A DNA stretch of 64,000 bases. Origin: Candidatus Pacearchaeota archaeon. GTDB lineage: Archaea; Nanobdellota; Nanobdellia; Pacearchaeales; GW2011-AR1. A program made the translations under genes and the position numbers. Shown here one piece after another: positions 1 through 64,000 of the stretch (positions are counted from its first letter, which is position 1; each line of letters starts with the position of its first letter). The notes beneath the pieces are model-generated. The model ran no database searches. It saw only the letters and a list, made by a program, of their open reading frames with translations, and was not told where the DNA came from. The stretch spans positions 502,097-566,096 of the forward strand of contig JAIFVX010000001.1 of NCBI GenBank assembly GCA_019659125.1. Direction: 5' to 3'.

Positions 1-408
1 AAATTTAATGTGACCGAAGATTCTCTTACAATATTATGCGCTGACAGTAATAATTCCTGGATTCTCATGGGTGAACGACATGGCGATGGAATTCAATTGA
101 TTGAGGAGGCCATGCTCTGGGACATGAACACTCACAATGGGAATAGTAATCCATGCGACAGGATTGCCCTAGAATTACGAGGTTTTTGTAGATATGTAAT
201 GGGTGTCAAAGAACAAACTCCTAAAGAAAATGAAACGCCTCCACTAGATGAGATAAAGAATATAGATAGTGATAAAATTTTCCTAGAGAATAAAAAAAAT
301 GGTGATGATCATACCAATACTCAACAGAATCAAACAAACTCGATTAATAACTCGTCTGAAATGTCTCCCCGATCTGTAAAAAATCAATGTATTCCTAAGA
401 GGAAATAA
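1..408 (+). CDS. 3' part of a secreted Asn/Thr-rich surface protein gene (5' end lies outside the window); paralogue of the next gene
   Basis: The reading frame is open back to nt 1. The segment ...LTILCADSNNSWILMGERHGDGIQLIEEAMLWDMN aligns with ...LTYSCWDGNTWNTFGVRGTSEGIGFVEEAMIWDIG of ORF 488..1756. The tail is N/Q/T-rich. Confidence 0.6.
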   Translation, partial: KFNVTEDSLTILCADSNNSWILMGERHGDGIQLIEEAMLWDMNTHNGNSNPCDRIALELRGFCRYVMGVKEQTPKENETPPLDEIKNIDSDKIFLENKKNGDDHTNTQQNQTNSINNSSEMSPRSVKNQCIPKRK

Positions 409-487
409 AAAACATTATGTTATTTTTTATTGTAATTAAAAATCTAGATATCGACAATCAGTTGGAGGAATAAATATATATAGGAGA

Positions 488-1756
488 ATGACTGTATATC
501 ATTTTATGACTTCTCGTTTTTTATTTTCTGCTCTAATTATTTGTACCGTAATCCTAAGCTTTAGTTTTACATCAGCTGTAGATCCTGCTGTCCATGTTAC
601 AGTTAATATGGTTAATGATGACTTTGGTACGGCAGTGCCTGAGGATTTTTTGATAGCATTTCAAGGGGCTGATAGGAATTTCAATAATGGAACACCTGAA
701 GAAGGTCTTCAGTGGCTAGATCCAGATAATGCCTATGGTCCAGGTCAAAACATTACAGTCCATGTCATGGAAAATACAACATATAATTTCACCGAGATTT
801 TCTTTATTCCTGAGGGATACACAGTCTCATATTCCGAAGGATGTACAGGAAATCTCACTGCGAATGAGAATGCCTCGTGCGTCATTACTAATAACGATCC
901 TTCCCATACTCCTATAGGGAAGTGGTGTTATCAAGAATTCGCAAATCAAGCCACAGCATGTGGCGGTCTTGCTGGTGGGAATTATTCTGACTCTAATAGT
1001 TCCAATGAATGGAGAGATGGGGACTGGTCAACAGATTCTAGAAGTGAAATAGGGGACTATAAGGTTAATTATGTAAAGCCGATCCATGCTCTAAGCGATA
1101 GTATGCTAAAGATAAGATTCTTCCAGGCCCAAGATGAAGTCCGTTTTGGTTTCAGTGATGAAAGATATGTATCTATTCCTTCGGAATGTTTCAATAAGTC
1201 AACACTTAATCTTAGGTTTACTATAAATGAAACTAACAAAAATACCCTAACGTATTCTTGCTGGGACGGTAATACATGGAATACCTTTGGAGTAAGAGGT
1301 ACTTCAGAGGGAATTGGATTCGTTGAAGAAGCAATGATATGGGATATAGGTAATCAAACAAATCAGACTATTCCTCCAACCAACGGAACAAATAGCACAG
1401 GCACTAATAACACTGGCAATAATGGCACCGACAATACTAACCATACTGTAGTAGACCACGATCGGGATGGAGTTATTGACACTAAAGATTTATGTCCTAA
1501 TACCCTTCTCCCTGAAGATATATCCTTGAAGTATCCACGTTATGCGAATGTAGATTCCGATGGTGCTTTTGAAACAAAAAACAACAAAGGTAGGATAGTA
1601 AATAGTAATTACAACATGAATCTTACACAAGGCTGTTCATGCACCCAAATATTAGATATAATGAAAAGCAATAGTAAACAAGCCTATGAACATGGATGCA
1701 CCAAGGCAACTCTTGACAAATTCATTGAGCGGACACATGAAAATATGTGTCGATGA
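488..1756 (+). CDS. Secreted cell-surface glycoprotein candidate with thrombospondin-type-3-like Asp-rich Ca-binding loops
   Basis: N-terminal hydrophobic signal (FLFSALIICTVILSFSFTSA). Dense N-x-S/T sequons (NQTNQTIPPTNGTNSTGTNNTGNNGTDNTNHT). Asp-rich loops DHDRDGVIDTKDLCPN and NVDSDGAFE. A TATA-like aaatatatata lies upstream. Confidence 0.6.
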   Translation: MTVYHFMTSRFLFSALIICTVILSFSFTSAVDPAVHVTVNMVNDDFGTAVPEDFLIAFQGADRNFNNGTPEEGLQWLDPDNAYGPGQNITVHVMENTTYNFTEIFFIPEGYTVSYSEGCTGNLTANENASCVITNNDPSHTPIGKWCYQEFANQATACGGLAGGNYSDSNSSNEWRDGDWSTDSRSEIGDYKVNYVKPIHALSDSMLKIRFFQAQDEVRFGFSDERYVSIPSECFNKSTLNLRFTINETNKNTLTYSCWDGNTWNTFGVRGTSEGIGFVEEAMIWDIGNQTNQTIPPTNGTNSTGTNNTGNNGTDNTNHTVVDHDRDGVIDTKDLCPNTLLPEDISLKYPRYANVDSDGAFETKNNKGRIVNSNYNMNLTQGCSCTQILDIMKSNSKQAYEHGCTKATLDKFIERTHENMCR

Positions 1757-1760
1757 AATA

Positions 1761-1776
1761 AACAGCTTTAAATACT
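1761..1776 (+). promoter_or_regulatory. BRE/TATA promoter of the SRP RNA gene
   Basis: cTTTAAATAc at 1766-1775, about 22-25 nt upstream of the first paired nucleotides of the RNA (GGTAGACG at 1795). The same box recurs upstream of most genes in the window. Confidence 0.6.
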
Positions 1777-1795
1777 GATTCTATTGTAATTTTAG

Positions 1796-2050
1796 GTAGA
1801 CGAGCCGGCGCATTAGCCCTGCGCCATCCACCCGCGGGCTTCAAGTGGGCTTAAAGGAGTACGTGACACACAGACAGTTTAGTCTCACGCTTGACGTTGA
1901 CGTTCTGTCCTGTTCGATCGTGCTCTTGCGAAATGGGTCAGGCCTTGATCGGAGCAGCCCTAAACAGGAAGCATGGTGCTTATAGGAGCGCAGAGCCGAG
2001 GAAAGCTGAGGTAGCTACTCTATCTTTGTCGAGCAAGCTCCCCGTCTACA
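1796..2050 (+). ncRNA. ffs: Signal recognition particle RNA (7S/SRP RNA)
   Basis: A GC-rich non-coding block in an AT-richer context. The terminal helix GTAGACG (1797-)...CGTCTAC (-2049) closes the molecule. GGTCAGGCC..GATCGGAGCAGCCCTAA matches the conserved archaeal helix-8 motif GGUCAGGUCCGGAAGGAAGCAGCCCUAA. Two 5' hairpins (GGCGC..GCGCC, CCAC..GTGG) fit an Alu domain. Confidence 0.85.
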
Positions 2051-2091
2051 TTTCTTAGTTAACTTTAAATACCGATAATTTATGGAATTTT

Positions 2092-2316
2092 ATGGCAGAA
2101 GATTATATACATAAGCTTCGAAAATTTGCAAGTGACTTAGAGGAAGGCTTAAAGTTCGAGAGAAATGCACTTGATGCACTTAAAGTTGTAAATCCTATTA
2201 ATAATTATACGGATTTAGGAAACATACAGGAACCAGTTGTACGATCAATAGTTCTCTACGAAAGTACATTGCGTAATCTCTATAACTTATTTCCAGAAAT
2301 AAGACCTAAGAAATAG
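2092..2316 (+). CDS. Small hypothetical protein (74 aa)
   Basis: Clean ORF with its own cTTTAAATAcc box about 25 nt upstream of the ATG. No family recognised. Confidence 0.5.
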   Translation: MAEDYIHKLRKFASDLEEGLKFERNALDALKVVNPINNYTDLGNIQEPVVRSIVLYESTLRNLYNLFPEIRPKK

Positions 2317-2358
2317 TCGTAGCGATATCTATAAAAATAGCACTTCTCTTCCCACTAA

Positions 2359-2883
2359 ATGAAAAGAGGCCAGGTATTTCTCATTGCTGCGTTGATCATT
2401 GCAAGCATCGCAATCGGCCTTGTCACGGTCTACAATTCAACAACAACTACAAAGGCAAACCCTATCGTGTATGCGCTTTCAGATGAGATCACGTTTGAAG
2501 GATCGCAGGTCATCAACTATGGAGTTCTTCATGAAGTTCCTAAGCAGGAGATCTCTCAAAATATCAAGGAGCTTGCGTCATATTATTCTTCGGTGAATCC
2601 TGACAAGGATATAGTCATAGTCTATGGAAATCAGACGAGTGCAGAAGTTGTGGAATATGCAAACACGAACCAAGGCGGCGTGAGCATTGATACGGGAGGA
2701 ACTCCAAAACTTATCAATATAAAGCAAATCGAGCGTCGTGCCTATGATGTAAGTCCTCATGAGAATAGGGTGAAGATAGACATTGTGGGAATCCCTTATG
2801 AATTTACTCTTAAACAGGGCGAGAACTTCTACATTGTCATAAAGAGTGATACGCAGGAGGAGACGACCGTTGCACAGGGATAA
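2359..2883 (+). CDS. Type IV pilin-like protein (class III signal peptide)
   Basis: N-terminus MKRGQVFLIAALIIASIAIGLVTVY: a short basic n-region and Gly, followed directly by a hydrophobic helix. TATA tctataaaaata lies upstream. Confidence 0.55.
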   Translation: MKRGQVFLIAALIIASIAIGLVTVYNSTTTTKANPIVYALSDEITFEGSQVINYGVLHEVPKQEISQNIKELASYYSSVNPDKDIVIVYGNQTSAEVVEYANTNQGGVSIDTGGTPKLINIKQIERRAYDVSPHENRVKIDIVGIPYEFTLKQGENFYIVIKSDTQEETTVAQG

Positions 2884-3355
2884 GAAAGGAGTCAGCGAGA
2901 TGGTAGGATATGTCTTGCTCATTCTTGTAGCTGTAGGAGTAAGTGTTCTTGTCTATAATTTTCTCTACGTCTTAAATCCTAAGGATAAGGTGGTATGTGA
3001 AGATGACACGTATCTCATTATCAACTCACTATCATGCAACCTTGTTCAGTCTAACATCTCTCTTGGCTTGCAAAATAAGGGACTATATACTGTTGATGCT
3101 GCGTATATCAGAATGGCACCAGCAGGAACTCGAGTTCGACAGCAGATAAACCCTAAACTTACTGACTTCTATCTCTGGAATCTTCCTGCGAACAAGCATG
3201 GGTTAAGGCCGGGAGAATCATTGCTGAAGAATTACACATTCCCTACCAAGCAAGGAATTACAGATTACGAGGTCGAAGTGCAGCCGGTCATTTTCAGAAA
3301 TAACAATCCTATCCTCTGCCCAAGTGTTATCACCCAGCCAGTGCACTGCAGCTGA
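2846..3355 (+). CDS. Archaeal type IV pilin-like protein (Pilin_N type); start uncertain (GTG 2846 or TTG 2870)
   Basis: ..DKKGVSEMVGYVLLILVAVGVSVLVY resembles the archaeal pilin N-terminal motif (K/R-G-V-S-x-V-I-G-x-hydrophobic). The only ATG (2900) would delete the basic n-region. Confidence 0.55.
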   Translation: MIRRRRRPLHRDKKGVSEMVGYVLLILVAVGVSVLVYNFLYVLNPKDKVVCEDDTYLIINSLSCNLVQSNISLGLQNKGLYTVDAAYIRMAPAGTRVRQQINPKLTDFYLWNLPANKHGLRPGESLLKNYTFPTKQGITDYEVEVQPVIFRNNNPILCPSVITQPVHCS

Positions 3356-3395
3356 CTGCAATAATCTATAAATAACCCTCAAGGGTGGGAGATTT

Positions 3396-4544
3396 ATGAA
3401 ATTTGCACATCTTAGCGACTGCCATCTTGGCGGCTGGAGACAGCCCGAGCTCAAGGAGCTGAACTTCAGGAGCTTCCAAAAGGCACTGGCCCAATGCATT
3501 AAGGAGGCTGTTGACTTCATACTGATAGCAGGGGATTTGTTTGATTCAGCTTATCCTCCTATAGAGACCTTGAAGGAGACCTTCGATGAATTTCGGAAGC
3601 TTAAGGAAAAGAAAATTCCCGTGTTTCTCATTGCAGGCAGTCATGACTATTCAGTCACGGGAAAGACATTTCTTGATGTACTTGAAAAGTCAGGGTTTTG
3701 CACGAACGTTGCAATCTTTGAGGAGAGAAATGAAAAAATTATGCTTCAGCCAACGATCTTCCGCAATGTAGCCTTGTATGGTTATCCTGGAAAGAAATCA
3801 GGTCTTGAAGTCTCAGAGATAGAGAGAATTTCACTTCAGGATGCTCCTGGATTGTTTAAGATCCTCATGCTTCATACTGCAATTAGGGATGCTGTAGGAA
3901 GTCTACCAATACCTGCTGTTGACGAGACTGCACTCCCTCCTGTTGATTATCTTGCATTGGGACATCTACACATTAATTATAGCAAACACGGGAGAGTGTA
4001 CTCCGGGCCTATCTTTCCTAATACCCTTTCCGAGCTTGAAGAGCTTCAAGGAGGTTCATTTTATATTTTTGATCAGGGAAAGCTTAGAAAAGAGCATATC
4101 AAGATAAAAGACATTGCAAGTATTGATATAGAGATAAAAGATGCGCTCCGTGCAACTGATCATATCCTTTCAGTGATTGAGAAAAAGAATCTTGAGGACA
4201 AGATTGTCATCCTGAAGCTTCATGGGATTCTTGAGTTTGGGAAGACATCGGATATCGACTTCATGAAGATTGAAGCTCTTGTGAAAAGAAGGAAGGCGTA
4301 TGCCTTCCTTAAAAGCACGACGAAGATTCTTATGCCTGAGCCAGAGCTGCGCATTGATCTGCATGACACGGCCAATCTTGAGTCTACTATCATAAAAAAG
4401 TTTGAAGAGACTAACCCGAGCAAGTTCAATGTACTTATTGAGCCGCTGCTTCGGTCGTTGCAGCTTGAAAAGATAGATGATGAGAAGTCTTCTGTTTTTG
4501 AGGAACGATTGATGGGAGAGACAAGGAGGGTCCTGCCCCTATGA
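3396..4544 (+). CDS. mre11: DNA double-strand-break repair nuclease Mre11
   Basis: Calcineurin-like phosphoesterase motifs: FAHLSDCHLG, ILIAGDLFD, AGSHD, LMLHTAI, LGHLH. There is a 4-nt overlap with rad50. Confidence 0.9.
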   Translation: MKFAHLSDCHLGGWRQPELKELNFRSFQKALAQCIKEAVDFILIAGDLFDSAYPPIETLKETFDEFRKLKEKKIPVFLIAGSHDYSVTGKTFLDVLEKSGFCTNVAIFEERNEKIMLQPTIFRNVALYGYPGKKSGLEVSEIERISLQDAPGLFKILMLHTAIRDAVGSLPIPAVDETALPPVDYLALGHLHINYSKHGRVYSGPIFPNTLSELEELQGGSFYIFDQGKLRKEHIKIKDIASIDIEIKDALRATDHILSVIEKKNLEDKIVILKLHGILEFGKTSDIDFMKIEALVKRRKAYAFLKSTTKILMPEPELRIDLHDTANLESTIIKKFEETNPSKFNVLIEPLLRSLQLEKIDDEKSSVFEERLMGETRRVLPL

Positions 4545-6595
4545 AACTGAAAAAAATAATACTGAGGAATATACGAAGCTATGAATACCAAGAGGTGGAA
4601 TTTCCTCAAGGATCAGTGCTGCTTGCAGGAGATATAGGGACTGGAAAGACGACGATCCTTCTCGGCATTGAATATGCGCTCTTTGGTCTCCAGCCGGGAC
4701 AGAAAGGGTCAGCTCTATTGCGTCACAATGCTGACTCGGGAGAAGTCACCTTAGAGCTGGAGATAGGGGGAAAGGAGATTATCATTGAACGTAAATTGCG
4801 AAGAAGCAGTAAGAGTGTAAGCAATGAGTTTGCAGCCATTACCATTGATAACGAGCGGATAGAATCTTCTCTTACCGAGATAAAGACAATGATACTTGAA
4901 CTTATGGGATATCCCTTTGAGTTCATAAAGAAAAATAATCTTTTGTATAGGTATACTGTATATACTCCCCAAGAGCAGATGAAGCAGATCATTCTTGAGG
5001 ATGCGGAAACACGACTGACAGTCTTGCGTCATATATTTGGCATTGACAAATATAAGCGGATTAGGGAGAATCTGGCTCTTATACTAAGTAGGGTGAAAGA
5101 TGATTCAAAAATAATCCAGGGGGAAATAAAAACGCTTGATGATGACAGGAGAAAATTCAATGTGCGAATAGAACGGATGCTTATACTCGATGCCCTTATC
5201 ATTGAAAAGGAATCGACCTTAAAAGACAAAATTACTGCTAGGAAATCTCTTGAAGTTGAGGCTCATGAGCTGGAAGCCAAGCTTAAGGAGAAGGAGAACT
5301 TTGAGAAAGAAGTTGAAAAGACAAAAATTATGATGGGTGCGAGAAAAGAAAATATCTCGGCATCCCTGCGTGAGATTGAAAGGCTTGAAAAGGATATCGC
5401 GGAAGCACAGATTGTTCCTGAAGAGACGTATGAGTTAGTTTTAAAGTCTATGAACTCAAAGCGGTCACTTCTCGAAAACCTTACCGCGCGTTACATGCAG
5501 ATTCTCACGACAACTGCCTCTTTCTATGAGAAGACACAAGAATCGAATGCACGAAAGGAGAGGATAGCTCATCTTGATTTCTGTCCTGTGTGCCAGCAGA
5601 AAGTCTCACCAAATCATCGTCATGCGGTTATTCGGAATGCCGAACTCGACCTTAATGATATGCAAGAAAAGCTTATGGCCTCTGAAAAAGAGAAGAACGA
5701 GGTTAAAGCAGCAATTGAAAAAGAAAAAAAAGAACTTGTTAGCCTTGAGAAGGAGAAAGACAAACTTGACTCTATGCGTTCCAGGATGACCTATATTATT
5801 GAATCTAAAAAAAGAGTACAGGAACTAAAGAAAAATCAAGAATTTCTCAATAAAGATATTGCTCTTCTCTCAGGGCATATCGAAAGCCGAAAGGAGGACA
5901 TACTAGCTTTATCGAAATTCAACAACCTCCTACGGTTGAAAAATGATGAGCTGAAGAAAGCATTCGTCGAGGAGAAGAATGCTGAAATTGCTATTGCTGA
6001 GTCAAGAAAAGAACTAGAGCTTACTCGAGAGGAAGCACGAGACCTTGAAATCTCATTGGAACACAAGGAAAATCTTAAGAAGAAACTGACGGGAATGAAT
6101 GAGCTTTCTGACTGGCTTTCAAACCAATTTATCGATCTTCTCGATTTCACCGAAAGGACAATCCTTATGCGCCTTCGAGGAGAGTTCTCAAAGCTTTTCA
6201 GCTCATGGTTCAGTCTTCTGGTGAGTGAAAGTTCATTCCACGTCCAGCTTGATGAGAACTTCACACCCCTCATCATTCAGGGAGATAATGAGACTGAATA
6301 CTCCTTCTTATCAGGTGGAGAAAGAACCGCAGTAGCTCTTGCCTATCGGCTTGCCTTGAACCAAACGATAAACTCGGTAGTGAGCCAATTAAAGACCAAA
6401 GATTTAGTCATTCTTGATGAGCCTACAGAAGGGTTTTCAGAGGGTCAACTCGATAAGATGCGCGAGATATTTTCAGAGGTTAAAGTTGGTCAACTTATTG
6501 TGGTGAGCCATGAGCAGAAGATTGAGGGATTTGTCGATAATATCATACGTCTGAAAAAAGAAGGTACTGTTTCCTCAATAGAAGCTAAACCTTAA
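4541..6595 (+). CDS. rad50: DNA repair ATPase Rad50 (short, 684 aa)
   Basis: Walker A GDIGTGKTT; long K/E-rich coiled coil; zinc hook CPVCQQ; ABC signature LSGGERTAVALA; Walker B LVILDEPTEGF. Confidence 0.9.
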   Translation: MKLKKIILRNIRSYEYQEVEFPQGSVLLAGDIGTGKTTILLGIEYALFGLQPGQKGSALLRHNADSGEVTLELEIGGKEIIIERKLRRSSKSVSNEFAAITIDNERIESSLTEIKTMILELMGYPFEFIKKNNLLYRYTVYTPQEQMKQIILEDAETRLTVLRHIFGIDKYKRIRENLALILSRVKDDSKIIQGEIKTLDDDRRKFNVRIERMLILDALIIEKESTLKDKITARKSLEVEAHELEAKLKEKENFEKEVEKTKIMMGARKENISASLREIERLEKDIAEAQIVPEETYELVLKSMNSKRSLLENLTARYMQILTTTASFYEKTQESNARKERIAHLDFCPVCQQKVSPNHRHAVIRNAELDLNDMQEKLMASEKEKNEVKAAIEKEKKELVSLEKEKDKLDSMRSRMTYIIESKKRVQELKKNQEFLNKDIALLSGHIESRKEDILALSKFNNLLRLKNDELKKAFVEEKNAEIAIAESRKELELTREEARDLEISLEHKENLKKKLTGMNELSDWLSNQFIDLLDFTERTILMRLRGEFSKLFSSWFSLLVSESSFHVQLDENFTPLIIQGDNETEYSFLSGGERTAVALAYRLALNQTINSVVSQLKTKDLVILDEPTEGFSEGQLDKMREIFSEVKVGQLIVVSHEQKIEGFVDNIIRLKKEGTVSSIEAKP

Positions 6596-7880
6596 CCATC
6601 ATTTCAAACACAGGCATGCCTTGCTCGATAAGTTTGGAAAATAATTTTCCCACTGGCTGAATATCTCCCTTGTAAGAAAGCCCTACAGGAGATTCCTCAT
6701 AAGATTTAGGTCCACAGAGAGCATGCTGCCATCCGACCTGGTATTCATCACCATACCATCCCATGCCAAGAATAGGATAGCCTTCTTTTCTGAGCTGTGC
6801 GATGACGTCATATGTTTTCTGGCACATCATGGTAGCATATCGAGGCCAGGCATTAACTTCGGTGTGCAATAAGGGCATCTTGTAGCGCTCCCAGTATTTC
6901 TTAATCATGCTATAGAGCTGGTAAGGATGTCGTGGTCCAAGATTAATAGTCCTTCTTCGTTGATAGATGTGAATACATGTAGGATAGTGGTCGATACCCA
7001 GGATTGTTTCCTTGGAACCGCCCTGACTCATAAACCACTCATAGGTTTCCTCAGACATCCCATGTTCCATTAAATAGCGTTTCATGGATTCATCTCTCTT
7101 TCCAAAGATCAAGTCGAGTGCTGAAAACCTTCGTAAATTGAATCGCTCAGCTTCCTCTACTCTTCCACTTCGAGCTGTTGCAATCGCCGCTTCAAAGCTG
7201 TCGTTCTGGATAAAGAGTGGATGTCCTTGTCTTTTTTCTTCGCTCCATAAAGATTCTATGGACTTTCTGGATAGGATAGCTGCCCGAGCTATATTTGAGA
7301 TGCATTGGACAAAATCCCGATCATCATTCCATGAACTTGATAATGATTCATTCCACATTCCCCATTTTGAAGAAAATAAGGCCGTGATTAGAGGCTCATT
7401 GATGAGGGTGAAATGATTAATTGAAGGATATCGACGTGCGAACTCACGTGCATACTGAGCAAACAGCTGGGGAAACTGCTCGTTTTGGAAAAACTGCTTG
7501 CCAGGATTCTTTTCGTGCATCCATGTAGGAAGTCCAAAGTGAAGAAGGTCTGCAAGAATGACTATGCCTTTTTGCTGGCAGAGAGCATGTACTCTATCCA
7601 TAAGTGTAAAATCATAAATCCCTTCTCCAAGATGCGTTTGCGAATAAGGAGGTCCAAACCTAAGCCACTGGATGCCTAAGGATGCAATCATAGAAATTCT
7701 CCGTTCCATGTGTTCATAAAAGTCAAATGCTTCTTTGAACTGATTCCTTCTTACCCCCTGAACGATTGGATCGGATCCCTCAATACCTGTAAGGAACACT
7801 CCGCGTTCAGGAAAAAGAGAAACAATTTTTGCAATCTCCTCACTCCAAACTATCTTCTCGCTTTCAGTTAAAACTTCCAT
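6585..7880 (-). CDS. Clan GH-A (GH1-like) (beta/alpha)8 glycoside hydrolase
   Basis: LINEP acid/base-type motif (FTLINEPLITA) and a later LLHTEVN nucleophile-type motif. Length and W/H-rich pattern resemble family-1-like glycosyl hydrolases. No signal peptide. Confidence 0.55.
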   Translation of the reverse strand: MEVLTESEKIVWSEEIAKIVSLFPERGVFLTGIEGSDPIVQGVRRNQFKEAFDFYEHMERRISMIASLGIQWLRFGPPYSQTHLGEGIYDFTLMDRVHALCQQKGIVILADLLHFGLPTWMHEKNPGKQFFQNEQFPQLFAQYAREFARRYPSINHFTLINEPLITALFSSKWGMWNESLSSSWNDDRDFVQCISNIARAAILSRKSIESLWSEEKRQGHPLFIQNDSFEAAIATARSGRVEEAERFNLRRFSALDLIFGKRDESMKRYLMEHGMSEETYEWFMSQGGSKETILGIDHYPTCIHIYQRRRTINLGPRHPYQLYSMIKKYWERYKMPLLHTEVNAWPRYATMMCQKTYDVIAQLRKEGYPILGMGWYGDEYQVGWQHALCGPKSYEESPVGLSYKGDIQPVGKLFSKLIEQGMPVFEMMVKV

Positions 7881-7974
7881 ACACCATTTTTATCTCCGTC
7901 GGTTGTACACGACCAATTATATATAAATCTTGTGCCACCTAAATCCATTTAAATAGTAAATTTCTCTACCTTTG

Positions 7975-8433
7975 ATGGAAGAAGAGAATTGGATGTCTGA
8001 TACCACCATCGGAGTCAATGTCATGCTCTGGAGAAAAACTACTGAACAGATGACTGATTATTACAGCGGACGGCTCTTCAATCGTGAAGGCCATGTGGCT
8101 GATCTTCATGAGTTTTCAGACAAGTGTATCTGCCCGTGCTTCTTTACTAGCATTGAGGATATTGTTGATGCTATACAGGAAGGGATTGAAAGGTTCAGGA
8201 ATCCAAACTTTGATAGTGAGAGCGTAGGAGAGTATGACAGCATTCAATTCACGAGCGAAATGAGAAGATCACACATCCAAGCCAATGCATATATAGAATC
8301 ACAAGGAGCCTATATGCAGCATTCACTGAATCCTACGGCGATGGAACAGTTGGTCTTACGGGTTGATAAGAAAATGCGCCCCCTATTATACCAGCAACCG
8401 GTGGGAAAACCAGTCCAGAGTGAGTCCACATAA
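7975..8433 (+). CDS. Hypothetical protein (152 aa from ATG 7975)
   Basis: ORF with cATTTAAATAg about 24 nt upstream of ATG 7975. The track start 7972 is TTG. No family recognised. Confidence 0.45.
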   Translation: MEEENWMSDTTIGVNVMLWRKTTEQMTDYYSGRLFNREGHVADLHEFSDKCICPCFFTSIEDIVDAIQEGIERFRNPNFDSESVGEYDSIQFTSEMRRSHIQANAYIESQGAYMQHSLNPTAMEQLVLRVDKKMRPLLYQQPVGKPVQSEST

Positions 8434-8486
8434 GATTCACCATAAACCTTAAATACCTCTATATTCTAAAATCAGTAACCATACAG

Positions 8487-9155
8487 ATGGATTTTCTAAC
8501 CATGAATGAAGAGATTAGTAAAAATGTCATGCACTCGGGAACGAGCCTAGTTGGAATTAAGACTAGAGAGGGTATTGTTATTGCCGGAGATCGAAGAAGC
8601 ACGGCTGGAAGCATTGTCATGTCAAAGAATTCTCAGAAAGTTGTAGCAGTTAATGATTATATTGCAGTTGCAGGCACAGGAGTTGCATCTGATATTGACT
8701 TAGCACAGAGAGTATTTGGTGCAGAGTTGAAGCTTAAGCACTTGAAAACCAAGTCCAGGCCAACGGTAAAAGAGGCAGCCAATCTATTTGGTATGATGTC
8801 GTATAGAAATATCAGAACTCCCGCAATGATCCCTAGTATTGTAGGAACATTACTTGCAGGATTTGACGAAGATGGCAAAGTTTCATTATACACGATAGAG
8901 CCTGCAGGAGGAGTGTACGAAGTGGATGATTACGACGCGAATTTCTCTTCAGGAATGCCATATATTCTTGGACTTTTAGAGAGATCCTGGCATAAAGACC
9001 TCACGCTTAAGGAAGCAGTTGAGATGGCCAAAGAGGCGCTGAAAGCATCCACGCAGCGAGATGTCGCTTCAGGAAATGGTATCGACGTATTCACGGTTAC
9101 GAAAGACGGAATCAAGCATGTTGTTTCTGAGCAGATCGTCGCAGAATTTAAATAA
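8487..9155 (+). CDS. psmB: Proteasome subunit beta
   Basis: A propeptide followed by ..GTSLVGIKTREGIVIAGDRRSTAG, the Ntn-hydrolase beta-subunit pattern. Confidence 0.9.
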   Translation: MDFLTMNEEISKNVMHSGTSLVGIKTREGIVIAGDRRSTAGSIVMSKNSQKVVAVNDYIAVAGTGVASDIDLAQRVFGAELKLKHLKTKSRPTVKEAANLFGMMSYRNIRTPAMIPSIVGTLLAGFDEDGKVSLYTIEPAGGVYEVDDYDANFSSGMPYILGLLERSWHKDLTLKEAVEMAKEALKASTQRDVASGNGIDVFTVTKDGIKHVVSEQIVAEFK

Positions 9156-9168
9156 ATAAACCATCAGC

Positions 9169-11061
9169 ATGGTCGATATATTAAAAAGTATTAAGGAAGA
9201 GTTGCCGAAGGTCATAAACGAAGCCACCTTTGAAGGGGCTAACATCGTTATCTATACAGATGACAAGGAATTTTTCAAGAATGGGGAATCGCAAGTCAAG
9301 AGTGTTGTAGATAAGATCAAAAAAAGAATAGAGCTGCGTGCAGACCAGGAGATATTGGCAAGCGAGGAAGAGACTGAGAAGACCATTCGCGCTCTCGTCC
9401 CTGAAGAGGCTGCGATCACGAACATAATCTTTGACGTTCAAAGAAGCACAGTGATTGTCGAGGCCAAGAAGCCTGGGCTTGTGATTGGGAAGCAAGGGTC
9501 AATTCTCAATGACATAAAAAAATCAACATTCTGGTTGCCTGTTGTGCAGAGAAGCCCTGCAATCCCAAGCAAGATCACTGAAAAAATAAGGTCTGTTCTG
9601 TATGCTAATAACAACTATCGAAGAAAGTTCCTTAATGATATTGGAAAGAAGATCTACAACGAATGGAACCCTGAGAAGATGGATATGTGGGTCAGGCTTA
9701 CCTATCTTGGAGGCGGCAGGCAGGTAGGACGCTCATGTCTTCTCTTACATACGCCCAATTCAAAAGTGCTTCTTGATTGCGGCATAAATCCGGCAATAAC
9801 TGAAGGGCAGGAAAGATTTCCCTATCTCGATGTTACAGAGATAGGCGATTTGAATTCAGTTGACGCCATCGTACTAAGCCACGCCCACCTTGATCATTCA
9901 GGCCTCATTCCTTATTTGTATAAGATGGGATATAAAGGCCCAGTCTATCTTACCGCTCCAACACGAGATATCTCAGCATTACTAGCCCTTGACTTTGTAG
10001 GGGTAGCCTACAAGCAGGCAGCCTCACCACTCTATAGGGCTGAGGATATCAAGGAGATGGTACGGCACTCAATCTGCCTTGATTATGGGGAGGTCAATGA
10101 CATCACTCCAGACATTCGCATCACCTTCTACAACGCAGGCCACGTTCTTGGCTCTGCCCAGGTGCATATCAATATAGGAAATGGATTGCATAATTTTGTT
10201 TACAGTGCTGACACGAAGTATCTCAAGACAAGGCTTCTTGATCCTGCATCCAATCATTTCCCACGAGTTGAAACACTTCAGATAGAATCAACGTATGGTT
10301 CCAAGATGGATGTCCTTCCCCCGCGAAGGGAGACAGAGCAGAAATTCACTGAATTAGCAAAAAGAACTATCGAGCGAGGAGGAAAGATACTTCTCCCAGA
10401 ACTTGGACTTGGACACGCTCAGGAGACTATGCTTCGAGTTGAGGAAGCCATTAGAACGGGAGAATTGCCAAAAGTTCCCGTGTATGTTGATGGAATGATC
10501 TGGGATATCAATGCCATTCATACTGCTTACCCTGACTTCCTAAGCGCTTCAATACGAAATCAGATTTTCCAAGATAACAATCCTTTTCTTTCAGACATCT
10601 TCAAGCGAGTGGGCAGTCCGACTGAAAGGAAAGAGGTCATGGAGGGAGGCCCTTGCATTGTCATCGCTACCTCGGGAATGTTAGTAGGCGGTGCGTCCGT
10701 AGAATACTTTAGGAATTTCTCTGATAGCGAGCACAACCTTATTATCTTCACCTGTTATCAAGGTATGGGCTCTTTGGGTAGACAAGTGCAGGAAGGCAAC
10801 CAAGAGGTTGCGTTAGGAAAAGATTACAACAATGAGCGGGTAACAGTAAAAATGCAGGTAGAGACTCTTTCAGGGTTTTCCGCTCATTCAGGAAGGAATG
10901 AATTGCTCCAGTATGTTAGCAGAATGGTTCCAAAGCCAAAGAAGATAATCATCAATCATGGGGAAGTGTCAAAGTGCCTTGACCTCGCCTCATCGCTCTA
11001 TAAGCTGAATCGTGTTGAGACGATTGTCCCTAGAAACCTTGAAACGATCAGACTGAAATAA
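9169..11061 (+). CDS. fttA: aCPSF1/FttA: KH-domain beta-CASP metallo-beta-lactamase ribonuclease (transcription termination factor)
   Basis: N-terminal KH-like repeats (VIGKQGSILNDIKK). MBL motif LSHAHLDHSG. Beta-CASP region. A 630-aa length is typical of aCPSF1. Confidence 0.9.
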   Translation: MVDILKSIKEELPKVINEATFEGANIVIYTDDKEFFKNGESQVKSVVDKIKKRIELRADQEILASEEETEKTIRALVPEEAAITNIIFDVQRSTVIVEAKKPGLVIGKQGSILNDIKKSTFWLPVVQRSPAIPSKITEKIRSVLYANNNYRRKFLNDIGKKIYNEWNPEKMDMWVRLTYLGGGRQVGRSCLLLHTPNSKVLLDCGINPAITEGQERFPYLDVTEIGDLNSVDAIVLSHAHLDHSGLIPYLYKMGYKGPVYLTAPTRDISALLALDFVGVAYKQAASPLYRAEDIKEMVRHSICLDYGEVNDITPDIRITFYNAGHVLGSAQVHINIGNGLHNFVYSADTKYLKTRLLDPASNHFPRVETLQIESTYGSKMDVLPPRRETEQKFTELAKRTIERGGKILLPELGLGHAQETMLRVEEAIRTGELPKVPVYVDGMIWDINAIHTAYPDFLSASIRNQIFQDNNPFLSDIFKRVGSPTERKEVMEGGPCIVIATSGMLVGGASVEYFRNFSDSEHNLIIFTCYQGMGSLGRQVQEGNQEVALGKDYNNERVTVKMQVETLSGFSAHSGRNELLQYVSRMVPKPKKIIINHGEVSKCLDLASSLYKLNRVETIVPRNLETIRLK

Positions 11062-11089
11062 TTAAATACGCTGAAAACTCTCTAGTGCT

Positions 11090-11998
11090 ATGAAACATTC
11101 CATCTATATCACATTGCTCCTTTTAGGCATGTTTTTTGTCACGCAGGTTATAGGGATTATTGTTGTAGCTTCCTATGCTCCGCATGTCGAGCAAGTAAAG
11201 GATCCTTCGGGAAACGTCATGAATGTAAGTGTCTATAACTTACCGTATGGAATGAATCCTCCAGACACTCCACCTCGCTCAAACCTCATTTCTATCATGA
11301 TTTCAATTGCATTTGCAGTCATCATTATGTTTGTTCTCATGAGGGTCAAAGCAGAGATGTTCCTAAGATTATGGTTCTTCATCGTTGTAGCGCTTGCGAT
11401 TGGTATCACGATAAATTCTCCGATCAAAAACGTGCTGTATGGTTCAGTCCTTGCGTTCTTAGTGGCACTTCCCCTTGCATACTGGAAGATATTCAAGAGA
11501 AATATTATTGTGCATAATATAACTGAAGTTATGATCTATCCAGGTATCGCGGCAATTTTTGTTCCCTTGCTGAATGTCATGACGGTGGTTATCCTTCTCA
11601 TAGTCATCTCATTATATGATATGTATGCAGTCTGGCATGCAGGATTCATGCAGAAGATGGCTAAGTATCAGATCCAGACCTTGAAGTTGTTCTCAGGTTT
11701 CTTTATTCCCTACATGGGCCCTAAGGAGAAAGCAAAGCTTGAAAAGAGCAAAGGCAAGAAAAAAGTAAAGGTAAATCTGGCTATCCTCGGAGGAGGAGAT
11801 GTTGTATTCCCTATCATCCTTGCAGGAGTCGTCCTTATGACCTTTGGATTCATTCCAGCATTAATCATCGCTCTTGGCGCGACGCTTGCTCTTGCAGGCC
11901 TCTTCTACATGTCTGAGAAAGGCAAGTTCTATCCAGCCATGCCTTTCATTTCTACAGGATGCTTTATTGCTCTTGGTATAGTCTACCTCTTTTTCTAA
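11090..11998 (+). CDS. Presenilin/signal-peptide-peptidase family (A22) intramembrane aspartyl protease
   Basis: Polytopic membrane protein carrying YD (SLYDMYAV), GxGD (LGGGDVVFP) and PAL (IPALIIAL) motifs in the canonical order. About 300 aa, like archaeal PSH. Confidence 0.8.
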   Translation: MKHSIYITLLLLGMFFVTQVIGIIVVASYAPHVEQVKDPSGNVMNVSVYNLPYGMNPPDTPPRSNLISIMISIAFAVIIMFVLMRVKAEMFLRLWFFIVVALAIGITINSPIKNVLYGSVLAFLVALPLAYWKIFKRNIIVHNITEVMIYPGIAAIFVPLLNVMTVVILLIVISLYDMYAVWHAGFMQKMAKYQIQTLKLFSGFFIPYMGPKEKAKLEKSKGKKKVKVNLAILGGGDVVFPIILAGVVLMTFGFIPALIIALGATLALAGLFYMSEKGKFYPAMPFISTGCFIALGIVYLFF

Positions 11999-12774
11999 AT
12001 TTTTCTGCCTTGATGTTCTTTTCTTAATGATTGAACTGCCGAAACAAAACTATCAAATCCTCTTTCGGCGTTATCCTGAAGCTCGTGGCTGTTTCCCATA
12101 ACGGACAAGTATGCAAGACACTGACTCCCGATGATATCCCACTTGTCACGTAGTATGGGATCTACCTCAAGTATGTCTTCCGCTATCTTAACAGCGTCGT
12201 TGTATTCTTCCTGGGTAGCCGTATCAGCACTATTGTATGTGACAACAGAAAAATCATCGCCCATCTCAATTTCAAATTCCAGCAAACCATTCTTTGGCTG
12301 GTAAGTTACATAAAAACCGTTTATTGCAAAAGGTTTATTTTTTCTGATTTTTGGTGTGACTGCGGCAGTGAGAACACAATAGACGTTGAAATCAACCTCA
12401 TTGTCTTTAAGAGGAGGAAAAGGAAAATTATCTAGACCCATGTGATTCACACTTGTATAGCCTTCTTTAGTAAGATGAAGACGAAGTCCATGCTGATACG
12501 GGTATACTCCACCATCATTGCTAATAGCATCGAGATTTACTGTATTTCTGTATAATTTTCCTAGAGCTTTGCGTTTGACTCTGCCTCGGGCTTCAAAACT
12601 TTGAATAGCAAGAATCTCCTCTAATCGTAGAAGGGGCACGGTCTCAAGATCTGCTGGTTTTTGTGGATGATTTTTGACTTCATGGGAGAAAGCAAAAGGA
12701 GGAGTGCTTACTAAAGCATTCTCCGCTATCATCTTGTCATAGAATCTGCGGATCCATTTTGTATTGCCTGTCAT
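11995..12774 (-). CDS. Hypothetical cytoplasmic protein (259 aa)
   Basis: Long clean ORF with aTTTAAATAc about 24 nt upstream. No family recognised. Confidence 0.5.
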   Translation of the reverse strand: MTGNTKWIRRFYDKMIAENALVSTPPFAFSHEVKNHPQKPADLETVPLLRLEEILAIQSFEARGRVKRKALGKLYRNTVNLDAISNDGGVYPYQHGLRLHLTKEGYTSVNHMGLDNFPFPPLKDNEVDFNVYCVLTAAVTPKIRKNKPFAINGFYVTYQPKNGLLEFEIEMGDDFSVVTYNSADTATQEEYNDAVKIAEDILEVDPILRDKWDIIGSQCLAYLSVMGNSHELQDNAERGFDSFVSAVQSLRKEHQGRKI

Positions 12775-12876
12775 GACAAATATCCCTTTCAGGCGTATTT
12801 AAATCTTCCTGAAATTGTGTCATCAGACAGTTACAACATAAGAAAGGTTTAAATACCCCATCTTTATCACTGAATC

Positions 12877-13665
12877 ATGATAGTAAAACCTGAATTGGTT
12901 AAGCGGATAAAGGAATATTTTAATTTGAATATTTACGAGACTAAGGTCTGGCTAGCTTTGCTTTCAAAAGGCATTGCATCAGCAGGCGAGATTGCAGAGC
13001 TTTCTGGAGTGCCTCGAAGCAGGACGTATGACGTTCTTGAATCTCTGGAAAAAATGGGGTTTGCCATCGTTAAGATCGGAAAGCCTGTTAAGTATATCGC
13101 TGTAAAGCCTACAGAGGTTGTTGAAAAGATAAAGAACAAGGCAATGCAAGAGGCAAATGAAAAGGTCAAGTCACTTTCAACACTTAAGGATACTGCAGAA
13201 TACGCTGAGCTTGAACAGCTCCACACGACTGGAATTGCGCCCGTTAAGTTTCACGATATTACAGGATCACTGAAAGGAAGGGCAAACGTCCTTTCAAGAA
13301 TAAGGGAATTAATGGAGACTGCTGAAAAAGAAGTTGTTATCTGTACATCAGTCCTTGATTTTGAGGATAAAAGCAGAGTTCTTATACCTACACTTGAAAA
13401 GCTCGCCAAGCATGACGTGAAAATAAAGATAGCTCTCTCTGGAGACCATGACAGAATTAAGCGATTAAGTTCAAAGCACGACCTTAAGATCAAGCAAACA
13501 GACTCAAAGGCTAGAGTATTCCTTGCAGACAAGAAAGAGATATTGTTCATGCTTACAGCAGAGAATGCAGAGGAAGAGATTGGGGTTTGGCTTCAGTCAC
13601 CTATATTTACCGAGTCACTTTCAAACATTCTCGACCTTGCATTAAAAGCATACACTGAAAAATAA
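12877..13665 (+). CDS. TrmB-family transcriptional regulator
   Basis: N-terminal winged helix YETKVWLALLSKGIASAGEIAELSGVPRSRTYDVLESLEKMGF plus a TrmB-type C-terminal domain. Confidence 0.8.
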   Translation: MIVKPELVKRIKEYFNLNIYETKVWLALLSKGIASAGEIAELSGVPRSRTYDVLESLEKMGFAIVKIGKPVKYIAVKPTEVVEKIKNKAMQEANEKVKSLSTLKDTAEYAELEQLHTTGIAPVKFHDITGSLKGRANVLSRIRELMETAEKEVVICTSVLDFEDKSRVLIPTLEKLAKHDVKIKIALSGDHDRIKRLSSKHDLKIKQTDSKARVFLADKKEILFMLTAENAEEEIGVWLQSPIFTESLSNILDLALKAYTEK

Positions 13666-13671
13666 ACTTTA

Positions 13672-13923
13672 ATGAAAGATTTTCTCTACGTACCTGGAAA
13701 TGCACGGATCTATGACTCCCCTAATAAGTGGGACGACAAAAAAGAAAAATATTTTCAGGATCTTCTTCAGAAAATCAGAGAAAATGATATGGCTGACAGA
13801 CAAGAGATGAGTGAGATTGGAAGAAAATATCAGATTGACTCAAGTCAAATTAATGCCCAGATAAGAGATTCCCATCTCTTTCACAGTCTTATTGTTCTCC
13901 AGATCTCTCAAGGAATTATGTAG
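13672..13923 (+). CDS. Small hypothetical protein (83 aa), possibly co-transcribed with the TrmB-family gene
   Basis: Starts 6 nt after the TrmB-family stop codon. Its last 84 nt overlap the convergent cca gene, which lowers confidence. Confidence 0.3.
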   Translation: MKDFLYVPGNARIYDSPNKWDDKKEKYFQDLLQKIRENDMADRQEMSEIGRKYQIDSSQINAQIRDSHLFHSLIVLQISQGIM

Positions 13924-15105
13924 GCTTTTAACTTCGAGCCGTGCATGAATATATCCATTTTTGACGAATGTCTTTTTATGTTCTTTCTTAAATTCCTTGA
14001 CATGCTTCTCCATGGAAACTGGAGGGCCTATCTGGATGACTTCCTTGTTCTTCTTCGCTATAACGAATAAGTCAGCAGAATTCCCTCCCTTATAGACGAA
14101 TAAGTCCTCGATAACTTTAAAGTTCCTGCCCAGACTTTTTACAATAAACTTTGAGAATTTCTTCATCTTTGTCCCAGCAATGTCCCCTGCCTGCTTGTTC
14201 GTTTTCATGACTATATGTGCAAACTCAGCGTTCTTTTGTCGTGCTTTCTTTTGTAGCTCATCTTTCCCGATCTCCTTTCTTTCAAAAAATGAGATACTTG
14301 GCTTTGAAATGAATTTTCTTAATGCCTCTTGAAATCTCTTGAATGTCTCTTCACTTAAGGCTGCAAGCACATTTCTTTCTTTCCAGGTTGGATCAATGAG
14401 CACAACAGGGCTGTGTAGCTTGCTGTCGTTCACATGGATAATGATCTCCTGTTTGTTTTTGTACTGTTTTTCAGGATCTAAGATGATTTGCTCGCTTGCC
14501 TTAGCAAGTTCTCGGGCCATCTTTTCAAAGCTCTTGTAATGGAGAATGAGACATTCAAGGGCATAGCCAGAAAAACCCTGGATATAGCTTTCAGCCCCAT
14601 ACATTCCCTGTGCTCGTGTAAATGCTTTGGCGATCTGGATCTCCCTGATTAGTTTCTTATTGATCTTCAGCTTCTTCTTTACATATTGTACATGGAAATA
14701 ACTGAGGTCCATGACATTTCGGGATTCACGAGGGTTCTTTATAAGAATAACAGGAATAATCTCAAAGACTGTGTTGTTTTTCATGATCCTGAAATAGTCT
14801 CTGCTTCCATGGATTGGAACAAGCTGATAGTTCTCTTTCTTCGCCAGAGGCCTCAATATCTTTCCTAAAATACCTGAAAGATCCTCATACGTCCAGTCAA
14901 ATCTGACAAACACGTCAATATCATATTCCTTGTTCTTGGTTAGTGTACCTTTAGCGAAACTTCCTCCGACAAATACCTGTGCGCTGACTCTTTGCCTCTT
15001 TATTTCATTTTCAATGAGCTCAATAATGGTATCAGTATCTTTTTCCAGAGTTTCTAAGTCTTTTTCAGAAGGAGAAACATCAACCTTGGCAAGAATAGCT
15101 TTCAT
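13840..15105 (-). CDS. cca: Archaeal class I CCA-adding enzyme (tRNA nucleotidyltransferase)
   Basis: VGGSFAKGTLTKNKEYDIDVFVRF matches the Pol-beta nucleotidyltransferase motif of archaeal CCA enzymes (GS-x-A-x-GT...D-x-D). Length is about 420 aa. Confidence 0.8.
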   Translation of the reverse strand: MKAILAKVDVSPSEKDLETLEKDTDTIIELIENEIKRQRVSAQVFVGGSFAKGTLTKNKEYDIDVFVRFDWTYEDLSGILGKILRPLAKKENYQLVPIHGSRDYFRIMKNNTVFEIIPVILIKNPRESRNVMDLSYFHVQYVKKKLKINKKLIREIQIAKAFTRAQGMYGAESYIQGFSGYALECLILHYKSFEKMARELAKASEQIILDPEKQYKNKQEIIIHVNDSKLHSPVVLIDPTWKERNVLAALSEETFKRFQEALRKFISKPSISFFERKEIGKDELQKKARQKNAEFAHIVMKTNKQAGDIAGTKMKKFSKFIVKSLGRNFKVIEDLFVYKGGNSADLFVIAKKNKEVIQIGPPVSMEKHVKEFKKEHKKTFVKNGYIHARLEVKSLHNSLRDLENNKTVKEMGISYLGINLT

Positions 15106-15134
15106 GAAGCTTCTACGGAGCAGTTCTTTTTAAA

Positions 15135-15518
15135 TTAATTGTCTAGGGATAGCGGATGAGTGAGATCAACGATATACTTTCCGTCTTCAAGCTGGTATAT
15201 TCTCGGCTTGTTCATGGCAAAAAGCTTTGGCAAGTCAAGCAGGTATGTGCCTGACTTGATGACTTTGACGCTTTCAAAGTCGAGGAATACAGGAGTATCT
15301 TCGTCTTTTATTCCGGCAATATCTCGTACATCCTCTTCAATCTGTTTCTTTTCTGCAGGATTAAGCATGGATACGAAGTCAGTATTCTTGGATATTTCCT
15401 TAAGCTTTTCCTCCTTGATATAGAAGAAGAATTTGCTTCTACATTCGGCACAGCCAGTTAAGACTTCCTGGCTTCCATCCTTGTAAACTGCAGAGCAATG
15501 AACGCATTTATAGGGCAT
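15135..15518 (-). CDS. Zn-ribbon protein (DUF2072-like, archaea-specific)
   Basis: MPYKCVHCSAVYKDGSQEVLTGCAECRSKFFFYI is a CxxC...CxxC ribbon at the N-terminus. It has its own TATA. It lies next to the GTPase/DUF2073-like pair, as I recall for this archaeal family. Confidence 0.6.
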   Translation of the reverse strand: MPYKCVHCSAVYKDGSQEVLTGCAECRSKFFFYIKEEKLKEISKNTDFVSMLNPAEKKQIEEDVRDIAGIKDEDTPVFLDFESVKVIKSGTYLLDLPKLFAMNKPRIYQLEDGKYIVDLTHPLSLDN

Positions 15519-15555
15519 GATTCTCTCACAAGCCGAGGATTAATAAACTTTTATA

Positions 15556-15906
15556 TTATCTATTTCTTATCTTTCCGTAAATCCAACCGATGAGTGCACC
15601 AAAAATAAATCCAAGTATAAAATAAAAAACAAAATTTATAATACTTGAAAAGAAGATGAAGTTCGATTCTAGCCAAGCTGGCTGATTGCCATCCCAATCT
15701 ATGATGCCTAAAAAAAGTAGGGGCCCTACACTGATTAAAACCATCAAAAAGGTCAAAAGGTCAAAATTCTCCAATATATCTCCAATTAAAGATGATGGCC
15801 CTTCAATATCAGATACAAGAAATACATTAACAAAGGCTAAGAACCCAAAGAGAAAACCTAGGATTAAACCCAACTTCAACCAATATGACCAGTTTTTCCA
15901 ACCCAT
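15556..15906 (-). CDS. Small integral membrane protein (3-4 TM)
   Basis: Hydrophobic segments throughout. Own gatataaaagg box upstream. Confidence 0.55.
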   Translation of the reverse strand: MGWKNWSYWLKLGLILGFLFGFLAFVNVFLVSDIEGPSSLIGDILENFDLLTFLMVLISVGPLLFLGIIDWDGNQPAWLESNFIFFSSIINFVFYFILGFIFGALIGWIYGKIRNR

Positions 15907-15939
15907 AATGATAGACCACCTGGAGCCTTTTATATCTTG

Positions 15940-16335
15940 TTAGTCAAAGAACAATTCTAGTTTTCTCGGATCGCGCTTTATCTCCTTGATGACTGAGGCA
16001 GGGCCTATGACGGTAAGAGCTGCGCTATCCCCTATCAGCCTCTTTGCGATACCATGTCGCATCTTGACGAAGATATTCTCACGCCTCATATCCGGTTCTA
16101 TGACTGCAAGCTCAATACCCTTGAAATTTTTAATATGGTCTACGAGTGCCATAGTGTCTTCAATCAGCCTCGCTTCCTCTTCAGCCCGCAATCTTCCATG
16201 AAGGATTACAATCTTATTGCTTAATACAAGATTCAAGATTTTCTTGACCCTTTCAGAGATGGTCATATCTTTTACTTCCGAGAATGGGAGCACCTGCAGG
16301 CTCAGCCCGTGTATTTTAGTATCTTTTTTACTCAT
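15940..16335 (-). CDS. DUF2073-like protein, partner of the upstream GTPase
   Basis: Its start overlaps the GTPase stop by 1 nt, giving translational coupling. The family call is from memory of the archaeal GTPase-DUF2073 pairing. Confidence 0.5.
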   Translation of the reverse strand: MSKKDTKIHGLSLQVLPFSEVKDMTISERVKKILNLVLSNKIVILHGRLRAEEEARLIEDTMALVDHIKNFKGIELAVIEPDMRRENIFVKMRHGIAKRLIGDSAALTVIGPASVIKEIKRDPRKLELFFD

Positions 16336-16973
16336 TATACTTTTTTGGATAGTTTAAATAATGATTCATAAAATTCTTCCATATTAACACCTTCCTTGGC
16401 CGATATCCCTACGACATCATATTCAGGGAATGCGGCCTCAACTTTCTTTATCTCTGCCTTCTTCAAGTCTATCTTGTTGGCTACAATAAGGATAGGGATC
16501 TTTCGGGCTACAAGGTTTCCGATGATAGTGATATTGACCTGTGAGTAAGGATTTTCTGAAGCATCTAATACGACAACGACAGCGTCCATATCATCCAGCC
16601 ACTTTATGGAGTCAATGATTCCTTGTGTAGCCTCTTTAGCCCTTTTCTTTGCCTCATTCTTCTTCAAGCCAAATTTAAGAAATTCCTCATAATCAATTTT
16701 TGTTGCAATGCCTGGGGTGTCAACAATCTTTAATGTCAAGCTCTTACCTTTGTATTCGATATCGACCTTCTCCTTGAACTGTACATTTCGCGTCTCATGA
16801 GGGATTGCGCTTACGACACCTATCTCTTCCCCCGTCCAATCTTTGCAGATTCTATTGGCGAGGCTTGTCTTTCCAGCGTTTGGGGGGCCATAGAATCCAA
16901 GCTTTATGTTCTGCTTCCTTCTAAATAGGTTTCCCAGTATTCTCCGTGAAAAATTCCTCAATATCTTAAGCAT
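16335..16973 (-). CDS. Small GTP-binding protein (Ras-like/TRAFAC GTPase)
   Basis: G1 GPPNAGKTS, G3 DTPG, G4 NKID, G5 SAK. Confidence 0.85.
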   Translation of the reverse strand: MLKILRNFSRRILGNLFRRKQNIKLGFYGPPNAGKTSLANRICKDWTGEEIGVVSAIPHETRNVQFKEKVDIEYKGKSLTLKIVDTPGIATKIDYEEFLKFGLKKNEAKKRAKEATQGIIDSIKWLDDMDAVVVVLDASENPYSQVNITIIGNLVARKIPILIVANKIDLKKAEIKKVEAAFPEYDVVGISAKEGVNMEEFYESLFKLSKKV

Positions 16974-16979
16974 TAGTGG

Positions 16980-19601
16980 TTAAAGATTTGGTCTTTTAAT
17001 AAACCTTGTGTCCAGAGGGCTATCCTGTCTTCTTTGCAGTTCCTGTCTGACCTTTCTGTTCTCAAAGAACTTGAAGATAGGTATCTCAAACATTCCCGTC
17101 CTCTTTCCTGCTATCTTCTTGAATGCATAGGTTATCTGCTCCCGTTTCCATCCAGAACCTATAAGTTTCTTGCGTATATCCTCATCCTTCATCTCAGAGC
17201 TTCGAGAATTGTAGATAAAGTTGATGATATTGTAAAGATCATCAGGGCTTGCAAACAAGTGGCGTTCATAATGACGTTTGTACCATTCCTGAAGGATGAT
17301 ATAAACGATTAAAAATGAAATGATGAGCACTGATATCCAGAATATGAATCCTTGTGTCTTGAAGCTTTCCTTGATCGTATCAAAAACAGGAACATCCTCT
17401 TCAATCACGAGCTTGCTAAAGTCAGGAGACATGTATGCTCCAAGATCTGCAACGCTTACTGAGTTAGGGATTGCAAATTCGATATCCTGGACCCCTGTGG
17501 AGAGCGGAATCGCAGTCGCAGCTCCATCTCCTGCAGACTCCTGCCCATAATCTTTCATGAATGTAATTTCCTCGAGAGGATAATTGATGAAGAGGTGGCT
17601 TTCATCTTCCTCCCCGAGAGGCGTGATGACAATCCTGAATTTCGTAAGCAATGTGCTCTTCCCTGAATCAGCAAATGAGGAGATCTCCTCAAACGTAGCA
17701 TCTGATTTGTAGTTGTTTGTCATCCATCGTAAGATAGCTTCCTTAAGCTTATCAGCATCATCAACGCGTGTCGAAGAAAGTGCATCAGCGTAGCTGGTGT
17801 CGAGAGCAGAAGAACCTACCGTAATAGGCAACGTTCCAGACTTTGTCGTTATGATTGCATAAGGAACATCAAGTGCAAGCAGGTCTTCGACGATTGTGAC
17901 ATACTCATCTTCATCTAAGGTATCATTCATAGAGTCCTTTATTTCTTTCAATGATTGCTCGAGAGTGGTCTTGTCAACAGTCGATTCGAGCGAATTCTGA
18001 ATCCAACTTGGATATCTCTGGATCATGCTGGAAAGATTCCCAAGCCGTGTTGAATATTGCGTTGAAAGGCGCTCTGCAGAGGCCTTTCCATTTCCTACAA
18101 CGACTTTGATATTCTTGCTCGAGGTTTTCCCATCACTCCTTGTCAAAGTAACTTTGACAGTATAGTCTCCAGGTGAAGTATATGAATGGAAGGTTTGTGT
18201 CCCACTGACACTGGTACTGCTACCATCTCCGAAGTCCCATGTCGATGATACAATATTTTCATGACTGCTTGCATTGAATGAGGTGAGCACTCCGATAAGA
18301 ACAAATCGAGGGGAAATATCAAAGCCGAATCCAACAGTAACATTGATGCCCGCATCAAAGACACTCTTGTCACCAAGTGTTATTTTCAACACCCCAACAG
18401 GAGCGGAAGGGGCCTGAATGCCTGCCTTGGCAAGGTCAATATCAAGAGTGCCTGCGCTTACTGTTGCATCTTTCATGCTTACACTTACGATAGAATCGCT
18501 TGTTGCAGGAACGCCATCGCTTTCTTCATAGGTCAATCCAACATTCTTGAACTGGATTGTCTGCGGCAACCCTGAGATGCTAATAGGAACAACACACGAA
18601 GGCTTACAGCTGTTCCCATACTGGCTGTCAATATAATCTGATATCTCATGAACAAGCTCCTGAGGAGCTTCAATATAAACAGGTCCAAATTGCAATGGCC
18701 GTGCAAATATCTCAAAATCTCTGATTGATTCACTCGCTCCAAGATTTGCTGTTCCGCAGGTTGACCCTTGTTTCTCATACCTTAACGTGTAATTCGTCGT
18801 TTGAGGAGCAGAGATGCATACGTACATTGCCTTCTGCTGGGCAAGAGGATACTCTGCATCGCATTCCAAATCCTGGATTTTTATTCCAGGCATCGGAAGC
18901 GTGCAGGTTGCAAGCACACTCTCAGGATCATCAATATCTCGAATGTCCATGTCAAGTTCTTTGCCGTTTCCTCGCAATGAGTTGATGCGCGCTCCAATCC
19001 TGAAAGCAGGACCTTGAGGAAGTGTGATCTTCTCACAGTATGGTTGCGTGCCTAGAGGTACTTCTTCATTCGCTTCCGACGCTGAACTGTTGAAGCACCC
19101 ATATCCTTTCGTGAAGCAGGTCTGGTTTGTGTATGCATTGTTGACAAGGGTGGAGTCAAGAACCTTGACTGCTATCTGGCTTGAGCATGAAGGAGCAGTG
19201 TCGCTCTCAATCGTGAATTGGGCATCTTCAACACTATTGATAACACTATCTTTGATGATAAGCCCCACTACACTTTTATTTGATAATGCCAAGGTACTCA
19301 TGCTACTGCCAGGGCTGTAAGAAGGAAGGCATCCAGGAGTGTTGCAGGTGTAATCTTCTCCTTCAACAAAATTATTGGCATTGAGCATATCAATAAGGGT
19401 AATATTCCCTCCTAGATTACTGCTAAAGATGTTGTGTGCAGGTTCATTCTGGAATGAAATTTTAAAGTTGCCCTGGATCGTGTCTCCTGCAAGGTAATTC
19501 TTTTGTATGGTATGATTGGAGAAGGTGAATGCAGCGCTACAGATAGGAAGAATAGCAAGAAATATGAAAATAGTAATGCCAAACCATCTCTTTTTTCTCA
19601 T
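16980..19601 (-). CDS. Giant membrane-anchored surface protein with a PKD domain and a ~110-aa cytoplasmic C-terminal domain
   Basis: Signal peptide MRKKRWFGITIFIFLAILPICSA. PKD signature WDFGDGSSTSVSGTQTFHSYTSPGDYTVKVTL. C-terminal TM FIFWISVLIISFLIVYIIL followed by a soluble tail. Confidence 0.75.
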   Translation of the reverse strand: MRKKRWFGITIFIFLAILPICSAAFTFSNHTIQKNYLAGDTIQGNFKISFQNEPAHNIFSSNLGGNITLIDMLNANNFVEGEDYTCNTPGCLPSYSPGSSMSTLALSNKSVVGLIIKDSVINSVEDAQFTIESDTAPSCSSQIAVKVLDSTLVNNAYTNQTCFTKGYGCFNSSASEANEEVPLGTQPYCEKITLPQGPAFRIGARINSLRGNGKELDMDIRDIDDPESVLATCTLPMPGIKIQDLECDAEYPLAQQKAMYVCISAPQTTNYTLRYEKQGSTCGTANLGASESIRDFEIFARPLQFGPVYIEAPQELVHEISDYIDSQYGNSCKPSCVVPISISGLPQTIQFKNVGLTYEESDGVPATSDSIVSVSMKDATVSAGTLDIDLAKAGIQAPSAPVGVLKITLGDKSVFDAGINVTVGFGFDISPRFVLIGVLTSFNASSHENIVSSTWDFGDGSSTSVSGTQTFHSYTSPGDYTVKVTLTRSDGKTSSKNIKVVVGNGKASAERLSTQYSTRLGNLSSMIQRYPSWIQNSLESTVDKTTLEQSLKEIKDSMNDTLDEDEYVTIVEDLLALDVPYAIITTKSGTLPITVGSSALDTSYADALSSTRVDDADKLKEAILRWMTNNYKSDATFEEISSFADSGKSTLLTKFRIVITPLGEEDESHLFINYPLEEITFMKDYGQESAGDGAATAIPLSTGVQDIEFAIPNSVSVADLGAYMSPDFSKLVIEEDVPVFDTIKESFKTQGFIFWISVLIISFLIVYIILQEWYKRHYERHLFASPDDLYNIINFIYNSRSSEMKDEDIRKKLIGSGWKREQITYAFKKIAGKRTGMFEIPIFKFFENRKVRQELQRRQDSPLDTRFIKRPNL

Positions 19602-19635
19602 GGCTCTCTAAGAATATCTTTCTTTAAAAAGATAG

Positions 19636-21951
19636 CTATTTCCTTTGAAGTTTAGCGAGGCAGTAGATGAATAGGATGATAGCAAGGGCAAGAGCCATCT
19701 GGGATGCAGAGAAAAAGGGCAATTCTATGCCTACCTGTCCGCATGGAAGATCATAGCTGTCAGCAGTATTTTCACATTCCTGTCTTACTTCATCCTGTGT
19801 GCATGTTCCTGCTACAAATTGTGAGCTTATATCTGTTCTTAGCACTCCATTGACACATTGTGTTTGGGCATCAGTAGAATACAAGCAGCTTCCGGCAGAA
19901 CAGATTCCCCCGCTCGCGTCTCCATAATCATTAACAGGCCGTGTAGATGTAGTCTTTAACCCGCAGCTTGCTTTGTCAGAATCCCAGAAGCAGGCGCATT
20001 GTTTTACTAATCCATTGGTGGTTTGCCCGCATCCAACCTGTGCCCAGAGAGGATCTTTTCCTTCAGGACCTCCCTCAAGATTGCCCACATTTGCAACATC
20101 GCTGGTGCATGAGCTGCTCTCCGTGTAATCGCTGCATTGATGGACAGGTTGTGGACTGCAACCATTAACACTGCATATCTGTCCGCTTGGGCAGCAGTCA
20201 TCACTTACACCCTGGTCATTAGCCCCTATAATTCCATCCACACCCTTGCATGCATCACTCGTCAATGTATTTCTTCGATCAAGTTCGCTCCCATCATCTC
20301 CAATTATGACAAGGGTTCTTCCTCCAATACATTGGCTACTCCCAACTAGGGTGAATGCACGCTCAGTTTCATTGGAAATAGATCGGGCATTGTAATAGAT
20401 GTTAAGCCGTATGAGCTTGTCAGAATAAATAAGTGAAGAGAGGGGATACTGCTTGAATCCTGAGACAAATTGGGAACCCTTTCCATCTCGTCGGTAATTA
20501 TCATCAAAACTCCAGTTGAAGGTGACTTCATCAAATGATGCAGGAGTACCTGAAACAGCAATGGTAAGGGCAGTGCATGCAGCAGGCGCGCTCGCCGTCT
20601 GACGAGGGCAGATACCTGCAAGGCACGTTACAGTTGGGCAGGCGTCAGAACTACGCTCAACAATGAAGCTTTCATTAGCACTGTAATTGATGGCGAGATC
20701 TTTATTACTGATGACTTGATGATGGAATGGATCATTGATGAATGCAAACAGTCCAGGACTTCCTAAGACAAGGATTGCAATCTGGGCCTCTCGCGATCTT
20801 CCATCCTCATCGGCAACATGAAGAGTGATAGTCTTCTGTCCAGGACTGCTAAGCTCATAGACAAAGCTTCTTTCCTCGCTTGTAAAATCATCTTCAAATA
20901 TGTCCCATGAGTAGTGTGTGAGTGGATGAGTTGATGATGTGCTGCTTTCGTTGAACTCTACTATATCTCCTACAAAATATATTCCTCGGTGTATGGGGTC
21001 GCTGATACGTGCCTTGATGTCATTGAAATCAAATCCCTCGATGTTATCAACCGTGAGAATCCCACTCTGAGCACTCTTATCCTCGATAGTTGCAATGAAG
21101 AAGAACTCTGCAGTTCCATCCGTATATTCAAAGAAATCATGTGCTGTCTCCATGTCGTCATCAGTTATTTTCCATTCATATACTGCCGCGCCAGAGGCAT
21201 TGGTTGTTGCTTGCACAGTATGGATATCATCAGTACCATAAATTCCATCATCTTCCTGTAGGTCTATACTGACTTCAGTTCCTTCAGGGAAACTTGTATC
21301 TGCAATAATCTTTACAGTTTTGTTAACATTGCTTTTTGTGGTAGGTATGCCTGCGAGATCGGTCCAATAGACCCTCTTGATGGTAGATGGCGTAGGGATC
21401 ACTTGCTGGCACTGAGTATTGCTCGTGCAGCTGTCAGCCTGGTTTGGCTGGGTGTTTGAAACCGGAGCGCATACATTCCCACTGCATTCGTGATGGGTAG
21501 GAATGGCTGCTGCCGATGCACTACTGCAGCACACAAGATTCGTGTAGCTTCCCCCACTAGCAAGATGGGCATTGCTTGTCCCAGAAAGGCTGGCAACCAA
21601 TCTCTCATTGGAAGTGCACGAGGCTGAAGCCCCTGAGGCAATTCTACACGCAAGATCTCCATAACAGACGCTGATAGGGTATCCTGTCACTGAAGCATGC
21701 GCATTTGCAACATCAGAGAGAGTAAGGACATTATTATTTGAGCATGCATGAGGATTTGATCCAGCATATGCTTTTCCAAAGAGAGTCTCGTATGAAATAA
21801 TGGTGGGATAGCTTTCATTCCATTGTGCTCCATGCGCATTTGTTGCACTTGAAAGCCTGAGGATTATCTGACTATCATCATTAGGAGCAGCAGAGGTTAG
21901 CGCAATGCTGAAGATGACAAGCAACGGAATAACAATGCTCACCCTGTTCAT
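19636..21951 (-). CDS. Giant Cys-rich surface protein (771 aa from ATG 21951) with N-terminal NAH repeats and a C-terminal TM anchor
   Basis: Signal peptide MNRVSIVIPLLVIFSIALTSA. Three repeats: SSATNAHGA, DVANAHASV, GTSNAHLAS. PKD-like segment WDIFEDDF...ITLHVADEDG. Many Cys. C-terminal TM ALALAIILFIYCLA. Confidence 0.7.
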   Translation of the reverse strand: MNRVSIVIPLLVIFSIALTSAAPNDDSQIILRLSSATNAHGAQWNESYPTIISYETLFGKAYAGSNPHACSNNNVLTLSDVANAHASVTGYPISVCYGDLACRIASGASASCTSNERLVASLSGTSNAHLASGGSYTNLVCCSSASAAAIPTHHECSGNVCAPVSNTQPNQADSCTSNTQCQQVIPTPSTIKRVYWTDLAGIPTTKSNVNKTVKIIADTSFPEGTEVSIDLQEDDGIYGTDDIHTVQATTNASGAAVYEWKITDDDMETAHDFFEYTDGTAEFFFIATIEDKSAQSGILTVDNIEGFDFNDIKARISDPIHRGIYFVGDIVEFNESSTSSTHPLTHYSWDIFEDDFTSEERSFVYELSSPGQKTITLHVADEDGRSREAQIAILVLGSPGLFAFINDPFHHQVISNKDLAINYSANESFIVERSSDACPTVTCLAGICPRQTASAPAACTALTIAVSGTPASFDEVTFNWSFDDNYRRDGKGSQFVSGFKQYPLSSLIYSDKLIRLNIYYNARSISNETERAFTLVGSSQCIGGRTLVIIGDDGSELDRRNTLTSDACKGVDGIIGANDQGVSDDCCPSGQICSVNGCSPQPVHQCSDYTESSSCTSDVANVGNLEGGPEGKDPLWAQVGCGQTTNGLVKQCACFWDSDKASCGLKTTSTRPVNDYGDASGGICSAGSCLYSTDAQTQCVNGVLRTDISSQFVAGTCTQDEVRQECENTADSYDLPCGQVGIELPFFSASQMALALAIILFIYCLAKLQRK

Positions 21952-21989
21952 AGCGTCTCGAGAGACAAGAACTTTATAAAGCTTTAGAG

Positions 21990-22436
21990 TTAATGGACTC
22001 TCCATAGGAATAGCTTGACTTTTTTCGGGTCATAGCTCTCAAGTGTTGAACTAATGATTCTCTCATAGGAGTACACGGCATCCGCATCGTGAGGGTATAC
22101 TGCAAGGCTGCAAAGCTCTTCAGGGTTGCATATTTTCACCGTATGATTGATGGACTGTTCTATTCTTTCTCCAACAAACCCTTCGACACGTGTAAGGATC
22201 CTTTGATTCTCTGCCTGCTGTGCAGCAGTGATGGTGGTGCTGGCGTTATATCTGATGACATCTTCTCGTATGGTCTTATTTTGGGCCATCTCATCAAGAA
22301 GTGAAGGTATCTGCTCTCCTAAATTGTTTCCTGGAGTGGTAGTCCTATTATTGGTCAAAGCCAGAAGCACCCCAAAGACGATAATGATTGCCATGCTTGC
22401 TTCAACAATTCTAAGCCATCCTTTTTTGTTTACCAT
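21990..22436 (-). CDS. Type IV pilin-like protein
   Basis: MVNKKGWLRIVEASMAIIIVFGVLLAL: basic n-region, Gly, then a hydrophobic helix with an early Glu. Confidence 0.55.
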   Translation of the reverse strand: MVNKKGWLRIVEASMAIIIVFGVLLALTNNRTTTPGNNLGEQIPSLLDEMAQNKTIREDVIRYNASTTITAAQQAENQRILTRVEGFVGERIEQSINHTVKICNPEELCSLAVYPHDADAVYSYERIISSTLESYDPKKVKLFLWRVH

Positions 22437-23122
22437 ACACTCACCACTAAATCAGAGAATTCCCGTTCGCCGTTTTCTCGTAATACCTCTACTCGAACAT
22501 TTGTAGAATAGATGTTCACACCTCCAGGAATGGGGGGCATGCTCGTGATGGTCATGTCTTGCAGTCGGATATTAAACCCAAAATCAACTCTATCAGGAAG
22601 GTTGAATTCTTTTTTGAGATCCTCGTAATGGGCAAAGTATGTCTGGTTGAGTTCTCTGATCCTTTTTTCTGACATGATATTCTCTTCTCGTGTTGATGCT
22701 AGTGAATAATATTTCTTACCTGGTTGAGCCACGACATCTGCTGGCTCTGAGCCTGCTGGCAAGTCATCAGCATATTCAAGGGTAACAAACATGTTTGGCC
22801 CGAGCTGTACATAGGTTACTCCCTGGCTCCCTATCCGTGCCTTAAGGATTCCTGAATCATCTTCAGCCCTGACTTTCCTTCCGGCAGACACCATGACGTC
22901 AATGGGGATCACATCATCTGCGTGGGAACCCTCTTCAATCCTCACCCCATAGGTCGTTACAGGAATAGTGGTGTTCTGTATGATCTCGCGTAATGAATAG
23001 GAAAGAGAAGACTCAGCAAGCCGCGAGCTTTGAGGGCTGAAGAAATAGAATCCTATGACTACGAATCCAATGAATAGTATAAATGCCAAAATAATTTCTA
23101 TATGGCTAGCCCCCTTTTTCAT
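22430..23122 (-). CDS. Type IV pilin-like protein (start at ATG 23122)
   Basis: MKKGASHIEIILAFILFIGFVVIGF carries Glu at +5 after the Gly, as in bacterial-type prepilins. TATA cgtatataaattg lies upstream. Confidence 0.55.
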   Translation of the reverse strand: MKKGASHIEIILAFILFIGFVVIGFYFFSPQSSRLAESSLSYSLREIIQNTTIPVTTYGVRIEEGSHADDVIPIDVMVSAGRKVRAEDDSGILKARIGSQGVTYVQLGPNMFVTLEYADDLPAGSEPADVVAQPGKKYYSLASTREENIMSEKRIRELNQTYFAHYEDLKKEFNLPDRVDFGFNIRLQDMTITSMPPIPGGVNIYSTNVRVEVLRENGEREFSDLVVSVW

Positions 23123-23172
23123 GAAAGAGGTGAGTAAAAACAATTTATATACGTTCCCGTCTCCATAGGGGC
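23123..23172. promoter_or_regulatory. 50-nt divergent promoter region with one near-palindromic TATA element (TTTATATA)
   Basis: caaTTTATATAcg sits roughly midway between divergent ATGs at 23122 (-) and 23173 (+). Confidence 0.5.
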
Positions 23173-23901
23173 ATGAACAAAGAATCGCTAATCCGGAAAA
23201 TAAAGGAAAAGAAGGAGCTTTCAGGTCTCTCTTCGAAAATTGTAGAGGAGGAGCTCAACAAAGAGATAAAAGGTATAGATATCAGCGTGATCTCTGAAAA
23301 AGAATCAAAAGTAATAATGAAGTCAGTCAGAGAAAAATTGAGAAAACTTACGGGAAGGTTCCAGTATACCTCAAAAAAAGAGAATATCCTTGATGCTCAT
23401 GCCTCAACAAAAGAAAGGAAAGAAGACTATCCTTTCTTGAAATCAATGCTCAAAGATTTGAATGTACAATCAATTCTTGATCTCGGATGCGGCCTCAATC
23501 CCCTTGCATTAGCAGATTCATCAATGACCTATTATGCAGTTGACATAAAGGAAGACGAACTGAAAATAATTCATGATTATTTCAAGTTAAACAATATTAA
23601 GGGGAAAGCATTTTTCTATGATGTAAGGAAAATAAAAGATGATCTTCCCAAAACCGATATCACCTTGATCCTCAAGCTTTTTGATGTCCTTGAAACCAAA
23701 GGCCATAAGCTCGCGGAGACAATGATAAACAACATTCATTCGAAATTTATTTTAATAAGCTTCTCGACAAAAACGCTTTCAGGAAAACCCATGAACCATC
23801 CTCAGCGAGGCTGGATAGAGCACCTTCTTGCACGTTTAAATTATGAATTCAAGACATTCACAACAAAGAATGAGATCTTTTATCTTGCTGAGAAATTATA
23901 A
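23173..23901 (+). CDS. ArmA/Rmt-family (FmrO) 16S rRNA (guanine1405-N7)-methyltransferase homologue
   Basis: Full-length colinear similarity to remembered ArmA/RmtB sequences: AHASTKERK (RmtB LHASTKERL), SILDLGCGLNPLAL (ArmA SILDFGCGFNPLAL), LILKLFDVLETKG (RmtB LIFKLLPLLEREQ), ILISFSTKTLSGKPMNH (ArmA FVISFPIKSLSGKEKGM). Confidence 0.8.
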   Translation: MNKESLIRKIKEKKELSGLSSKIVEEELNKEIKGIDISVISEKESKVIMKSVREKLRKLTGRFQYTSKKENILDAHASTKERKEDYPFLKSMLKDLNVQSILDLGCGLNPLALADSSMTYYAVDIKEDELKIIHDYFKLNNIKGKAFFYDVRKIKDDLPKTDITLILKLFDVLETKGHKLAETMINNIHSKFILISFSTKTLSGKPMNHPQRGWIEHLLARLNYEFKTFTTKNEIFYLAEKL

Positions 23902-24273
23902 TACAAATAAGTAGATAGCAACAATCAGACTAATTATAAAGAAGATGACAGAAATAAAAATGTAGATTTTTCCAAGTCTCTCCACATATGCTAATGCTTT
24001 TTCTTTTCCGAAGATGTCTGAAGGAGTTCCAGCTTTAACTTTGCCATGCTGAGCTACGGGACGAGCATTTGCTATACCGAAGAATTTGAAGCGAGGCCAC
24101 CACCATTTATCGGTTGTAGCACTGTTTCTAATTTTTGTATACCGAGGTGTTATCCAACTGCTAGTGGTTAAAGATTCGGAGTTTCTTAACAAATATATTC
24201 CACGGATCAATAGAATAAGGCCAATAACAGGAAACAGTACTAACACAACATATAAGTCTCCAACCCCAACCAT
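23896..24273 (-). CDS. Small membrane protein (N- and C-terminal TM helices)
   Basis: Hydrophobic ends VVLVLFPVIGLILLI and IFISVIFFIISLIVAIYLFVL. Confidence 0.5.
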   Translation of the reverse strand: MVGVGDLYVVLVLFPVIGLILLIRGIYLLRNSESLTTSSWITPRYTKIRNSATTDKWWWPRFKFFGIANARPVAQHGKVKAGTPSDIFGKEKALAYVERLGKIYIFISVIFFIISLIVAIYLFVL

Positions 24274-24305
24274 GAGACAATTAGTAATCAGTTCTTTTTA
24301 AACAT

Positions 24306-25178
24306 TTAGAAGAAATTCCTTGAGGCTTCTGCGCCGGTAGAGATTAGGAATGCTGCAATGGTAAGGATGAATGAATGCTTGATGCCTGCTTTAATGGTCC
24401 CTTCCGTGATTTTCCCGATAGTAAGTCCCGCGAAAAATCCCTGGCTTAGGAGCAGATAGAGGAATGGCCTGGCAAGATCCTGGGCAGTGATGGCTGATGT
24501 CGCTGAAGCCGCCGAAGCATCAGGGACTGAGCTCAAGGATTGTATGTTCAGACCACCAATGCCTTGTATGCCCTCTGTGAGAGGAAGGATTTTGAACTCC
24601 ATGACAAGCATGATTCCTATGAATATGAAGAAGATGATGTAACCTTGGACGACAAGATTATAGATCGCTGCCTTTCGTTCCTTCTTGAGTTTCTCAACTT
24701 CAGAGATTGCCTTGGCTGATGACTCAAGGATATAGTCTATCTCTCCCCCTGCCCGCTCAGCCTCACTGATAAGGGTTATTGCTCGATTGATGACTGGGGA
24801 ATCAACATCATAGGAGAAGTTCTGCAGCGCCTCATTGACGGGGATCCCCAGCGCTATCTGATTGGCCAATTTTGCGATAAATAAGTTCAAGGGGCCGTAG
24901 TTCTTTCGGCTCATGTTGATGATGCTCTTGCTGATAGGGGTCCCTGTAGCCACGCTTTCTGCCAGGTTTCTCGAAAACTCAAGGAACATAGCTGCTACCT
25001 CCTCTTCCCGCTGGTTCTCAAGAACAAGACCAATGATAAAAGGAAGCGCTACAATTCCCAGGGCAATCCCAAAGAGAAACAGGAAGAGGTTAGGGTCATT
25101 GAGGAAAAAGATAAGGTCTGTGCCGGCAATGATTACTGAAAAGATAATTCCAATCCAGTGCATCTTTTTTAATCTCAT
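24306..25178 (-). CDS. FlaJ/TadC-like (T2SSF-type) pilus/archaellum platform membrane protein, second half
   Basis: Polytopic membrane protein with a cytoplasmic helical T2SSF-like domain. There is a 1-nt overlap with the preceding platform ORF. Confidence 0.7.
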   Translation of the reverse strand: MRLKKMHWIGIIFSVIIAGTDLIFFLNDPNLFLFLFGIALGIVALPFIIGLVLENQREEEVAAMFLEFSRNLAESVATGTPISKSIINMSRKNYGPLNLFIAKLANQIALGIPVNEALQNFSYDVDSPVINRAITLISEAERAGGEIDYILESSAKAISEVEKLKKERKAAIYNLVVQGYIIFFIFIGIMLVMEFKILPLTEGIQGIGGLNIQSLSSVPDASAASATSAITAQDLARPFLYLLLSQGFFAGLTIGKITEGTIKAGIKHSFILTIAAFLISTGAEASRNFF

Positions 25179-26476
25179 TAGTATGTGGGCTGCTTGATCT
25201 GCAGGAATCCTATGAAGAGGATGTTTATAAGGGCAATGATGACGATGATGAGCGCAGTCATCTGAAGAGGGGAGAATCCGATATTAATTCCTGAAACCCC
25301 TATCATAACAAGGAGCAGCATGAGGATCATAGGGGCGGCAATCACGGCACTAATGTAAATGTCCATGAACGTTTCGGCAATCTTAGTGAACTTCTCCCGA
25401 TCTACCCTATACTCGTTCAGCAACGTTTCTGATCGCCTCTCAAAGTACTCTCCAAGGCTACCTCCTGAGTGGATGGTAGTTCCCAGGCCTGAAAAGACCT
25501 CTGCAAGCTTTGCACTTGGTGTTGCTTTAGCGACATTGTTTAATGCGGTGACAAGGTCATATCCATAGAGGTTGATCTGGTTGAGCACTTTCCGTATTTC
25601 TCTCCTGAGATATGGATACTCCCGGTTAAGGCCAATGATCTTGAATATCTCGGTGGGTTCAATTCCAGATCCCGAGATGGCGCTCATATGGATGACTGCA
25701 AACGGCAGCTCTTGGTCAATCCTTTTTGCAAGGGAACTCTTTTCAGTCGATGGATAAAAATAGATCGCAAAGAACGTTGCAACGGGGACGACAAACGGGA
25801 TCCATATGATGTGACTTAACCGTACAAGGTATTCTCCCGTGTACAGGCCGAGGTAAGGGGAGATGAGGCTTACCGAAAAGAAAAGTAAGAATACTGTCAG
25901 GAACAAAGAGAAGAAGATTGCAATGAATGTTGTAAGGAATATCATTGACACGTAGGTCTCGAATAATATCTCGATGTTAGCTTTCTTTATCTCGATAGAA
26001 AGCCCCTGGAAGTATCCCTTCTTTATCCATTTGACTGCAGTCTGCTGAAACATCTTATTGGCAATTCTGAAATATCCTCGTGCCCCCTTGAACTCCTCAT
26101 AGCTCTCTTTCTCAAACCTATGCTTCCTCTTGAGTTTCTTTATGACTCCCTCGCTAATACTTAATTCGTTCAGCAACTTATCTCTCGTGCTTCTCTGGAC
26201 AACAACCGTGCTGATAAGTGGAGTATCTGCTTTCCTGAACGTTACTTTTTCAAGGGGGATGCTTATGGGTTTAGTCAGGGGCTGCGGGCCGATGCCTGAA
26301 AGAAGTGAAGGTATCGATTGGTTTATGATCTTCAGGCTATTCTGTAACGATGCAAGGACGTTCTCTATAAGCCTCTGCTCTGCAGGCGGAGCCACGGTCA
26401 ATCTTCGGCTATAGTTTGAGATCTCCCGGAGCATTTCAATCTCTACATCTATATTTCTCTTGAGTTCCTCTATCAT
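25178..26476 (-). CDS. FlaJ/TadB-like (T2SSF-type) platform membrane protein, first half
   Basis: N-terminal soluble region, TM helices and a T2SSF-like helical domain (..LPFAVIHMSAISGSGIEPTEIFK..). It lies directly downstream of the secretion ATPase. Confidence 0.7.
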   Translation of the reverse strand: MIEELKRNIDVEIEMLREISNYSRRLTVAPPAEQRLIENVLASLQNSLKIINQSIPSLLSGIGPQPLTKPISIPLEKVTFRKADTPLISTVVVQRSTRDKLLNELSISEGVIKKLKRKHRFEKESYEEFKGARGYFRIANKMFQQTAVKWIKKGYFQGLSIEIKKANIEILFETYVSMIFLTTFIAIFFSLFLTVFLLFFSVSLISPYLGLYTGEYLVRLSHIIWIPFVVPVATFFAIYFYPSTEKSSLAKRIDQELPFAVIHMSAISGSGIEPTEIFKIIGLNREYPYLRREIRKVLNQINLYGYDLVTALNNVAKATPSAKLAEVFSGLGTTIHSGGSLGEYFERRSETLLNEYRVDREKFTKIAETFMDIYISAVIAAPMILMLLLVMIGVSGINIGFSPLQMTALIIVIIALINILFIGFLQIKQPTY

Positions 26477-26634
26477 AGTAATCTACTTATCTGGCTTTGA
26501 AAACTCATGATCTCTCTCTTTGCGGCCGCAATCTCTTCTGTATCCCGGACCTTTTCCGCTCGTTCAAGTTTTATGAGCGCGTCCTTGATGCCTGTAAGAA
26601 GTTGTGCCAGCAGCGCTATGACCTCTCTTTCCAT
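26473..26634 (-). CDS. Unlisted 53-aa coiled-coil ORF between the ATPase and platform genes
   Basis: Translates as MEREVIALLAQLLTGIKDALIKLERAEKVRDTEEIAAAKREIMSFQSQISRLL. Its stop overlaps the ATG of the next gene (ATGA). Below the ORF-track size cutoff. Confidence 0.45.
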   Translation of the reverse strand: MEREVIALLAQLLTGIKDALIKLERAEKVRDTEEIAAAKREIMSFQSQISRLL

Positions 26635-26666
26635 AATCTCAGAAATCAAGAGTTGTTTAAATATCT

Positions 26667-28196
26667 TTATTCTTCAACGATATTATACTTGTTGAGCACG
26701 TCGACAGGGTTCTTATAATAGTCATTGATGATTTTTCCCACCTCGTCAAAGCCGAACACTTTGTTCTTGTAGAGTTCATAAAGGAGCTTTGACCGTGTCA
26801 GGAACTCTTTCTGGAGCTTTTCTAATGAGATTCCTCTTCGTGCAGCTATCTTCTCAAACACCTTACTCTGCTTCTTAAAGTAAAACACATCCTGGTTAGG
26901 GTTCCATATGAACGGGGTGTTGATGAGCGCAGTCCCATCTCTTTCTACATTCAGGATCTCAACAATCTCCCGCACTCGTCGTGTTTCCTGCTGCCGTGAG
27001 GTGGCATGTGTAGCGATAGCCACGCAATCTAGGGAATTCACGAGCGTCGGTGAAAGATTGATAGGTGGAGTCTGCAATCTTCGTATTAAAGTGTCTACCG
27101 AATCTGCGTGCATGGTGCTCAAGGAAGCGTGTCCCGATGCCATTCCTTGGAAAAGAACGAACGCCTCTTTTCCTCGGACTTCTCCCACAATAAGATAGTC
27201 AGGACTCTGTCTGAAGGAACTTTTCAGCAACGCAAAGAGGTCAACCTCCCCCACTTTTCCAACACCGATAGAAGTTCGTGATACTGCAGGAAGCCAGTTT
27301 TCCCTAGGTAAGTTAATTTCCCGAGTGTCTTCAATTGATACTACTCTCGCTTCAGGAGGAATGAAGAATGCAAGGGCATTGAGTAAGGTTGTCTTTCCTG
27401 AAGCAGTTCCTCCTGCAATAAGGATGCTTGATTTGTATTGGAGCAATATCCAAAAGTAAGCAAGCATTTCCGGGCTCATGGTGTTGAAAGCAATCAATTG
27501 TGTCGGCGTCCAAGGGACTTTAGTGAATTTTCGTATGGTGAAGGTAGGTCCACGTGAAGTGACGTCTTTTGTGTAGGTGGCGTTGACTCTGCTTCCGTCA
27601 GGAAGTGTTCCGTCAAGCAAGGGTTGGGCATAGGAGACATATCTCCCACATCGCTGCGCCAGCTTCTCGACAAAACTTGCAAGCTTTTCCATGTCTTTGA
27701 ATTTTATGTTAGTCCTCATGTTCCTATAAACCCGATGGATAAGGTAGACGGGCGTGTCAATTCCATTGCATTCTATATCTTCAATGAAATAATCTCGAAG
27801 GACGGGATCAATCTCATTCAATCCTATAAAATCCCTGAAAAGGTAATAGAAGAGTTTGTTGTAGGTGTCAGCAGATATCTTGATGTTAAGTTCAGCAATA
27901 AGCAGCCGTGCAGTCTTGTCAATATAATTTGTTGTTGCCTCAATTGTTTTTTCGACAGCGACATTGATGTTGATGACCTCAAGCATCGCTTGCTCAAGCT
28001 TCTCAAGAGATTGCTGCTCGTCATCACGTAAGATGGGCTCCTCAATCTCGTAGACAAGCTCTCCATGCTCGCTGCTCCAGTAGATATGCGCCGATGCATA
28101 GGGAGGAATAAGCATGTAACGGACATTCACTAATTTCTTGTCATCAATCCGAGGCAGTGCAGGGATGAGGGGGTTGAGGTTAAGGGGAGAGAGCAT
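26667..28196 (-). CDS. Type II/IV secretion ATPase (FlaI/ArlI/PilB-VirB11 family)
   Basis: Walker A AGGTASGKTTLLNAL, Walker B DYLIVGEVRG, His-box region ASGHASLSTMHA. A gcTTTAAATAaac box lies upstream. Confidence 0.9.
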   Translation of the reverse strand: MLSPLNLNPLIPALPRIDDKKLVNVRYMLIPPYASAHIYWSSEHGELVYEIEEPILRDDEQQSLEKLEQAMLEVININVAVEKTIEATTNYIDKTARLLIAELNIKISADTYNKLFYYLFRDFIGLNEIDPVLRDYFIEDIECNGIDTPVYLIHRVYRNMRTNIKFKDMEKLASFVEKLAQRCGRYVSYAQPLLDGTLPDGSRVNATYTKDVTSRGPTFTIRKFTKVPWTPTQLIAFNTMSPEMLAYFWILLQYKSSILIAGGTASGKTTLLNALAFFIPPEARVVSIEDTREINLPRENWLPAVSRTSIGVGKVGEVDLFALLKSSFRQSPDYLIVGEVRGKEAFVLFQGMASGHASLSTMHADSVDTLIRRLQTPPINLSPTLVNSLDCVAIATHATSRQQETRRVREIVEILNVERDGTALINTPFIWNPNQDVFYFKKQSKVFEKIAARRGISLEKLQKEFLTRSKLLYELYKNKVFGFDEVGKIINDYYKNPVDVLNKYNIVEE

Positions 28197-28226
28197 GGTG
28201 TGGAAAGTGCTAGAGTTTATTTAAAG

Positions 28227-28772
28227 CTATCCGGATGCTTCGGAAACGCTAACGACCTCCAATCCGTTGACAGTTCCCTTGCTTAAGATGTAGAATTTAT
28301 AGGCAGTCGAAGCAGCGGTAAATTTCTTAAGAGTATCTGCATCATTGTAGGTGATGTTCACATAGGGTTTTCCGCTCGCGGTAGTGTATTTGAGTTTTAG
28401 CGTGACTGAGTACGATGCCTGCTGTTGTTCTGATAAGATGCTTACCCGATTCTTTATCTCTATTCCAGGCTCTGAATAGGGCTTCTTTAATCCTGAGATG
28501 ACCATGCGAATCTCATCAGCTTGGGAGTCAATGAAGAGATCCCCTCGCTTCATGGTAAAATCAACCACTCTTCTGTTTCCAGGAGCGGTAAGCACATCGT
28601 TGACCGTAGTATCAATAGTTGTTAGCGATCCTATTGCCTGCTCAACAACAGACCTGTCTCTCATCTGGGTTAACTTAGGGGTTATAAATCCCAACGCAAG
28701 TCCCATGAGTGAAAGTCCGATGAGGGTGTAGATAACTGTCTCAACCCATACCTGTCCTCTTTTTTTCATCAC
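28227..28772 (-). CDS. Type IV pilin-like protein (bacterial-like Glu+5 N-terminus)
   Basis: MMKKRGQVWVETVIYTLIGLSLMGLAL: Gly, then Q-V-W-V-E with Glu at +5. Confidence 0.6.
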   Translation of the reverse strand: MMKKRGQVWVETVIYTLIGLSLMGLALGFITPKLTQMRDRSVVEQAIGSLTTIDTTVNDVLTAPGNRRVVDFTMKRGDLFIDSQADEIRMVISGLKKPYSEPGIEIKNRVSILSEQQQASYSVTLKLKYTTASGKPYVNITYNDADTLKKFTAASTAYKFYILSKGTVNGLEVVSVSEASG

Positions 28773-28773
28773 A

Positions 28774-29289
28774 CTAAGGAGTAGTGCAGGCTTTTAATTT
28801 TATCGAGTGTGATTGCGAGCATACTTTCCCTCCGCTGACGACGGGATAGATCTCCAAGGACTCATAACCTGCGCTTCCCGAATATGCATAGGTAAGCAGT
28901 TCAGCCGCTTCAGGGACTTTAAGAACACTTGCGCAATCATTTTTCATACCAATGCCTGTGCATGATCCTTGTTGTTCTTTTCGTACATGGATGACATCTG
29001 CAGATCCTTGCTTTAATAAAGCGATGTCAAATCCCTGGATACTTGCAGCGCTTGATGAGTTTGGTTCTGCTCGCACAGAGATATAGTATTTTGATGCCGC
29101 AGAGTCATAGCAGTTGTACCCAAATGACTGATCAAAGGTAAAATAAGTATTGTATGCAATGCACGATGTGCTTCCTGAAAGTGATCCCTTAATCCATGGA
29201 ATAAGAAATGAAGCGATAAGGGAAACAGCGGCAACTGTCAATAACAGAAGCAAGACTGTAGTGACGACATCGCTTAATCCTCGCTTCAT
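28774..29289 (-). CDS. Archaeal type IV pilin-like protein
   Basis: MKRGLSDVVTTVLLLLLTVAAVSLIA (K/R-G-L-S-x-V-V-T-hydrophobic). Confidence 0.6.
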   Translation of the reverse strand: MKRGLSDVVTTVLLLLLTVAAVSLIASFLIPWIKGSLSGSTSCIAYNTYFTFDQSFGYNCYDSAASKYYISVRAEPNSSSAASIQGFDIALLKQGSADVIHVRKEQQGSCTGIGMKNDCASVLKVPEAAELLTYAYSGSAGYESLEIYPVVSGGKVCSQSHSIKLKACTTP

Positions 29290-29744
29290 ACAGTCAGCGG
29301 AACACCATACTGCTCTCCGCAGGTATATGGTCTCTTATTTTCTCCCGACTTTGATTCTCCAAGAAGAATCGGATAGACGATGACATCACCTGAAACATCA
29401 GAGTCTGTGATGACTGCTGACGATGATTCCCCGTCCTTTATCGTATGGGTAAGAGTGGCGACGTTCTTTATGCTTCCGGCGGAGGCATCTTTTTGCCGTA
29501 TCTCAACTCCATATACTGGAACATTCCCTCGGTTCACAAGAAGTATCTCCTTCTGGTTATTGGTGTCAGTTATCTGGGCATCAATGCTCACATCTGCGCA
29601 CGCCCGTTCAACAGGCTCTCCGAATTTCTGGGGAACTTCCTTGATGAAGTTCTTAGCCCATAGGAAAATGATGAGCGCAATCACGAGCGCAAGGGCAATA
29701 AGTAGAGTCGTTGCAACGACCGGTGATAGACCTCTCTTCTTCAT
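29286..29744 (-). CDS. Archaeal type IV pilin (Pilin_N type)
   Basis: MKKRGLSPVVATTLLIALALVIALIIFLW closely matches the archaeal pilin N-terminal consensus (RG-[LV]-SPV[IV]AT). It is the first gene after an agtttttaaag box. Confidence 0.7.
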   Translation of the reverse strand: MKKRGLSPVVATTLLIALALVIALIIFLWAKNFIKEVPQKFGEPVERACADVSIDAQITDTNNQKEILLVNRGNVPVYGVEIRQKDASAGSIKNVATLTHTIKDGESSSAVITDSDVSGDVIVYPILLGESKSGENKRPYTCGEQYGVPLTV

Positions 29745-29779
29745 TTTACTTTCAGTTTCTTGAACTTTAAAAACTTAAT

Positions 29780-30109
29780 CTATTCGCTATTAAGCTGATT
29801 GACTTCCGCCTGTCTCTTCAGCATATCGTACGTCATAACAAGCCAAGAACCTGAAAGTATTTTTGCCATCCGTGCATATTTATCTTCAGCCCCCTCACGG
29901 ACGAGAGTTTCATAGGTAGAGTTAGACATATGCTTTATGTAATCTGATAGGTTAGGGTTAGTGTTACCTATCTCTTCTATCTTTTCAGAGAAATATTTCT
30001 CGAGTTCAATAGATGTCTTTCGCATCTTATAATCCCTCATAGCGACAGAGCAGGTAGCAGAGCTAACAACAGGCAGCCCTTCAGGAGTCAACTTTGATTC
30101 TAATGTCAT
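29780..30109 (-). CDS. Hypothetical protein (109 aa)
   Basis: Clean ORF with a ggTTTATATAgg box about 25 nt upstream. No family recognised. Confidence 0.45.
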   Translation of the reverse strand: MTLESKLTPEGLPVVSSATCSVAMRDYKMRKTSIELEKYFSEKIEEIGNTNPNLSDYIKHMSNSTYETLVREGAEDKYARMAKILSGSWLVMTYDMLKRQAEVNQLNSE

Positions 30110-30140
30110 AAAAATAGACTTGAGCTACCCTATATAAACC

Positions 30141-31091
30141 TTACATTGCCTTGACTTCACTCTTCGTGATGTGTTCAAAGGCAGAATACGCGGCAGTGCA
30201 TCCTTCCGCAACACCGGTGATTGCCTGTTTGAAAGGCTTGTCAGCCACATCACCTGCAGCATACACTCCAGGGACATTGGTCTCTGAGGTCTTGTGGTCA
30301 ATCACTATTTCCCCTTTCTCATTCAGCTTCACTCCTAAGGGTTTCGCGAGGTCTGATAATGCAATGTGCCCTATGGCTATGAACAATCCCTGTAATTCTA
30401 ATTGCTTGCTTCCATTATGCTCCTTGTCCAACACGACAGAACGCATAAGCTTGTCTCCCTTGACTTCTAGTACGTTTGCTTTCGCGATGATCTCTATCTT
30501 CTTGTTTGCCATCACTCTCTGCAGGTTGATAGGTTCTGGTCGTATCTTTTCTCCTCGATAAATGATATACACTTTCTTTGCATGCTCTGCAAGCACCAAA
30601 GCATCTTTTACTGCAGAGTCAGATCCTCCGACCACTCCAACGACCTTGTTCTTGAACAACGGAGCATCACATAATGCACAATAGGCAACTCCCTTATTCT
30701 CAAACTCAAAGCTTCCAGGCACCTCTAACCTTTTCCATTTTGTTCCTGTTGCAAATAAGACTGTCTTACCTGAATAATTCTGTTTTTTTGTCGTGACATG
30801 GAATTTTTTCCCTTCAGCCTTTACAGATTCGACCTTTTCCTGCCGTATGCTTACAAGATCATACGACTGCGCGTGCTTCCTTATAGCTTCAGAGAGCTCT
30901 GTTCCGGTTAATCGTATGAATCCCGGATAGTTTTCCACCACATTCGTAGTAGTTATGACTCCTCCAATAGGCAGCTCAGTCCCATGAGTGGCCCCTAGAA
31001 CAAGCGATTTCAAGCCTAATCTCGCTCCATACATGGCTGCAGACAGTCCGGTAACTCCAGCCCCAACAATAATGAAATCAAATTCTTCCAT
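30141..31091 (-). CDS. trxB: Thioredoxin reductase (start at ATG 31091)
   Basis: FAD motif FDFIIVGAGVTGLSAA, redox CxxC CALCDA, NAD(P)H motif GVVGGSDSAVKDA, C-terminal GVYAAGDV. Confidence 0.9.
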   Translation of the reverse strand: MEEFDFIIVGAGVTGLSAAMYGARLGLKSLVLGATHGTELPIGGVITTTNVVENYPGFIRLTGTELSEAIRKHAQSYDLVSIRQEKVESVKAEGKKFHVTTKKQNYSGKTVLFATGTKWKRLEVPGSFEFENKGVAYCALCDAPLFKNKVVGVVGGSDSAVKDALVLAEHAKKVYIIYRGEKIRPEPINLQRVMANKKIEIIAKANVLEVKGDKLMRSVVLDKEHNGSKQLELQGLFIAIGHIALSDLAKPLGVKLNEKGEIVIDHKTSETNVPGVYAAGDVADKPFKQAITGVAEGCTAAYSAFEHITKSEVKAM

Positions 31092-31141
31092 ATCGCAGTT
31101 ATAAGAGATTATTATATAAATCATTCTATACACATTCACCT
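31092..31141. promoter_or_regulatory. 50-nt divergent promoter region (trxB / ybaK-like) with a palindromic TTATATAA box
   Basis: TTATATAA at 31112-31119 lies 21 nt from ATG 31091 (-) and 23 nt from ATG 31142 (+). Confidence 0.5.
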
Positions 31142-31621
31142 ATGGAAGAGGTATTGAAAAGGTATTTGCAGAAACATGGCATCTCCTATAAGGAATATCA
31201 GCATCCGGCAGTCTTTACCGTAAAGGAATCAGCAAAGCTTAAGATAAACATCCCTGGATTCCATACCAAGAACCTTTTCCTTAAGGATGAATATAATACA
31301 TTCTATCTTGTCTGCATGGATGCCCATAAGCGATTGGATACGAATCGTCTGAAGGAGCAACTGAACGTGAAAAGCCTTGCGTTTGCATCTCCCGAAGAGT
31401 TGAATGATGAGCTGCGTGTAAAGCCAGGAAGCGTTTCCTTCCTTGCGCTTATCCATGCGAAGAAGACAACACTCGTGCTTGACAAGGCGATATGGAATGC
31501 TGATGAAGTTGGATTCCATCCCAATGTCAACACCGAGACTCTCGTACTCTCCCATGCCGAGCTTGAAAAGATCTATGATTCTTTTCCCATCAAAAAGATG
31601 ATCATCCCCCTTCATGAATAG
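31142..31621 (+). CDS. YbaK/ProX-type aminoacyl-tRNA deacylase domain protein
   Basis: HPAVFTVKES...IPGFHTKNLFLKD...FYLVC...KPGSVSFLAL fits the YbaK/EbsC/ProX editing-domain pattern. About 160 aa. Confidence 0.75.
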   Translation: MEEVLKRYLQKHGISYKEYQHPAVFTVKESAKLKINIPGFHTKNLFLKDEYNTFYLVCMDAHKRLDTNRLKEQLNVKSLAFASPEELNDELRVKPGSVSFLALIHAKKTTLVLDKAIWNADEVGFHPNVNTETLVLSHAELEKIYDSFPIKKMIIPLHE

Positions 31622-32345
31622 AAGATATGCAGCTATCCTTGCCATTCTTATTACCTTATTGATTGCTGTCAATGCACATCTTTTTTCTAAATCCTCTCAA
31701 AGGGAAGTAGTGTTGGTCGAAAGGATAATTGATGGGGATACTCTTGAGCTAGAGGATGGGACAATCATACGATTGTTGAATATTAACACTCCTGAGAAGA
31801 ACGAGCCATTTTCTTCCCTCTCAAAGGAATTTCTTCAATCGTTCCTTAATAGGACTGTCGAGATAGAGGTCACAGGAACAGAAAAATACGGTAGGACACT
31901 TGCTCGAGTGTATACTCCAGACTACCTTAATCTTGCACTCGTTGAGCAAGGGATGGCGACAAAGTTCCTTGTCGATGAGTCTGAAAGGAAAAAATTCCTT
32001 GAAGCAGAGGAGAGGGCAATCAAAGAATCACAAGGGATGTGGTCATCATCTCACTATCAGGAATGTATACATGTGCAACTAGATAAGAAGCAGGAAATTG
32101 TGACGCTCTCAAGCTCATGCCCCCTCAATCTTCAAGGTTGGAAGATAAAGGATGAAAGCAGAAAATATTATAAGTTTGAGGCTATTCCTCTTACAACGAT
32201 AAGAATACATTCCGGACATGGAAATAATAACGCGAGCGACATATTCATGGGAAGCGCAACGAATGTCTGGAATGATGACAGGGATACGCTCTACATCTTC
32301 GACAGCGAGGGACATCTAGCCTATCATGAAGCGTATGGTTATTAG
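31614..32345 (+). CDS. Membrane-anchored/secreted staphylococcal-type thermonuclease fused to a lamin-tail domain (LTD)
   Basis: N-terminal TM/signal AAILAILITLLIAV. SNase motif RIIDGDTLELEDGTIIRLLNINTPE...YGRTLARVY. C-terminal LTD pattern EIVTLSSSCPLNLQGWKIKDES...IWNDDRDTLYIFDSEGHL. Confidence 0.8.
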   Translation: MNRRYAAILAILITLLIAVNAHLFSKSSQREVVLVERIIDGDTLELEDGTIIRLLNINTPEKNEPFSSLSKEFLQSFLNRTVEIEVTGTEKYGRTLARVYTPDYLNLALVEQGMATKFLVDESERKKFLEAEERAIKESQGMWSSSHYQECIHVQLDKKQEIVTLSSSCPLNLQGWKIKDESRKYYKFEAIPLTTIRIHSGHGNNNASDIFMGSATNVWNDDRDTLYIFDSEGHLAYHEAYGY

Positions 32346-32901
32346 CATCTTCCTTCTCTTGATGCCTTTGGCATCCGCCATCAATTACACGCTTAGCTTC
32401 GATGATGTTGTTCCCTACAAGGAATCAACCATAACGATCGTGTCATCTGATTCATCTATCAGCGATGTAAAGATATTCATAGAAAGGGATAGCCAAACAC
32501 TTTCAGAGATCTATGATGGATCATGGAAATCCCCATTCCATTATATTGCGAAAGCGTATCCTGAAAGAAAATCATTCAAGATAAGAACTAATTATACAGG
32601 CGCTGCAAATCTCTGTGCACGATTAAGGAAGCCGGCGAAGTCGGCGTTCTCAGAAGTCTGCTATCCTATTACTATTGAAGAGAAGAAGGAAAAGCCTCAA
32701 ATAAATGTTAGTGCAGAAATCAAGGCAGAAGTCAATATCCAGCCCTTGGTAGAGAGTGCGCCTGCAAAGAATGAGACGATCCTATTAAAATCGTCTGCAG
32801 CACTGGTGACGGAAGAGGGAAAGACAGAGAGGACGATGATTGCAGGGTTTGCAGTTGTCTGCGTATCAGTCATCATATTCCTTGCATGGAATAAGCTCTA
32901 G
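32326..32901 (+). CDS. Secreted protein with a C-terminal membrane anchor
   Basis: Signal peptide MVISIFLLLMPLASA. C-terminal TM MIAGFAVVCVSVIIFLAW. Confidence 0.5.
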   Translation: MKRMVISIFLLLMPLASAINYTLSFDDVVPYKESTITIVSSDSSISDVKIFIERDSQTLSEIYDGSWKSPFHYIAKAYPERKSFKIRTNYTGAANLCARLRKPAKSAFSEVCYPITIEEKKEKPQINVSAEIKAEVNIQPLVESAPAKNETILLKSSAALVTEEGKTERTMIAGFAVVCVSVIIFLAWNKL

Positions 32902-32934
32902 TGAAATTTAAAAACACCCTTTCCATGCAAAACT

Positions 32935-33423
32935 ATGGAAAAACTTCATGTCAGCCTCATCATTGAAATCCTTGGAAGGCCTGCCGAGCACGTCAAGGAA
33001 GCATTGAATACCCTCGTGATAAAGCTAGGATCAGAGAAAGGGGTAAAGATACTTGAGAAGACCTATCATGATCCTGTTGCTGTTAAGGATGCAAAAGATC
33101 TCTTTACAGCCTTTGCTGAAGTCGTTGTCGAACTGGATTCCATTATGAATTATTTCGGGATTATCTTTGCGTATCTTCCCGCTCATATAGAGATCATCTC
33201 TCCCGAGAGTACGACACTGAAAAACGTTGAATTGAATGAAGTCGGGCACAGGCTTGTCCAGAGACTTCATGATTATGACGCCATCACAAAGAATGCCCTG
33301 ATGGAAAAGGATTTCTTGGTCCAGAAGCTCAACCAGCTTGCTCCAGGCATGGTAGAGAAGATATTCAACCCTCAAGCAAAGCCAGCCAAGAAAGAAACAA
33401 AGAAGCCTAAGAAAAAGAAATGA
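32935..33423 (+). CDS. Hypothetical cytoplasmic protein with a Lys-rich tail (162 aa)
   Basis: Own aaTTTAAAAAcacc box about 25 nt upstream. C-terminus KPAKKETKKPKKKK. No family recognised. Confidence 0.5.
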   Translation: MEKLHVSLIIEILGRPAEHVKEALNTLVIKLGSEKGVKILEKTYHDPVAVKDAKDLFTAFAEVVVELDSIMNYFGIIFAYLPAHIEIISPESTTLKNVELNEVGHRLVQRLHDYDAITKNALMEKDFLVQKLNQLAPGMVEKIFNPQAKPAKKETKKPKKKK

Positions 33424-34614
33424 TTAGAATTTCTTTCCTAAGATCTTGTCGGTAGCACTTGGAACTTTCACTCTCTTATATTTCAGATAGACGATCAGCA
33501 AGCCAAGAATGACAATACCTGCGATAAGATATCCTATCCATGCCTTGCTTGCTGCAGGCCTCTCTACGCAAATGCCAGAGCAGCACATGCCTTCAACGGT
33601 CTGCTTCAAGCTTCCTGAGCACTCCTGGCTTTCTGTGCATATTCTTCCCCCTGCAATCTCAACGCACCTCAAGAGTGATGAATTGCCAGTAAGGTTATAG
33701 AGCGTCGTGCTTGCCTCACTCATGTTGGAAGTGAATTTAAAACTGAAAGGAAGAAGCACTGACTGGTTGCCATAGGCGAAGGTGATATTTCTTTGCACTA
33801 GTTGAGAGCTCGTCTTCTTCAATGTAACGTTAAAGACACGATGCTCTCCTCCGGAAATCTCTTTTACATCACTCGGAATGATAGCAAAATAGTCCTTGTC
33901 GTAATCAATGGAAAGCGGCGTGCTTATCTCTCCTACATTCACGATTTCGACAGGGTAGGTAGGGAGTGAAGAAACAAAGACAACACTATCGACAAACGTA
34001 GGCTGGACCTCGATGAATGGCTGTCTCTTTGCAGCTCTTCCTATGATGTGTGCTGGAAGGGAATACTCTCCAACTTCAATAAGCGTGAAAAAATCACCTT
34101 CAACATCCTTGATTGAGAAGCTTAAGATATTATCGCCAGGATGTAATACGGTTGTACCAGAAACGGGAAAGTTCAGGTGAATTTCTTTATCAGCATCTTC
34201 ATAGAGGAAAACATGAATCTGGAAATTCTTGTTGGTGTCGATGAATCCAGGTTTGACAGCATAGTCTATCATCCCATCAGTCGTAAAATTCTGCTCATAA
34301 TCTCTTTTTTCTATCTGCCCTCCATTCGTCGCCGTCACACCCTGCAGGGAAAGCGTATAATTTCCAGGAGCCGGAGCGATAGCCCAAACATAGTAATCCT
34401 TGCCAATCCGAGTGATATCATATTCGGGAGCAATAGCAACATGCCCTCGCTTGAATACAACCTGGTCATCGGTTATAGGCTCAAGGATATTTCCCGAGAC
34501 CTTGACGATCATAGTCTCCCCTTGCTGGTATGAATCCTTCATCTCAAAAGTCAATGCATAACATGCAGGCATGAAAAGAAAGGCGAATAGAAGCGCAAGC
34601 ATCAGTTTCTTCAT
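33424..34614 (-). CDS. Surface protein: signal peptide, beta-rich ectodomain, Cys-rich stalk module, TM anchor
   Basis: MKKLMLALLFAFLFMPACYA; CVEIAGGRICTESQECSGSLKQTVEGMCCSGICVE; TM WIGYLIAGIVILGLLIVYL. Confidence 0.65.
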   Translation of the reverse strand: MKKLMLALLFAFLFMPACYALTFEMKDSYQQGETMIVKVSGNILEPITDDQVVFKRGHVAIAPEYDITRIGKDYYVWAIAPAPGNYTLSLQGVTATNGGQIEKRDYEQNFTTDGMIDYAVKPGFIDTNKNFQIHVFLYEDADKEIHLNFPVSGTTVLHPGDNILSFSIKDVEGDFFTLIEVGEYSLPAHIIGRAAKRQPFIEVQPTFVDSVVFVSSLPTYPVEIVNVGEISTPLSIDYDKDYFAIIPSDVKEISGGEHRVFNVTLKKTSSQLVQRNITFAYGNQSVLLPFSFKFTSNMSEASTTLYNLTGNSSLLRCVEIAGGRICTESQECSGSLKQTVEGMCCSGICVERPAASKAWIGYLIAGIVILGLLIVYLKYKRVKVPSATDKILGKKF

Positions 34615-34685
34615 GCCCTGATGTATTTCTACAGTTATATAAATTTAGTGTAAAAGAATAAAAAGCTTCAATTACTCAATAACGA

Positions 34686-34973
34686 ATGGCAGATCAGCTT
34701 CCTCCTCTTAATGAGCTTGTCAATAGCTCCCAGCTTGCGGCAGGATTCTGGGATTCTATTCCTCCAGCAGCAATGGAGAAGGTCTACGCTATCTTCAGTG
34801 TTGCAAAGATAGTCCTCATCATTGTCGGCATCTATTTCCTCATACTCATCATCACAAAGATCTTCAGGCTAAGGGACTCTCACAACTTGAAGATGATCGA
34901 GAAGAATGTAGAGGAGATAAATGAAAAACTCTCACTTCTGGAAAAAAGGAAAAAACCAGCACAAGCAAAATAA
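34686..34973 (+). CDS. Small single-pass membrane protein with a C-terminal coiled-coil segment
   Basis: TM VAKIVLIIVGIYFLILIITKIF. Clean ORF. Confidence 0.5.
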   Translation: MADQLPPLNELVNSSQLAAGFWDSIPPAAMEKVYAIFSVAKIVLIIVGIYFLILIITKIFRLRDSHNLKMIEKNVEEINEKLSLLEKRKKPAQAK

Positions 34974-35035
34974 CTATTCGTAAATCTCCCCTGCGTCGAA
35001 TGTGGATTGTATGTCAAGATCAAAGGTATATTTCA

Positions 35036-36883
35036 TCATTCACTCATTTCTTTTAGTTTCTTAAGAGTCTCTTCCATCTCCCTGTCTCGTGGTGGAGCTC
35101 TTCGTGGTTGTACTGGTGCAGGACTTCTTACAGGCGCAAACCCAGAGGGCCGTGGCCTGAATCCTCCGATTGATCCTGGAGAGGAAGGAGGCAGTGGTCG
35201 AGTATATGGTGAGCTGCTTCCCTTTCCTCGCGCCTTGAAGAGCATGATTCTTATCTTATTTCTAAAGAGTATGCCGAGGGCAACAAGCACAATAAGAATC
35301 CCAAGGATCCATATCCATAACTTTGATCCTGATGAAGCAGGTGTTTCCTTAGCTATGCAACATACTTGTGATGTGTCTGCACAGAGTGCATTCAATTCAT
35401 CCTGATCGCTTCCGCATGAGGCACTGCAACTTCCCTGAGCCTGTTCACATTCATTGGTCTGGACAGGTAAAACCTGACACGATCCAATACAGCAACTTCC
35501 ATCAATTGCCTGTTGTGTAGTTCCAGAACACGTCTGCCCGCTTGAGCAGATGAGTCCTCCCCGCTGCGTGCATGTCTGTTGTTGAGGGTGAACCGAGCAA
35601 CACACTCTGGCGTCAGCACATTGGAATGATTCATAGACACTTCCTTGCGCTTCAAGGCATGACAGTCTCCCTTCACAAGAATATCCTGCAGAGGTGCATG
35701 AAGTGCTTGGAGCGCTTCCTCCATCATGGGGCACGGATGATCTTCCCCATCCTGAATATAATATGAATCCTGTATCGCGGATATTATTATTGTTCCAGCA
35801 TCCTTGTGGAGTCTGAATGGAGAGTAAATATGATCTCGCATTATCAGCCTCAAGTGCATTCCTTCCCTGGAGTGCCAGCAATGCTAAACTTGTATCATAG
35901 AATGTGTTGTAAGGAGTTGCAGACATCTCCCAATACTTTCCACTCTTCTGGCTCTGGATGATGTCAGAGTAGTAATCATCTCCACCTGTGATGCTGAATA
36001 TGAATGAGCTTGGGAAGTATCGTGTGTTGTCAGAGGCCAGCGCCGTCAAATACGGAATGAATGGAGCAGGATCATTTCCTGTCTTCTGTAATGCAAGGGC
36101 AGCCCATAAGCTTCCTTCATAATCGCATGAGCTTCCTGTCTTGAAGCATTGTGCTCCAACGCTTTCCCGTGTTGTGCCAAGTCGTGGAGCGGAATTCGTT
36201 GTAGGAGCGACATACACCGTTCCCCCGCCCGACTTCTGATACAAAAGCGTGGTTACAAAATCTTCCGTGCATGAAACTTCAAATTGCGTGTTCAAGCAGT
36301 TCTGCTGTACCTTCAGCCAATATCCTGAAGGGGATATCGAAAGGCAGCTTCCAGGATTTCCTGAAAGGGTCATGTCGTCATTCACCTGGATGGTTGCCTT
36401 GGTGTTCCCATAACTGATCGTGCATGATGCAGCTCCGTGATTGGATATATCGGCCTCAAGATACCAGGTAAGGTCGCTTGGAGTTCCATTCCGTGTGAGG
36501 AGCCAGTTCTCAATGTCTTGCGTGTTCTTTCCAATGCGTTCATAAGCGAGAGCAACTTGCGATGTCTCTTTCAGCGTGCATCCAGATTTAGGCCAGCAAT
36601 TACTCCCTGCATTGTTCTGTATCGTATCAAGGAGAGATTGCTTGGAGCCAAGAGCAAGGATTCCAAACACCGCTTCCTGCAATGAAAAGCTTGTCTTGTT
36701 CTTTATCTGATTCTCTAGACACTGATATGCCTTGTCAACACCTTGTGTCGCCCCCGGAGTCTGAGGCAATGCCCCCGAACTAGGGAGTGTCCTATTTCCA
36801 GCCGTAGAGTTAGAATCATTTGCTGCGGCACTGACCATAATAAGTGAAAGAAACAGCACACAGACAAGGAGACTCTTTTTCAT
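35036..36883 (-). CDS. Surface protein (start ATG 36883) with alpha/alpha-toroid (prenyltransferase/terpene-cyclase-like) repeats, a triple Cys-rich module, a TM anchor and a Pro-rich cytoplasmic tail
   Basis: Signal MKKSLLVCVLFLSLIMVSAAA. Repeats of the type LWAALALQKTG, SLALLALQG, LLSIQTPQGCWNNN. About 118 aa holding 19 Cys. TM LWIWILGILIVLVALGILF. Tail RPLPPSSPGSIGGFRPRPSGFAPVRSPAPVQPRRAPP. Confidence 0.6.
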   Translation of the reverse strand: MKKSLLVCVLFLSLIMVSAAANDSNSTAGNRTLPSSGALPQTPGATQGVDKAYQCLENQIKNKTSFSLQEAVFGILALGSKQSLLDTIQNNAGSNCWPKSGCTLKETSQVALAYERIGKNTQDIENWLLTRNGTPSDLTWYLEADISNHGAASCTISYGNTKATIQVNDDMTLSGNPGSCLSISPSGYWLKVQQNCLNTQFEVSCTEDFVTTLLYQKSGGGTVYVAPTTNSAPRLGTTRESVGAQCFKTGSSCDYEGSLWAALALQKTGNDPAPFIPYLTALASDNTRYFPSSFIFSITGGDDYYSDIIQSQKSGKYWEMSATPYNTFYDTSLALLALQGRNALEADNARSYLLSIQTPQGCWNNNNIRDTGFILYSGWGRSSVPHDGGSAPSTSCTSAGYSCEGRLSCLEAQGSVYESFQCADARVCCSVHPQQQTCTQRGGLICSSGQTCSGTTQQAIDGSCCIGSCQVLPVQTNECEQAQGSCSASCGSDQDELNALCADTSQVCCIAKETPASSGSKLWIWILGILIVLVALGILFRNKIRIMLFKARGKGSSSPYTRPLPPSSPGSIGGFRPRPSGFAPVRSPAPVQPRRAPPRDREMEETLKKLKEMSE

Positions 36884-36917
36884 TGTTCTTCGAGGTATAT
36901 TTTGTTTAAAAATGTTC

Positions 36918-38474
36918 TTAGTGCCGTTGCCGTGCCTTTCGAAGTACCTCGACAATAGGATTTTTTGCCTCTGGCTTCTTCTCAATCAATCCAAGGTCCT
37001 TGTAGAAAGATTGATTGTCATAGTTTGGAGGGAGGATTTGCTTTTTCTGCTTGAAATGCCAGTCTAACTGGTTTTTGACATACCCCTCTCTGAGAGGAGG
37101 CTCATTCAACATATTCCATGCCTTTATCTTCTCATGTATTTTCTCAGGAGAGAAATTAAGCGATCTCAAGAAAGTAATCAGGATGAACAATCCTCGCTTC
37201 TTCCCGTCCTTCAAGCCCTTGAGCAGTTTCTGGATAGGGGCAGGGAACATGTCATCCTCAATATGTCCAAGATCGATCTTCTCATAGGTATATTTTGTAT
37301 AGTCCTTCTTTTCATACTGTTCATCCTGCGCTGTCCGTGCCTGCTTCCATGAAAGGGCGGCGGCAAGCAGTTTCTTTGCCTCCCCTTCCTCTTGTTCAGG
37401 TACAAACTCCCTGATTTTGATCTGCATAGGGTTTGCATCCTTGGGAGAGAAATTTTCCAATTCTTGTTTTGTCAGCACAACACTGGCAAGTGCCGTCTTC
37501 TCATGCAAAGAATAAGGAGTCCTGAATAAATGTCGTGGAGCGACAAGCACAAGGTCAAGTGCAGCAACCTTCTCCGCGTGCACTCCTTTCACTGCCTCAA
37601 AATATTCGGGATACTTGTCAGATGAGAGAGGAAGCTTCTCATTGTCAGGATCTTTCTCATACTCGTCGTAATAATATTCTTTTGTGTCAGTCAATTCCAG
37701 AACTCCAGGGCATGAGGCATTCAGGCATCTCAATCTTCTCTTAGTGACTTTAGCATCTCTCCTATCAATCTTCATGTTGCACACAGGGCAGACAAAGTTC
37801 ATGACGTATCCTTTTTGTGCAGGCTTGTTTGACTTCGTGCAGATGATCTCCAGCAGCTGATCCTTTGACACGTTTGTCCTTCGTTCAATGGCTGCAAAAT
37901 CCGTCAGTATCTCCCCTGCCTGTTTATTATAATCTTTTCTAATATAATCCATGAGGAATTGTGAGATGGCCCGAGGCCATTCGGGGAACATCTCTCGTGT
38001 CTCCCTCTCCTGAAATACTCGAGGAAATGCCTTTCCAGAAATGATGAGATGGAATCCCTTGCTTCCCGAGAACTTTATCCCATAGTTCTTGATCCCATGC
38101 TGTTCCAATGCTGCAATGATCAGTTTTGCAGCAATCTTTGAGCAGTCAAGGAATGGTGAATCAATATCGATGAGCAGATCCCATGATTTCCTCGCAGCAC
38201 TCAGCTGATGCGAGCTCATGTCTGAGTTGATAGAGAGAGGATCATGCCAGAGTTCTTCGCTTCCATGAAAAGAAGTCGCTCCCTTATTTACTAACCCCAT
38301 GATGTCGGAAGGATATTGCAATGTGTCAGGTCTCTTCCCAAACCCTTCAAAATAGCGAGGCACAACCTCCCTATCCTTGGAAAACTTCAAAAGAAAATCC
38401 TGAACCTTCGGATTCGAATAATACAATTTCGTTATCGAACGAATCCTGTCTTCCTTCTCGCTTCTTTCCTCCAT
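36918..38474 (-). CDS. priS: Single-chain archaeo-eukaryotic DNA primase (PriS catalytic domain plus a C-terminal PriL-CTD/PriX-like helical domain)
   Basis: AEP motifs LLIDIDSP (DxD), SGSKGFHLII and RTPYSLHEKT. Zn ribbon CPVCN...CLNASCPG. C-terminal FPAPIQKLLKGLKDGKKRGLFILITFLRSLNFSPEKI resembles the FPPC..L....GR..L..FL helix bundle of PriL. Confidence 0.8.
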   Translation of the reverse strand: MEERSEKEDRIRSITKLYYSNPKVQDFLLKFSKDREVVPRYFEGFGKRPDTLQYPSDIMGLVNKGATSFHGSEELWHDPLSINSDMSSHQLSAARKSWDLLIDIDSPFLDCSKIAAKLIIAALEQHGIKNYGIKFSGSKGFHLIISGKAFPRVFQERETREMFPEWPRAISQFLMDYIRKDYNKQAGEILTDFAAIERRTNVSKDQLLEIICTKSNKPAQKGYVMNFVCPVCNMKIDRRDAKVTKRRLRCLNASCPGVLELTDTKEYYYDEYEKDPDNEKLPLSSDKYPEYFEAVKGVHAEKVAALDLVLVAPRHLFRTPYSLHEKTALASVVLTKQELENFSPKDANPMQIKIREFVPEQEEGEAKKLLAAALSWKQARTAQDEQYEKKDYTKYTYEKIDLGHIEDDMFPAPIQKLLKGLKDGKKRGLFILITFLRSLNFSPEKIHEKIKAWNMLNEPPLREGYVKNQLDWHFKQKKQILPPNYDNQSFYKDLGLIEKKPEAKNPIVEVLRKARQRH

Positions 38475-38523
38475 ATAATTTTAATCACGTTCTCTTTTAT
38501 AGAGTTTATTATACTCCCAGACT

Positions 38524-38540
38524 ACTATCAAGTGCAATAA
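38524..38540 (+). promoter_or_regulatory. Conserved 17-mer ACTATCAAGTGCAATAA abutting the TATA box of paralogue 1
   Basis: An identical 17-mer recurs at 39148-39164 in the same position relative to the TATA box and ATG of paralogue 2. Confidence 0.4.
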
Positions 38541-38571
38541 TACTTTTAAAGGGTAAGCAATCTCTTTCCAG

Positions 38572-39123
38572 ATGAAGTCTCTCCATAAAGTGACTCTTTA
38601 CAAAAGCATGGACTCAGTTTTCCCAAGAGAGAGTTCATTAAAAAATCTAGTAAAGGATGGAACGCCTATTCTCGCATTCAATAATAAAGATAGGAGCATT
38701 GAGCACCTTCCTGTACTGTTTATTTCCAATGGGAAGTTCTGGAATTTCGAACCTGATGAACAATTGATAAGCTATGCTGCTGCTCAAATACAATTTTCAG
38801 CGCATGCCTCTGCAAGCCTCTCTGTTCCTAACTTTTTTCAGCATAAAAAGTTAGAGGTTCATTGGAGAGGTAAATACTCGAAATTGTATCCTCCGTTAGA
38901 TGATGCCGGACTGTCTCGTGGGCCGTTAGGACTAGATTTTGGAGGACGTTTAGGTGATATAATCTGGACATATGATGATTCATTTCAAAGACGAGTGTAT
39001 GGAACTAATCCATCTCATTATAGTCCAACCCATCTTCTCATCGGAGATGAAGTGGGACCAAGCATTCGGGAGTATATCCGGAATAGAGGGTATCTAGCGC
39101 CAGAAGTTCTCTCTCCAGTATAA
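38572..39123 (+). CDS. Orphan family paralogue 1 (183 aa)
   Basis: Shares blocks with the next two ORFs: TPILAF..LPVLFISNG, ISYAAAQI, KKLEVHWRG, YSPTHLLIGDE, ..YLAP. Confidence 0.6.
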   Translation: MKSLHKVTLYKSMDSVFPRESSLKNLVKDGTPILAFNNKDRSIEHLPVLFISNGKFWNFEPDEQLISYAAAQIQFSAHASASLSVPNFFQHKKLEVHWRGKYSKLYPPLDDAGLSRGPLGLDFGGRLGDIIWTYDDSFQRRVYGTNPSHYSPTHLLIGDEVGPSIREYIRNRGYLAPEVLSPV

Positions 39124-39147
39124 TGGACATTATTATGCTCGCTCACC

Positions 39148-39164
39148 ACTATCAAGTGCAATAA
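39148..39164 (+). promoter_or_regulatory. Second copy of the 17-mer ACTATCAAGTGCAATAA, upstream of paralogue 2
   Basis: Exact repeat of 38524-38540. It is followed by gatttataag (TATA) about 25 nt before ATG 39196. Confidence 0.4.
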
Positions 39165-39195
39165 GATTTATAAGCAATTCATAAATGTATTTTAC

Positions 39196-39681
39196 ATGAA
39201 TATGTGGTTTAGCGTGAAGTTGTGGGAGCCTCCACGAAGAAGCGATCTTGAAAGGTTCATCCTATCAAGGAATCCCGTGCTTGCGATACATGATGATGGA
39301 GAGCAACCGGAATCACCTCTCTTTATCCTTCCCACCGGAAGAGCGCAGAACTTCGAGCACTATACCAAGATATCGGCATATGCTGTTGCACGCATTTCAG
39401 AGCTTCCTCTTTCAAAGAAGCTCTCATTTGAATACATGGGGGACAGGCAGCGCCTGCATGAAACCCTTAACCTAGGTAATATCAAGCTCCCTCTATTTTT
39501 TGGTTATGGAGGAGATGTGAAACTTCATCATAATCCCGACCTTGAATGGACGCACAAGGATGGAAAGGAAGAGATAGCATACTCTCCTAGCGAGCTTTTG
39601 ATAGGGCAAGGCGCGCTACGATACATCGAGCAATGGACTGAATCCCTTCAGGCGCAGCAGAGAGTCCTAGCCGCTCCCTAA
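39196..39681 (+). CDS. Orphan family paralogue 2 (161 aa)
   Basis: Family blocks NPVLAI..SPLFILPTG, ISAYAVARI, KKLSFEYMG, YSPSELLIGQGAL, ..VLAAP. Confidence 0.6.
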   Translation: MNMWFSVKLWEPPRRSDLERFILSRNPVLAIHDDGEQPESPLFILPTGRAQNFEHYTKISAYAVARISELPLSKKLSFEYMGDRQRLHETLNLGNIKLPLFFGYGGDVKLHHNPDLEWTHKDGKEEIAYSPSELLIGQGALRYIEQWTESLQAQQRVLAAP

Positions 39682-39711
39682 ATTATTTATACCTGCATAC
39701 CCTAGCAGTGT

Positions 39712-40158
39712 GTGGATGTATATGGAGTCCGCCTTACTGGTCCGAGAACTGGCCTTGAAAAACTAATCAAAAATCGGACTCCCCTTCTTGCTCTTGATGA
39801 ATCCACTCCAAGCTCTCCCCTTTTCTGTATCTCGGCAGATTATGCAAAGATCGATGAACGCTTTCTTTTCCTCCAAGCCCTTGCAGCAGCCAGGATTTTT
39901 CCCCCCTCAATGGAAGGAAGAAAGCTCCGGCTATTCTGGTTTGGAAGCAGGCGATCATTATCATCTGCAATAAGAAAGGCAGGCATCTGCCTCGGTGACG
40001 AGGAATACGGCAGCGATGTCGAATGGCAGCGCAATACCTATGAGGGATACCTTGCCGGAGAGGCGAAATGGTATGTCGACTACACGCCCACAAACCTCTT
40101 AGTGGGAAAAGAGGCCCTCGAAGAACTGAAGCGCCTCTCAGATTGTCTAGCACCATAA
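39712..40158 (+). CDS. Orphan family paralogue 3 (148 aa, GTG start)
   Basis: Family blocks TPLLAL..SPLFCIS, LQALAAARI, RKLRLFWFG, YTPTNLLVGKEAL, ..CLAP. Visibly GC-richer than paralogue 1. Confidence 0.55.
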   Translation: MDVYGVRLTGPRTGLEKLIKNRTPLLALDESTPSSPLFCISADYAKIDERFLFLQALAAARIFPPSMEGRKLRLFWFGSRRSLSSAIRKAGICLGDEEYGSDVEWQRNTYEGYLAGEAKWYVDYTPTNLLVGKEALEELKRLSDCLAP

Positions 40159-40189
40159 TCCTTAAAAGCATCATCTGGTGAGTAAAGAA

Positions 40190-40918
40190 ATGCAGTTAAA
40201 ATTGGATAATCCTAAGATATTCGCGGACATCGTCTCAATTATCTCAGAGCTGGTCACCGAGGTCAAATTGAAGCTTACTAATGAAGGCATGTCACTGACT
40301 GCCGTTGATCCTGCCAATGTTGCCATGGTCTACTTCAAGATCCCTGCAGACCTGTTCTCTCAATTCGAATTGAAGAAGCACGAAATCCTTGGAATCAATC
40401 TCGAAAGTTTAAAGGCCGTACTGCGAAGAGTGAAACCAGGAAGTTCACTAACCCTAGAGAGGCATGAGAACATGTTGAAGCTAGGAATTCACGATCGGAT
40501 CAAGCGGGATTTCTCGCTTGCACTCTTGGATATAGAAACAGAAGAAAAGGAACTGCCTCACTGGGAATTCAACTCGGTAATAAAGATGAACGCAGAGTCA
40601 TTTGTGGAAGTCATTGAAGACTGTGCAATAGTATCGGATGCATGCACATTCATTGCAGAGCCTAACAAGTTTGTGGTAGAAGCGCATGGATTGAATTCAG
40701 CACGAGCAGAATTCTCTTCAGATGAATTGGAAATCCACTCAGGAAACTCTCTTGCGCGATTTTCCCTCGACTACCTGAACAAGTTCGTGAAAGGCGCAAA
40801 AGTCAGCGCCAGAGCAACACTCTCATTCTCAGACAATCATCCTATGAGAATTGACTTCCCCACAGGAAATGTCATGCTCTCCTTTGTCTTAGCACCACGA
40901 ATCGAACAGGAAGATTAA
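40190..40918 (+). CDS. pcn: DNA polymerase sliding clamp PCNA (start at ATG 40190)
   Basis: About 243 aa with a two-domain PCNA pattern (..FADIVSIISELVTEVKLKLTNEGMSLTAVDPANVAMV.., ..FSLDYLNKFVKGAK.., ..PMRIDF..). ccTTAAAAgc lies about 25 nt upstream of ATG 40190, so the track's GTG at 40178 is too close to the box. Confidence 0.9.
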   Translation: MQLKLDNPKIFADIVSIISELVTEVKLKLTNEGMSLTAVDPANVAMVYFKIPADLFSQFELKKHEILGINLESLKAVLRRVKPGSSLTLERHENMLKLGIHDRIKRDFSLALLDIETEEKELPHWEFNSVIKMNAESFVEVIEDCAIVSDACTFIAEPNKFVVEAHGLNSARAEFSSDELEIHSGNSLARFSLDYLNKFVKGAKVSARATLSFSDNHPMRIDFPTGNVMLSFVLAPRIEQED

Positions 40919-40919
40919 C

Positions 40920-41390
40920 ATGGATCTACGAAATTTTCTCGTCCTCGCAAAGAAAGATACCTATGCCAGTGGCAGGCCTGCCGAAAAACTTTCCGATGGC
41001 TGGGAGGGATATAGATTTGTTTCCTCTATCGGCACGGAGGAATGGGTCTATGAAGATAAGTTCTATGTCAAAAGCAATAACATTATCGGAAGGGAACTTG
41101 TTTCGTTAAATGGAACGCTGGAATGGGGGATGAATTATTGCGGAAACATTATCAAAGCAGCCCTCGCCCCGGACATTCCTGAGGAATCTATATGGACATG
41201 CTTGAAGAATGCCTTGAGCAATGTCACAATAGAACGACCCTATCGAGGGCCGAACGTATTTAGAGAGGGCGACATTGAATATAAATGTGGCGAGATTGGA
41301 AGCATAGATGGTTTTACCGGCATGGAACGAATGAGAGCCAAAGGGATAAAAGAAGTCTATAATCTAGCCTTCAATGGCGGTAAGCTTTAA
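40920..41390 (+). CDS. DUF5680-like protein
   Basis: N-terminus FLVLAKKDTYASG... and ..WGMNYCG.. resemble the DUF5680 pattern (AKk.TYAg...W.MNY.G) as I remember it. Confidence 0.5.
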   Translation: MDLRNFLVLAKKDTYASGRPAEKLSDGWEGYRFVSSIGTEEWVYEDKFYVKSNNIIGRELVSLNGTLEWGMNYCGNIIKAALAPDIPEESIWTCLKNALSNVTIERPYRGPNVFREGDIEYKCGEIGSIDGFTGMERMRAKGIKEVYNLAFNGGKL

Positions 41391-41779
41391 ATTTTGAATA
41401 TATCGAGAATATTGAATTGCTCGCCTTCTTTTCTGAAAGCATTACCAGCATACATATCGACATCCTGGAATGCTCGATAGATCCTATAGGTTTCAGAGTG
41501 ATTTCCCACACTGAACTTTAGAGTCATGATGGCCTTCGTGTCAGGGCTTATGCGTATGTCCTCAAGCTCATGAGCCCGTGAACTAGGATGATAAGACACT
41601 CCCATATACTCTCGAGGGTCAGCGCTGTAAGGAGCAATAATAGTGACTTTTCCAGTATCAGTATCCAATCGGGCAGCAACTATCTTCTTCAGGTCCTCAT
41701 TTCCTACTAGCTTTATGCCTTCAACGGCAAGGTGCTCAAGATCTAACTGTATCTTTGACTTTTCCATCGTTTCTATCAC
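41387..41779 (-). CDS. Hypothetical protein (130 aa)
   Basis: Clean ORF with a ggTTTAAAAgagg box upstream. No family recognised. Confidence 0.5.
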   Translation of the reverse strand: MIETMEKSKIQLDLEHLAVEGIKLVGNEDLKKIVAARLDTDTGKVTIIAPYSADPREYMGVSYHPSSRAHELEDIRISPDTKAIMTLKFSVGNHSETYRIYRAFQDVDMYAGNAFRKEGEQFNILDIFKI

Positions 41780-41856
41780 CCGGAGAGACCTCTTTTAAAC
41801 CTTTCTTCGTGCTCTATTATAGCAATCATTATAAATGAAGATATGGTGGGAAAATC

Positions 41857-42696
41857 ATGGCATGGGACCTAGAATTACTGACAAAGGCAATCAATCAAGC
41901 CTTTGATACACATGAAGCTGCAGCCTTTCTTCATGTGCCTCAACTTGCTTCTGAATTGCAGGACAATCCGAAGAAAGCGATCGATCGAATTGTTGGTGTG
42001 TACAATAAGGCACTTGATGATGCCTATGAAGGAGAACGTGCTATGGTGGAATCTCTGGCTGGCGGACCTCATGAGCGAATTCCATGGGCAGTCTACAACG
42101 CGGTTGGTGCAGTCTATCCCTATCTCGACAGGGATGTTAAAGATCATGCTGTAAGGCAGATCCTCAATATTCTTGATGAGCGCAATTATGTGGAGGTCAA
42201 TGGAGGCAGAGGAGCCGGTCACACCACAGGCATCCGCGAGCCACTCTTGCTTTCTGATATATGCCTTCCGAGAGGTTTTTACTGGCCAGGTCTTGATGAA
42301 GGAAAGGACGTCCTCAAACATTTTTCATTCTCAGGTATACGGGGAAACCTGATGACTGATGAAGGTATGTTCAAGCACTCATCATCAGCAGATGGTGGAG
42401 CAGGAAGACGAGGAATCAACAGCGACTTTGTCATGGCATACACGCTTCTAAGATCAGACCAATGTGCTTATGGAAACGATTACCTAGCGATAGCAAATCC
42501 TACATTCATCGATAGGACCGTTAAAGGAATTGTTGCGCTGCGATTTGGCAAGAACCTTGGAGAGCCTATGACTGATGAGAAGGTAGAAGAAGCCAGGCAG
42601 CGTCTCTTCACCCTTCTTCCTAAATCACTTCATGATCGTATTGATCCTCTTCGCGAGGAAAAAGACTGGATCGATACCAGCGGATTCCGATGGTAA
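41857..42696 (+). CDS. Hypothetical protein (279 aa)
   Basis: Clean ORF with a cattataaatg box about 22 nt upstream. Gly-rich NGGRGAGHTTG segment. No family recognised. Confidence 0.5.
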   Translation: MAWDLELLTKAINQAFDTHEAAAFLHVPQLASELQDNPKKAIDRIVGVYNKALDDAYEGERAMVESLAGGPHERIPWAVYNAVGAVYPYLDRDVKDHAVRQILNILDERNYVEVNGGRGAGHTTGIREPLLLSDICLPRGFYWPGLDEGKDVLKHFSFSGIRGNLMTDEGMFKHSSSADGGAGRRGINSDFVMAYTLLRSDQCAYGNDYLAIANPTFIDRTVKGIVALRFGKNLGEPMTDEKVEEARQRLFTLLPKSLHDRIDPLREEKDWIDTSGFRW

Positions 42697-42762
42697 CTAC
42701 CTGTTCCATAATATCTGTTCCTATACAACAATCTTTAATAGAGTGCTAAAGACAGTCTAGTG

Positions 42763-43194
42763 ATGAAATTCAAAGGGCTTATTCCTCTTGTCCTTCTCGC
42801 AGCAGGCTGTCAATCACATCAACCTATCGACTGGTATGATCCCAATGCTAAGAAACCCTCTCATGCTTTTCCAGTTACTCATCCTACCACAATACCAACA
42901 TCCCAACCTGAACCAAAGAAAGAGATAAAGAATCATCAACCAATCAGCTACCATGAGCACGTTGCATACGACAAGTACAAGAACCACCAAGAACGACATG
43001 CAGTCGATAGATTCAACGAGACCTTCAATCTCAAAGGGCCCTTGCAATTGCGAACACGAAGAAATGAAGCCACTATCTACGAGAACCAGCATGACATAGG
43101 GTTCATCAAGGTCGGCATCTTCAAAAGAAGAAGCTACTGGAACGACGAAGCCGGTGACCGTGGTTACACCTTCGGCCTTGAACTTGGGTTCTGA
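42763..43194 (+). CDS. Putative lipoprotein (lipobox LLAAGC)
   Basis: MKFKGLIPLVLLAAGCQSHQP: signal peptide ending in an L-A-A-G-C lipobox. Confidence 0.5.
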   Translation: MKFKGLIPLVLLAAGCQSHQPIDWYDPNAKKPSHAFPVTHPTTIPTSQPEPKKEIKNHQPISYHEHVAYDKYKNHQERHAVDRFNETFNLKGPLQLRTRRNEATIYENQHDIGFIKVGIFKRRSYWNDEAGDRGYTFGLELGF

Positions 43195-43204
43195 TTATTT
43201 GAAA

Positions 43205-43561
43205 TTAGTTATACACTAAAATCTCTTTTTTAGGGGACTTGTGGCCAAGACCAAGAGTTAAAGGGATAGGGATATTGACAGCCTTGCGATCTTTCTCAAA
43301 GGTCATCATGAGAAGAACATACACATGGTTTGTTTTATAGGTGACTGACATTTTTACGCTCTGTATCGAGCTTAAAACCTCTTTAGAAACACCTAAATTC
43401 TCACTCGCATCCATGACTTCGATACCACACACGAGGTTATCGTGGTTAATGTCCAGCACGAAATCTCCAATATCCAAGGAGGCTTTTACCTTGTCTCCCC
43501 GTGAAATGGAGAGAATGTCGTTTTCAGAATCATAGTCTATCGTTTTAATTTGCCTTGCCAT
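43205..43561 (-). CDS. DUF2283-family protein (putative antitoxin of the DUF4258 pair)
   Basis: IDYDSENDILSISRGDK...GIEVMDAS matches the DUF2283 pattern (YD.E.D.L.I...G.E....). It overlaps the upstream DUF4258-like ORF by 25 nt. Confidence 0.65.
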   Translation of the reverse strand: MARQIKTIDYDSENDILSISRGDKVKASLDIGDFVLDINHDNLVCGIEVMDASENLGVSKEVLSSIQSVKMSVTYKTNHVYVLLMMTFEKDRKAVNIPIPLTLGLGHKSPKKEILVYN

Positions 43562-43845
43562 TTTATATTAGTATTCCACGCACTTATCACTTTTAAGCCT
43601 TTTGGAAGTACATCAACAATCATAACCAAGGAATACTTTCTGCTCATCCTAAACCAGAGCTTCAGCCTATTTCCCTTGTCTTTGCCATACTCTGCCTTCT
43701 CAAACTTATCAATAGAAGCCAAATATTTCCGAATCATTCCCTCATTAATCGGTCGTTCGCTGGTTCTTTTATAGAAATGGGGGTCAAAGATGATTTCATC
43801 CTGGTTTAATGCCTCGAGAAATGTCCTGACTTCTTTTAACTCCAT
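43537..43845 (-). CDS. DUF4258-family protein (putative toxin)
   Basis: IIFDPHFYKRTSERPINEGMIRKYL ... LKVISAW fits the DUF4258 pattern (H...R..eR.I....i...l ... viTvy). Confidence 0.6.
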   Translation of the reverse strand: MELKEVRTFLEALNQDEIIFDPHFYKRTSERPINEGMIRKYLASIDKFEKAEYGKDKGNRLKLWFRMSRKYSLVMIVDVLPKGLKVISAWNTNIKWQGKLKR

Positions 43846-43922
43846 ATAGTGCTCTGTAACTTCAGCCTATGTTTTATAACTTTCCTCCAGTAACCTTTTA
43901 AATCACCGAATGTTCCAGAAGT

Positions 43923-44570
43923 ATGCCCTTTAAGCTCTCGCCTTCAGCTCTTTCACTCATGGAAGAGTGTCCTCGTTGTTTCTGGCTTACGAAGCATAAA
44001 GAATGGAAGCGGCCTGAATCCATTTTCCCATCACTTCCCTCAGGCATGGATGGCATTCTAAAAGTTCATTTTGATAAGTTTAGAGATAAAAGGCTTTTAC
44101 CCCCAGAAATCAAGGATCACCATCATACAAAGGATCTCAAGCTCTTTGACAATGAGGAACTCCTTAAGATCTGGAGAAACAATCTTAGGGGAATAAGATG
44201 GGAAGATAAGGAAGGTAATGTATTGTTCGGAGCAGTCGATAATATTCTTGTAAATGGAAAGAAACTTATTGTCCTTGATTACAAGACACGGGGCTTTGCC
44301 CTCAAAGATGACACTGCAGACCATTATCAGAATCAGCTCGACATCTACAATTTTCTTCTCAAGAAGAACGGCTATGAAACTGAAGACTATGCCTTCCTCC
44401 TCTTTTACATTCCAAAACAAGTGATGGAAACCGGAGAATTTGTCTTCGAAACCGTTCTTGCCCGTAGAAAAGTAAACGTCAAGAACGCCGAAAGTCTGTA
44501 CAAGCAGGCCCTAAACATCCTGAAAGGCGCATGCCCCAAGGAAAGCTGTGATTGGTGTGAGAAAAGATGA
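43923..44570 (+). CDS. Cas4/RecB-like PD-(D/E)XK nuclease with a Cys cluster
   Basis: N-terminal CPRC. Catalytic GAVD...VLDYKT (D...D/E-x-K). QLDIYNFLL (QxxxY). C-terminal CPKESCDWC. Confidence 0.7.
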   Translation: MPFKLSPSALSLMEECPRCFWLTKHKEWKRPESIFPSLPSGMDGILKVHFDKFRDKRLLPPEIKDHHHTKDLKLFDNEELLKIWRNNLRGIRWEDKEGNVLFGAVDNILVNGKKLIVLDYKTRGFALKDDTADHYQNQLDIYNFLLKKNGYETEDYAFLLFYIPKQVMETGEFVFETVLARRKVNVKNAESLYKQALNILKGACPKESCDWCEKR

Positions 44571-44609
44571 TTAAGCAAAAGATTAAAAAGAGATATACTT
44601 TCTTCAAAA

Positions 44610-45251
44610 ATGGAAGGACATTTAGATAACCCTCTTAAAGAGTTATTTTCTGATACACATTTAACTTCCAGAATTAAAAAGAAATTGCCAAAATTATTTC
44701 ATATTGCAGAACTAGAAAGTTCTAGAGCAGGAAAAGTTGGAATGGAAGTTGGTTCTGTTAGAGAAAAAGTTATAATTGCTCTTTTAATTTATCAATATGG
44801 AAAAGAAAATGTTAATACAAGTATCCCAATTACAGAAGCAGAAACCGATGTTATTGTCAAAGGAAGTCCCTATTCGATAAAAACAATTACAGGTAATGGA
44901 GGTGTTAAAGCTGTCTGGACAGTTGATGCTTCTAGTGCAGCTAACTTTATCAATAGTTATGCTCCAAAATGTAATATTCTTTTAATTCAGATAAATTGGG
45001 GATATACGAGAGGGGGATTTTCTCTTATACCATTAGAAGTTCAAAAGAAAGTTTTCAAGAAACTGGGAAAAGATAAATACCTTAAGCTCCCTAAAGCAGG
45101 AACTAACCCTCGTGGTGTAGAATTCACGAGAGAAGCAATAGATACAATGCTTGCTGATAAGGATACCTTGAAGGTAGACATAGATTGGAAGAAAGAGGTT
45201 TTTGAATATGATACGTATAAGAAATGGGTAGAATACTGGAAAGAAGATTAA
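44610..45251 (+). CDS. Candidate type II restriction endonuclease partnered with the convergent methyltransferase
   Basis: Convergent with the MTase gene, with a 4-nt overlap. Same strongly AT-rich composition. Possible PD-(D/E)XK-like E..TDVIVKGSPYSIKT. The family was not firmly recognised. Confidence 0.45.
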   Translation: MEGHLDNPLKELFSDTHLTSRIKKKLPKLFHIAELESSRAGKVGMEVGSVREKVIIALLIYQYGKENVNTSIPITEAETDVIVKGSPYSIKTITGNGGVKAVWTVDASSAANFINSYAPKCNILLIQINWGYTRGGFSLIPLEVQKKVFKKLGKDKYLKLPKAGTNPRGVEFTREAIDTMLADKDTLKVDIDWKKEVFEYDTYKKWVEYWKED

Positions 45252-46138
45252 CTCAATTTTACTTGTGAAATTTCTTCCTTAATTCTTTTCTCAGCTAACT
45301 TACAATAGTTTTCATCTATGTCATAACCAATATAGTTTCTTTTAGCCTTTATCGCTGCAATAGCGGTTTGTCCACTTCCCATAAAGGGATCCAAAACAAT
45401 ATCATCTTCAAATGAATAAAGTTCTATTAATCTTTTAGGTAATTCTTCAGGAAATGGTGCAGGATGACCGATTTTTCTTGCGGAGGTGGCAGAGAAAGTC
45501 CAAATACTTTTTGTAAAACTCATAAAATCTTTTTTCGTAATGGTATCTTTCTTTTTATCTTTATATCTTGAGTAATTATCCTTTGAAAAAATTAGAATGT
45601 ATTCATGAATATCTCTTAATGTTGGATTCTTGGCGCTTTGCCAGCTACCCCATGCGGTTGAAGTCCCAGCACTAGAAGACTTATCCCATATTATCTCACC
45701 TCGCATTAAAAATCCTAATTCTGACATTATTTGAATGATATGAGCATGGAGAGGGATATAGGGCTTCCTTCCTAAATTAGCTACATTTATACCAACTCTG
45801 CCACCAGTCACTAAAACTCTTTTTACTTCCTTGAAAACATTTCTTAAGAGATTTAAATATTCCTCTAAACTTAAATCTTTATCATACTCTTTTCCCACAT
45901 TATATGGTGGAGAAGTGATCATCAAATGAACTGAGTGGTCTGGCAACTCCTTCATAGTTTCACTTGATGCACAAAATATTCTATTTAATAATTCCTTAGA
46001 TATAATATTTTCTTTCTCAAATGAGTCTTGTTTATTGGCATTGAGGCCATTATACATTTTAGAATTGTAAAACTTTGAAGAATCATGGTTGATTCTTGCT
46101 GAAGTGCCGAATGAACTAGTTTGTGTGCCTTCCACCAT
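45248..46138 (-). CDS. Beta-class DNA methyltransferase (SPPY motif, probably N4-cytosine; N6-adenine not excluded); start at ATG 46138
   Basis: Motif IV ITSPPYNVGKEYD precedes motif I LDPFMGSGQTAIAA, which is the beta-class order. ATG 46138 lies 1 nt after the stop of the upstream Zn-ribbon ORF. The track's longer N-terminus overlaps that ORF. Confidence 0.85.
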   Translation of the reverse strand: MVEGTQTSSFGTSARINHDSSKFYNSKMYNGLNANKQDSFEKENIISKELLNRIFCASSETMKELPDHSVHLMITSPPYNVGKEYDKDLSLEEYLNLLRNVFKEVKRVLVTGGRVGINVANLGRKPYIPLHAHIIQIMSELGFLMRGEIIWDKSSSAGTSTAWGSWQSAKNPTLRDIHEYILIFSKDNYSRYKDKKKDTITKKDFMSFTKSIWTFSATSARKIGHPAPFPEELPKRLIELYSFEDDIVLDPFMGSGQTAIAAIKAKRNYIGYDIDENYCKLAEKRIKEEISQVKLS

Positions 46139-46139
46139 T

Positions 46140-46289
46140 TTATCTATTCCTCGCATGAATAATAGGTTTGTCCCAATAAGGAGACTTGCATTTAGGGCAT
46201 ACAATCGGTATATCTTCAGTTCTTGTTATCCACATATGATCACACCTTTCACACTCACATTCGTATACTCGAATCTCTTTTTTACCCAT
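46140..46289 (-). CDS. Unlisted 49-aa Zn-ribbon ORF immediately upstream of the methyltransferase
   Basis: Translates as MGKKEIRVYECECERCDHMWITRTEDIPIVCPKCKSPYWDKPIIHARNR (CxC..C...CPxC). A tatttaaag box lies about 27 nt upstream of its ATG. Confidence 0.55.
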   Translation of the reverse strand: MGKKEIRVYECECERCDHMWITRTEDIPIVCPKCKSPYWDKPIIHARNR

Positions 46290-46423
46290 AGGAACTACTA
46301 GTGAATTTACTTTAAATACTTTATTATAGTAATATATTTAAGTAAAAATATAAACTTGAACTAAACCTTATGATGAGATAAAACGAGGCATAAACCATAT
46401 ATATAAGTAAATTAGAGAATTAT

Positions 46424-47011
46424 ATGAGTGAAGAAACCCCCCTTATCAAAAAAGAAGATTTAAGAATTGAAAAGTTAGATACTAGACACGTTGCAATCAT
46501 CAGAGAGTTCAAAAGTTCCGAGAAGGAGCTTGAAGACTTTTTAGTTGAAGACGCTTTAAATAACCAAGAAATGGGCATATCAACAACCTATCTCATATTT
46601 TATAACCCTCTAAATAAACTCGTTGCCTATGTAACTCTCTGTAATGATGCAATCAGAGTTCATGGAACTAGACTGGGTAAATCTTTCACAGACAAAGGGG
46701 TCGATTATAAAACTCTTCCCGCTCTCAAAATATGCCGGGTATCGACAGAAAAGTCCTTTGAACGTAGGGGAATTGGAAGATTCATTATGTATTTTGTCAT
46801 GAGAAGAACGATGGAAGTACATGAAAGGTGTGCTTGTAGATTTATTGTGGTCGATGCAAAGCATGACTCAATAGGATATTATAAACAAATGCAATTTGAA
46901 GTTCTTAAACAAAGAGATAAGGGCACTCTTCCAATGTATTTTGATATGATTAAGATTATAAGATACTTTAAAGAGAAAAAGCCTAGATTAACCGATCAAG
47001 CAATTAAATGA
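46424..47011 (+). CDS. GNAT-family N-acetyltransferase
   Basis: Acetyl-CoA motif A ..VSTEKSFERRGIGRFIMYFVMRR.. (R-x-x-G-x-G). Confidence 0.75.
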   Translation: MSEETPLIKKEDLRIEKLDTRHVAIIREFKSSEKELEDFLVEDALNNQEMGISTTYLIFYNPLNKLVAYVTLCNDAIRVHGTRLGKSFTDKGVDYKTLPALKICRVSTEKSFERRGIGRFIMYFVMRRTMEVHERCACRFIVVDAKHDSIGYYKQMQFEVLKQRDKGTLPMYFDMIKIIRYFKEKKPRLTDQAIK

Positions 47012-47140
47012 TTCTATTTCTTTAGCTAGAGCTACATCTTTTGAAGTTATTTTTGCTTTTTCCATTTTCTCCATTTTCTCCAAAAACTTCCTAGCTTCTG
47101 TGCTTCTAAGTTCTGGTGTTGCCCTAATTGGTTTTGCCAT
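46988..47140 (-). CDS. Unlisted 50-aa ORF convergent with the GNAT gene and overlapping its 3' end
   Basis: Translates as MAKPIRATPELRSTEARKFLEKMEKMEKAKITSKDVALAKEIESFNCLIG. An atatttaaaaatc box lies about 25 nt upstream of its ATG. Confidence 0.4.
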   Translation of the reverse strand: MAKPIRATPELRSTEARKFLEKMEKMEKAKITSKDVALAKEIESFNCLIG

Positions 47141-47333
47141 ATTAAAGAGTTAAAGACTTGATTTTTAAATATATCTGCTGTCTAGAATCAGATGCAAAAA
47201 CAAGACCTATTTTCACCCTCTTCATAAGGTATACTCTAGTTTGAACTATATAAACATTATTGAAATTTAGTCGATATGTTTTAAAATCACTGTAAAAATG
47301 TCTTCATTATTCGGTGTCAAGAAGAGGTTGCCC

Positions 47334-47349
47334 ATAAGCTTTAAATACC
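47334..47349 (+). promoter_or_regulatory. Promoter of the ribosomal-protein superoperon
   Basis: gcTTTAAATAcc (TATA at 47340-47347) is identical to the consensus box seen at other genes. No further box occurs until after L15. Confidence 0.55.
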
Positions 47350-47369
47350 CTCGAGAGTAGGAAAAATAA

Positions 47370-47472
47370 GAGTCTAGTTATTCGCTTGCTCTGATAAGGC
47401 ATGCGAAACATACCGTTGGTTCACACGGTAAAAAGGTCGAGTTGCGCCACATAACAATGGAAACACAACCAC
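47370..47472 (+). promoter_or_regulatory. Unusually long (~100 nt) 5' leader of the r-protein operon, containing a hairpin
   Basis: The TATA box is about 125 nt from the rpl3 ATG, against 22-28 nt elsewhere. A 6-bp stem TACCGT/ACGGTA with an 8-nt loop sits at 47411-47430. Confidence 0.4.
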
Positions 47473-48426
47473 ATGGCAAAGTTATCAAGACCGAGAAGCG
47501 GAACATTACAGTTCTGGCCCCGAAAAAGGGCTGAAAAACCCCTTCATAGAGTGAACTGGGAGAATTTTGATAACCACAAATCTGACACTGAGGGAGTTCT
47601 TGGATTCATTACCTACAAAGTGGGCATGGCATCTGCTCTTGTAAAGGATGAGACAGCAAACTCCATGACAAAAGGGAAGCGAATGGTTGTTCCTGTTACT
47701 ATCCTTGAAGCTCCTAACATGAAGATTTTCTCTATAAGGTTCTACAAGAACACCCTTCCAATAAAAGATGTTGTTGTTTCCCATGATAAGGAACTGAAGA
47801 AAGTCTTGAGAGTCCCTAAGGCCCTGAAGCCACTTGATTCTATGATTCCAAAAGAATACGATGATATCCATCTTATTGCATATTCTCTTCCCTCTCAAAC
47901 GACAGTAAAAAAAGTGCCTGATGTGATCGAGCTTGCCATCCATGCAAAGGACAAGCTTGCATTCGCTAAATCCCTTATCGGCAAGGAAATAGCCTTGAAG
48001 GATTTCCTGAACAAGCATGATCTGCTTGATGTGCGTGGATTGACGAGAGGAAAAGGTCTTGTCGGCCCTGTCAAGCGATTTGGAATCACATTGAAGGCTC
48101 ATAAATCTGAAAAAGGAGTCCGTCGACCTGGATCTCTTTCCCCCTGGCATCCTGCCCGAGTCACTTTCCACACTCCTCATGCTGGACAGCTCGGAATGTT
48201 CTCTCGTATTCACTATAATTTCAAAGTCATCACCTCAAATTCTATTGCTCAGAAAAATATCAATCCTGGAACAGGATTCAAGCACTATGGAAACATCAAG
48301 GGCAATTACATTGTTATCCTTGGCAGCGTCCAGGGTCCGGTCAAGCGACAAGTGCTCCTTACACCTTCATTCAGGCCTACCAAATTGCAGGCTAAGAAGA
48401 AATTCGAATTCATGGAGTTAGTATGA
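47473..48426 (+). CDS. rpl3: 50S ribosomal protein uL3
   Basis: MAKLSRPRSGTLQFWPRKRA.. and ..GKGLVGPVKRFG.. are typical of archaeal L3. Confidence 0.95.
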   Translation: MAKLSRPRSGTLQFWPRKRAEKPLHRVNWENFDNHKSDTEGVLGFITYKVGMASALVKDETANSMTKGKRMVVPVTILEAPNMKIFSIRFYKNTLPIKDVVVSHDKELKKVLRVPKALKPLDSMIPKEYDDIHLIAYSLPSQTTVKKVPDVIELAIHAKDKLAFAKSLIGKEIALKDFLNKHDLLDVRGLTRGKGLVGPVKRFGITLKAHKSEKGVRRPGSLSPWHPARVTFHTPHAGQLGMFSRIHYNFKVITSNSIAQKNINPGTGFKHYGNIKGNYIVILGSVQGPVKRQVLLTPSFRPTKLQAKKKFEFMELV

Positions 48427-48722
48427 GAGAGCTAAACCTAAAGATGCCAGAGTCTAAAGAAGAAGAAAGATTGCTTAATAACGGAGACCTAGTCCTTGTG
48501 GATAAGCGTTTTGCTGTAAAGTTTCGCGATTTAGAACGTGGTGCAGAGTATATAACACCTAATTCCCTGAGAGATAATATAGTTTTATCATATATCTCAG
48601 GACCAAATGTACAATTTCACCTACGTTTTGGAATTATGGATGCTGATTTTACGAAGTGTTATAGGGGAAATGAAGGCTATGAAGAGAGAAAAAATGCCTT
48701 GGAGAGGGCAAAATTACTATGA
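48423..48722 (+). CDS. Orphan ORF A (99 aa) filling the L3|L4 junction
   Basis: ATGA overlaps at both ends (with the rpl3 stop and the rpl4 start). GGAG lies 8 nt upstream. About 37% GC against about 43% in flanking rpl4 (hand count). No family recognised. Confidence 0.65.
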   Translation: MRELNLKMPESKEEERLLNNGDLVLVDKRFAVKFRDLERGAEYITPNSLRDNIVLSYISGPNVQFHLRFGIMDADFTKCYRGNEGYEERKNALERAKLL

Positions 48723-49501
48723 AATTAAAAGCAACAGTCTACGATGCAGCAGGGAATAAGAAAGGGGAGTTGGAACTTCCTGCATTCTTTGCTAACCCTA
48801 TTCGAGAGGATATTGCCGCAAAGTCATTTGAAGTTTGGAAATTGATGAACCAACATCTCTACTCTGGATATGTTGAGGCAGGAAAGAGACATTCTGCTTC
48901 TGGTACTATCAGCCACCAAAGACATGACTGGAAAGGGCATTATGGTAAAGGAATTTCGAGAGTTCCGAGAAAGACCATGAATCGACGTGGAACTCAATTC
49001 TTCTGGATTGCAACTGAAGTATCAGGAACTCGAGGTGGAAGACGATCACATACTCCTCGAGGTTTGCGCTCGCCGAGGAAAATGAATGAGAAGGAAATGA
49101 GACTTGGATTCCAATCAGCACTTGCAGCCACTTCACAGACAAAGTATGTGGAAAAGAGATATTCTTCCCTTCATGACATAAAGCATGCACTTCCTATAGT
49201 GGTTGAATCTATGCCTGCAAAATCAAAGGATGTCCTTTCAGTCCTGAAGAAAATCCTTGGCTCATTGCATGAACTTGCCTTACGGCAGAAATCTGTCCGA
49301 CCAGGAAAAGGAAAGCTTCGAGGGAGAAAATACAAGTCATCTGCAGGCCTTCTTCTTGTCAGAGGCAATGATGAGAAGATAAGCATGAAAGGGCTTGACA
49401 TAAAGTCAGCCAGGGAAGTATCCATTGCAGACTTATACCCTCTCGGAAGACTTACTATATTCACTCATAAAGGGATGGAGGAACTTGCTCATGTTGCTTA
49501 G
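48719..49501 (+). CDS. rpl4: 50S ribosomal protein uL4
   Basis: ..HYGKGISRVPRKTM..RGGRRSHTP.. together with its operon position. Confidence 0.95.
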   Translation: MKLKATVYDAAGNKKGELELPAFFANPIREDIAAKSFEVWKLMNQHLYSGYVEAGKRHSASGTISHQRHDWKGHYGKGISRVPRKTMNRRGTQFFWIATEVSGTRGGRRSHTPRGLRSPRKMNEKEMRLGFQSALAATSQTKYVEKRYSSLHDIKHALPIVVESMPAKSKDVLSVLKKILGSLHELALRQKSVRPGKGKLRGRKYKSSAGLLLVRGNDEKISMKGLDIKSAREVSIADLYPLGRLTIFTHKGMEELAHVA

Positions 49502-49733
49502 ACCTGTAACGTCAGAAAAAGCAGTAAAATTGATTGATGTAGATAACACCTTATTGTTTGAGACCGAGAGACGAGCAGACAAGACCCTAATCAAGAAAGA
49601 AGTTGAATCTGTCTTTGCAGTCAAGGTATTATCTGTTCGTACATTGATACGGAACAACAAGAAATTCGCATTCGTTAAGCTTAAGAAGGAGAACCCGGCA
49701 ATTGATATAGCTACTAAGCTGGGAATGATATAA
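49491..49733 (+). CDS. rpl23: 50S ribosomal protein uL23 (start at ATG 49491)
   Basis: MLLRPVTSEKAVKLID...FAVKVLSVRTL. Confidence 0.9.
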   Translation: MLLRPVTSEKAVKLIDVDNTLLFETERRADKTLIKKEVESVFAVKVLSVRTLIRNNKKFAFVKLKKENPAIDIATKLGMI

Positions 49734-50047
49734 TGATGCCAAGTAAATCATCTTTAAGGGAATTAGATTTTAAGGAGTTGGAAGTGGGAAGGATTTATAC
49801 TTTATTGGGAAATGTAGATGTGGATAAAGCAATGTATATAGGAAAATATAGAGAAGACCGCCATAATTTCCTTGTTAGAATTAAGAGTGATGGAAATCTA
49901 AAGATGTACCAAGGAATTGAATCTAAGATGGATGTCGCTGGAGACAAAGTATTATCACATAGCTTTGTACCTTGGAATCAAACAGTAAGAGGAGCAGCAT
50001 ATCGTCAGGCAAGAGATGTTTTAATGGAAAAGGTAGGTCTACAATAA
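49733..50047 (+). CDS. Orphan ORF B (104 aa) filling the L23|L2 junction
   Basis: Its ATG shares 1 nt with the rpl23 TAA (TAATG). Its stop is 1 nt before the rpl2 ATG. About 35% GC (hand count). No family recognised. Confidence 0.65.
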   Translation: MMPSKSSLRELDFKELEVGRIYTLLGNVDVDKAMYIGKYREDRHNFLVRIKSDGNLKMYQGIESKMDVAGDKVLSHSFVPWNQTVRGAAYRQARDVLMEKVGLQ

Positions 50048-50048
50048 A

Positions 50049-50747
50049 ATGGGTAAGAGAATTATATCACAGGCACGAGGACACGGAAGTTTAAGTTACC
50101 GAGTACGAAGAGCAGCATTCATGCACAAGATCAAGTATCCGATGCATGACGGAGAGGCAGAGATAGTCAGTCTTATCCATTCAGCTGGTCACACTGCTCC
50201 TTTGATGAGAGTGCAGATAGGAAATGAGGCATTCATCAACCCTGCATTCAAAGGGGCTATTGTAGGACAGAAATTGATGATCAATGCGCAGGAAGCAAAA
50301 GATGGAAACATCATGATGCTCAAGAATGTCCCTTCAGGAACACATATCTACAATATTGAGAACAATCCTGGAGATGGAGGAAAAATGATCCGAGTTGGCG
50401 GTTCCTCTGCTACAGTTGCAAAGAAGCATGAGCACAACAAAGTGTCTGTACTGATGCCAAGCAAGAAAGAGATCATCTTATCCGGAGACTGTAGAGTCAC
50501 TGTAGGAGTGATTGCAGGAGAGGGAAGGACTATGAAACCATTCATCACTGCAGGAAGAAAGTTCTGGAAGATGAAGACGAGGAACAAGCTATGGCCTCGA
50601 ACATCTGCTGTCAAGATGAACGCTATCGATCATCCATTTGGTTCTGGAAGAGGAAAGAGAATCAAGTCTAAGATCGCTAAGAGAAACGCTCCTCCAGGAA
50701 GCAGAGTAGGACATATTCGACCAAGTAGAACCGGGAGGCGCAAGTAA
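50049..50747 (+). CDS. rpl2: 50S ribosomal protein uL2
   Basis: ..GHTAPLMRV.., ..NAIDHPFGSGRGK... Confidence 0.95.
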   Translation: MGKRIISQARGHGSLSYRVRRAAFMHKIKYPMHDGEAEIVSLIHSAGHTAPLMRVQIGNEAFINPAFKGAIVGQKLMINAQEAKDGNIMMLKNVPSGTHIYNIENNPGDGGKMIRVGGSSATVAKKHEHNKVSVLMPSKKEIILSGDCRVTVGVIAGEGRTMKPFITAGRKFWKMKTRNKLWPRTSAVKMNAIDHPFGSGRGKRIKSKIAKRNAPPGSRVGHIRPSRTGRRK

Positions 50748-50748
50748 T

Positions 50749-51111
50749 ATGTTCGGAAAGAATAGACTCTATGTGTTAGATCATCCTTCTGAGGGTAAAT
50801 GGCCTGCAGTGTTTATTGGAGAAAAACTTAATGAAGTAGAGCGTGCTGCTTTTGGACCGGAAAAATATCACTCATTTGCCTACTTGCAGTATAATCGACA
50901 CGGCCCACGAGATTATAGATTAAGTCGAGCATTTGTTAAAGATGGCAATTTCACTAAAAACGGCAGGAATGTTAAAATAAAGAATCGCTGTGATGTCTTT
51001 TATACTAGTGGTGAACGAGAATATAGTAAGATGTCATTCACAGAATATTGGTCAGCTCGTTCAATGCTTGTTTTACAGCACTGGGCAAGGCAAATGGGGG
51101 TTTTAGCATAA
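50749..51111 (+). CDS. Orphan ORF C (120 aa, basic) filling the L2|S19 junction
   Basis: There is a 1-nt spacer on each side. GGGAGG lies about 12 nt upstream. No family recognised. By eye it is related to ORF B. Confidence 0.65.
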   Translation: MFGKNRLYVLDHPSEGKWPAVFIGEKLNEVERAAFGPEKYHSFAYLQYNRHGPRDYRLSRAFVKDGNFTKNGRNVKIKNRCDVFYTSGEREYSKMSFTEYWSARSMLVLQHWARQMGVLA

Positions 51112-51112
51112 A

Positions 51113-51511
51113 ATGGCAGAAGTAGAGCGAATGAAGGAAGCGCTGATCCGAGGAAAGACCTTAGAGTACCTGAAGTCATTAGATGTGCGGGAATCTGCAA
51201 AGTACCTTCCAGCACGAAGCAGAAGGTCTGTGCTGAGACACTTCGAGGTCGTTGAAGAGTTCATCAAGCGATGCGAGAAATACAAGGCAAAGAACAAGAA
51301 GATAAAGACTCATTTAAGGGATATTGTCATTGTCCCTAAGCTTGTTGGATTCGCTATTGGAGTGTACAATGGAAAGCAGTTCACTGACGTCATCATCACA
51401 TCACAAATGATCGGTCACAGATTGGGAGAATTCTCCCCATCAACCTTCGCTGTCAAGCACAGCGCTGCAGGAATCGGTGCAACGAAGAGCTCGAGGGCTC
51501 AGAAGAAGTAA
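51113..51511 (+). CDS. rps19: 30S ribosomal protein uS19
   Basis: ..VYNGKQFTDVIITSQMIGHRLGEFSPS... Confidence 0.95.
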   Translation: MAEVERMKEALIRGKTLEYLKSLDVRESAKYLPARSRRSVLRHFEVVEEFIKRCEKYKAKNKKIKTHLRDIVIVPKLVGFAIGVYNGKQFTDVIITSQMIGHRLGEFSPSTFAVKHSAAGIGATKSSRAQKK

Positions 51512-51514
51512 ACC

Positions 51515-52111
51515 ATGGAACGAACAAATACAGTCCAATCACATGTCAAGAAGGATCATAAGCCGGAGACAAAGCCAGCAGTGCATGAGCACAAGCATGA
51601 AGAGAAGAAGGAAGATCACGATCATGCGCATGACCATTCGCATCCACACGATCACACACACGATCACAAGACAGAGGCAAAGAAAGAAGAGCCAAAAGTT
51701 GTCCCTAAAGTCTCCAAGAAGGAATTTGCCATCACACATGGATTATCTCTTCATGCATCAAAGAAACACTGCATGTACATCTCTTCATTCATCAAGGGAA
51801 AGACCATTGATGCAGCAATCCATGATCTTAAGCAGGTTATCAAGATGAAGCGCGCAGTCCCATTCAAAGGCGAGATCCCTCATAGAAAAGGAAAGGGAAT
51901 GATGTCAGGAAGATATCCAGTCAATGCTTCCAAGTTGTTCATTACACTCTTGAAGGGACTGAAAGGAAATGTCCTTGTCAATGGAATGGATCTTGATAAG
52001 ACAAAGATAGTCATATCAAACCCAAGCTGGGCTTCACGTCCTCAGCGTCGTGGTGGAGTCCGAGGAAAGCGGACCAACGTACTTATAAAGGCTCAGGAGA
52101 TGAAATCATAA
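51515..52111 (+). CDS. rpl22: 50S ribosomal protein uL22 with a ~60-aa His/Lys/Glu-rich N-terminal extension
   Basis: Canonical part ..ASKKHCMYISSFIKGKTIDAAIHDLKQVIKMKRAVPF...GRYPVNASK... The extension contains HEHKHEEKKEDHDHAHDHSHPHDHTHDH. Confidence 0.9.
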   Translation: MERTNTVQSHVKKDHKPETKPAVHEHKHEEKKEDHDHAHDHSHPHDHTHDHKTEAKKEEPKVVPKVSKKEFAITHGLSLHASKKHCMYISSFIKGKTIDAAIHDLKQVIKMKRAVPFKGEIPHRKGKGMMSGRYPVNASKLFITLLKGLKGNVLVNGMDLDKTKIVISNPSWASRPQRRGGVRGKRTNVLIKAQEMKS

Positions 52112-52782
52112 TGGAAGAGAAAAAATTCGTTGCATTCAAGAAAGAAGAGCTCGGAGTTAAGGAGTACATCAAGCGAGAGCTTGGAAAAGGAAGAATCAGT
52201 GCGGTTAGTATCGAATACACTCCAGTTGGAGAGAAAATCATTATCGCAACAAGCAAGCCAGGTCTTGTCATTGGAAGGAGAGGAGAGAAGATTGACGAGC
52301 TTACGCGAGTATTGAAGAAGAGATTCAAGCTTGACAACCCTCATATCGAGATCAGGGAGATCATGGAGCCTTTGTTAGATGCTCAGCTTGTCGCTGATGA
52401 GATAGCATTATTGCTTGAAAGAAAAGGATCGCTGAAGTTCAAAGTCATTGCATACAAGATGTTGCAAGAGATCATGAAAGTCGGAGCCATGGGTGCTGAA
52501 ATAGTCTTGGCAGGAAAATTACCTTCAGAGAGAGCCAGAAGCTGGCGATTTGCTCAAGGATACCTAAAGAAAACAGGAGACCCGGCAAAAGTAGTTGATC
52601 GAGCAATGTCACAGGCAATCACGCTTCCAGGAGTTGTAGGCATATCAGTCAGCATCCTTCCACCGAATGCTCATATCCATGACAGAATTGTTGTCGATGA
52701 TGCAATGAGAAGCAGGATAAAACTTGCTTCAGTAGATAAAGAAATTCCTATTATAGTTAAGAAGAAGGGAGGCAGGAAGTAA
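52111..52782 (+). CDS. rps3: 30S ribosomal protein uS3
   Basis: KH domain ..IIATSKPGLVIGRRGEKIDEL.. and ..LAGKLPSERARSWRF... Confidence 0.95.
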   Translation: MEEKKFVAFKKEELGVKEYIKRELGKGRISAVSIEYTPVGEKIIIATSKPGLVIGRRGEKIDELTRVLKKRFKLDNPHIEIREIMEPLLDAQLVADEIALLLERKGSLKFKVIAYKMLQEIMKVGAMGAEIVLAGKLPSERARSWRFAQGYLKKTGDPAKVVDRAMSQAITLPGVVGISVSILPPNAHIHDRIVVDDAMRSRIKLASVDKEIPIIVKKKGGRK

Positions 52783-52979
52783 TGGCAATCTTAAAGATAA
52801 AGGATGCTGTAAAACTTTCCCGCGATGAGCGAATGGCTCGATTAAAGGATCTTAAGATGGAACTCATAAAGTCAATGGTCGGTGCAAATAAGAGCAATGC
52901 AAAGACTAAGGAAATCAAGCGAGCAATTGCCCGGATTTCAACACTCAATAGTAAGCGAGAGGAGGGCACAAAGAAATAA
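52782..52979 (+). CDS. rpl29: 50S ribosomal protein uL29
   Basis: A 65-aa helical protein, ..LSRDERMARLKDLKMELIK.., in the canonical operon position. Confidence 0.9.
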   Translation: MAILKIKDAVKLSRDERMARLKDLKMELIKSMVGANKSNAKTKEIKRAIARISTLNSKREEGTKK

Positions 52980-53278
52980 TGGACATCGATCCTAGATTTG
53001 GCCTTCCCAACGAGGAAGATGTTTTGGAAGAAATCGCGAAAGGCGACCAGAAGATCACGGTATCAACCGTTTCACGACGATACGGGAAGATAACTACCCT
53101 TGTTTCAGGGCTTGATAAGAGCCTCGACATAAAGTCAATAGCAAAACAGCTTAAGGAAGAGCTTGCATGCGGGGGCACGGTCAAGGACGGTATCATCGAA
53201 CTCCAAGGAAATCACAAGAAAAATGTCAAGGCAGTCCTTGTAAAGCTTGGATTCCCGGAGGATTCAATTTCAGATTAA
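52979..53278 (+). CDS. Translation initiation factor aIF1/SUI1
   Basis: ..ITVSTVSRRYGKITTLVSGLD...LKEELACGGTVKDGIIELQGNH... Confidence 0.9.
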   Translation: MDIDPRFGLPNEEDVLEEIAKGDQKITVSTVSRRYGKITTLVSGLDKSLDIKSIAKQLKEELACGGTVKDGIIELQGNHKKNVKAVLVKLGFPEDSISD

Positions 53279-53279
53279 C

Positions 53280-53615
53280 ATGGCAACAAAGAAACAGCAG
53301 CATAAACAACCAGAGAAGAAACACGAGCACAAGATCATGAAAGTCGGAGCCCGAGGCAGAGTGTTCGAGGGATTTGTAACCAAGAAATTCGCAACTCGTG
53401 TCGTCATTGAATTCGAAAGGACTGTCTATGTGCAGAAATACAAGAGTTTCTATAAGAAGAAGACGCGGATTCATGCGCACCTTCCTCAAGGAATGGACAT
53501 TAATGTTGGAGATTATATCCAAGTGCGTGAATGCCGGCCCTTGAGCAAGATAATCCATTTCATCGTTATCAAGAAAGTAAGAAGTCCTCAGCATACCAAG
53601 GAGGTAAAGGCATGA
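53280..53615 (+). CDS. rps17: 30S ribosomal protein uS17 (start at ATG 53280)
   Basis: ..GRVFEGFVTKKFATRVVIEF...GDYIQVRECRPLSK... Confidence 0.9.
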   Translation: MATKKQQHKQPEKKHEHKIMKVGARGRVFEGFVTKKFATRVVIEFERTVYVQKYKSFYKKKTRIHAHLPQGMDINVGDYIQVRECRPLSKIIHFIVIKKVRSPQHTKEVKA

Positions 53616-54013
53616 AAGCAATTACTGCTCGAGCCACACGAGGATTAAACATCGGAAGCTATGTAGTTGCAGCAGATAACTCTGGTGCACGAATTGTCAA
53701 GATAGTCAGCGTCGTCCATGGAAAGACCAAGAAAGGAAGGCAGCAGTATGCTAAGATGGCTGACTGGGTGAAAGTCTCTGTGAGAGCAGGAAAGCCAGAC
53801 ATGAAGGGACAAGTCTTTGATGCAGTCGTTATACGCCAGAGAAAGCCCTACCGAAGAAATACGGGGGAGAGGGTATGTTTCGAAGACAATGCAGTTGCAT
53901 TACTGAAAGATGAGAAGGGAAATCCAAAAGGAACACAGATTAAAGGTCCAGTCTCACGTGAAGTTCATGAGCGATGGGCTCAAGTTGCGAAGATTGCGGA
54001 GGCAGTACTATGA
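53612..54013 (+). CDS. rpl14: 50S ribosomal protein uL14 (start at ATG 53612)
   Basis: MKAITARATRGLNIGSYVVAADNSGAR... ATGA overlap with rps17. Confidence 0.95.
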   Translation: MKAITARATRGLNIGSYVVAADNSGARIVKIVSVVHGKTKKGRQQYAKMADWVKVSVRAGKPDMKGQVFDAVVIRQRKPYRRNTGERVCFEDNAVALLKDEKGNPKGTQIKGPVSREVHERWAQVAKIAEAVL

Positions 54014-54447
54014 AGTCAGAATTTTCAACGGCATGGATATCAAGCAAGCAGGTAAGGAAGCAGAGAAAATACAGGCACAATGCTCCATTACATGTCAGGC
54101 ATAAGTTTTTAAGCGCTCATCTGTCAAAGGCTTTGCGGCAAAAGTATGGCAAGAGGAGTCTTCCCCTCAGGAAAGGGGATGAGGTGCTTGTCATGCGCGG
54201 CAGCTTCGTGACGAAGAAAGCAAAAGTCGCTTCTGTCAATACCAAGAAGTCACGAATCGCCCTTGAGGGCATCCAACGATCAAAGAAAGATGGCACCAAG
54301 GTGAACGTCTATTTTGATCCAAGCGTCCTTCTTATTGAATCACTTGTGCTTGACGACAAGAACAGGATACGGGAAAAGAAAGAGGAGAAAAAGCAGGATA
54401 AGAAACCGGAGAAAGCAAAACATGCATCAGACAAGACAAGAAACTAG
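54010..54447 (+). CDS. rpl24: 50S ribosomal protein uL24 (start at ATG 54010)
   Basis: KOW motif ..LPLRKGDEVLVMRGSFVTKKAKV... ATGA overlap with rpl14. Confidence 0.9.
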   Translation: MKSEFSTAWISSKQVRKQRKYRHNAPLHVRHKFLSAHLSKALRQKYGKRSLPLRKGDEVLVMRGSFVTKKAKVASVNTKKSRIALEGIQRSKKDGTKVNVYFDPSVLLIESLVLDDKNRIREKKEEKKQDKKPEKAKHASDKTRN

Positions 54448-55039
54448 TACGAAATTGCCCATCCCGAGAAAGGGCACAAAATATGTAGCACGAGCTATCG
54501 AGAGCGTTCAGAATTCAGTGCCGGTAGTTATTGCAGTCAGGGACATGCTTAAGCTTGCACAGACTGCAAAAGAAGTCCGAGAGATGATCAAGGAGAAATT
54601 GTTAAAGATCAACGGAAGAACAGTCTATGATTACAGAGAAAGCATCAAGCTTTTCCATATCCTTGAGGCAGGAAAACTTCACCAGCTTATTCTTCTTCCT
54701 ACAGGGAAATTTGCATTTGAAGATACAAAGTCCCATGAGAGGCTCTGCAAGGTTGTCGGAAAGAAGCTTGTCAATGGCGGAAAGATACAAATTCACTTGC
54801 ATGATGGATCTACCTTAATCTCTCCAGGGAATGTAGAGGTAGGGGATTCATTGTATCTTGATTTCTCAGGGAAAGTGAAGAAGCATGTCTCTCTTGAGAA
54901 AGGCAAGCAGGCATTCGTATTCTCAGGAAAATATAAGGGAATGAAAGGAAAGATTGAAAGGGTAAAGGATCACATGGTCACGATAAAATTCGATCACGCT
55001 TCTGCAGACTTGGAGCAGGACAGGATGGCAGTACTATGA
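54422..55039 (+). CDS. rps4e: 30S ribosomal protein eS4 (start at ATG 54422)
   Basis: ..LPIPRKGTKYVARA.. and a C-terminal KOW-like ..VFSGKYKGMKGKIERV... Confidence 0.9.
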   Translation: MHQTRQETSTKLPIPRKGTKYVARAIESVQNSVPVVIAVRDMLKLAQTAKEVREMIKEKLLKINGRTVYDYRESIKLFHILEAGKLHQLILLPTGKFAFEDTKSHERLCKVVGKKLVNGGKIQIHLHDGSTLISPGNVEVGDSLYLDFSGKVKKHVSLEKGKQAFVFSGKYKGMKGKIERVKDHMVTIKFDHASADLEQDRMAVL

Positions 55040-55329
55040 TTAAAAGAGATGTAAGCAAGTATTTGGAGTTCTTTGGAAACACAGTAGACTTAATCTATAA
55101 GTTTAACGAAGCTGGAGATAGTGCGTATGCTACAGATCTACCAGAAAAATCAGGGATAGCTCTATTGCATTACCGAAACGCTGCTCGAGTAGGAAATGAT
55201 TTTCTCAACAGGGATCTACCAGCACACTATGCGTCGATGATAGAATATATCCAGCACGAAGTAGACACGCTTGTATCAAAGATAGCCCAGATTAATAAAA
55301 TACCATTCCCGGTAGGAGCTGAACTATGA
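55036..55329 (+). CDS. Orphan ORF D (97 aa, acidic, helical) filling the S4e|L5 junction
   Basis: ATGA overlaps at both ends. No family recognised. Confidence 0.6.
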   Translation: MIKRDVSKYLEFFGNTVDLIYKFNEAGDSAYATDLPEKSGIALLHYRNAARVGNDFLNRDLPAHYASMIEYIQHEVDTLVSKIAQINKIPFPVGAEL

Positions 55330-55856
55330 ACGCGAAAATGGAAATGAAAGAGAAGAAAGACAATAGCATGAGAGATATATTTATTGAGAAATTAGTTTTA
55401 AGCGTTGGAGGAACCGAGGATAGCTTGAAGCGAGGTAAAAGATTGCTTGAAGTCATTTCAGGCATGAAGCCTCAGATTCTTGTCTCGGACAAGAGAATCC
55501 CTGACTTTGAAGTCAATCCTGGTCTTGAAGTTGGAGCTCGAGTTACTATCCGGGGAGAGAAAGCATTGGAGTTGCTTCGAAGATTATTGGGAGCAGTTGA
55601 CAATCAGATCAAGATAAAACAGATCTCTGAAAATCATTTCTCATTCGGCATCAAGGAATATATTGAAATCCCTGGAATGGAATATCATAGAGATATAGGT
55701 ATCCGAGGCTTTAATGTGACTGTTGTGTTTGCCCGTCCTGGATTGCGGGTGAAGAGAAAAAAGATAAAGCAAGGTTCAATCCCGAAGAGACAGCATATCT
55801 CTCAAGATACGATCAAACAATTCATGGAGGCGCAGTTTAAGACTGAATTCACATGA
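55326..55856 (+). CDS. rpl5: 50S ribosomal protein uL5
   Basis: ..IEKLVLSVGGTED...DFEVNPGLEVGARVTIRG... Confidence 0.95.
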   Translation: MNAKMEMKEKKDNSMRDIFIEKLVLSVGGTEDSLKRGKRLLEVISGMKPQILVSDKRIPDFEVNPGLEVGARVTIRGEKALELLRRLLGAVDNQIKIKQISENHFSFGIKEYIEIPGMEYHRDIGIRGFNVTVVFARPGLRVKRKKIKQGSIPKRQHISQDTIKQFMEAQFKTEFT

Positions 55857-56083
55857 CAGCAAGCGACTGGAACAAGATATTGAAGCAGCTTCGAAGAAAG
55901 CCGGCAGTGATGCAGAAATTCATCAAGCATAACAAGCCGAAGGAAAGAAAGTTCGGAATTGCAGCAAAGAAATGCGAGCGATGTGGACGGTTTGGTGCGC
56001 ATCTCAAGCAGTATAATCTTAATCTCTGCAGGCAATGCTTCAGAGAGATCGCGGAGGAGATCGGATTCCATAAGTACAGCTAA
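55853..56083 (+). CDS. rps14: 30S ribosomal protein uS14 (Zn type)
   Basis: ..KCERCGRFGAHLKQYNLNLCRQCFREIAEEIGFHKY. Confidence 0.9.
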   Translation: MTASDWNKILKQLRRKPAVMQKFIKHNKPKERKFGIAAKKCERCGRFGAHLKQYNLNLCRQCFREIAEEIGFHKYS

Positions 56084-56084
56084 C

Positions 56085-56459
56085 ATGAGTCAAGACATAG
56101 TTTCCGACGGATTGAATCAGATCATGAATGCAGTGAAAGCTGGAAAGAATTCAGTTCAGCTGAAGCACTCCTCACGAATGCTTATCTCTATACTTGCACT
56201 TGCGAAATTGCGGGAATACATCAAGCATTACAAGCTTGAGGGAAGTATATTGACTGTTGAAGTAGGAAGGCTTAATGGATGCAGGGCAATCAAGCCTAAG
56301 TACATGGTGAAGGTCGAAGACTTCGAAGAATATGTCAAGCGATACTTGCCTGCAAAGGATCTTGGAATCATCATTGTCTCAACATCGCAGGGTTTGATGA
56401 CACATCACACTGCTCAGCAGAAGAATCTTGGAGGGAGCTTGATTGCTTATTTCTACTAA
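56085..56459 (+). CDS. rps8: 30S ribosomal protein uS8 (start at ATG 56085)
   Basis: MSQDIVSDGLNQIMNAVKAGK... ..GIIIVSTSQGLMTHH... Confidence 0.95.
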   Translation: MSQDIVSDGLNQIMNAVKAGKNSVQLKHSSRMLISILALAKLREYIKHYKLEGSILTVEVGRLNGCRAIKPKYMVKVEDFEEYVKRYLPAKDLGIIIVSTSQGLMTHHTAQQKNLGGSLIAYFY

Positions 56460-56460
56460 C

Positions 56461-57003
56461 ATGAAATTAAAATTCACAGAAAAACTTCCCCTGCCATCAG
56501 ATATTGAATGCTCAGTCGAGGGAAGGACAATAACCTGCAAGAAAGGATCTCTTTCACTGTCAAAGCCTATCTCATTATCATCAATAAGGGCAAAGGTAGA
56601 GGAAAACCACCTTGTCTTTGAATGCGATAAGGCAAACAAGAGCCATGTCAAGGTCATCCGATCATATATGGCCCATGTCAGGAATATGATTGCAGGCCTT
56701 AACGAGCCATTCGTCTATATCTTGCAAGCAGCTAACGTGCATTTTCCTATGACATTAAAGATTGAAGGCAAACGATTGCTTATCAACAACTTCCTTGGGG
56801 AGAAGAAGCCACGGATTGCAGAGATTGTAGGAAATGTAGATGTTGACGTGAAGGGACAAGTTATCACGATAAGGTCCCCAGATCGAGAACAGGCAGGACA
56901 GACTGCTGCAAACATAGAGAAAGCAACAAAAGTCAGGAACAGGGACCGACGAGTGTTCCAGGACGGAATTTACATTACTGATAAGCCAGGGAGGAACGTA
57001 TAA
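56461..57003 (+). CDS. rpl6: 50S ribosomal protein uL6 (start at ATG 56461)
   Basis: Two-domain L6 pattern, ..HFPMTLKIEGKRLLINNFLGEKKPR... Confidence 0.9.
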   Translation: MKLKFTEKLPLPSDIECSVEGRTITCKKGSLSLSKPISLSSIRAKVEENHLVFECDKANKSHVKVIRSYMAHVRNMIAGLNEPFVYILQAANVHFPMTLKIEGKRLLINNFLGEKKPRIAEIVGNVDVDVKGQVITIRSPDREQAGQTAANIEKATKVRNRDRRVFQDGIYITDKPGRNV

Positions 57004-57350
57004 TGTCAAAGCGGTTTATTAGGACAGACTCAAATAGATATCTTAAGCTAGGAAAGAAGCGAAAGAAAGGAAGAGTATGGAGAAGGGCAAAAGGAATTCA
57101 CAGTAAGATACGAAGAAGGAAAGCAGGATATCCGGCGCGGCCTACGATAGGATATAGGACTGCAGGAGCAATCTTCGGCACTGTTCAAGGAAAGAAGCCA
57201 GTGTTGGTTCATAACCTTCATGAGATGCATGGATTGCCGAAGGATTCAATCATCATTCTTGCACGAGTGGGCGCAAAGAAGAAACTTGAGCTCATAAAGA
57301 AGGCTGAAGAGATGAAGATACCTATTGCCAACCTTGGAGGAAGAAAATGA
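57003..57350 (+). CDS. rpl32e: 50S ribosomal protein eL32
   Basis: ..WRRAKGIHSKIRRRKAGYP... Confidence 0.9.
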   Translation: MSKRFIRTDSNRYLKLGKKRKKGRVWRRAKGIHSKIRRRKAGYPARPTIGYRTAGAIFGTVQGKKPVLVHNLHEMHGLPKDSIIILARVGAKKKLELIKKAEEMKIPIANLGGRK

Positions 57351-57742
57351 ATCTAGAAAAGAAGAAATCGCTTACAGCACGAACCTTTGGAGTAGGAAAA
57401 GCCAGGATCACATTCAACACAGGAAGGCTTGATGAGATTAAGGAAGCAATCACCAAGCAAGACATTCGAGATCTTGTAGCGAGCAAGGCAATTACTATCA
57501 AGCCAATCTCTGGAAGAAAAGCAGTCGTAAAGAGAAAATCTCGTCGAGGTATGGGAAAAATAAGGCAAAGGCCTGGAAACAGGAAACAGGAATATGTCCA
57601 GATCACGAGAAAGTTGAGAAGTTACTTAGCGCAGGCAAAGGCAAAAGGAAAGCTTCCTCTTGACAAGTATTATCTTTTGCGAAAGGAAATACGGGCACGA
57701 GCATTCCGTGATTTGAGTCATATGAAGGAGCGAATGAAATGA
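57347..57742 (+). CDS. rpl19e: 50S ribosomal protein eL19
   Basis: ..KKSLTARTFGVGKARITFN...IRDLVASKAI... Confidence 0.9.
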   Translation: MNLEKKKSLTARTFGVGKARITFNTGRLDEIKEAITKQDIRDLVASKAITIKPISGRKAVVKRKSRRGMGKIRQRPGNRKQEYVQITRKLRSYLAQAKAKGKLPLDKYYLLRKEIRARAFRDLSHMKERMK

Positions 57743-58233
57743 AGACAATAAGACGAAGACGACGAGAAGGTAAAACAGATTACAAGGCACGACTTGCACT
57801 GATCAAGTCCGGGAAAGCCAGGCTTGTGGTACGAAAGACAAACCGTTCTATCATTGCGCAGATTGTTGAAACCGACATAGCGCAGGACAAGATCATCTCA
57901 GGAGTCACTTCACATTCATTGCTTGCCCATGGATGGCCTAAGGAGCTGGAAGGAAGCTTGAAGAGCGTCCCTGCAGCATATCTTACAGGATTACTCCTAG
58001 GCACTCTTGTCGCAAAGAAGAAAGTGCACGAGGCAATCCTTGATATAGGCATGAATAGGAACGTTCATAAATCACGACTCTATGCTGTTTTGCACGGAGC
58101 GCTTGATGCAGGAATCCAGATCCCTCATGACAAGGAAGCTCTTCCATCAAACGAATTCAAGGGACACGCAAAGCTATCAAAGGCATTTGAATCCGTAAAA
58201 CACGCTCTAGAAAAGCATAAGGAGAAGAAATAA
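57739..58233 (+). CDS. rpl18: 50S ribosomal protein uL18
   Basis: ..RRRREGKTDYKARLALIKSGKARLVVRKTNRSIIAQIV... Confidence 0.95.
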   Translation: MKTIRRRRREGKTDYKARLALIKSGKARLVVRKTNRSIIAQIVETDIAQDKIISGVTSHSLLAHGWPKELEGSLKSVPAAYLTGLLLGTLVAKKKVHEAILDIGMNRNVHKSRLYAVLHGALDAGIQIPHDKEALPSNEFKGHAKLSKAFESVKHALEKHKEKK

Positions 58234-59030
58234 TGGCTGAGAAAGAAACAAAGAATGAGCCAAAGACATTGATTGAAGCAGTACCTGAAGAAGTTGCAAA
58301 GCTCGAGCAGGATGCAGAAGTCGTTGAGATAGTTCCCGAATTGAGAATGAAAGAGCTTACAGCGGAAGAGAAACAGCGAGAGACTCAAAGAATGGTTGTC
58401 GACCGCTGGATTCCTAAGACTGCTCTTGGAAAACTTGTAAAGGCTGGAAAGTTCAAGAGCTTCGACGAGGTCCTTGCTTCTGGAAAGAAAATCCTTGAGC
58501 CTGAAATTGTTGACGCACTTCTTCGTGTCGAGACTGATCTTCTTTTAATTGGCCAGGCAAAGGGTAAGTTCGGTGGAGGAAAGAGAAGGGCCTGGAGGCA
58601 GACACAGAAGAAGACCAAAGAAGGAAATGTTGTTACGTTCTCATGTATGGCTGTTGTAGGAGATAGAAACGGCCATGTAGGTATTGGTACAGGAAGGGCC
58701 AAAGAAACACTTCCATCACGAGAGAAAGCATTTCGCCAGGCACGATTAAACATTATCAAGGTAGTTCGAGGTCATGAATCCAAAGAAGCCGGAAATACTG
58801 ATGTTCATACTGTTCCATTCGTTGTTCAAGGCAAGTGCGGAAGTGTACGAATGAAGCTGATTCCAGCTCCACGAGGAACCGGTCTTGTCGTCGGTGATGA
58901 GGCTAAGAAGATCCTGCGACTGGCAGGAATAAAGGATGTCTATGGGGTCACCACAGGACAGACAAGAACAACATTCAATGTCGCAAAAGCATGTATGGAG
59001 GCGCTGGCAAAGACCAGCATGATGAGATGA
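58233..59030 (+). CDS. rps5: 30S ribosomal protein uS5
   Basis: ..VVGDRNGHVGIGTGRAKE... and ..IPAPRGTGLV... Confidence 0.95.
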   Translation: MAEKETKNEPKTLIEAVPEEVAKLEQDAEVVEIVPELRMKELTAEEKQRETQRMVVDRWIPKTALGKLVKAGKFKSFDEVLASGKKILEPEIVDALLRVETDLLLIGQAKGKFGGGKRRAWRQTQKKTKEGNVVTFSCMAVVGDRNGHVGIGTGRAKETLPSREKAFRQARLNIIKVVRGHESKEAGNTDVHTVPFVVQGKCGSVRMKLIPAPRGTGLVVGDEAKKILRLAGIKDVYGVTTGQTRTTFNVAKACMEALAKTSMMR

Positions 59031-59437
59031 TAGTAGTCATACGAATATCAGGATTAGTTGAAGTTCCAAGCGATGTCCAGGAGACATTATTTAGAATGCG
59101 ATTGAGAAGAAAATATTCAGCAGTCCTTATCAATGACACTCCTGAGAATAAAAAGCTCTTGCAGAAAGTCAGGAACTTTGTTGCATTCGGAACTATAACA
59201 AAGGAGACACTTCACGATCTTATCGCCAAAAGAGCAGTCTCTCCTAAGAAGGTAAATGCTGCAGAGGTTGTAGAGCAGCTTGGAAAGAAGGATCTTGCCG
59301 ATCTAGGAATAAAGCCATTCTTCAGGTTGCATCCACCACGAGGCGGAATCAACTCAAAGGCGCACTTCCCTATCAAGAAAGGTGTTCTTGGAGACAATAA
59401 GGAATCAATCAATGCTCTCATACGGAGGATGCTATGA
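59027..59437 (+). CDS. rpl30: 50S ribosomal protein uL30 (start at ATG 59027)
   Basis: MIVVIRISGLVEVPSDVQETLFRMRLRRKYSAVL... ATGA overlap with rps5. Confidence 0.9.
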   Translation: MIVVIRISGLVEVPSDVQETLFRMRLRRKYSAVLINDTPENKKLLQKVRNFVAFGTITKETLHDLIAKRAVSPKKVNAAEVVEQLGKKDLADLGIKPFFRLHPPRGGINSKAHFPIKKGVLGDNKESINALIRRML

Positions 59438-59892
59438 GAATCAAAAGGCGAAGAAAGGCATCACGATATCGAGGAAGCCACACTCATGGCCGAGGATTCA
59501 AGAAGAAAGCACGAGGTTCCGGACATCAGGGAGGGAAAGGTATGGCTGGAACAGGAAAGAGGGGAGACGCAAAGAAGACACTGATCTTGAACTTATACGG
59601 AAATGATTATTTCAAGCGGGATAAGGCATTGCGAAGAGGAAGAGCAGTCCCCAAGCTTGAGGCTATCAATCTTGGATCAATTGCAAAGCAGTTGCATTCA
59701 TTCATCAAGCAGGGCAAGGCAAAAGAGTCAAAAGGGATGCATGAAGTCAACCTGAAAGGGTATAAGGTCCTTGGAGAGGGAGATATTCATCAGAAACTGC
59801 ATATTACTGCAGACGCTGCGTCAAAGTCTGCCATCGACAAAGTGAAAAAAGCCGGCGGCGAGATCATTCTCAAAAGCTCACCAGCTGGATAG
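59434..59892 (+). CDS. rpl15: 50S ribosomal protein uL15
   Basis: ..RYRGSHTHGRGFKKKARGSGHQGGKGMAG... Confidence 0.95.
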   Translation: MRIKRRRKASRYRGSHTHGRGFKKKARGSGHQGGKGMAGTGKRGDAKKTLILNLYGNDYFKRDKALRRGRAVPKLEAINLGSIAKQLHSFIKQGKAKESKGMHEVNLKGYKVLGEGDIHQKLHITADAASKSAIDKVKKAGGEIILKSSPAG

Positions 59893-59922
59893 CTTTAAAA
59901 AGGGATATCTATTGATTTTCCT

Positions 59923-60426
59923 ATGACATCAGTCGAGAGAGGTGGAATGACAAGAACCTCTCAAAGAAAAGTGTCTGGTCCTTATTCCATCACGAGCGTT
60001 ATTGAAGCATTGAATTCATACAAAAGTGCACCTGCCTCATCACGAGATATAGATGCCCTTTCGCTTCTTATCAAGTTGTCGGAGCGGCGTAACAATATTG
60101 ATGATGTCCTCCTTTATTCCGCGCATCGTGCAGCAGCGCTTGCATCTATGGCAACCTCTCCCCTTCCCGCTCGAGCCAGAAAAGAATATTTCAACGCAGC
60201 ACTTGAGAACTACTTCGATCTTGCAGTCACCGTGGAAACGCTAGCCGATATGTTATCTGAAAAGCCCACGTATTACAGGGACTTTGCAGTGCTCTGCTAT
60301 GAGAAGATGCTTCGTCTTCAGGACCAGACATTAGAATACAGGGGAAGAAATATTACTGAAAAATCACTTGATCGCCTAAGGTCTGCAGGCAAACGAACAT
60401 TTGCCAGAAAAACTGCGGCCGCATAG
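59923..60426 (+). CDS. Orphan ORF E (167 aa, helical) between L15 and SecY, with its own promoter
   Basis: gcTTTAAAAAggg lies about 25 nt upstream of the ATG. No family recognised. Confidence 0.55.
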   Translation: MTSVERGGMTRTSQRKVSGPYSITSVIEALNSYKSAPASSRDIDALSLLIKLSERRNNIDDVLLYSAHRAAALASMATSPLPARARKEYFNAALENYFDLAVTVETLADMLSEKPTYYRDFAVLCYEKMLRLQDQTLEYRGRNITEKSLDRLRSAGKRTFARKTAAA

Positions 60427-60466
60427 CTTCAACAATCTTTAAAAACTCGTTTTCTGTACAAGATAA

Positions 60467-61858
60467 ATGGCTCTGGACATACGACCGCTCGTCTATAATA
60501 TACCTGAAGTAAGAAAGCCTGCTGAGAAGAAGCTAAGCTTTAATGTAAAGCTGAAATGGACACTTATTATTCTTGGCGCATTCTTCGTCCTTGCAAACAT
60601 TCCATTATATGGATTAGCAAAGAACTCTCTTGACAGGTTTGAATACCTTGCGATCATTTTAGGAACTGACTTTGGAAGCGTCATTAGCCTTGGTATAGGT
60701 CCTATCGTCATGGCTTCCATTATCCTTCAATTGCTTGTTGGCTCAGGCATCATGAATATTGATACCAAGAGCGAGGAAGGGAAAAGATATTTCCAAGGGC
60801 TGCAAAAGATAGGAGTATTATTCTTTATCATCTTTGAAGCGATGGTCTATGTTCTCATGGGAGGACTGCAGGCAAATCCAGGATATACAGGTATTGTGAT
60901 CTTGCAACTGATTCTAGGAGGGATTGCTATCGTCTTAATGGACGAAGTGACGACCAAGTGGGGATTTGGTTCGGGAGTTTCATTATTTATCGTCGCAGGA
61001 GTCGCATGGAGATTATTTGCAGGACTCTTCCAGTTCCTCGGGCCAACGGGCGAGAATTGCCTTGCGGACTTTGGAGGGACACCCTGTGCAGGAAATGTAC
61101 TTATCATTATCCAATCGATCATCAATGGAGACCCTGCGCAAGCAACCGTTGCAATCGCGACAATCTTAGTGACAGTGCTTATCTTCGTCGCTGTTGTCTG
61201 GATGCAGAGCCTTAAGGTTGAGATTCCTCTTTCGTATGAAAAGCTTCGAGGATACGCCGTGAAGTGGCCGCTGCAGTTCTTCTATGCATCAAACCTTCCA
61301 GTCATCCTTACTGCAGCATTAGTGGCAAACCTTCAATTGTTTGGTGGGTTGCTCCAGACATGGCTTGGCCATCCGACAATCTTGGGAGAGTTTTCACAAG
61401 GCAGGCCTACATCAGGCTTTGCATACTGGCTTGGCAGTTCAAATCTCGTGCAGAATCTTATCAAGGGAAGCCTGCAATCATCTGAGGTCTTACAGGCAAT
61501 TACACATCTTATATTCTATATGGCACTCTCGGCGGTGTTTGCAGTATTTTGGGTGAAGACCTCAGGCATGGATGAATCCAGTCAGGCAAAAAATATTCTC
61601 GCATCGGGATTGCAGATTCCTGGATTTAGGAAGGATCAAAGAGTTCTTGAATCTATATTGAAGAGATACATCATGCCTCTAACTATCATGGGAGGTCTTG
61701 CCATCGGATTGCTTGCTTCACTTGCAGATACTCTTGGAGCATTGACATCAGGAACGGCAATCCTTCTTGCCGTCACGATCATGTATCAATTGTATCAGAA
61801 TATTGCACAGCAGCACGCGCTTGACATGCATCCCGCACTTCGGGGCATGGCAGGTTAA
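60467..61858 (+). CDS. secY: Preprotein translocase subunit SecY
   Basis: Ten-TM SecY pattern, ..RFEYLAIILGTDFGSVISLGIGPIVMASIILQLL... Own tcTTTAAAAAct box. Confidence 0.95.
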   Translation: MALDIRPLVYNIPEVRKPAEKKLSFNVKLKWTLIILGAFFVLANIPLYGLAKNSLDRFEYLAIILGTDFGSVISLGIGPIVMASIILQLLVGSGIMNIDTKSEEGKRYFQGLQKIGVLFFIIFEAMVYVLMGGLQANPGYTGIVILQLILGGIAIVLMDEVTTKWGFGSGVSLFIVAGVAWRLFAGLFQFLGPTGENCLADFGGTPCAGNVLIIIQSIINGDPAQATVAIATILVTVLIFVAVVWMQSLKVEIPLSYEKLRGYAVKWPLQFFYASNLPVILTAALVANLQLFGGLLQTWLGHPTILGEFSQGRPTSGFAYWLGSSNLVQNLIKGSLQSSEVLQAITHLIFYMALSAVFAVFWVKTSGMDESSQAKNILASGLQIPGFRKDQRVLESILKRYIMPLTIMGGLAIGLLASLADTLGALTSGTAILLAVTIMYQLYQNIAQQHALDMHPALRGMAG

Positions 61859-61889
61859 TGTTTAAAAACACGCTTTCGTACATTCTAGA

Positions 61890-62417
61890 ATGAATAAAGG
61901 GATGAGGATCATGCTTATTGTCTTGGGAATCAGCCTACTGGTAGGGCTCTTCTGGAACTCAGTCCCCCTCATCAAGCAGACCGCACATGCTGTCCTTGAT
62001 CCAACTGCTGGAAGGCTTCTTACTAATAATGTCACCGTCGGCCTTATCACCATCGCTGTACTGGTTATGTTCATCATTACGCTGCTCCAGAAATACACGA
62101 CTGATCAAAATGAGTTGCGGAAGATAAAGCAGGAGCAGAAGCTTCTGCAGGAAGAGATGAAGAAGTATAAAGATCATCCTGAAAAGCTCATGCAACTGCA
62201 GAAGAAAAGCCTTGAATTCCTTCCGAAGACCATGGACATCACCATGAAGCCCTCAATGTACACCGCGATCCCTATGATCCTCTTGTTCCGTTGGTTCAAT
62301 GATTACTTTACAGGAACGAGTGTAAAGGTATTTGGATTCATGTCCTGGTTTTGGGGATTTTTCATCCTCATGATTGTCATGTCCATCGTCTGGAGAAAAG
62401 TCCTCAAGGCAGCCTAG
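61890..62417 (+). CDS. DUF106/EMC3-type (archaeal YidC/Oxa1-like) membrane insertase
   Basis: TM1, an amphipathic coiled coil (QNELRKIKQEQKLLQEEMKKYK), then two TM helices. This is the canonical position downstream of secY in archaea. Confidence 0.7.
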   Translation: MNKGMRIMLIVLGISLLVGLFWNSVPLIKQTAHAVLDPTAGRLLTNNVTVGLITIAVLVMFIITLLQKYTTDQNELRKIKQEQKLLQEEMKKYKDHPEKLMQLQKKSLEFLPKTMDITMKPSMYTAIPMILLFRWFNDYFTGTSVKVFGFMSWFWGFFILMIVMSIVWRKVLKAA

Positions 62418-62734
62418 GGAGATTTATATGCTGGAATCTTGCAAAGTTTTGGAATATCATCAAGGTTGATTGTTTCAGTTTCTCTTCCATTGATGAATGT
62501 GACGCACGTATATCCGCTCAGCTGCTCAACACTACTGATCCCTATTATTTCTCGATACCGCATGAACCACCCCTCAAACGATTCGTAATATGCTTTTCCA
62601 TAGACATCAACTCTTCCTAATCGAGGAGAAGCACCTTCACTCATAGACATCCTTCCGCGCTTGATATCATTCTGTAGTTGCTCAATGATATCCTCTTCTT
62701 TTAAGTAATAGGGCAGTAATTTCATTACGAACAA
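62414..62734 (-). CDS. Hypothetical protein (106 aa)
   Basis: Clean ORF, convergent with the DUF106 gene with a 4-nt overlap. No family recognised. Confidence 0.4.
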   Translation of the reverse strand: MFVMKLLPYYLKEEDIIEQLQNDIKRGRMSMSEGASPRLGRVDVYGKAYYESFEGWFMRYREIIGISSVEQLSGYTCVTFINGRETETINLDDIPKLCKIPAYKSP

Positions 62735-62775
62735 AAAGTGAGACTGTTTATAAATTTATAGAGGATGAAATGCAA

Positions 62776-63501
62776 TTATTTAGCGTACTTCTTCAATTCG
62801 TCGCCATGTAATCGTACAAGCTTCTCATCGGCTTTCTTGATGTATCCTACATCAAACCTGCTAAGCTCGAAATTCTTTCCAAGGATATCCTTGAATATCT
62901 TCATGGCAAACTTTATGCCCTCTTCAATGGTCATCTCTTCGTCATAGTCCTTTCGAAGTATTTCCTTTATCTTCTCATCGTTCTCACCGATGGCGTTGGC
63001 CTTATATGCGAAATAGTTTCCAGTAACGTCGGATGTGTAAAGGTGCGAGTGTCCCTTGTTCACGCCTCCCAGAAGAATTGCGACTCCGAATGGTCGTGCC
63101 CCCCCATATTGGGTGAACATCTGCTTCTTGTCAGCGAGCAATCGGATAACTGCAATAGGGTCTACAGGAGAGTCATAGGTAACCCTGTTCTGCTGCGATA
63201 ATACCTGCGCCTGCTCAATGAGGATTCGAGCATCAGAAAGGATCCCAGCAGCAGTGGCTACAATATGATCATCAATCTCAAATATCTTGTTTGCAGATTC
63301 AGGAGCAATCAATTTATCTCTGATTCTTCGGTCAGCGATAATGACGACTCCATCTTTGGCAACAAGTCCAATGCTTGAGCTTCCAAGACGAACGGTCTTC
63401 TCTGCATACTCCACTTGAAGGAGATGTCCATCTGGGGAGAACATTGTTGCGGCGCGGTCATAGCCCATCGCCTGGTGTTGCATTTCTGTTGGTATGTCCA
63501 T
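62776..63501 (-). CDS. psmA: Proteasome subunit alpha (start at ATG 63501)
   Basis: ..GYDRAATMFSPDGHLLQVEYA... A gcTTAAATAg box lies about 27 nt upstream of ATG 63501. The track start 63516 is TTG. Confidence 0.9.
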   Translation of the reverse strand: MDIPTEMQHQAMGYDRAATMFSPDGHLLQVEYAEKTVRLGSSSIGLVAKDGVVIIADRRIRDKLIAPESANKIFEIDDHIVATAAGILSDARILIEQAQVLSQQNRVTYDSPVDPIAVIRLLADKKQMFTQYGGARPFGVAILLGGVNKGHSHLYTSDVTGNYFAYKANAIGENDEKIKEILRKDYDEEMTIEEGIKFAMKIFKDILGKNFELSRFDVGYIKKADEKLVRLHGDELKKYAK

Positions 63502-63592
63502 GGTAGAATTAAACAAACCTAGAAAGTCATCTATTTAAGCTTTACGAATGTCGCTTAAATAAGTTTATAAATGAACTTTACGCATTTTTCCT

Positions 63593-64000
63593 ATGGTGCA
63601 GTCTCAACTACATCCCGGCGTTCGCTGGCAATTTAGGATCAGATCGTATATAGTCTTGTTCATTCTTTCTGTTTTTACAGCAGCTGTTTTAATTCCTAAA
63701 CTGAGTGATTCATTTGACTTTACGTTTGAAATTACTCCTGGAAGTGGTCTTGTCACACTTGTTGTTTATATTGTAGCGATACTTTTGTTAGGCGACATAT
63801 ATGCACGTCTTGCATATAATAACTGGATGTATGAATTCACCGATGAAGGTCTTAGGGCTGAACGCGGAATCATTTGGAAGAGATATAGCAATGTTCCCTA
63901 TGAACGAATCCAAAATGTTGATATTCATCGAGGAATCATTGCACGGATGTTAGGATTTTCCAGCATCATGATACAGACTGCTGGCTACTCAGGTCAATTG
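63593..64000 (+). CDS. Membrane protein with a bacterial-type PH (bPH_2/YdbS-like) domain; 3' end lies outside the window
   Basis: Two TM helices, then ..YEFTDEGLRAERGIIWKRYSNVPYERIQNVDIHRGIIARMLGFSSIMIQTAG... The frame is open to nt 64000. A gTTTATAAAtg box lies upstream. Confidence 0.6.
   Translation, partial: MVQSQLHPGVRWQFRIRSYIVLFILSVFTAAVLIPKLSDSFDFTFEITPGSGLVTLVVYIVAILLLGDIYARLAYNNWMYEFTDEGLRAERGIIWKRYSNVPYERIQNVDIHRGIIARMLGFSSIMIQTAGYSGQL

Follow-up and report, generated by a model that had tools for sequence, protein, structure and literature searches.

The window (the whole stretch of 64,000 nucleotides analysed here, from a Candidatus Pacearchaeota archaeon) carries a ribosomal protein operon in which short ORFs, denoted A to D, stand at four gene junctions (Table 1). 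The preliminary description of this DNA reported the four ORFs at these junctions, and they are present with the lengths and on the strand given for them. A fifth insert, E, lies just beyond the range considered there (48423-55329).

Table 1. Ribosomal protein genes, insert ORFs and sequence signals at the locus (positions in the window)
Feature	Positions	Strand	Context	Remark
TATA-like box CTTTAAATA	47339..47347	+	upstream of L3	putative operon promoter
uL3 gene	47473..48426	+	stop overlaps A start	Pfam
Insert ORF A, 99 aa	48423..48722	+	L3/L4 junction	probable distant SF1 member
SD-like GGAGAGGG	48701..48708	+	in A 3' end	11-18 nt ahead of L4 start
uL4 gene	48719..49501	+	start overlaps A stop	Pfam
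uL23 gene	49491..49733	+	stop overlaps B start	Pfam; start uncertain, open frame from 49425
Insert ORF B, 104 aa	49733..50047	+	L23/L2 junction	ORFan; possible relative is the L30/L15 insert of L001
SD-like AGGTAGGT	50031..50038	+	in B 3' end	ahead of L2 start
uL2 gene	50049..50747	+	flanked by B and C	Pfam
Insert ORF C, 120 aa	50749..51111	+	L2/S19 junction	strict ORFan
G-run GGGGG	51096..51100	+	in C 3' end	ahead of S19 start
uS19 gene	51113..51511	+	begins 1 nt past C stop	Pfam
eS4 gene	54422..55039	+	stop overlaps D start	Pfam; open frame from 54314
Insert ORF D, 97 aa	55036..55329	+	S4e/L5 junction	sole insert with a positional counterpart (L001)
SD-like GGAG	55315..55318	+	in D 3' end	11 nt ahead of L5 start
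uL5 gene	55326..55856	+	start overlaps D stop	
Insert ORF E, 167 aa	59923..60426	+	between L15 and SecY	fifth insert, lineage-specific; no Pfam match

Every boundary of A to D agrees with the tight spacing that had been described: ATGA overlaps join L3 to A, A to L4, S4e to D and D to L5; a TAATG overlap joins L23 to B; and 1-nt spacers separate B from L2, L2 from C and C from S19. In mononucleotide shuffles, none of the four inserts has a probability above 5.5e-4 of yielding a stop-free frame, so chance open frames can be excluded for A to D. The insert ORFs exhibit GC1 > GC2 > GC3 periodicity. They are indeed AT-richer than the flanking genes, with a GC content of 34.9-39.5%, whereas the ribosomal protein genes average 43.7%, and with a GC3 of 0.26-0.34 against 0.45 +/- 0.06. 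Since GC3 is also higher in 43 other genes of the window (0.43 +/- 0.08), the AT-richness of the inserts holds relative to the genome background as well.

TATA-like boxes of the form CTTTAAA(T/A)A are found only at 47339, 59893 and 60437; the last two read CTTTAAAAA, and E thus has a TATA-like box of its own. The box at 47339 (before L3) is the sole one before 59893, from which we infer that it is the operon promoter. Inside the span from L3 to L15 no TATA-like boxes were found, in agreement with the earlier statement that the inserts lack promoter boxes, and this span contains a single T5 run, at 54106. The SD-like motifs noted earlier occur on both sides of the inserts. Taken together, the exact overlaps, the lack of internal boxes and the SD-like motifs argue well for the proposed co-transcription and translational coupling of A to D with the ribosomal protein genes.

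The preliminary description recognised no family for the four ORFs, and the searches gave the same answer: no family in Pfam, NCBIfam or PHROG matches A, B, C or D. A phmmer search with A as the query recovered nothing but A itself from 1.84 billion representatives, and word-indexed searches with B, C and D likewise recovered nothing but the query sequences from 5.8 billion clusters; no relatives of C were found in metagenome contigs, and no PDB sequence match fell below E = 0.3. Among 150 inserts including A to E, the toxin, antitoxin and defence profiles of PADLOC yielded only RT, DEDDh and homing-endonuclease (HEase) matches, each type in 2-7 members, all of them from relatives; A, the sole window member itemised, had none. 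The candidacy of A to D as toxin-antitoxin or known defence genes was rejected, as they lack a profile match and are single ORFs, not two-gene modules.

The preliminary description considered that the ORFs could be new ribosomal proteins. There is a precedent: former unknown ORFs of archaeal spc operons, eS4, eL32 and eL19, were later shown to be ribosomal proteins, and they too are small, tightly coupled and encoded on the same strand of the same operon. Those proteins, however, are strongly basic and conserved throughout Archaea, each at a fixed position, whereas A to D are absent from the nearest relative or about 40% identical there, and are partly acidic. The pI values are 6.6 for A, 9.2 for B, 9.75 for C and 5.5 for D, against 9.7-11.7 among the ribosomal proteins; the earlier remark that only C is basic has to be corrected to include B. 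Neither A, B nor C is detectable in 160 related loci, and D is found only in the closest genome, L001. We rejected the new core ribosomal protein on these grounds, together with the lack of a Pfam or NCBIfam match to any ribosomal protein family and the fast evolution of D.

In L001, the L2 protein is 96% identical to that of the window and the DNA of the ribosomal protein genes is 72-86% identical. The comparison of junctions proposed in the preliminary description gave a divided result: D has a positional counterpart in L001, but the sites of A, B, C and also E are intact, empty junctions there. L001 has inserts of its own at L14/L24 and L30/L15. The former is a weaker paralogue of D; to the latter B shows 36% identity over 47 aa in a pairwise BLASTP comparison (E = 1e-6), which the profile test did not confirm. 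The counterpart of D (15265-15555 in L001) is 41% identical over 91 aligned columns, while the neighbouring ribosomal proteins are 79-96% identical. The dN/dS measurement that had been suggested gave dN of 0.62 for D, compared with 0.03-0.14 for the ribosomal protein genes, and omega of about 0.4, with third codon positions near random (38%); judged by this omega, D is constrained at the protein level, if weakly. When 29 further pairs of close genomes were compared (L2 identity 85-97%), the occupancy differed at 0-6 junctions, and the inserts at shared sites were often just 33-41% identical, or their similarity was undetectable.

The survey of the clade covered 160 Pacearchaeota/Woesearchaeota loci with 2119 junctions of the ribosomal protein operon, 243 of which have gaps of 150-700 nt. 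An open frame spanning at least 90% of the gap is present on the plus strand in 92% of these gaps, on the minus strand in 7% and in shuffles in 1%. Separate same-strand insert ORFs number 230 (median 102 aa), and 64 of the 87 well-covered loci have from one to seven. On either side, their boundaries peak at -4, -1 and +1 nt; an SD-like motif lies in the 3' end of the insert for 73% of the downstream ribosomal protein genes, compared with 13% at random positions; and their GC3 is lower than that of the flanks by 0.08 (p = 4e-26). Recognisable mobile-element or enzyme genes among the inserts of relatives are few (LAGLIDADG+HTH, RT, DEDDh exonuclease, GNAT). The earlier suggestion of a selfish or regulatory family colonising the junctions stands in part: the colonisation is clade-wide, several insert families occur at two or more types of junction, and A probably belongs to one of them, but A to D are not a single family and most inserts (136 of 230, about 59%) are singletons.

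The family in question, SF1, was defined in this analysis and has the N-terminal motif L..L..GD.V.V. Its profile, run against 12,830 sequences of which 4,600 are decoys, converges on 40 unique sequences from eight junction types with zero decoy matches. A was recruited by hmmsearch in iteration 2 (E = 0.0026, no decoys); hhalign gives it a probability of 62% (E = 7e-5) over 25 columns, at the N-terminal motif only, compared with 27% for B and below 1% for each of C, D and E. Six other SF1 members (L016, L039, L098, L116, L132 and L134) also reside at L3/L4. We conclude that A is probably a distant member of SF1, with moderate support. The C-terminal motif common to A and SF1 may in part reflect a nucleotide-level constraint on the SD-like motif.

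Comparison of the loci shows A to D to be dispensable and fast-evolving, and to belong to a large, mostly unrelated pool of ORFs gained and lost at many junctions in Pacearchaeota and Woesearchaeota. We believe, with a probability of about 0.6, that they are promoterless, translationally coupled accessory or selfish cassettes, lineage-specific and with high turnover, and not structural components of the ribosome. They would be transcribed from the operon promoter and translated by termination-reinitiation coupling. Each insert would use for itself the SD-like motif that lies within the upstream ribosomal protein gene, and at its 3' end its own SD-like motif and the overlapping or adjacent stop would pass the ribosome on to the essential gene that follows. 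Selection would purge every variant that breaks the coupling, which may explain the absence of inserts that are not ORF-exact. The most likely route for gain, loss and replacement of alleles is recombination via the highly conserved genes on either side; a repeat search over 47400-56000 found no terminal repeats or recombination sites flanking the inserts.

A less probable account, though the strongest of the alternatives, is that the inserts, notably SF1, are strain-variable accessory proteins which bind the ribosome, rRNA or ribosomal protein mRNA, tuning or protecting translation; their location would then reflect their function and a need for co-regulation with ribosome synthesis. All 45 SF1 matches lie within the span of the ribosomal protein operon, although the 2.24 Mb that were searched lie beyond it for 36% of their length, and the SF1 subfamilies are old and bound to particular junctions. 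This confinement in the sampled DNA, together with the age of the subfamilies, is as compatible with a function linked to translation as with selfishness. The basic character of B and C agrees with such a role, and so does the resemblance of the SF1 'GD.V.V' to small beta-barrel (SH3/KOW-like) motifs frequent in ribosomal proteins; chloroplast L19 is the weakest PDB match listed, and the SF1 profile drifted into L32e via a short motif. The hhalign probability for SF1 and L32e is only 11%, however, and the inserts match no ribosomal protein or translation-factor family. Their occurrence is patchy even among genomes with a 96% identical L2, they fall into many unrelated families and singletons, and their pI has a median of 6.2 in SF1 and 6.6 overall, with 36% of all inserts acidic.

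It is tempting to think of free-standing homing endonuclease genes, such as the seg and mob genes that stand between conserved genes of T4-like phages. By intronless homing, the encoded protein would cut the empty junction of an insert-less genome, and repair from the conserved flanks would copy the insert; SF1, on this view, would be degenerate, a LAGLIDADG-like enzyme with a single domain. The likeness is evident: small optional ORFs stand exactly between highly conserved genes, their presence at these sites varies among close relatives, and they plausibly spread via the conserved flanks. A bona fide LAGLIDADG_3+HTH_7 ORF occupies L2/S19 in one relative, and two inserts match the PADLOC HEase model. 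I-DmoI accounts for all nine of the best PDB matches of the SF1 profile, which cover 74 profile positions, and the motif L..L..GD fits the I-DmoI sequence 'LLGLIIGD'. The single-sequence AF2 model of A is too poor to use (pLDDT 41.9); its order of helices and strands is compatible with the alpha-beta-beta-alpha-beta-beta-alpha LAGLIDADG fold. The I-DmoI match is not significant, however (E = 0.34), and the lead fell through: hhalign gives 3.7% for SF1 and I-DmoI and 0.2% for SF1 and the LAGLIDADG protein of locus L043, none of the 40 SF1 members matches LAGLIDADG Pfam models even at E <= 10, and the SF1 alignment shows the acidic residue of 'GD' to be imperfectly conserved. The ORFs are of about 100 aa, compared with 200-300 aa, A to D and SF1 have no detectable nuclease motif or domain, and no similarity of B, C or D to any nuclease was found; the host here is an essential cellular operon and not a phage genome. 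We consider homing improbable for A to D.

Slightly less probable still is the proposal that the inserts are translated bridges, that is, foreign or junk DNA in which the open frame, and not the protein, is kept so that ribosomes reach the following essential cistron. The universal ORF-exactness with the SD hand-over would be expected of such spacers, and their extreme divergence, ORFan status and AT drift would also fit; B and C, being without homologues, give no sign of selection on their protein sequences. The constraint on D described above speaks against it, as do the protein motifs that SF1, SF2 and other families retain across distant genomes. Moreover, the empty junctions of relatives are functional, so one would expect a mere spacer to be lost by deletion. 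Finally, the view that the ORFs are non-coding spacers open by chance, or assembly artefacts, is effectively refuted already: A, B and C have no homologues and the structure models are of low confidence (pLDDT 42 for C), but the shuffle probabilities, the same-strand ORFs filling the gaps in independent assemblies, the codon-position GC pattern and the conserved homologue of D all contradict it.

The promoterless cassettes that we favour can be set beside two further known systems. Phage morons and small accessory ORFs are likewise diverse, mostly ORFan, AT-richer extras at gene boundaries, which leave their neighbours undisturbed and turn over rapidly. Morons carry their own promoter and terminator, whereas A to D have neither a TATA-like box nor a T5 run within or beside them and would be expressed by translational coupling; among the inserts A to E, a TATA-like box of its own is present only for E. 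Integron cassettes resemble the inserts in being promoterless, single-ORF and uniformly oriented, in depending on an upstream promoter and in forming a very diverse pool of mostly unknown function. They differ in that no attC-like or other repeats flank A to D (47400-56000) and no integrase was found nearby among the window ORFs examined; integron cassettes are also stacked at one attI site, whereas the junction inserts are dispersed among numerous junctions in an essential operon. On the comparison of these loci, A to D are examples of a widespread, fast-changing set of small genes at the junctions of an otherwise ultra-conserved operon.

The small ORFs A, B, C and D, inserted at the L3|L4, L23|L2, L2|S19 and S4e|L5 junctions, are found in the ORF listing exactly where the preliminary description placed them, and Pfam identifies their neighbours as uL3, uL4, uL23, uL2, uS19 and eS4. 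The order downstream is L22-S3-L29-SUI1-S17-L14-L24-S4e-[D]-L5-S14-S8-L6-L32e-L19e-L18-S5-L30-L15-[E]-SecY, where E is a fifth insert. The boundaries are also as described: ATGA overlaps at L3/A, A/L4, S4e/D and D/L5, a TAATG overlap at L23/B, and 1-nt spacers at B/L2, L2/C and C/S19. The TATA-like motif CTTTAAA(T/A)A is present at 47339, ahead of L3, and at 59893 and 60437; no copy was found anywhere within L3..L15, in agreement with the claim that promoter boxes are lacking there. Position 54106 has the operon's sole T5 run.

Positions of the features discussed, counted within the window
Feature	Positions	Strand	Length	Remarks
ORF A	48423-48722	+	99 aa	ORF listing
ORF B	49733-50047	+	104 aa	ORF listing; NCBI tag KW805_03310
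ORF C	50749-51111	+	120 aa	ORF listing; NCBI tag KW805_03320
ORF D	55036-55329	+	97 aa	ORF listing; NCBI tag KW805_03370
ORF E	59923-60426	+	167 aa	L15|SecY; no Pfam match; absent from L001
TATA-like boxes by E	59893-59901 and 60437-60445	+		before E / before SecY
PD-(D/E)XK nuclease	43923-44570			upstream of L3
ThaI-type restriction endonuclease	44610-45251			upstream of L3
N6/N4 DNA methylase	45248-46204	-		upstream of L3
OapC	15135-15518	-		origin-associated protein gene
OapB	15940-16335	-		origin-associated protein gene

The inserts are indeed AT-richer than the ribosomal-protein genes (r-genes), by GC content (34.9-39.5% vs a mean of 43.7%) and by GC3 (0.26-0.34 vs 0.45); as their GC3 is also below that of 43 other window genes (0.43), the effect is real against the genome background too. 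The statement that only C is basic has to be corrected, B being basic as well (pI 9.2). Mononucleotide shuffling of each of A-D yields a stop-free frame in 0.055% of trials at most; this, together with the clade-wide filling of gaps considered below, excludes chance ORFs.

Relatives were collected by an L2-anchored scan with one genome per species, which gave 80 loci, all from Pacearchaeota, Woesearchaeota and 'Nanoarchaeota' MAGs. In the nearest locus, L001, L2 is 96% identical and the r-gene DNA 72-86% identical, and the alignment with the window is interrupted precisely where the inserts lie. The L3|L4 junction of L001 is GGAGTTAGT-ATGA-AGCTAAAAGC; in the window this ATGA is followed by A and a second ATGA. 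The sites of B, C and E show the same empty-junction pattern in L001, which has inserts of its own at L14|L24 (two ORFs) and L30|L15, both empty in the window. The sole site filled in both is S4e|L5, where D and its counterpart share about 40-41% protein identity and no DNA-level similarity. For D, dN is 0.62 and omega about 0.4 with a saturated dS of about 1.5, against dN of 0.03-0.14 and omega of 0.02-0.07 for thirteen r-genes near it. With A-C absent from L001 and D diverged, the inserts are not conserved components; the proposal that they are new ribosomal proteins is thus not supported, in the spirit of the refutation test put forward with it, and annotation of ORFs of this type as r-proteins should be avoided.

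A second scan brought in a further 80 loci, from metagenomes. The 23 r-genes were mapped in the resulting 160 loci and the window, and 2119 distinct junctions were assessed, 243 of which have gaps of 150-700 nt. A stop-free frame over at least 90% of the gap is present on the + strand in 92% of the 243 (7% on the - strand, 1% in shuffles), and an N-terminal extension of the downstream gene was found in one gap only. The separate insert ORFs (n = 230) have a median length of 102 aa and start with ATG in 89% of cases. Insert starts are most often placed -4 (92 cases), +1 (67) or -1 (26) nt from the upstream stop, and the starts of the following genes +1 (88), -4 (79) or -1 (15) nt from the stop of the insert. 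From one to seven inserts are present in 64 of the 87 well-covered loci (74%), most often at L14|L24, L23|L2, L3|L4, L2|S19 and S17|L14; L29|SUI1, SUI1|S17 and L32e|L19e are never occupied among the loci assessed. Compared with the flanks, GC3 of the inserts is reduced by 0.082, and in 84% of cases it is the lower of the two (Wilcoxon p = 4e-26); the median pI is 6.6, and only 27% of inserts have a pI above 9. In 29 pairs of close genomes, with L2 85-97% identical, occupancy differs at 0-6 junctions, and the similarity of inserts at shared sites ranges from undetectable through 33-41% to 63-92% identity.

An SD-like (Shine-Dalgarno) tetramer lies 5-18 nt before 58% of insert starts, i.e., within the upstream r-gene, which is the same as at empty junctions (56% of r-genes); it precedes 73% of r-gene starts after inserts, i.e., it is within the 3' end of the insert, compared with 13% at random in-gene positions. 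The G content of the inserts peaks 9-15 nt ahead of the stop, and A-D also conform to this hand-over pattern. The 3' ends of B and C with the next start codons (50023-50052 and 51087-51116) are 70% identical over 30 nt (…GG.AGGT.T…ATAAAATGG), which could reflect convergence on an SD-stop-start hand-over module or be a trace of shared origin. Depletion of T-runs, a sign of anti-termination selection, is not seen in the inserts (121 observed vs 80 expected).

As the preliminary description supposed, no family is recognised for A-D: Pfam, NCBIfam and PHROGs give no significant match, the sole PHROG match being a weak one for C (phrog_30226, 1.9e-4, function not assigned there). Phage origin is rejected: besides this weak match, tblastn of A-D found nothing in 50,697 phage records. 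There is no PDB sequence match for A-D, and the AF2 single-sequence models of A and C are unusable (pLDDT 41.9 and 42.2). With A as query, phmmer run in full over 1.84 billion representatives retrieved nothing besides A. The word-indexed searches of 5.8 billion clusters likewise retrieved no sequence other than the queries B, C and D; these latter negatives are weak, since the same tool missed the 40% relative of D. No relative of C was found among the metagenome contigs searched. When every ORF in the 160 loci was searched by jackhmmer, D alone of the four had homologues, both in L001 (S4e|L5 and L14|L24). Pairwise BLAST suggests a resemblance of B to the L30|L15 insert of L001; nevertheless, B was rejected from that family, as a profile of the other three members misses it and hhalign gives 9.9%. 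Scans of the whole 64-kb window for tRNA genes and for Rfam families at the gathering threshold were negative. No repeats or att sites flanking the inserts were found.

The further suggestion, of a family colonising junctions, stands in part. The filling of junctions is clade-wide and several families sit at different junctions; however, A-D are not a single family (the four are not significantly similar to one another by pairwise BLASTP or hhalign), and the 230 inserts fall into 158 phmmer clusters, 136 of them singletons. Few of the 150 inserts compared with Pfam, PADLOC and PHROGs were recognised. These include a DEDDh/RNase T exonuclease of about 200 aa at L4|L23 (7 inserts: L014, L016, L060, L063, L067, L072, L078), 2-3 reverse transcriptases (RT), one GNAT, one B3_4 domain and DUF5680. 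RT-containing inserts of 1.9-2.3 kb lie at L24|S4e (L014:11087-13192; L016:9427-10953), and a 313-aa LAGLIDADG_3+HTH_7 ORF at L2|S19 of L043 (3333-4271); mobile-element genes are thus recognisable inside the operon of relatives. At L30|L15 at least 21 loci (L006, L009, L018-L020, L023, L024 and others) carry a conserved Zn-ribbon protein of 60-80 aa with the pattern W-E-C-x-C-G…P-E-E-C-x-x-C and an acidic tail (e.g., L006:15143-15367). It is absent from the window and L001 and could be a genuine clade-specific translation-linked protein.

Two related families, F2 and F3 (hhalign 90%), seeded an iterative search of 8.2k non-r-protein ORFs with 4,600 shuffled decoys. R-proteins were left out because an unrestricted search had drifted into L32e via a 24-residue motif; we take this match as profile drift and reject an eL32 paralogue (hhalign 11%). 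The family obtained, SF1, converges at 40 unique sequences (45 hits) and zero decoys, and occupies L3|L4, L23|L2, L2|S19, S19|L22, L22|S3, S17|L14, L6|L32e and S14|S8. A joins at iteration 2 (E = 0.0026); against SF1 without A, hhalign gives 62% (E = 7e-5), over the N-terminal 'L..L..GD.V.V' motif only. A pair of SF1 genes is present in some genomes, arranged in tandem within a single junction (L078:9282-9999) or at separate junctions; further cases are L081:5795-7448, L116, L054, L088 and L016. Such paired copies are always highly diverged. Divergence within a genome equals that between genomes, and the closest kin of SF1 copies are same-junction members elsewhere; hence the spread among junctions is old. 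Another family, SF2, counts 9 members, found at L2|S19, L23|L2 and L22|S3.

Of the 2.24 Mb searched, 36% is outside the operon span, yet all 45 SF1 hits fall within it. It is chiefly for this reason that we consider it possible that the inserts are ribosome-linked accessory factors; their patchy presence, acidic composition and many diverse families speak against it. Bridge ORFs, kept open for translation hand-over without selection on their proteins, may account for B and C, but the constraint on D and the protein motifs kept within families disagree with such an explanation. The idea of homing endonucleases has a true precedent in the LAGLIDADG ORF of L043, but for SF1 it is improbable, as the I-DmoI PDB-profile lead is not significant (E = 0.34) and was not borne out by hhalign or Pfam.

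The inserts are ORF-exact and on the same strand, with SD-like motifs on both sides and no promoter-like boxes in the operon, and their presence changes and their sequences diverge fast. We presume that they are transcribed from the L3 promoter and translated via termination-reinitiation coupling. Selection would filter every insert that breaks the coupling, and gain, loss and replacement would proceed via recombination through the conserved flanks. The boldest reading, to which we assign a probability of about 0.4, is that Pacearchaeota and Woesearchaeota possess undescribed promoterless ORF-exact cassettes, specific to the coupled junctions of the r-protein superoperon and carrying the SD of the gene that follows; one old family or more (SF1, to which A would belong) would be operon-restricted and span at least 8 junction types. 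Such cassettes would be either a novel type of selfish element exploiting the coupling or hidden variable ribosome-linked factors in DPANN.

Integron cassettes, phage morons and free-standing homing endonuclease genes come closest as analogues; the defining features looked for in A-D were not found for any of the three. We rate A-D as belonging with promoterless accessory or selfish cassettes, an already known kind. Singly they are ordinary "hypothetical proteins"; together they illustrate a clade-wide way, apparently undescribed, to insert and express variable small genes in the r-protein operon. A full-text literature search turned up no account of inserts like these in the r-protein operons of DPANN, which is not proof of novelty.

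Some observations concern the neighbourhood. The TATA-like box CTTTAAAAA, which lies before SecY in L001, occurs twice in the window (before E and before SecY), so E seems to have been inserted along with a promoter copy. uL22 has a His/Asp-rich N-terminal extension (51515-51700, + strand; …HEHKHEEKKEDHDHAHDHSHPHDHTHDHK…), which may be metal-binding or low-complexity; the length of the S19|L22 region varies among relatives. The region 5' of L3 (41800-47300) is unlike that of L001; the nuclease, ThaI-type endonuclease and methylase form a small restriction-modification/defence islet abutting the operon. A 116-aa unannotated ORFan (15556-15906) between OapC and OapB may be a further junction-type insert, and the replication origin may be close by.

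The S10-spc string serves textbooks as the example of a frozen gene order and phylogenomic marker sets as their backbone, and we know of no operon more conserved. That it is a hotspot of gain, loss and replacement of small ORFans in a large archaeal clade changes this picture; operon-synteny-based binning and marker extraction in DPANN must tolerate inserts. The junction inserts offer a natural system for the expression of new genes in ultra-compact genomes by plugging into translational coupling, for selection on insert boundaries via the SD hand-over, and for the question of whether variable accessory proteins accompany ribosome synthesis in DPANN.
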